A stretch of 19,173 nt of DNA from an uncultured archaeon (GCA_964610875.1 CAZSWP010000055.1:1-19173), one strand, 5' to 3'; shown: positions 1 to 19,173, counted from the first letter of the stretch. Program-made: numbers and translations. Notes: generated by a model from the letters alone, not told the origin.

Positions 1-1
1 A

Positions 2-196
2 AGAGGCTGTTACGTACTTGAGAGTAATTCTGCGACAGATGCAATCAGAGAACTCTATCCTGAATATCTGATTACAGAGGTCTATGCGTCACGTGCAATT
101 AGTTCAGTGTCATCGACAAGAGGTAAAATACCAGAATTTCTAATCAGTAATTATTCGCCGACAGAAAAACCACAAAAAACCTTAGATGAATTTTGA
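2..196 (+). CDS. dam: DNA adenine methyltransferase, Dam/D12 family, C-terminal end (5'-truncated by window; not in ORF track)
   Basis: Hand translation of frame +2: RGCYVLESNSATDAIRELYPEYLITEVYASRAISSVSSTRGKIPEFLISNYSPTEKPQKTLDEF*, TGA at 194-196. It matches the typical D12/Dam C-terminus (SNS..IRELY..V.A.R.I....RG...E.LI.NY). Confidence 0.85.
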   Translation, partial: RGCYVLESNSATDAIRELYPEYLITEVYASRAISSVSSTRGKIPEFLISNYSPTEKPQKTLDEF

Positions 197-198
197 TA

Positions 199-1686
199 TC
201 ACTCATCTTTTATGTAGATGAGTAAATATTCATGATTAATTTCTAAATCCCCTTGCTTATTTTCATGGTTCTCGGTTTCAGAGGTCACGATAACGATCTC
301 GCGAATACTAAAGTCTTCAAGTGGCAACTTCCAAAACTCTAATACCGGACAAACAAAGGAACCGTCTATTCTATAGTCCTTGCAACGAATTGCCAAATGA
401 CTATTATTGGGAATACTATCCCCGATCGACGAAACCAAATTCTTCATTTGAAGTTGTATCTCTTCTTTACTGATATGAAGATTTGATGCAAGAGATTGTG
501 TTTTAATATATGCAAGGTCTATGTCACCTAGTTGTTTAATTTCTTCATCTGTATCATTGTCTGCAAAAGATACCTCGATGATCGATTCATTACGTGTATA
601 CCGGTTAAAGAGATTTGATTCTAATTCAGACTCAATATCATCAGTCAATATCCATGTGGTTTTGCATTGCATGGTTGCGGGAGGATCGGGTTTTGCTAAT
701 TCTCTGAACCTGTGAGAAGGTATGCTTTGAGAAATTCCAAATATGGAACCCTTTTGTTTCTTTGAAAGAATAGGAAGATACTCCTGTGAGAGAAGTAGAA
801 AATTATGTTTAACACTTGATGAGTACCAGAAACCGGTAGTTCTACAATTATGTTGCCTTTTGATAATCAAATCCTGAAGAGAGAAACCTAGATTAGTGAA
901 TTTTTCAATGGTACGGAATCCCAAGGGAATGACTCGCTTTTTATTTCGCATATCACCAATCAAAATAGCACATATGCCATCTGGTTTTAAAACACGATAA
1001 CATTCTGCTGCAACATCTTCCATTTTTTGGAGAAAATCCTCTACTGATAATAAGGAGATGTCACCATCAATACCATCACTGTATGGGACAATGTCAGCAT
1101 AGGGAGGGTGTGTACATACCAAATCAATAGATCCATCTTCGATATCTGATAGATCACATGCATCGCCGACTGATATAAAAGGTTCATAGAAGGATGTATC
1201 ATCAATTTCTTCTTCTAGAGTTTTCTGTATACCGACAGTGAAGTCCAAATTTCTACGTACTAATTGGACTGCACCTAAATTGATATCTCTGGCAATACAT
1301 CTGCGTCCCAATAGTTTTGCTTCGACAGCTGTAGTTCCACCTCCACAAAACTGATCAAGTACAATATCACCAGGATGGCTATACCTCAGGATGACATTTC
1401 TTGGAATATATGGGGACCAATTCCCACGATAGTCACCATTATGAGTTGCCCAATTTCCACGACTCTTGAAACTCCAAACTGAACTAGTTTCAAGTTTGAA
1501 CTCCTTCGGAAATAGTGATCTAATTTTCCTACTGCTGGAGTATAGATTCAGGTTTATACCAGTTACTCCAATCACAGCATTTTCAATCTCACTAAGACCT
1601 ATCGAAAATTCTTGCATGACTTCCTGATCAGTTTTTCCTGATGCTTTAGCCTCGTAGATTGCATTCGATAGATCTTCATGATTCAT
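199..1686 (-). CDS. Amino (N4-C/N6-A)-type DNA methyltransferase with N-terminal HTH-like region and degenerate second MTase-like domain
   Basis: SAM-binding motif VLDQFCGGGTT precedes catalytic motif THPPY, with the family block VWSF..RGNWATH.GDYRGNWSPYIPRN. The start is set at ATG 1686 (MNHEDL...), which follows GGTGTTAGGA, rather than GTG 1800, because the extension spans a palindromic promoter-like region. Confidence 0.85.
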   Translation of the reverse strand: MNHEDLSNAIYEAKASGKTDQEVMQEFSIGLSEIENAVIGVTGINLNLYSSSRKIRSLFPKEFKLETSSVWSFKSRGNWATHNGDYRGNWSPYIPRNVILRYSHPGDIVLDQFCGGGTTAVEAKLLGRRCIARDINLGAVQLVRRNLDFTVGIQKTLEEEIDDTSFYEPFISVGDACDLSDIEDGSIDLVCTHPPYADIVPYSDGIDGDISLLSVEDFLQKMEDVAAECYRVLKPDGICAILIGDMRNKKRVIPLGFRTIEKFTNLGFSLQDLIIKRQHNCRTTGFWYSSSVKHNFLLLSQEYLPILSKKQKGSIFGISQSIPSHRFRELAKPDPPATMQCKTTWILTDDIESELESNLFNRYTRNESIIEVSFADNDTDEEIKQLGDIDLAYIKTQSLASNLHISKEEIQLQMKNLVSSIGDSIPNNSHLAIRCKDYRIDGSFVCPVLEFWKLPLEDFSIREIVIVTSETENHENKQGDLEINHEYLLIYIKDE

Positions 1687-1722
1687 TCCTAACACCAATG
1701 ACTGTATTTGAGTACAAGTTTT

Positions 1723-1750
1723 CAATAAATATAGACCACTATATTTATTG
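1723..1750. promoter_or_regulatory. Perfect 12-bp inverted repeat (putative operator) overlapping TATA-like sequence upstream of the MTase
   Basis: CAATAAATATAG-acca-CTATATTTATTG, 37-64 bp upstream of ATG 1686. Confidence 0.6.
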
Positions 1751-1804
1751 TAGGATGGCTTTTTTGAGCATAAACACCATGTTATTGTTTCAAACAACAC
1801 ATTT

Positions 1805-2440
1805 CTAATTCAATAAAGTTGATTGCTTTGATTTGTCAATATACCAAAGTGGTTCTAAATTTTCATGATAGTCTCTATGATTCCTATCCTCTTTTTTTGT
1901 GTATTTGACATAGGGTGTATTTCCTTTGGCTACACTCATACACATATTGTCAATCTCCTTTGGACTATCAATGAACTGCCGCACCCAACCCTGAAAGAAT
2001 AATGTAGGAGGGTCATATTTGCTAGGTTTGTTGTAACAGTATTCTTGTTCTATTAAAAAGAGTTGAGACAGTGTACCAATAACTTGAATGGCATTGAGCT
2101 TGTGTTCAAAATCAACCCTTTCCAATTCACACAGTTCATTAAGTGGATCCTTTCCATAAAATATATTGTCAAAAGCTGTTAGTAGATCTATTTTCATATC
2201 TGGTTTACAGCGTGTCCGTAGATTAAGGTCAATAAATAGACGCATATGATTTGGTCTGAATTCTCTAGAGCCCTCTTTAAGCCATATTTGAAAATTCTTA
2301 CTTACATCATATTTTTCAAACCTTTTTGCCAGTTTACTTGGTCGTAGTAGAAAGATATCAGCACTTTCACTTTTAAAAACGGATTTCCTAGTATCAAATG
2401 GAAGGTCTTTCACAATTTGAAATATTTCTTTTTTCTTCAT
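1805..2440 (-). CDS. Hypothetical protein, candidate restriction endonuclease partner of the adjacent MTase
   Basis: 211-aa soluble basic ORF, co-oriented and directly upstream of the MTase, with SD-like GAAGTGAG before the ATG. No catalytic motif was recognised; the function is from context only. Confidence 0.5.
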   Translation of the reverse strand: MKKKEIFQIVKDLPFDTRKSVFKSESADIFLLRPSKLAKRFEKYDVSKNFQIWLKEGSREFRPNHMRLFIDLNLRTRCKPDMKIDLLTAFDNIFYGKDPLNELCELERVDFEHKLNAIQVIGTLSQLFLIEQEYCYNKPSKYDPPTLFFQGWVRQFIDSPKEIDNMCMSVAKGNTPYVKYTKKEDRNHRDYHENLEPLWYIDKSKQSTLLN

Positions 2441-2647
2441 TTATTCTCACTTCAAATATACATATTATTCCTTGTTCATCACAATATACATACTACATTG
2501 AAGAGATAGGAAAAAGGTTTTTGGACTCTTAGAGTATATCCACTCTCCAAAACACAACATCTAATGAGTAAATTCGGGATTTATTCATTTTCGAAACACA
2601 AATTATAATTCGAATGGAACACCATTGAGATAATGTGGTATTGACAA

Positions 2648-3136
2648 GTGGCATTATTTTCATATGATATTCCTAGCAAATTGGGTTTTGACCTTGTTGA
2701 TGTGATTTTAGAAAATATTCTCACACAAAGGACTGTAAAGGAAATCTCACGCACAATTGGACAACATGAAAGGCATGCACGATTCCTAATACAAAACGCT
2801 GAAATTCTCAAATTGATCAAAAAAGAAAATGGTTACTGGGTATTGACAGGAACCGGGTTAGATTTCTTGGATTGTTGTAAAGAAGAAAAACAATCAATTC
2901 TTGTAAAAGCAGTCATGAAATGTAATTTATTTCAGGAGCTTTTCAGAAAGCTTGGGACACTTGACCATCTTTCCACTATTTCAACCAAACAAATTGCATC
3001 TTTCTTGAGAGAGAATACAGTGATTTCAAATAATAGACTCCACTCAATCAGTAGAAAAACTGCAATAAGAAGAGCTAGTTCAGTCAAGAAATGGATTATC
3101 TGGTTGAAAGCGCACATTAATAATTTCCAATTATGA
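2648..3136 (+). CDS. Stand-alone tandem winged-helix protein resembling the C-terminal (DUF7226-like) domain of restriction-associated proteins
   Basis: wHTH pattern (EISRTIGQHERHARFLIQNAEILKLI...WVLTGTG) and C-terminal signature S.KTAIRRASSVKKWIIWL, recalled from restriction-associated proteins ending STxxRRASTVxxWxxW. GTG start. Confidence 0.6.
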   Translation: MALFSYDIPSKLGFDLVDVILENILTQRTVKEISRTIGQHERHARFLIQNAEILKLIKKENGYWVLTGTGLDFLDCCKEEKQSILVKAVMKCNLFQELFRKLGTLDHLSTISTKQIASFLRENTVISNNRLHSISRKTAIRRASSVKKWIIWLKAHINNFQL

Positions 3137-3311
3137 AGCTCAATTAGAAAAATGCAGATAAAATTCGTTTTTCTATCTGAAGTAATATCCTCTATAGAAA
3201 AGAAATGCAATATTGACTAATAAAAACACTATATTTCCAATATCTTCATAATTATGTATTACGAGGTGTTTTTGTTCATCAATGATGACTATTAGAGGGA
3301 CATAGATACTA

Positions 3312-4607
3312 ATGACAAAAACTAAATCATATCTTCTGGTTGAGCCCGAGTTTCCCATTCCCACTAAGAGTAAAAACCACAAGGATTTCTTTCCTATTGG
3401 ATTATTGAAATTAGCCACACTACTAGATAATCAAGGTAATGAAGTGCAAATATTAAGAGGGCAAAAACCTATCGAGGAAATTCGATTCAAGCCAGATGAA
3501 GTTTGGGTAACATCACTCTTTACATACTGGTCAAAATATGTAAAGCAATCAGTGAAACATTATGCATCACTTTTTCCTTCTACTAAGACAGTAGTTGGAG
3601 GGATATATGCTTCTCTCATGCCTGAACATTGTAAGAATTATACAGGGTGTGACGAAGTATTCTTGGGAGTCTATCCTGAAGCAGAAATTGTTGACCCAAA
3701 TTATGACCTTCTTCCGGAAGGTTCCAATAATATAGATTTTCAGATAATACATGTCACAAGAGGTTGTCCAAGACGGTGTGAGTTTTGTGGGACATGGAAA
3801 ATAGAACCTGAATTTAAAGCAAAGAAAACAATCTTGCCTGAGATAAATAAAAGAAAACTCGTATTTTATGACAATAATTTACTTTATCATTCAGAAATTG
3901 AGGATATATTTCAAGAATTAATTGAACTAAAAGCCAAAAGGAAGATACTCTGGTGTGAAGCACAAAGTGGATTTGATGGTAGAATATTGTTGAAAAAACC
4001 ACATCTAGGTAAGATGATAAAAAAAGCAGGTTTCAGGTCACCTCGTATCGCTTGGGACTGGGGTTTTGACCAAAGAAAAAGTATAGCAAAGCAATTGAAA
4101 ATTTTGACTGATGCAGGATATAATGCAAAAGAAATTGAAGTATTTGTGCTTTATAATTGGGATATACCATTTGATGAGATGGAGAAGAAAAGGGTTCAGT
4201 GTTACAAATGGCGAGTGCAAATAGCCGATTGTAGGTATAGACCATTAGATCAGACATTTGACGAATACAATCCCCGTAGAAGAAACCAAACAGCTAGAGA
4301 TTATTACATTCATTCTCAGGCAGGTTGGACAGACTTCCTTGTGAAGCAATATAGAAAAAATATCCGCCGAACCAATATTTGTGTTCGACATGGATTTCCA
4401 TTCTATTCCTCTGCATTTGAGAGAAAAAAAATAGGAAATTCTCATGCAAAGCATCTCAAATCTCTTCATACATTGAAAGAAAAGGAAGAATATCTTAGGA
4501 AAGAGGGAATTGAATATTGGTTTCCAGGAAAAACCACAAAATCATATGAGCTACTTGATTCTTCTCAAAATACTGCACAAACATCTCTTCAAGAATTCAA
4601 TGTATGA
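3312..4607 (+). CDS. Radical SAM protein with N-terminal B12-binding-like domain
   Basis: CxxxCxxC motif TRGCPRRCEFC. N-terminal PIGLLKLA...VWVTSLFTY...VVGGIYASLMPEH is typical of cobalamin-binding-like radical SAM proteins, followed by FYDNNLL and QSGFDGR. Confidence 0.88.
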   Translation: MTKTKSYLLVEPEFPIPTKSKNHKDFFPIGLLKLATLLDNQGNEVQILRGQKPIEEIRFKPDEVWVTSLFTYWSKYVKQSVKHYASLFPSTKTVVGGIYASLMPEHCKNYTGCDEVFLGVYPEAEIVDPNYDLLPEGSNNIDFQIIHVTRGCPRRCEFCGTWKIEPEFKAKKTILPEINKRKLVFYDNNLLYHSEIEDIFQELIELKAKRKILWCEAQSGFDGRILLKKPHLGKMIKKAGFRSPRIAWDWGFDQRKSIAKQLKILTDAGYNAKEIEVFVLYNWDIPFDEMEKKRVQCYKWRVQIADCRYRPLDQTFDEYNPRRRNQTARDYYIHSQAGWTDFLVKQYRKNIRRTNICVRHGFPFYSSAFERKKIGNSHAKHLKSLHTLKEKEEYLRKEGIEYWFPGKTTKSYELLDSSQNTAQTSLQEFNV

Positions 4608-4637
4608 TGAAATTTTGCAGTAGCTCATTGGGGATAT

Positions 4638-5039
4638 TCATGATTCCTTAAGTTTCGATATCATCATTTGTTCAAGTTCATTGATTATCGCTTGAGACTG
4701 TTTACTACTCATTTCTCTTAGTATTTCAATTCCAGCATTTGCAAACTCTTCGGCAATTGTATAGGTCTTATCCAAGTCTGCAAGAACTTCAACGCCTCCC
4801 TCCTTAACTGCAATCGCTTTGACAAGCTGTGAATATTTTCTAGGAAAAAACGAAAGAACCACAAGCCCATCCCGACTCTTACCAGCAAATGGCTTGGGTT
4901 CACCTGTTTGTAATCCTAAACCGAAAGCTACCATGAAAATCTCTGAATTAGATGCCTTGGAAAATGCACCTCGTGATGAGATCTTCTTGTAAATATCCCT
5001 ATGTTCCTTTAATATGTATATTCTATCACGTTCACCCAT
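4638..5039 (-). CDS. Dnd-system-associated small protein (dnd-associated protein 4 / DndE-like)
   Basis: IFMVAFGLG and IAEEFANAGIEIL resemble the IFEEYANGGLEIL signature. It overlaps the ATPase stop by 8 bp (ATGGGTGA) and has SD GAGGTGA at 5046-5052. Confidence 0.72.
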   Translation of the reverse strand: MGERDRIYILKEHRDIYKKISSRGAFSKASNSEIFMVAFGLGLQTGEPKPFAGKSRDGLVVLSFFPRKYSQLVKAIAVKEGGVEVLADLDKTYTIAEEFANAGIEILREMSSKQSQAIINELEQMMISKLKES

Positions 5040-7011
5040 ATTCTTTCACCTCAGATGTTCCATCTTGATTGCGCACGATTTCATATTCTGCTAGTAACAC
5101 TGGGGACAATGCATTTCTTTCTTGTTCTGTATATTCAGCTGAAGTCATTAAAATTATAATTTGTTTGCCTTTCATTTGTTCTTTCAGAACATTGAGTAAT
5201 GGTTCTCTGTCCTTTAGGTCAATTCTCCCAAGAGGTGTGTCAATTATAATTGGTGTTTCCCATACCGAAACAGAATTCAAAGCATGTAGAAAAGTAAGAG
5301 CAAGCGAAGCTCTTTGTCCTGCTGAGAGCCCGCCTATCCCATCTTCCATTCCATATTCCTTGAATTTTACCGAGGTCATGAAATCATTGCCAATCGATAT
5401 AGATTCGACTTTTGTATCATTTATAGCTATTAATCCTTGTTCGGATGTTACCTTATCAACCTGTTTTCGTATTGAATCGAGAACTTGTTCCGATATGTCT
5501 TGTCCTATTTCTAAGCTCTCTGAACATAGATCTTTTCTTTTGTTAAGTTTCTCATACTTTGCAATTGATCTCTGATATTGATCAAGCTTTGTTTCATTTT
5601 CATCACGTTCGCGTTCCCTCTCCTTAATTCTACCTTTTATCGCAATTTTTTCGGTAGTCAAATCTTCTATTTGCTTCTTTACTTCTGCTTCTCTTTTCTC
5701 AAGTTGCACTATATCAATATCATCAAAATCCTTGATTTGAGTATGAATGTCTTCAATCTCAAGACCAATTTCTGTGATTTCACCATTTACAGCATCAATC
5801 TTACCATTTACTGAACTCAACTGGTCTAAGATACCTCTTTTCTGCGAAGATAATTCGTGAAGATCACTAATTAGAAGAGGTAGCATTGTTGAGGTTGCTT
5901 CTCTTACTATATTCTCTTCCATCTTCTTTTTGAGATACTCTTCCTCTTCACTACCTTCTTTGATGTCACGTCCACATATACACTCTGCAGTTTCGATTAG
6001 ATGTTCAATGAAAATATTACGGAATGGTGCGGGTAATTCGTATCCTTCCTGACCTTCTGATATCAGTTTGAGAGCATTATCAATAGTATTTTTAGACACT
6101 GCAAGTGAAAAATCCTCAATGATCAATCTTTTTCTTCGATTTTCTAGATCATCAAGCCTCTGTTCCTTTTCTTTCTTCTCTTGTGTGAGAAGTTCTCTTC
6201 TCTTCTGTTTCTCTCGGATTACTTCTATGTTGCTGCTTCTTAAAGCTGAATCAAGGTCGCTTTTGAGATCTCTCAATTCATCCTCTTGTTCAATAATATC
6301 TTCAAGTTTTTCCTTGTGCGTATCGATTTCGTTTGAAAGTTCATCAATTCGTTTTTGTACTGATTTCATCTGAGGGGTGGGATCGCTATAACTCTGTTTG
6401 AAATCCTTTTTCGTTTTTTCGAGTTTATCTACAACTTTATCAAATAAGTTCAGTTTTGATATACCATGAATTGCTCCTCGAATTTTACTAACTGTTTGTT
6501 CAAGGAAGTATTTGTCAAGCTTTTCTCCATCGAACATGAAGTAAGATGATAGGGTTTCTGGCATAACTCTCTCAATATATAACTGAGGATAATCATAATA
6601 TTCGTAATCTTTTTCAGATAGATATCCAACGGAAAGTGATGATAGACCTCCACCTATTTTTTCTTCTTTGATGGTTCCATTCTTTGTTTTTCTGAATCTT
6701 TTCTTTCTGCAAATTTCAGTTCTTATCCCTTCATCCATGAAGACCAAACTAACTTCAACATCAGCTGTTTCACCCACAGTCATAGCAGCTTTTGTAGAGG
6801 AATTTAGCATAGGGAGAGCTCTTCTTTTAAGGCCCAAGTGAGGTTCTTCTTCATAGAGACACCAATTGATAGCATTAAGGATATTCGTTTTTCCAAAACC
6901 CATTCTACCCACCACTACGGCGATATGAGCTTCTTCAGAAACATCAGGAATCTCTATTGTTGTATTTCGATACTGTCTATAATTTTTCAGTACAATCCTT
7001 TTCAGAATCAT
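5032..7011 (-). CDS. DndD/Rad50-like coiled-coil ABC ATPase with CxC hinge
   Basis: Walker A GRMGFGKT, FMFDGE, long coiled coils, central CICG, signature LSAGQR, Walker B/D-loop IIIDTPLGRID (DndD-type DTP). SD GGAGTGA at 7017-7023. Confidence 0.9.
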   Translation of the reverse strand: MILKRIVLKNYRQYRNTTIEIPDVSEEAHIAVVVGRMGFGKTNILNAINWCLYEEEPHLGLKRRALPMLNSSTKAAMTVGETADVEVSLVFMDEGIRTEICRKKRFRKTKNGTIKEEKIGGGLSSLSVGYLSEKDYEYYDYPQLYIERVMPETLSSYFMFDGEKLDKYFLEQTVSKIRGAIHGISKLNLFDKVVDKLEKTKKDFKQSYSDPTPQMKSVQKRIDELSNEIDTHKEKLEDIIEQEDELRDLKSDLDSALRSSNIEVIREKQKRRELLTQEKKEKEQRLDDLENRRKRLIIEDFSLAVSKNTIDNALKLISEGQEGYELPAPFRNIFIEHLIETAECICGRDIKEGSEEEEYLKKKMEENIVREATSTMLPLLISDLHELSSQKRGILDQLSSVNGKIDAVNGEITEIGLEIEDIHTQIKDFDDIDIVQLEKREAEVKKQIEDLTTEKIAIKGRIKERERERDENETKLDQYQRSIAKYEKLNKRKDLCSESLEIGQDISEQVLDSIRKQVDKVTSEQGLIAINDTKVESISIGNDFMTSVKFKEYGMEDGIGGLSAGQRASLALTFLHALNSVSVWETPIIIDTPLGRIDLKDREPLLNVLKEQMKGKQIIILMTSAEYTEQERNALSPVLLAEYEIVRNQDGTSEVKEYG

Positions 7012-7016
7012 TCAGT

Positions 7017-7247
7017 TCACTCCTTCTCTTGGATACCCTCAACAATAACATCTTTGTACCAATCTTTCCAATGCCAGACCTCTTTTTCGCGTTCTTTATA
7101 TTCCTTGTATAATGCTCTTAGTAAAACACGTTTTGCTTGATAACTGCCTTCACATTCATCAAGAGCAGAAGCAACCCAAGGATTAATATTTCGACTAATT
7201 ATTTCAAGTAATCCTTCTAGCCCTTTAGTTTTCCATTTCTTTACCAT
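7017..7247 (-). CDS. Small helical protein of the helicase-ATPase operon
   Basis: 76-aa ORF filling the gap between helicase (4 bp) and ATPase (5 bp); helical, charged and Trp-rich at the C-terminus. Confidence 0.7.
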   Translation of the reverse strand: MVKKWKTKGLEGLLEIISRNINPWVASALDECEGSYQAKRVLLRALYKEYKEREKEVWHWKDWYKDVIVEGIQEKE

Positions 7248-7251
7248 ACTT

Positions 7252-9411
7252 TCACAACCTTATGTTTCCGAAAAGACCTGCATCGATCTCAGCATCTGCT
7301 ATTTTTCGCATGCATTCATCCCTATTCAAAGCAAGTCCAGCAAACTCTTCATATCTTCTTGTTTCTTTCCGAATGATCTTCATTTCAACTTCCCTAGATA
7401 AAGCATCTGATGATAGTTTTGGCATTACTATGATGTCGTAAATATCCGCGTTTTGTTTCCCTTCAGTAAACCTAAGAATTCTCCCTCTTCGTTGAATATA
7501 TTGTCTTGGATTTCCTGTACTTGATAAAATAATAGCTTTATCAACACAAGGTACATCCACGCCTTCGTCAAGACATCTGATACCGATTAGCACCTGATAA
7601 TATCCATTCTCAAGACCTTTTAGTAATCTGCTGCGTTCAGATATGCCATTTTCATCAGGAACTGCACTTTCAGCTTGTGTGAATTTATGTTGTTTTATCT
7701 CGTATCTGTTGAGTAGTGAACTGACTGAATCTATCTGCTCTGGAGATACATATATCAGAGCTTTGTCCAAATTCCCCGATTTTTTCAGAGAAGTGACTAT
7801 TTCCTCCAATATCCCCAATTTTCGTCTTGCATTTCGGATTATTTTAGCCCTTTTATTTAGAAGGATTGATAATACATTTGACTTGTCCTTATCGGTTCTT
7901 GCAGCATGATATGACTTCCCTATCCGGGACGTTAGCTCGCGATAATCACGAAGCTCTTCCTCGTCCAATTCAACAAAAGTTGGGTGATAATTATAAGGAA
8001 CAAGAATAGGATTACCAGTTTCAGGATTTTTTAGTTCCAAGGCAGTGCTTAAAGGAAGTTCATATACGACATCATTGAAATACTCAATTAATCTATCCGT
8101 GCCCTCATCATCAAACCACCTTCGTGGTGTAGCACTTAATCCCAATCGCATATTGTATTCTTCTAGTAAACCCTCACTGCGTACAGGAGCTCCTATACCA
8201 TGTACTTCGTCAATAATTATGAGTTTTTCAGCAGATATTTTTCCTATCATATCGATAAAACGTTCTGAAGAAAAAGTGTTGTGAGTAGTTATTACAATAA
8301 ACTTATTCTTTGTTCCCAATAGAAGACGGTTATTTTCACGAGTAACATCAGATTCCCAAGTAGGATTTGTGCTATCTGCAGATATAACCTCAATCCCAAG
8401 ACCCAAACTGCGAACATTGTTTCTCCATTGGTCACCGATATGTCGATATGGAGCAGAGATAATTACCACGAGAGGAGTAATTTCTTTTACTGTTTCACAA
8501 AAACAGGAAAGTGCTGCCAATGTTTTACCCGTGCCGGTTGCCATTTCAAGCATTCCACAGCGATTGGCTTGCAACCATTTTCTTACTGCAGTCAACTGAT
8601 GAGGCCAAAGACTCATTTCCTTTCTACTACCGCAAAGTCTTGGTTTTGATAATTCTCTTTTCAAAATAGCTAAATCTTCCTTTTCAATTGGAGACCTTTT
8701 TGTCAAGCTCTTTACAACAGCTGAAGGTGCGTCTAATACTTTGATTCTGTAACTACGATTATTCCAATAACGCTCAAATTTAGCAACATCACTATCATGA
8801 TAGTATTTTTCCGCGTCTATCCAACTTCGAAATACTTTGAATTCTTCTATGTTGGATGACCATCCTGAGGCAGTTTCATTTATTGAACCACTAAATGAAA
8901 TCGATTCTCCATTTTTATCCCATATTATTCCAACTTTTTGATGAAATAGCCCAGATGATTCGATCTCTTCTGCTGGAACAAGATTACCGGCATTATTTAG
9001 AACAAGAGCTAATTTAATTTCAATGTAGCCCTCTCGCAGCATCCAACCGAGAGCTGATATGTAATCAGACTCTATTACTGAACTTATATCATTTAAAGAC
9101 TCAAGCATTCTCGCTTCTATTATTTCGTAGTCATTGTTACCTGTGATTGCTTCTACATCTTTTTTTGTAAGATATGGACTTGTTAGTAATCTTATATGAC
9201 CTCTATTTTGAATAAGACCTGCAATGCCTCTTGCTGCTATTGCCAAACAGGTAGAGGAAAAGAATCCGGTTAATCTATCATACTTCTTAGCTACTGAAAG
9301 AACTGGAACATAGAATTCATCAACTAAAGATGATGCATCTGATTCATATACCAGTCTAATAGTTAAGTCTTTTAGACTGTCAGTATTTTCTGAAACCCCA
9401 AAATCATTCAT
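7252..9411 (-). CDS. PLD (HKD) nuclease - SF2 DExH helicase fusion (similar to phosphorothioation-associated restriction helicases)
   Basis: HQKVGIIWD (HxKxxxxD) plus FSGSINET. Helicase motifs MATGTGKT, IIDEVH, SATP, LDEGVDVP and QRRGRILR. Confidence 0.92.
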   Translation of the reverse strand: MNDFGVSENTDSLKDLTIRLVYESDASSLVDEFYVPVLSVAKKYDRLTGFFSSTCLAIAARGIAGLIQNRGHIRLLTSPYLTKKDVEAITGNNDYEIIEARMLESLNDISSVIESDYISALGWMLREGYIEIKLALVLNNAGNLVPAEEIESSGLFHQKVGIIWDKNGESISFSGSINETASGWSSNIEEFKVFRSWIDAEKYYHDSDVAKFERYWNNRSYRIKVLDAPSAVVKSLTKRSPIEKEDLAILKRELSKPRLCGSRKEMSLWPHQLTAVRKWLQANRCGMLEMATGTGKTLAALSCFCETVKEITPLVVIISAPYRHIGDQWRNNVRSLGLGIEVISADSTNPTWESDVTRENNRLLLGTKNKFIVITTHNTFSSERFIDMIGKISAEKLIIIDEVHGIGAPVRSEGLLEEYNMRLGLSATPRRWFDDEGTDRLIEYFNDVVYELPLSTALELKNPETGNPILVPYNYHPTFVELDEEELRDYRELTSRIGKSYHAARTDKDKSNVLSILLNKRAKIIRNARRKLGILEEIVTSLKKSGNLDKALIYVSPEQIDSVSSLLNRYEIKQHKFTQAESAVPDENGISERSRLLKGLENGYYQVLIGIRCLDEGVDVPCVDKAIILSSTGNPRQYIQRRGRILRFTEGKQNADIYDIIVMPKLSSDALSREVEMKIIRKETRRYEEFAGLALNRDECMRKIADAEIDAGLFGNIRL

Positions 9412-9568
9412 CAGGATTGACCCAAATTAGTTTTATTTCAAACCTTCTTTTTAGTTTTTTTGATTCGTATTTTTAGTAATGAAGAATGTTGATGGTGGAG
9501 CCAAAAAAACGTTAGAGCCACTGAAAGAACCCACTTTCATTTGACCCTTATTACACTAAAGCAAAATA

Positions 9569-9605
9569 TTTTATATTCTAGTATAATAATTATTATTGAG
9601 TATAA
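9569..9605 (+). promoter_or_regulatory. Putative TATA box and TetR operator(s)
   Basis: TTTTATAT at 9569-9576; inverted repeat TTATA-N6-TATAA at 9571-9586; 14-bp palindrome ATAATAATTATTAT at 9583-9596; AGTATAA repeated at 9580 and 9599. Confidence 0.4.
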
Positions 9606-9616
9606 GAGGTCTATAG

Positions 9617-10300
9617 ATGAGTGACAAAGAGCGAAAGGAAATAAAGAAAATACGCAAGAAACGAGCAAAGCAGCTCCGACGTGATATTATCATTGATACC
9701 GCTACGCAAGCTTTCATCAAACAGGGCTATGAGAACGCCATGGTAGACGAGATTGCAACCGAAGCAGGCTACACCAAAGCAAGCCTGTACAACTACTTCG
9801 AGTCAAAGGAAGAGCTCTTTGTGGCAGTGGTCACCCGGGTCTTCGAACGCTTACACCAGACTCTCACCGAATACCTTGCACGAACGGATGTCGAATACGA
9901 GCTCCGTTCGATGGGCGACGCCTACCTCCTCTTTGTAGAAAAGAACCCAGACCAAGCAGTCCTCTTCGAAGCACCACGCCTGAGTCTGGTCATAGGTGGC
10001 ATCATTCAGAAAGAACAGACCGGGGAGGACCTATCCGAGAGCGAAAAGGAGTTCCGAGATGTCCAGTTGAAGGTCCAGGACCTCATGACCAGCGTCATCA
10101 CCGCAACCATGGAGAAGACAGGTATCAAGAATGAAGTAGACCCCTTCGCAGTCATCATGGCACTGACCACCATGGACAATTCCATCAGGGAGTTAGTGGT
10201 CAGAGGCATGAGAGAAAACGAATCAAAGGAAAAGACCCGAGCATACCTCGATACCCTGTTCACCATCATCGACAGTGGCCTCAGACATTACGGTAAATAA
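9617..10300 (+). CDS. TetR/AcrR family transcriptional regulator
   Basis: IIDTATQAFIKQGYENAMVDEIATEAGYTKASLYNYFESKEELF is a canonical TetR HTH; SD GAGGT. Confidence 0.95.
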   Translation: MSDKERKEIKKIRKKRAKQLRRDIIIDTATQAFIKQGYENAMVDEIATEAGYTKASLYNYFESKEELFVAVVTRVFERLHQTLTEYLARTDVEYELRSMGDAYLLFVEKNPDQAVLFEAPRLSLVIGGIIQKEQTGEDLSESEKEFRDVQLKVQDLMTSVITATMEKTGIKNEVDPFAVIMALTTMDNSIRELVVRGMRENESKEKTRAYLDTLFTIIDSGLRHYGK

Positions 10301-10330
10301 TACTCAATCTAGACAGGATGTTAGAAAATT

Positions 10331-10423
10331 TTGCAGCAAGCACAACAAGTAGCCTATGAAACAGGAAAACACGAAGAACCCAGCATAATAAGGAAACTCT
10401 TCAAGATCATCGGACTCGTCTAG
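10331..10423 (+). pseudogene. Possible 3' remnant of a deleted gene
   Basis: LQQAQQVAYETGKHEEPSIIRKLFKIIGLV* reads like a protein C-terminus and shares the codon style of tetR; no convincing start. Confidence 0.25.
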
Positions 10424-10478
10424 GATGACTTTTGAAGTAGTCACGGATGGAATCTGCAAGACCCATTTCTATTCCTCT

Positions 10479-10850
10479 CTAAGAATGACCATCTGAGAGA
10501 GTTACTCTCTGGCTAAAGAGGTTATCGAGATGTGCCACATACCGTGTGTATGAATGTGGCACTAATTGTGTTCGGTTCTGAGAGTGTTCAACCTTTGCCT
10601 CCCGCTTATCGGGAGATTTGAACTCGATATTTTTGAAGTTGTAATGAAAGATAGTCCCCGAGAGACCTGCCACTGTCTGGGATAGAAGAAGAGTAGGCAC
10701 TACAATCAAAGGTTCAAATCCAAGTAAAATAAAGATAGGTGTAAGAAGACTTTACCCCATACCAAAAGTGTTTTCCACAAATCCTCCAATGAAACCGAGT
10801 ACAATCATGATGAGTAAATAGAAAGTAGTTGGGTCTGCTATCTTCTGCAA
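10479..10850 (-). pseudogene. TauE/SafE (TSUP) sulfite exporter family pseudogene
   Basis: From TTG 10850 (SD GGGGAGTGAG): LQKIADPTTFYLLIMIVLGFIGGFVENTFGMG*SLLTPIFILLGFEPLIVVPTLLLSQTVAGLSGTIFHYNFKNIEF. An in-frame TAA at 10752-10754 replaces the Tyr of GMGY, and similarity is lost after ~10590. Confidence 0.78.
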
Positions 10851-11017
10851 ATCAGACTCACTCCCCCTCTATAATTATTTAGTCAAATATCTAGCACTAA
10901 ATTTTTCAAGTCTATACATTCAAGAACTATTAAATTTCACTCCTGAAGATTTTGGCCATCAATCGATACAGCAGTACAGAGTAAAACACATCAAGGTGAA
11001 CAGGCGTGATGTGTAAT

Positions 11018-12223
11018 CTAGATCATCATTTTGAGTCCTGTGAGGGTATGTCTGGTGACAACACGCTTCATTATGTCCCAGCGCAGGTCTGTATACGGAC
11101 GCAGTCCTGCAATCAATTCAGACATGCGGTCACGAATATAATCATCTCTTGTCGCGAGCTGAATGACTCGTTCCATGTTCTCTTCCGAGTTGAACATCAG
11201 ATTTGCAAGAAAGTTGGCGACCTTCAGTTGTTTCCCAATGCCTTTCTTCCATCTCTTTTGGTACTCGGTTGTGCTATCTGTCTTGCCTCCAATAATACCT
11301 ACCACAACATCGGCTGCAATCTGTCCAGTTTCAATTGCATAACAGATACCTTCACCCGTGGCAGGAGAGACGAAGCCAGCAGCATCACCGACTAACATGA
11401 CACGCTTCGAAACTGTATTCTGGATTGGACCAGCAAGCGGTACCCGCATTGCGGTCTGGTCACTCAGATCAACTTCTACCGAGTAGCGATCTTCAAACTC
11501 CTTGATGAACTTCTTCCAAGCGGTACCAAGGTCTTTGGCAAAAGGCATCAAGCAGCCCATTCCCAATGACACCTCTCCTTTCTTTGGAAAGCACCAGGCA
11601 TAACCATGCTCAAGTCCGCCAAAGTATATCTGGATGCAGATACGCTCTGGACCATATGGTCCTTCAGTGATGTGTAAGATATCGCTTTCACTCATTGGTA
11701 CTCCGGCTTCAATACACAACCCAATCTGATCATCAGTCCAACGACAGTGAATACCAGTTGTTCGAGCCACCCTGCTATTGACGCCATCGGCACCTACAAG
11801 ATACTTCGCCTTGAACCTCTCACCATCAGTGGTTTCTGCTATTACATGGTCAGACACCTCATCAACATTGAAGACCTGCACACCCTGTTGGATTTCAGCT
11901 CCGGCCTCAGCCGCCTTGTCCAAGAGAAACTTATCGAAGACACTCCGTTTTACAGTGTAGCCGGTCACTTCATCCTTCGTGCATATCACTTTGGTACGTG
12001 ATGGAGAAAAGAGATGAGACCCACAAGCGACCCTGTCAATTGCTGGCGTGATATCAAAGTCGAGTAGTTCAGGGAGCCCTACTCTGAATCCACCACCACA
12101 CGCTTTTCGTCGAGGATGCGGTTCTCGTTCCAAGACAAGTACATCAAGTCCCTTCTGCGTTGCTCTTCTTGCACATGCAGCACCACCAGGACCACCGCCA
12201 ACTACAATTAGATCTCTGACCAT
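11018..12223 (-). CDS. Geranylgeranyl reductase family FAD-dependent oxidoreductase
   Basis: IVVGGGPGG, PRRKACGGG, VKRSVFDKFL, LVGADG, GYAWCFPK, LVGDAAGFVSPATGEGI. Confidence 0.93.
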   Translation of the reverse strand: MVRDLIVVGGGPGGAACARRATQKGLDVLVLEREPHPRRKACGGGFRVGLPELLDFDITPAIDRVACGSHLFSPSRTKVICTKDEVTGYTVKRSVFDKFLLDKAAEAGAEIQQGVQVFNVDEVSDHVIAETTDGERFKAKYLVGADGVNSRVARTTGIHCRWTDDQIGLCIEAGVPMSESDILHITEGPYGPERICIQIYFGGLEHGYAWCFPKKGEVSLGMGCLMPFAKDLGTAWKKFIKEFEDRYSVEVDLSDQTAMRVPLAGPIQNTVSKRVMLVGDAAGFVSPATGEGICYAIETGQIAADVVVGIIGGKTDSTTEYQKRWKKGIGKQLKVANFLANLMFNSEENMERVIQLATRDDYIRDRMSELIAGLRPYTDLRWDIMKRVVTRHTLTGLKMMI

Positions 12224-12375
12224 TCTTCTCTACTCCGCGATATTCTTCTTCGCGAATATCTGCCTTTTATCTCTTTCAGAAAATGACGAATCGTGAGTCG
12301 TTGTTTGTCGATTGGGGGCTGGTACCGGACCACACTATCCCAGACCTTAACAGTACTTCTTCTAGTACCAAAGTT

Positions 12376-12717
12376 ATGCACATAGATGATTATGAATTTG
12401 GAAGGATTACAATAGATGGAGAAGTATTCAGGAAGGACGTGGTAATCTTTCCAGACCATGTGCAATCAAATTGGTGGCGACGAGAAGGACATGAACTTCA
12501 CCCTGATGATATCCAGAGCATTCTCGATGCAAGACCCGAATTATTGATAGTTGGTAAGGGATACTACGGTCGCTTGAAAGTCCTGGATTCAGCGAAGAAG
12601 AAGTTTGAGGAAATTGGATGTGAACTCATTGCTATGAACACGAAAAAAGCATGTACTCTTTACAATGAGAGAGCATCTGAGAAAAAGACTATAGCAGCAT
12701 TTCATCTCACCTGTTAG
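12376..12717 (+). CDS. Mth938-like domain protein
   Basis: MHIDDYEFGRITIDG...WWRREGHEL...PELLIVGKGYYG...T..AC..YN...AAFHLTC. The start was moved to ATG 12376, where the family begins. Confidence 0.9.
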   Translation: MHIDDYEFGRITIDGEVFRKDVVIFPDHVQSNWWRREGHELHPDDIQSILDARPELLIVGKGYYGRLKVLDSAKKKFEEIGCELIAMNTKKACTLYNERASEKKTIAAFHLTC

Positions 12718-12727
12718 ACGCGTCGCA

Positions 12728-13253
12728 CTCACCATATTTTCTGAAACGCCAGATGTCACAGGAATCATCCAAGGTGGAGGGGAGATGGTTACTCGGTCAT
12801 GCATTTCATCCCGACTACGAAGAGAATGGGTACTTCTACAATCAAAGAAGAACTGTCATAGCTCGGTATTCGATAGATAGTGAAAACCAGAATGTAGCAT
12901 ACCCTGAGAGTGAGCACATCCTTCTCGAAATAGAACAGACCTATGCAAACCACAATGGAGGGCTACCCATACATTGCAATGGGAGATGGTGGAGATTCAT
13001 GCAATCCGCTTGAGAATGCATAAAACAAATCGATCTATTGCATGCAATCCTGAGAATAGATGCAGACTCAACAGATGATGGATTGAACTATGTTATCCCT
13101 GAGGACAATCAATTTGCAGGAAATACTGAAGGATATGCCGACGAGATATCTATCTTCTGGAAAGCCATTGATGGTTATCAGCTTTTGAGGATTCATGATT
13201 ATACCAATAGAGGGTCCTCTCATCTACATCAATACAGGGAGTGTCACTATTAG
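12728..13253 (+). pseudogene. PQQ-dependent glucose/sorbosone dehydrogenase family pseudogene
   Basis: Family motifs are split across frames: GGGEM / LLGHAFHPDYEENGYFY...TVIARYS...YANHNGG / GYPYIAMGDGGDSCNPLENA* (TAA 13021-13023) / ILRIDADS...NYVIPEDNQFAGN...DEI. Several segments between them are missing. Confidence 0.85.
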
Positions 13254-13823
13254 AAACAATAAGAAGAACTCGACACCGGATAACATAGCAGCCCATGTCT
13301 TTTTTGTCCAACTAGAAATAGACTCTCTTTGATAGAAGCGCTCAATCTCCTCTTCACCAGTTATCAATCCAGTTTCAGTGAACTGAAACTTCATTTTCGC
13401 TGCATAGAAGCCTGATGATCTGTAAGCCCAGAACCAAGTGATTGGATATGTGAAAACCATCACCCAGCAATACATGATTATGAAGGGAATGTACACATCG
13501 AAGTGATAGAGAAGAACAGGAGCCAAGACCAATAGAAAATGAACAAGGAGAGCTAGGAATTCTCTTTGAATACCTATAGACATGACAGCAAAGTACGCAG
13601 CGAAGGATTTGATTCCTGTTTCGCGATTCACGTCATGTAATGTCACATGCAGAACATCATCCTCTATGTACCATTCATAGTAGTTTTCCTCTTCTGTCAA
13701 AACGGATTCGAATTCCAATTCAATACGTTCTGGTTTTTCTTTCAGCTTCTTGTCAAGGCCAAGTTTGTAGAAAGCTGCAAGTAACTTTTCCTCGTTAATC
13801 TCCAAGTCTTTTTCCACCATCAT
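13224..13823 (-). CDS. Hypothetical membrane protein (about 3 TM helices, acidic soluble N-terminus)
   Basis: 199-aa ORF with hydrophobic stretches in the C-terminal half. Confidence 0.7.
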   Translation of the reverse strand: MMVEKDLEINEEKLLAAFYKLGLDKKLKEKPERIELEFESVLTEEENYYEWYIEDDVLHVTLHDVNRETGIKSFAAYFAVMSIGIQREFLALLVHFLLVLAPVLLYHFDVYIPFIIMYCWVMVFTYPITWFWAYRSSGFYAAKMKFQFTETGLITGEEEIERFYQRESISSWTKKTWAAMLSGVEFFLLFLIVTLPVLM

Positions 13824-13858
13824 TTGAATCGTAAAAGGGTCACGAGGAATAAGAACGC

Positions 13859-14164
13859 ATGTCTAAGTCAAATAAAATAATTGCAGAACTGGTCATAGCC
13901 CCCTTCGGGGTTGGGACCAGTCTCAGTAAATATGTGAAAGAGTCTGTAAAAGAGATAGACAAGTATGCAGGTATTCGTGTACAGCACACTCCAATGAGTT
14001 CCATCATCGAAGCTGATACAATCGATCAGATCTTAGATGTCACAAAACAAGCTCACGAGAAAATGTTTGAAGCAGGAGCACAGCGAGTATCCACACTGTT
14101 GAGGATTGATGACCGAAGAGATAAACCCAGAAAGATGGAAGACAAGACTGAAGCAATCTCATGA
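13859..14164 (+). CDS. MTH1187/YkoF family thiamine-binding protein
   Basis: IIAELVIAPFGVGTSLSKYV...TPMSSIIE...GAQRVSTLLRIDDRRDK. Confidence 0.92.
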   Translation: MSKSNKIIAELVIAPFGVGTSLSKYVKESVKEIDKYAGIRVQHTPMSSIIEADTIDQILDVTKQAHEKMFEAGAQRVSTLLRIDDRRDKPRKMEDKTEAIS

Positions 14165-14169
14165 TGCGT

Positions 14170-15348
14170 TCAATGATAATTCAGTGCTGTTGCAATCGTG
14201 GCTTTCGTGATCTTTGCAAGGAAATCAAAGTCTAACTTGTCGATGGTGTCAGCGCGAGTGTGATAGAAGGGATATCTGAAGTTTGCAGAGTCCGTCAGCA
14301 TGAGGGCAGGGATTCCAACACGCCAGAACGGTGCATGGTCGGACCTGAGAAGATCTGGCATGATGTGTGCAGCCTGCTCATAGTTAAAGTCTTCCTGCAA
14401 ACACGCATATGGAAGATTGATAGATTCTGTCTGACATTGTTCGCAAAACGATTCAGCAAGAGGCCCAGAGTTCTTATCCCCAACAATTGAGAGGAAGTCA
14501 CCAACTGTAAGGTCTTCCTGCGTACGGTATATCTTGAACATATCAGGGTCTAGGCCTTTAGGAAAGTTTTGACGATATTCTTTTGATGCATAGCCCATGG
14601 TTTCTAAACAGAGGACTCCGCTGACCTTGATATTCTCTCTCTGAGCATATTCAACCCACCTACTACTACCCATCACAGCAGTCTTTCCAGGCCAGTCAGT
14701 TGGCATGATTCCTTCATTCAATTTGGCAATAGAATTCAGATATTTAACCTCATTTTCAGTCAGGTCATCCTGCAAATTCTCAATGGCAACTCTAATGGCA
14801 TCAGCTCGAGAGGATCCTCCACGGTAAACTTGCATGTATATCTTCCAGACCTGCTTCATCATCTTGGTCGTATGCCAAGTGTTGTACCTACCCTGATCAT
14901 CGATTATATCATACTGAAGAGCAAACTCTCTATCCTTTGCCGCAAGCCCGGGATTGAGCTCCTCCAGATTGAAGCTGATGAAACGAACTCTCCCATCAAA
15001 CCCAGATTCAGCTAAGACCTGTGCGGTTTCCAGCATCACTGTGATAGCACTACCATTGTCATTTGCACCAGGAGCAACTGAAACCGTATCATAGTGTGAT
15101 ACTATCAAGAGCTGTGGACCAGTGCCATCACCAGTCCATGCCTCAATGTTCCGAAATGTGTGATCAAAGTTTTTCACGGTGAACTCTTGCTCGTTGGTTT
15201 TTAGTCCCATATCTCTGAACTGGTCAAGGATATAGTCTGCGCAAGCATCCAGTTCATCAAGAGAGTCAATTGGATGTTTGACACCTTCTGTCTTGAGGAC
15301 ATGCGAGTACAGACGTTCAGTGTCAACTAATCTAAGAATATCGTCCAT
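14170..15348 (-). CDS. M28 family metallopeptidase
   Basis: SHYDTV, PGANDNGSA, FNLEE, LETMGY, RSDHAPFW, YHTRADT. Confidence 0.92.
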   Translation of the reverse strand: MDDILRLVDTERLYSHVLKTEGVKHPIDSLDELDACADYILDQFRDMGLKTNEQEFTVKNFDHTFRNIEAWTGDGTGPQLLIVSHYDTVSVAPGANDNGSAITVMLETAQVLAESGFDGRVRFISFNLEELNPGLAAKDREFALQYDIIDDQGRYNTWHTTKMMKQVWKIYMQVYRGGSSRADAIRVAIENLQDDLTENEVKYLNSIAKLNEGIMPTDWPGKTAVMGSSRWVEYAQRENIKVSGVLCLETMGYASKEYRQNFPKGLDPDMFKIYRTQEDLTVGDFLSIVGDKNSGPLAESFCEQCQTESINLPYACLQEDFNYEQAAHIMPDLLRSDHAPFWRVGIPALMLTDSANFRYPFYHTRADTIDKLDFDFLAKITKATIATALNYH

Positions 15349-15496
15349 TGTAAGAAAATATGGACAGGTACCTCACAAAAATACTGCTGTTGTTTCCGAT
15401 TCAAAGAAATCGGATTCTTGGAACTGTCCGATGGGAGAGAAGTGCTCGTTCCTCTTGAATACCAGAGATAGGTCTATGGATAGTATTTTAGCTGCA

Positions 15497-16328
15497 TTAC
15501 TCTGCCATTATGTGGGCAGATACTGCGGAAAGACCCACCAAGGCGGGTCCGATCAGTAACCCAGCCCAGACAAATGGTGCAATTATTGCGATTACTAGGA
15601 GACGTATCTTTTTACCGCGGGAATTCTTCCAATCTACAGGATGAACAATCATTAGTACAAAGACGCTCAGAAGAACAGGAAGTGCCCCGAAGATGATTGT
15701 AGCTATAATTGTCCAATTAGAGGGAGCCTGAATCAAGGCGTAGAGCATCTGACCAAATATGGACACACTCGAACCGAGAAAGAGTAAGATTCCCGAGATA
15801 GCAAACAATTCTGGAAGTCTTTCTTTGCTGAATGAAGTCCTATCCTTTTGAAATAGAAAGATTAAGCCTAGAATCAGAGGGAGTACCATTGGTAGGAGAA
15901 TGAAAAGTAGATTCTGCCCAGTCCATTGTAGGATTGTCATCACCATGAATGGTACAGTAATCCATTCGGCCAGACTATATTCTTCCACATATCCAGTCAC
16001 GAAAGCATAATTTCCACCCATAGATGCATCATAGACTGCACCCATGAGAATCACCGAAGGTCCGAAACCTGAATCACCGTCAGCAATTGGAATGCTCAAC
16101 ATAAGCCGAATTCTATCACCCGCTTCTGCTTCAAAACTATAATAGTGCGGTTCATTGGAATTTAGCTGCGAATAATAAAACCATGATTTCCAAGGAGTTT
16201 CGACAAATGAAGCAGTGTCCAAGGATGTACCGTCATTCGGAACAATGGGAATGTGAGCTTGGAACTCCAATAACCATTAACCCTGTGAGTATCATAAAAA
16301 CACAGAGCCACTTGCCATGACGAACCAT
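15497..16328 (-). pseudogene. Frameshifted secreted/membrane protein (signal peptide, extracellular domain, multi-TM C-terminus)
   Basis: A signal-peptide-like MVRHGKWLCVFMILTGLMVIGVP starts at ATG 16328 in a different frame from the body (QAHIP..., ORF 15497-16270). The 58-bp offset implies a frameshift near 16260. Confidence 0.6.
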
Positions 16329-16473
16329 ATGTGCTCGAATAACAAACCAGCTATTTAGTCTGTTCCTTTTCCTTCACAAACGGCTATTTCTTGAAGCATT
16401 CTTATTAGAATTTGATACCCAAAGAAGGAAGATTTTAAGCCTGATATGAGTTCTGTCATGTGAGAGATTTGCC

Positions 16474-17253
16474 ATGACGACCATCACTGTTCATAGCTTC
16501 AAAGGTGGAACCGGAAAATCGTTGATCTCGGTAGTCCTTGCCTACTTTTTCAGCAACGAGGGTAGCAAGACTCTACTAATTGATGGTGACTACTCAGCAC
16601 CGTGTTTGGATGCGTTCTTCCCCACAAAGAAAATGCCCTTCACATCATTTCTACAAGGTGAGTGCAAGCTCAAACAATCAATTGCTGATACAGGTATGCG
16701 TAATCTCTCAGTGAGTCATGCACCAGCCCCATCCTTCAGAGAGGAATTACTACGAGCTGATGTCAAGACCCATGGAATGTATCTGAAGCGAATTCTTGAG
16801 GGAATAGAAGAAGCAAAGAAGAATCTTGGATTTGATGTCATCATCTTTGACAATTCGAGTGGCATTACACTACCTTCTATCAATCAACTTACTTGCAGTA
16901 ACCGTTCGGTCATTGTATTGCGACCCGTCCATTATGGAATACAATCAACCTACGAACAGATTGACACGATTTACAAGAAGCTCAGATATGCGGATGGAGA
17001 ATCAGCTAGGAAAGACTACCTTGTATGGAATCAGGTACCCGTATTAGATGATGATTCGATGGATGAACGAGTAGTTGGCTACTTGAATGAGTGGATTAAG
17101 AAATTCGAGGATGCGGGAATTCATCATGGAGCTACTATTCCGTACATATCTGAAGTAGTCACATCGATGATTGGTCTTCAAAATCTGGACGTGGAGCATC
17201 TAGCAGAACAACTGAAAGACTATGTACTCCCACTAAAGGAAAAGATAGTATAA
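16474..17253 (+). CDS. MinD/ParA family ATPase
   Basis: Deviant Walker A HSFKGGTGKS, LLIDGD, DVIIFDNSSG, LVWNQVP. Confidence 0.9.
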   Translation: MTTITVHSFKGGTGKSLISVVLAYFFSNEGSKTLLIDGDYSAPCLDAFFPTKKMPFTSFLQGECKLKQSIADTGMRNLSVSHAPAPSFREELLRADVKTHGMYLKRILEGIEEAKKNLGFDVIIFDNSSGITLPSINQLTCSNRSVIVLRPVHYGIQSTYEQIDTIYKKLRYADGESARKDYLVWNQVPVLDDDSMDERVVGYLNEWIKKFEDAGIHHGATIPYISEVVTSMIGLQNLDVEHLAEQLKDYVLPLKEKIV

Positions 17254-17331
17254 CATTGTGCAGGGCGGTAACTTTATGAAATTATGCATGAAGTTTTATA
17301 TTAGGGCAATTCACTAAACGAGAGAACACTA

Positions 17332-17997
17332 TTGACGAAAGACAGTGGAGCAGAAGACATCAAAGATATCCTTCTCAGTGTAGATAAGCGACTCAAGAAC
17401 ATCGAGAAGCTTCTAGGTGACTTACAGAAGAGAATTTCAAACTTAGAAGAGAGAGAGAAATCTCAGCAGACTTCACAGGAAACCCCATTGTTATATTCAA
17501 GAGTACTTATGGGCACACTCAATGCAATTCGAGAGTTTGAGAGAGAACATCATCACGGTGTTGTAGCAAAGCAACTTGCTAGAATTCGAAACCTCGAACC
17601 TCCAACAATCTACGACCATCTCTCACAGCTTGAAGAAGAAGACTTGATTTTGTGGCAACGGGGTACAGAGATTGGAATGCAACCATTCAATGCAAAATTC
17701 TACTCAGTGAGAGAACGAGACGAGTTATTGTCAGACCTCCCTGTCTTAATGTCCCTGCCAAATAAAGTCGTTCCAGTGGCTCAGAAGATTCTCAAGGCAG
17801 GTAATGGAGGCGTGACTAGAAATGCACTCATTTCTCTTGGAGAGTCATTGGTAGAACAGAAGGACGAGAATTGGGCAGATATCCGGAAAGCAGAAGTTTC
17901 AGAAAAGGTCGATGAATCAATAAATTATCTCCTTCAAAGGATTCTCATCCGGAGAGAGAGAAGTGAAGACCAAGACCTCTATTTTGCTTTTAACTAG
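17332..17997 (+). CDS. Coiled-coil plus winged-helix DNA-binding protein
   Basis: N-terminal heptads (VDKRLKNIEKLLGDLQKRISNLEE), wHTH AKQLARIRNLEPPTIYDHLSQLEEEDLI and a second wHTH-like C-terminus. TTG start, with TATA-like TTTTATAT upstream. Confidence 0.7.
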   Translation: MTKDSGAEDIKDILLSVDKRLKNIEKLLGDLQKRISNLEEREKSQQTSQETPLLYSRVLMGTLNAIREFEREHHHGVVAKQLARIRNLEPPTIYDHLSQLEEEDLILWQRGTEIGMQPFNAKFYSVRERDELLSDLPVLMSLPNKVVPVAQKILKAGNGGVTRNALISLGESLVEQKDENWADIRKAEVSEKVDESINYLLQRILIRRERSEDQDLYFAFN

Positions 17998-18266
17998 AAT
18001 CATTCTTAATCATCATTACGTATCATTTGCGAGATTTAGAGAATGAGCTAACACCTGACGGGGACCCCTCCCCTCGGCTACATTTTATTATTTTATGCCT
18101 AATGATATAAATTATTGCATTGTCAATTCAGGTCACTCCAGATGCCCCACTTAGAAGATTATGGTGTTGGAGAGGGTAAATCTATGGAAGAATAACTATA
18201 AGATGCATTGCTTGCCTGTGGTTTACAAAACCCTTCGCGTGTTTGTTAGGAGCCGTAATATCACCT

Positions 18267-19173
18267 ATGATGCAAACTGTGTTGTTCAATCTGAATAGTC
18301 ATACTCTATTCACATTGGTGTACGCGGCCCCGAATGCTGTTCTCATGTTTCTAATAGCAATGAAAGTATACCATAGAGACCCAGTATCTATCATCAACCT
18401 CCTATTTTCATGGGGAGCCACTCTAGCAGGTGTTGCACTCGTAATGTACCCATTAGGTGGCATATTCTGGTACATCTCCATCTTCGGTATTCAAGTGATC
18501 ACAATCACTTCACGTCTTGTCTTGTTCTTCACATTTGCCAGTCAGGTACTAATCTGCTGGTGCGCACTCATACTGTATGAAGGAGAAGGGCTTTGGAATC
18601 GACGACGAAATTTGTTGTTCCTAGTTCTATCGATGGTTGTGATTTCGCTTGTGTTGTTGACTCCAGATGCAACTTATGTCATCCAGGGACCACCAAGCAG
18701 TGAAACAATAGACACTGGAGAGAACATGTTTGTCACAAGTATATTCTACCCAGGAACTGCAATGTTGCTCTTCGTTTCAATGATAGTCTTCTCAAAGACA
18801 TACACCGAATTCAAAGATGATGACCCTATTATAGCAAAGCAGTCACTCTATCTTGCCATCGGAGTAGGCCTCAATTCGTTAGCAGTCATCATCTGTTTCA
18901 TGACACTACTTCTATTGGCATACTTTTTGACAAGTCTATGGTTCCTCTTTTCAACACTAGGTATAATACTCATGTCACTTGGATTCTCACAAGACGCAAG
19001 TATTCTGAAATTAAAGATCATTAGTCAGCTCAGAAGGATGACAGTTCTATTATCCAAAGGTAGAATCAAGCTAGCGAATGCACAATTGGATTTCCTCTCA
19101 CAACTTGTGGAACGGGAAGAATCTACAGTGGCAACAATAAGAATGCGAATTCTTGAAGGCATCATTCGTATCT
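18267..19173 (+). CDS. Seven-transmembrane protein with cytoplasmic helical C-terminal domain (3'-truncated; not in ORF track)
   Basis: Hand translation is open from ATG 18267 to the window end: MMQTVLFNLNSHTLFTLVYAAPNAVLMFLIAMKVYHRDPVSIINLLFSWG... with about 7 hydrophobic segments, then ...GFSQDASILKLKIISQLRRMTVLLSKGRIKLANAQLDF. Confidence 0.8.
   Translation, partial: MMQTVLFNLNSHTLFTLVYAAPNAVLMFLIAMKVYHRDPVSIINLLFSWGATLAGVALVMYPLGGIFWYISIFGIQVITITSRLVLFFTFASQVLICWCALILYEGEGLWNRRRNLLFLVLSMVVISLVLLTPDATYVIQGPPSSETIDTGENMFVTSIFYPGTAMLLFVSMIVFSKTYTEFKDDDPIIAKQSLYLAIGVGLNSLAVIICFMTLLLLAYFLTSLWFLFSTLGIILMSLGFSQDASILKLKIISQLRRMTVLLSKGRIKLANAQLDFLSQLVEREESTVATIRMRILEGIIRI

Follow-up and report, generated by a model that had tools for sequence, protein, structure and literature searches.

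The window, the whole 19,173-nucleotide stretch of DNA analyzed here (GCA_964610875.1, CAZSWP010000055.1:1-19173), carries a defense island of a member of the Thorarchaeota (Asgard). The features of the island that bear on the argument are as follows.

2–196, plus strand: last 64 residues of a Dam/D12-class DNA adenine methyltransferase; the contig end cuts the gene, and the stop codon is at 194–196
173–193, plus strand: PIP-box-like Dam tail QKTLDEF, separated from the conserved end of the core, ..LISNY, by six linker residues, SPTEKP
199–1689, minus strand: N6_N4 (DpnA-like) DNA methyltransferase with a C-terminal extension (PF01555, 98 bits; PADLOC MTase_II, 271 bits)
1207–1227, minus strand: QKTLEEE in an internal variable loop of this methyltransferase, not PIP-like
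1805–2440, minus strand: 211-aa protein without a known fold, in the place that the endonuclease takes in the Dam-methyltransferase cassette
1808–1825, minus strand: tail of the 211-aa protein, QSTLLN, weak and without an aromatic residue
2648–3136, plus strand: DUF7226 protein, partner of the radical SAM enzyme (PF23871, 51.5 bits)
3312–4607, plus strand: B12-binding-domain radical SAM enzyme, 431 aa (PF02310 and CxxxCxxC)
4551–4604, plus strand: flexible tail of the radical SAM enzyme (residues 414–431), ending in PIP-like QTSLQEFNV (4578–4604)
4638–5039, minus strand: PbeD (DndE-like, dnd_assoc_4; NCBIfam TIGR04062, E 2.6e-8, under the curated cut-off; matches PbeD of two related loci, L032 and L034)
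5032–7011, minus strand: PbeC, a CxC-type ABC/SMC-like ATPase (PADLOC PbeC, 315 bits; CICG motif in the translation)
7017–7247, minus strand: small protein of 76 aa in the PbeB position, assigned by its place between PbeA and PbeC, with no family match
7252–9411, minus strand: PbeA, an HKD/PLD nuclease fused to an SF2 helicase (PADLOC PbeA, 730 bits; Pfam ResIII, DEAD, Helicase_C and PLDc_2)

An earlier note on this DNA had picked out four glutamine-led peptides, in Dam, the radical SAM enzyme, the 211-aa protein and the methyltransferase loop, and proposed that the island enzymes dock through them on the sliding clamp, PCNA. All four peptides lie at the sites given, with the correction that QTSLQEFNV spans 4578–4604; the interval 4578–4598 covers QTSLQEF. 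No protein in the right half of the window ends in a QxxL tail, as had been observed, and neither does any further island protein.

The catalytic part of Dam (the DPPY-type motif region) is absent from the assembly. The 64-residue fragment matches PADLOC orphan and Type II methyltransferase models up to the final model residues and is 62%–74% identical to full-length, PF02086-bearing proteins of 281–294 aa. The family core ends in ..NY in most of ∼120 homologues. In the Thorarchaeota clade (≥62% identity), this is followed by a variable linker of 5–8 residues (∼20 in one case) and then by a PIP-like tail. In 18 of the 22 closest homologues the C terminus reads Qxx[LIMV]x[DEQGH][FY], mostly with the aromatic as the last residue, and the named ones are Thorarchaeota MAGs; two further homologues (P0235 and P0236) also carry such a tail. 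Among these tails (QRVLDEF, QSTMDDF, QMQIDDF, QTQIEDF, QLRLDQF, QTSLDEF, QTRIDEF and similar), the glutamine, hydrophobic and aromatic positions are invariant, and the others vary. Other archaeal Dam clades have conserved tails that hold no aromatic residue, TRQQRLx and, in Micrarchaeota, QRKLVEEIVAxN. Dam genes that adjoin PIP-tailed radical SAM genes in three loci (L014, L020 and L035) end T[RA]QQ[RK]Lx, also without an aromatic. A clear terminal PIP box was found in none of the ∼14 other methyltransferase-like ORFs of the host genome.

The radical SAM enzyme scores 36.8 bits against PF02310 (cut-off 32.1) and 22.5 bits against PF04055, below its cut-off of 29.5, and its CxxxCxxC cysteines (C152, C156 and C159) are invariant in 35 homologues. 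The nearest solved folds to its model (pLDDT 90) are TsrM, AprD4, MgmA, MiaB, CysS, TokK and OxsB, at 10%–14% identity and a TM-score of ∼0.5; AprD4 and MiaB, which use no cobalamin, match about equally well. Its architecture, an N-terminal Rossmann-type B12-binding-like domain ahead of a CxxxCxxC radical SAM barrel, is shared with class B (cobalamin-domain) radical SAM enzymes. In contrast to TsrM, TokK, CysS, OxsB, MgmA and the non-cobalamin AprD4, however, the enzyme belongs to a separate, highly conserved family (2,337 homologues, roughly 60% identity) found in defense-operon contexts and here bears a PCNA-type tail. Residues 414–431 are modeled as disordered (pLDDT <50 on a core of ∼90), and the family core ends in ..DYWFPxxxTYP. 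PIP tails among the homologues are confined to a 72%–76% identical clade and to same-family genomes (P0003–P0006, Thorarchaeota G333/L020, and G314). The tails of the closest relatives read QTSLDSFI, QMSLASFG, QMSLDSFN, QLLLDHYA, QTSLDSFA and QAVVLDF, and one same-family copy has a degenerate tail, QTEVQEHV.

Conservation of the tails in archaeal homologues, raised in the earlier note, thus holds for the closest, Thorarchaeota, relatives of both enzymes but not for more distant archaea and bacteria, nor for the 211-aa family. The idea that bacterial homologues carry QL[S/D]LF β-clamp motifs instead fails, as bacterial and most archaeal homologues of both enzymes stop at the core. Because most members of the two families lack a tail, including those of other archaea (Methanobrevibacter, Methanoperedenaceae, Helarchaeota, Methanophagales and Thermoplasmata), the tail is dispensable for catalysis in both.

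The frequency of such endings was measured across ∼3,388 host ORFs, with the strict motif defined as QxxLxxF ending ≤2 residues from the C terminus (within the last 12 residues). Eight ORFs have it: the radical SAM enzyme, Fen1, RNase HII, Hel308, DinB, a DUF72 protein, DpdA and a wHTH protein. QxxLxxF occurs in the proteome at 1.2e-4 per position, from which 0.41 are expected per C-terminal bin; 3, 3 and 2 were observed at 0, 1 and 2 residues from the end, and 0 at 3–9. Shuffling the last 30 residues (n = 300) gave a mean of 1.5 motifs and a maximum of 5. Enrichment of QxxLxxF is thus confined to the extreme C terminus, and the Dam and radical SAM tails are beyond chance. The looser QxxL inside the last seven residues is found in 44 of 3,388 ORFs. 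Relaxed forms of the motif occur in NreA (QTTILDFL) and PolD DP2 (QTVLSDYFEE). A position-specific scoring matrix (PSSM), for which six textbook PCNA clients of the host served as the training set, was used to score the C termini outside that set. The radical SAM tail, at 14.3 bits, ranked third among these, behind DUF72 and DpdA; the Dam tail scored 10.3, which would place it 13th of ∼3,389. The same genome offers a second case, the DNA transglycosylase DpdA (NF041059, 418 bits), which ends in QATLEDF.

The radical SAM enzyme was also modeled in complex with host PCNA, as the earlier note had suggested for the tail peptides. The complex scored 0.71 against 0.00 for the best of three controls; 51 of 78 solved complexes score this high, as do 2 of 108 mismatched pairs. 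Because solved PIP-PCNA complexes exist (e.g., 1RXM), the pass may reflect memory of these and is read as likeness only. The runs agreed on ≥73% of contacts, with a partner pLDDT of ≥48. Radical SAM residues 420–431 contact PCNA residues 40, 43–47, 126–128, 226–227, 243 and 245–250, the canonical PIP pocket.

Our preferred reading, to which we give a probability of about two in three, is that Dam and the radical SAM enzyme act via the clamp through a disordered C-terminal add-on of the Thorarchaeota lineage, a host-tuned PIP box of the form Q-x-x-[LIVM]-x-[DEQ]-[FY]. The most serious competitor, itself improbable, is that the tails are selected motifs for a partner other than PCNA (another replisome or defense hub, an island partner or a viral PCNA-like clamp), or a PCNA-dependent degron or regulator. 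Conservation demonstrates selection, not the identity of the partner; Asgard viruses encode PCNA-like proteins (PMC11529989), and the aromatic-free tails of the related Dam clades would fit here as well. Against this, the identical terminal motif marks host Fen1, RNase HII, Hel308, DinB, NreA and PolD DP2, and the model, with the reservation about memory, seats the radical SAM tail in the canonical pocket while every control scores 0.00.

The gene neighborhoods bear on what the radical SAM enzyme modifies. Its gene ends PbeA-B-C-D-radical SAM operons in L032 and L034, and in two further genomes of Asgard archaea it adjoins PbeC or PbeD. Elsewhere it overlaps genes for ParB_N or ParB_N-DpnII/MboI nuclease proteins (L017 and L023), comes after DrmE_C in a DISARM-like locus (L024) or a GHKL ATPase (L018), follows SNF2-helicase operons (L065–L067) and adjoins Dam/DpnII cassettes (L014, L016 and L035). 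The DUF7226 gene is next to it in L014, L015, L035 and L020 and, in L065, is fused to the SNF2 helicase upstream of it. A family that recurs as the final gene in operons of the PbeABCD, SNF2-helicase, DISARM-like and ParB-nuclease types fits a DNA-marking enzyme. The view of the earlier note that the tail points to a DNA substrate is reasonable, and the gene context strengthens it independently.

It is unlikely that the tails dock on PCNA while the radical SAM enzyme leaves DNA unmodified and acts on a clamp-associated protein, on RNA primers, or as a defense effector (e.g., a nucleotide-modifying enzyme of the viperin type), brought to forks or invading replicons. Solved folds near that of the enzyme, TsrM, AprD4, MgmA and MiaB, have small molecules, proteins and RNA as substrates; the family has no established chemistry, and a literature search found no paper on it. 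In restriction-like operons without any methylase (Pbe, DISARM-like and ParB-nuclease), the gene nevertheless takes the place of the modification enzyme, and the host genome, 95% complete, holds no DndC above cut-off (best match 49.5 bits versus 290) that could serve Pbe.

The other two peptides fare differently. The 211-aa protein (AF2 pLDDT 95; no PDB match above Z 5.8) has no Pfam, PADLOC or NCBIfam match, no nuclease signature and no match to DpnII; the trio of Dam, methyltransferase and 211-aa protein is also kept in L037 and L038. Its tail scores −4.4 in the PSSM, which is background. The family end is PLWY[LI], and a QxxL tail was found in none of the family representatives of the library search; a single close relative, that of L037, has one (DKEQLIL), and the L038 protein ends WYID. 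With no aromatic, a background score and no counterpart among the representatives, this tail is not supported as a clamp motif. The N6_N4 methyltransferase, which probably starts with the ATG at 1689, has no PIP box at its terminus. In its internal loop Q155 and L158 are kept in three homologues; position +7 holds E, A or S and never an aromatic (the alignment included L014 and L035), and QKTLEEE is not supported on that ground. The 211-aa tail and the methyltransferase loop are thus probably not clamp motifs.

With these two unsupported, we count two probable clamp-tethered island proteins rather than three or four. The client consensus, the clade-specific conservation and the docking model support the proposed docking on the clamp of two island enzymes, Dam and the radical SAM protein; for the 211-aa protein and the methyltransferase loop it is not supported. 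That the PIP-like endings are chance or neutral, functionless C-terminal extensions is very unlikely: although the motif is short, a tail is missing from many working family members and the two unsupported motifs are at background level, only ∼1.2–1.5 strict terminal motifs are expected proteome-wide, yet two occur among nine island proteins, and Q, hydrophobic and aromatic residues are kept over diverged linkers in ∼20 Dam and ∼7 radical SAM relatives.

The textbook archaeal PIP consensus is QSTLDSFF (PMC4929162), and the consensus peptide in PDB 1RXM is KTTQSTLDSFFK. The Dam and radical SAM tails differ from the textbook form in having one aromatic, and their binding is a prediction; a single aromatic is also found in host RNase HII (..QQTLLDF) and Hel308 (..DFEQ). 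Like the archaeal C-terminal clients Fen1, RNase HII, PolD DP2, Hel308/Hjm, DinB, NreA and NucS, they place Q-x-x-L-x-x-aromatic at the extreme C terminus on a flexible extension. They match the host's own client tails and, for the radical SAM enzyme, share the modeled PCNA pocket. Unlike those clients, the carriers are neither replication nor repair factors: Dam is a methylase of the restriction-modification type, and the radical SAM enzyme belongs to a defense-operon family. Dam-type methylase and radical SAM classes are not among the archaeal clients listed in PMC4929162, and no paper was found on PIP tails of Asgard methylases.

Published PbeABCD and CxC-ABC ATPase-DndE modules pair with a DNA modification, either phosphorothioate or that of cytosine methylases (Xiong 2019, PMC6459918; Rakesh, Aravind and Krishnan 2024, PMC10853773). 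In the present island PbeA, PbeC and a PbeD-like gene are in canonical order, with PbeB by position only. By contrast with the published systems, the neighboring enzyme here and in L032, L034, L040 and L051 is a B12-type radical SAM enzyme, a partner mentioned in the text of neither paper, and the companion dndCDEA phosphorothioation module of the characterized archaeal Pbe system was not found in the host genome (no DndC above cut-off). The left part of the island shares its adjacent Dam-class and N6_N4 methyltransferases with DpnII-type GATC restriction-modification cassettes (DpnM, DpnA and DpnII); a true DpnII is present in L014 and L016, whereas here, as in L037 and L038, the third gene encodes the 211-aa protein, which shows neither a nuclease signature nor a known fold, and here Dam is clamp-tailed.

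Eukaryotic DNMT1, a maintenance DNA methyltransferase, is brought to replication forks via a PIP box that binds PCNA. The logic, a clamp-tethered DNA methyltransferase that re-marks nascent DNA after replication, would be shared with Dam. The enzymes are nevertheless unrelated, as Dam is of the N6-adenine D12 class and DNMT1 methylates C5-cytosine, and the motif is C-terminal and not N-terminal. The Dam tail was acquired within one archaeal family, with no sign of common descent.

On the evidence of sequence and model, Dam and the radical SAM enzyme of this Thorarchaeota island are probably clamp-tethered modification enzymes that mark new DNA; here we infer actual PCNA binding, the DNA substrate of the radical SAM enzyme and the timing at the fork. 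The host has a single PCNA, and the tails would enter the hydrophobic pocket that lies beneath its interdomain connector loop, as do those of Fen1, RNase HII, Hel308, DinB, PolD DP2 and NreA. Docking would concentrate the two enzymes on PCNA rings that remain on freshly replicated DNA. There, Dam may re-methylate its own sites, perhaps GATC by analogy with the DpnII-type cassettes of related loci. The radical SAM enzyme and its DUF7226 partner would add their own mark before the restriction-type modules, PbeABCD and possibly the 211-aa protein, meet unmodified daughter DNA.

Two enzymes of the island, a Dam methylase and a B12-binding-domain radical SAM enzyme (rSAM), carry a terminal, host-matched motif resembling a PIP box, the Q-x-x-hydrophobic-x-x-aromatic peptide that grips the sliding clamp PCNA. 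In both enzymes the motif is flexibly tethered and conserved within the lineage, and it is missing elsewhere in both families. The island occupies the AT-rich left 9.4 kb of the window (GC 33%–37% versus 41%–48% on the right). The window is the complete contig C55 (19,173 bp) of an archaeal MAG of 3.75 Mb in 124 contigs that is 95% complete. Going by how the nearest Dam homologues are named, the host belongs to the Thorarchaeota (Asgard). The genes of the island are:

2-196, forward strand: Dam/D12 methylase, last 64 codons, cut by the contig end
199-1800, reverse strand: N6_N4 methylase (MTase)
1805-2440, reverse strand: 211-aa protein without family
2648-3136, forward strand: DUF7226 protein
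3312-4607, forward strand: B12-binding-domain radical SAM enzyme
4638-9411, reverse strand: PbeD-PbeC-PbeB-PbeA operon, convergent

The remainder of the Dam gene was absent from the assembly when searched.

The earlier note had read four peptides as PIP-like: the ends of Dam (QKTLDEF), rSAM (QTSLQEFNV) and the 211-aa protein (QSTLLN), and an internal QKTLEEE of the MTase. All four lie where it had placed them, but host statistics and conservation bear out the reading for Dam and rSAM only. The statistics were taken from a rough host proteome of 3,388 non-overlapping ORFs, whose C-termini are independent of start-codon choice. QxxLxxF occurs in the last 12 residues of eight ORFs, rSAM included; the other seven were assigned by Pfam and NCBIfam to Fen1, RNase HII, Hel308, DinB, a DUF72 protein, DpdA and a small wHTH protein, and a relaxed PIP form was present on NreA and PolD DP2. 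Enrichment is confined to the extreme end of the chain, with 3, 3 and 2 motifs ending 0, 1 and 2 residues from the terminus (0.41 expected per bin) and zero at distances 3–9. Over 300 shuffles of the tails the mean was 1.5 and the maximum 5, compared with the 8 observed. The frequency at the extreme C-terminus is thus above the background with which the earlier note had proposed to compare it. A scoring matrix trained on six textbook host PCNA clients was then applied to all remaining C-termini. Among these non-training termini the DUF72 protein ranked first (17.9 bits), DpdA second (16.1 bits) and rSAM third (14.3 bits), and the Dam tail, at 10.3 bits, would rank about 13th of 3,389. The internal loop of the MTase, which is without an aromatic residue, scored 7.3 bits, and the 211-aa tail lay at background (-4.4 bits). 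Taken together, the rarity of the motif and the matrix scores place the Dam and rSAM motifs beyond chance, but not the other two. None of ~14 MTase-like host ORFs inspected has a clear terminal PIP box; one weak N6_N4-like ORF ends QIVIAKFS.

The 211-aa tail was rejected as a PIP box on its background score and on the family core, which ends PLWY[LI]. None of the full-length family representatives searched carries a QxxL tail. The sole echo of it is DKEQLIL, the end of one of the two closest relatives (at the related locus L037), and the other (L038) stops at WYID. Readthrough past the stop codon in the window gives KCVV and no hidden aromatic. The internal QKTLEEE of the MTase was likewise rejected, with Q and L kept in three homologues and the aromatic in none. 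The 211-aa protein itself had no match in Pfam, PADLOC or NCBIfam. Its model is confident (pLDDT 95); Foldseek against the PDB returned nothing at E ≤ 0.001, and the best Z in a wide VIA-align search was 5.8. P63, H65, E131 and Q132 are invariant in this family of about 90 representatives, and the gene takes the endonuclease slot of a conserved Thorarchaeota cassette of Dam and N6_N4 MTase. With its Dam-like and N6_N4 methylases this left cassette is like DpnII-type GATC systems. Unlike them, it has the 211-aa protein as third gene in the window, L037 and L038, whereas a true DpnII endonuclease is present in the related loci L014 and L016. When the metagenomic loci L014 and L015 were compared with the host proteome by blastx, the matches were confined to island genes.

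Most of the ~120 Dam relatives listed stop at the end of the core, ..NY. In the clade that shares 62% identity or more with the window fragment, several members of which are named Thorarchaeota, the core is followed by a short variable linker and then by a PIP-like end: QRVLDEF, QSTMDDF, QMQIDDF, QTQIEDF, QLRLDQF, QTSLDEF, QTRIDEF, QTKVHDY or QSLLEEY. Such an end was found in 18 of the 22 closest matches and in two further relatives. Positions 1, 4 and 7 of the tail (Q, hydrophobic, aromatic) are fixed and position 6 is mainly acidic, while the others vary. At L037 and L038, Dam again has this N6_N4 methylase and the 211-aa gene beside it, and the chromosomal neighborhood is conserved, which indicates that the Dam cassette is resident in the lineage. 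Two alternative conserved tails were also seen in other archaeal Dam clades, both of QxxL type and without aromatics. The first, T[RA]QQ[RK]Lx, ends Dam genes that adjoin PIP-tailed rSAMs (L014:1296-2168, L020:3466-3654 and L035:1555-2427), and the second, EPK[IV]xQRKLVEEIVAxN, is conserved in proteins named Micrarchaeota; further examples are the homologues P0143, P0246, P0254 and P0300, and many in P0253-P0337.

The rSAM family is large and unusually conserved (2,337 matches, ~60% identity across bacteria and archaea), and its core ends ..DYWFPxxxTYP. Among ~120 members listed, a tail is appended only in the closest clade (72%–76% identity), where it reads QLLLDHYA, QTSLDSFI, QMSLASFG or QMSLDSFN; a frameshifted Thorarchaeota copy ends QTSLDSFA. 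The gene was present in 18 of 400 genomes of the phylum surveyed. Copies from the same family have a PIP-like end in two genomes (G333, and G314 with QAVVLDF) and a degenerate QTEVQEHV in a third (G392). Copies from other families of the phylum are without one, and those of one genus end KLFD[NS]H[IV]. Neither a PIP-like tail nor a β-clamp-like motif was found on the rSAMs of Methanobrevibacter, Methanoperedenaceae, Helarchaeota, Methanophagales, Thermoplasmata or bacteria. Conservation of the tails, on which the earlier note had staked its proposal, therefore holds for Dam and rSAM in their closest clades and fails for the 211-aa tail and for the aromatic of the MTase loop. The QL[SD]LF-like β-clamp motifs it had predicted for bacterial homologues were seen in neither family among ~120 listed members each. 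A paralogue with 43% identity to rSAM is encoded at the edge of a different host contig (G000:C47:21-1127, reverse strand; L058), and its C-terminus runs off the contig.

In the structural model of rSAM, built from a 35-sequence alignment, pLDDT is 90 overall and below 50 for residues 414–431, as one would expect for a linear motif borne on a flexible tail. The sole host PCNA was modeled together with rSAM residues 387–431. The complex scored 0.71 and the best of three controls 0.00; 51 of 78 solved complexes attain that mark, as do 2 of 108 mismatched pairs. Contact agreement between runs was at least 73% and partner pLDDT at least 48. In the model, rSAM 420–431 contacts PCNA residues 40, 43–47, 126–128, 226–227, 243 and 245–250, that is, the interdomain-connector pocket and the C-terminal strand, as for known PIP peptides. 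Solved structures include many PIP-PCNA complexes, among them 1RXM with KTTQSTLDSFFK (PMC4929162), so that passing the test may stem from resemblance to these. The modeling proposed by the earlier note thus places the rSAM tail in the PIP pocket, and this predicted docking shows the likeness of the tail to a PIP peptide rather than binding.

The CxxxCxxC motif of rSAM is invariant and a B12-binding-like domain is present. Its nearest solved folds, at 10%–14% identity, are TsrM, AprD4, MgmA, MiaB, CysS, TokK and OxsB. In the operon types surveyed rSAM is the terminal, often overlapping, gene. The order PbeA-B-C-D-rSAM occurs at loci L032 and L034, and rSAM adjoins PbeC or PbeD in two further Asgard genomes. 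It is paired with ParB_N or ParB_N-DpnII/MboI nuclease genes (L017, L023) and comes last in a DrmE_C-containing operon (L024), a GHKL-ATPase operon (L018) and four- or five-gene SNF2-helicase operons (L066, L067). At L065, the SNF2 helicase (1,436 aa) encoded immediately upstream of rSAM has DUF7226 fused to it. A conventional methylase is missing from these rSAM-ending operons. In published accounts of Pbe/CxC-DndE systems the partner is phosphorothioate modification or a cytosine methylase, and radical SAM enzymes are unmentioned (PMC6459918, PMC10853773). Although the host has a complete PbeABCD-like operon, the best DndC match in its genome falls short of the family cut-off (49.5 bits versus 290), and hence no phosphorothioation partner was found for the Pbe module. 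On the simplest interpretation, rSAM serves these systems as modification ("self-marking") enzyme, with DUF7226 as its adaptor. A more tentative proposal, with the odds somewhat against it, is that the family uses radical chemistry to put a new "self" mark on DNA, to be read by PbeABCD, DISARM-like and ParB-nuclease modules. Literature searches found nothing on DUF7226, nor any work linking cobalamin rSAM enzymes to DNA modification or defense.

The DpdA-type DNA transglycosylase of the host (NF041059, 418 bits; G000:C15:10702-11925, reverse strand; L003, also L029:7703-8926) ends QATLEDF and is flanked by DUF5591 and DUF6884 genes. Its second-best PIP score and these neighbors make it a further candidate clamp-tethered DNA-modification enzyme, in keeping with Dam and rSAM. 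The top-scoring DUF72 protein (G000:C1:62720-63580; L001) ends QTTLFDF and a 96-aa ArsR-like wHTH protein (G000:C38:20253-20543; L006) ends QAKLQDFT; both may be PCNA clients that have gone unrecognised. Two ORFs without the Q scored just under the PIP set, one of 942 aa ending ..GFTTLEEFF (G000:C37:7066-9894) and one of 165 aa ending ..GTVLLEFIE (G000:C39:10486-10983).

At the level of sequence, Dam and rSAM would thus class with archaeal PIP-box clients, and we put the probability that their tails are functional PCNA-docking motifs at about two in three. By docking on PCNA rings behind the fork, the tails would concentrate Dam and, together with DUF7226, rSAM on newly made DNA, and daughter duplexes could then be re-marked before Pbe, or any restriction activity that goes with the Dam cassette, acts. 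Because other host methylases are tail-less and most family members elsewhere are without a tail, the tail appears to be an optional, lineage-specific refinement. In eukaryotes, DNMT1 couples methylation to PCNA. The logic would be shared, with an independent origin and different enzymes. Searches of the literature turned up neither clamp-binding motifs on R-M methylases nor PIP tails on archaeal or Asgard methylases or on radical SAM enzymes.

Should the tails prove to bind PCNA, Asgard archaea would couple restriction-modification-type marking to the replication clamp. In the host genome the terminal PIP motif is specific enough for finding new clamp clients, and DpdA and the DUF72 protein surfaced in this way. 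The clamp tail on a radical SAM enzyme is the most interesting element of the finding. It is the most direct sequence-level clue yet that this large, highly conserved, unstudied family acts on DNA, and with it the possibility that rSAM performs new DNA-modification chemistry in defense islands can be put to the test. As the marker, rSAM would account for Pbe-type modules without phosphorothioation genes.
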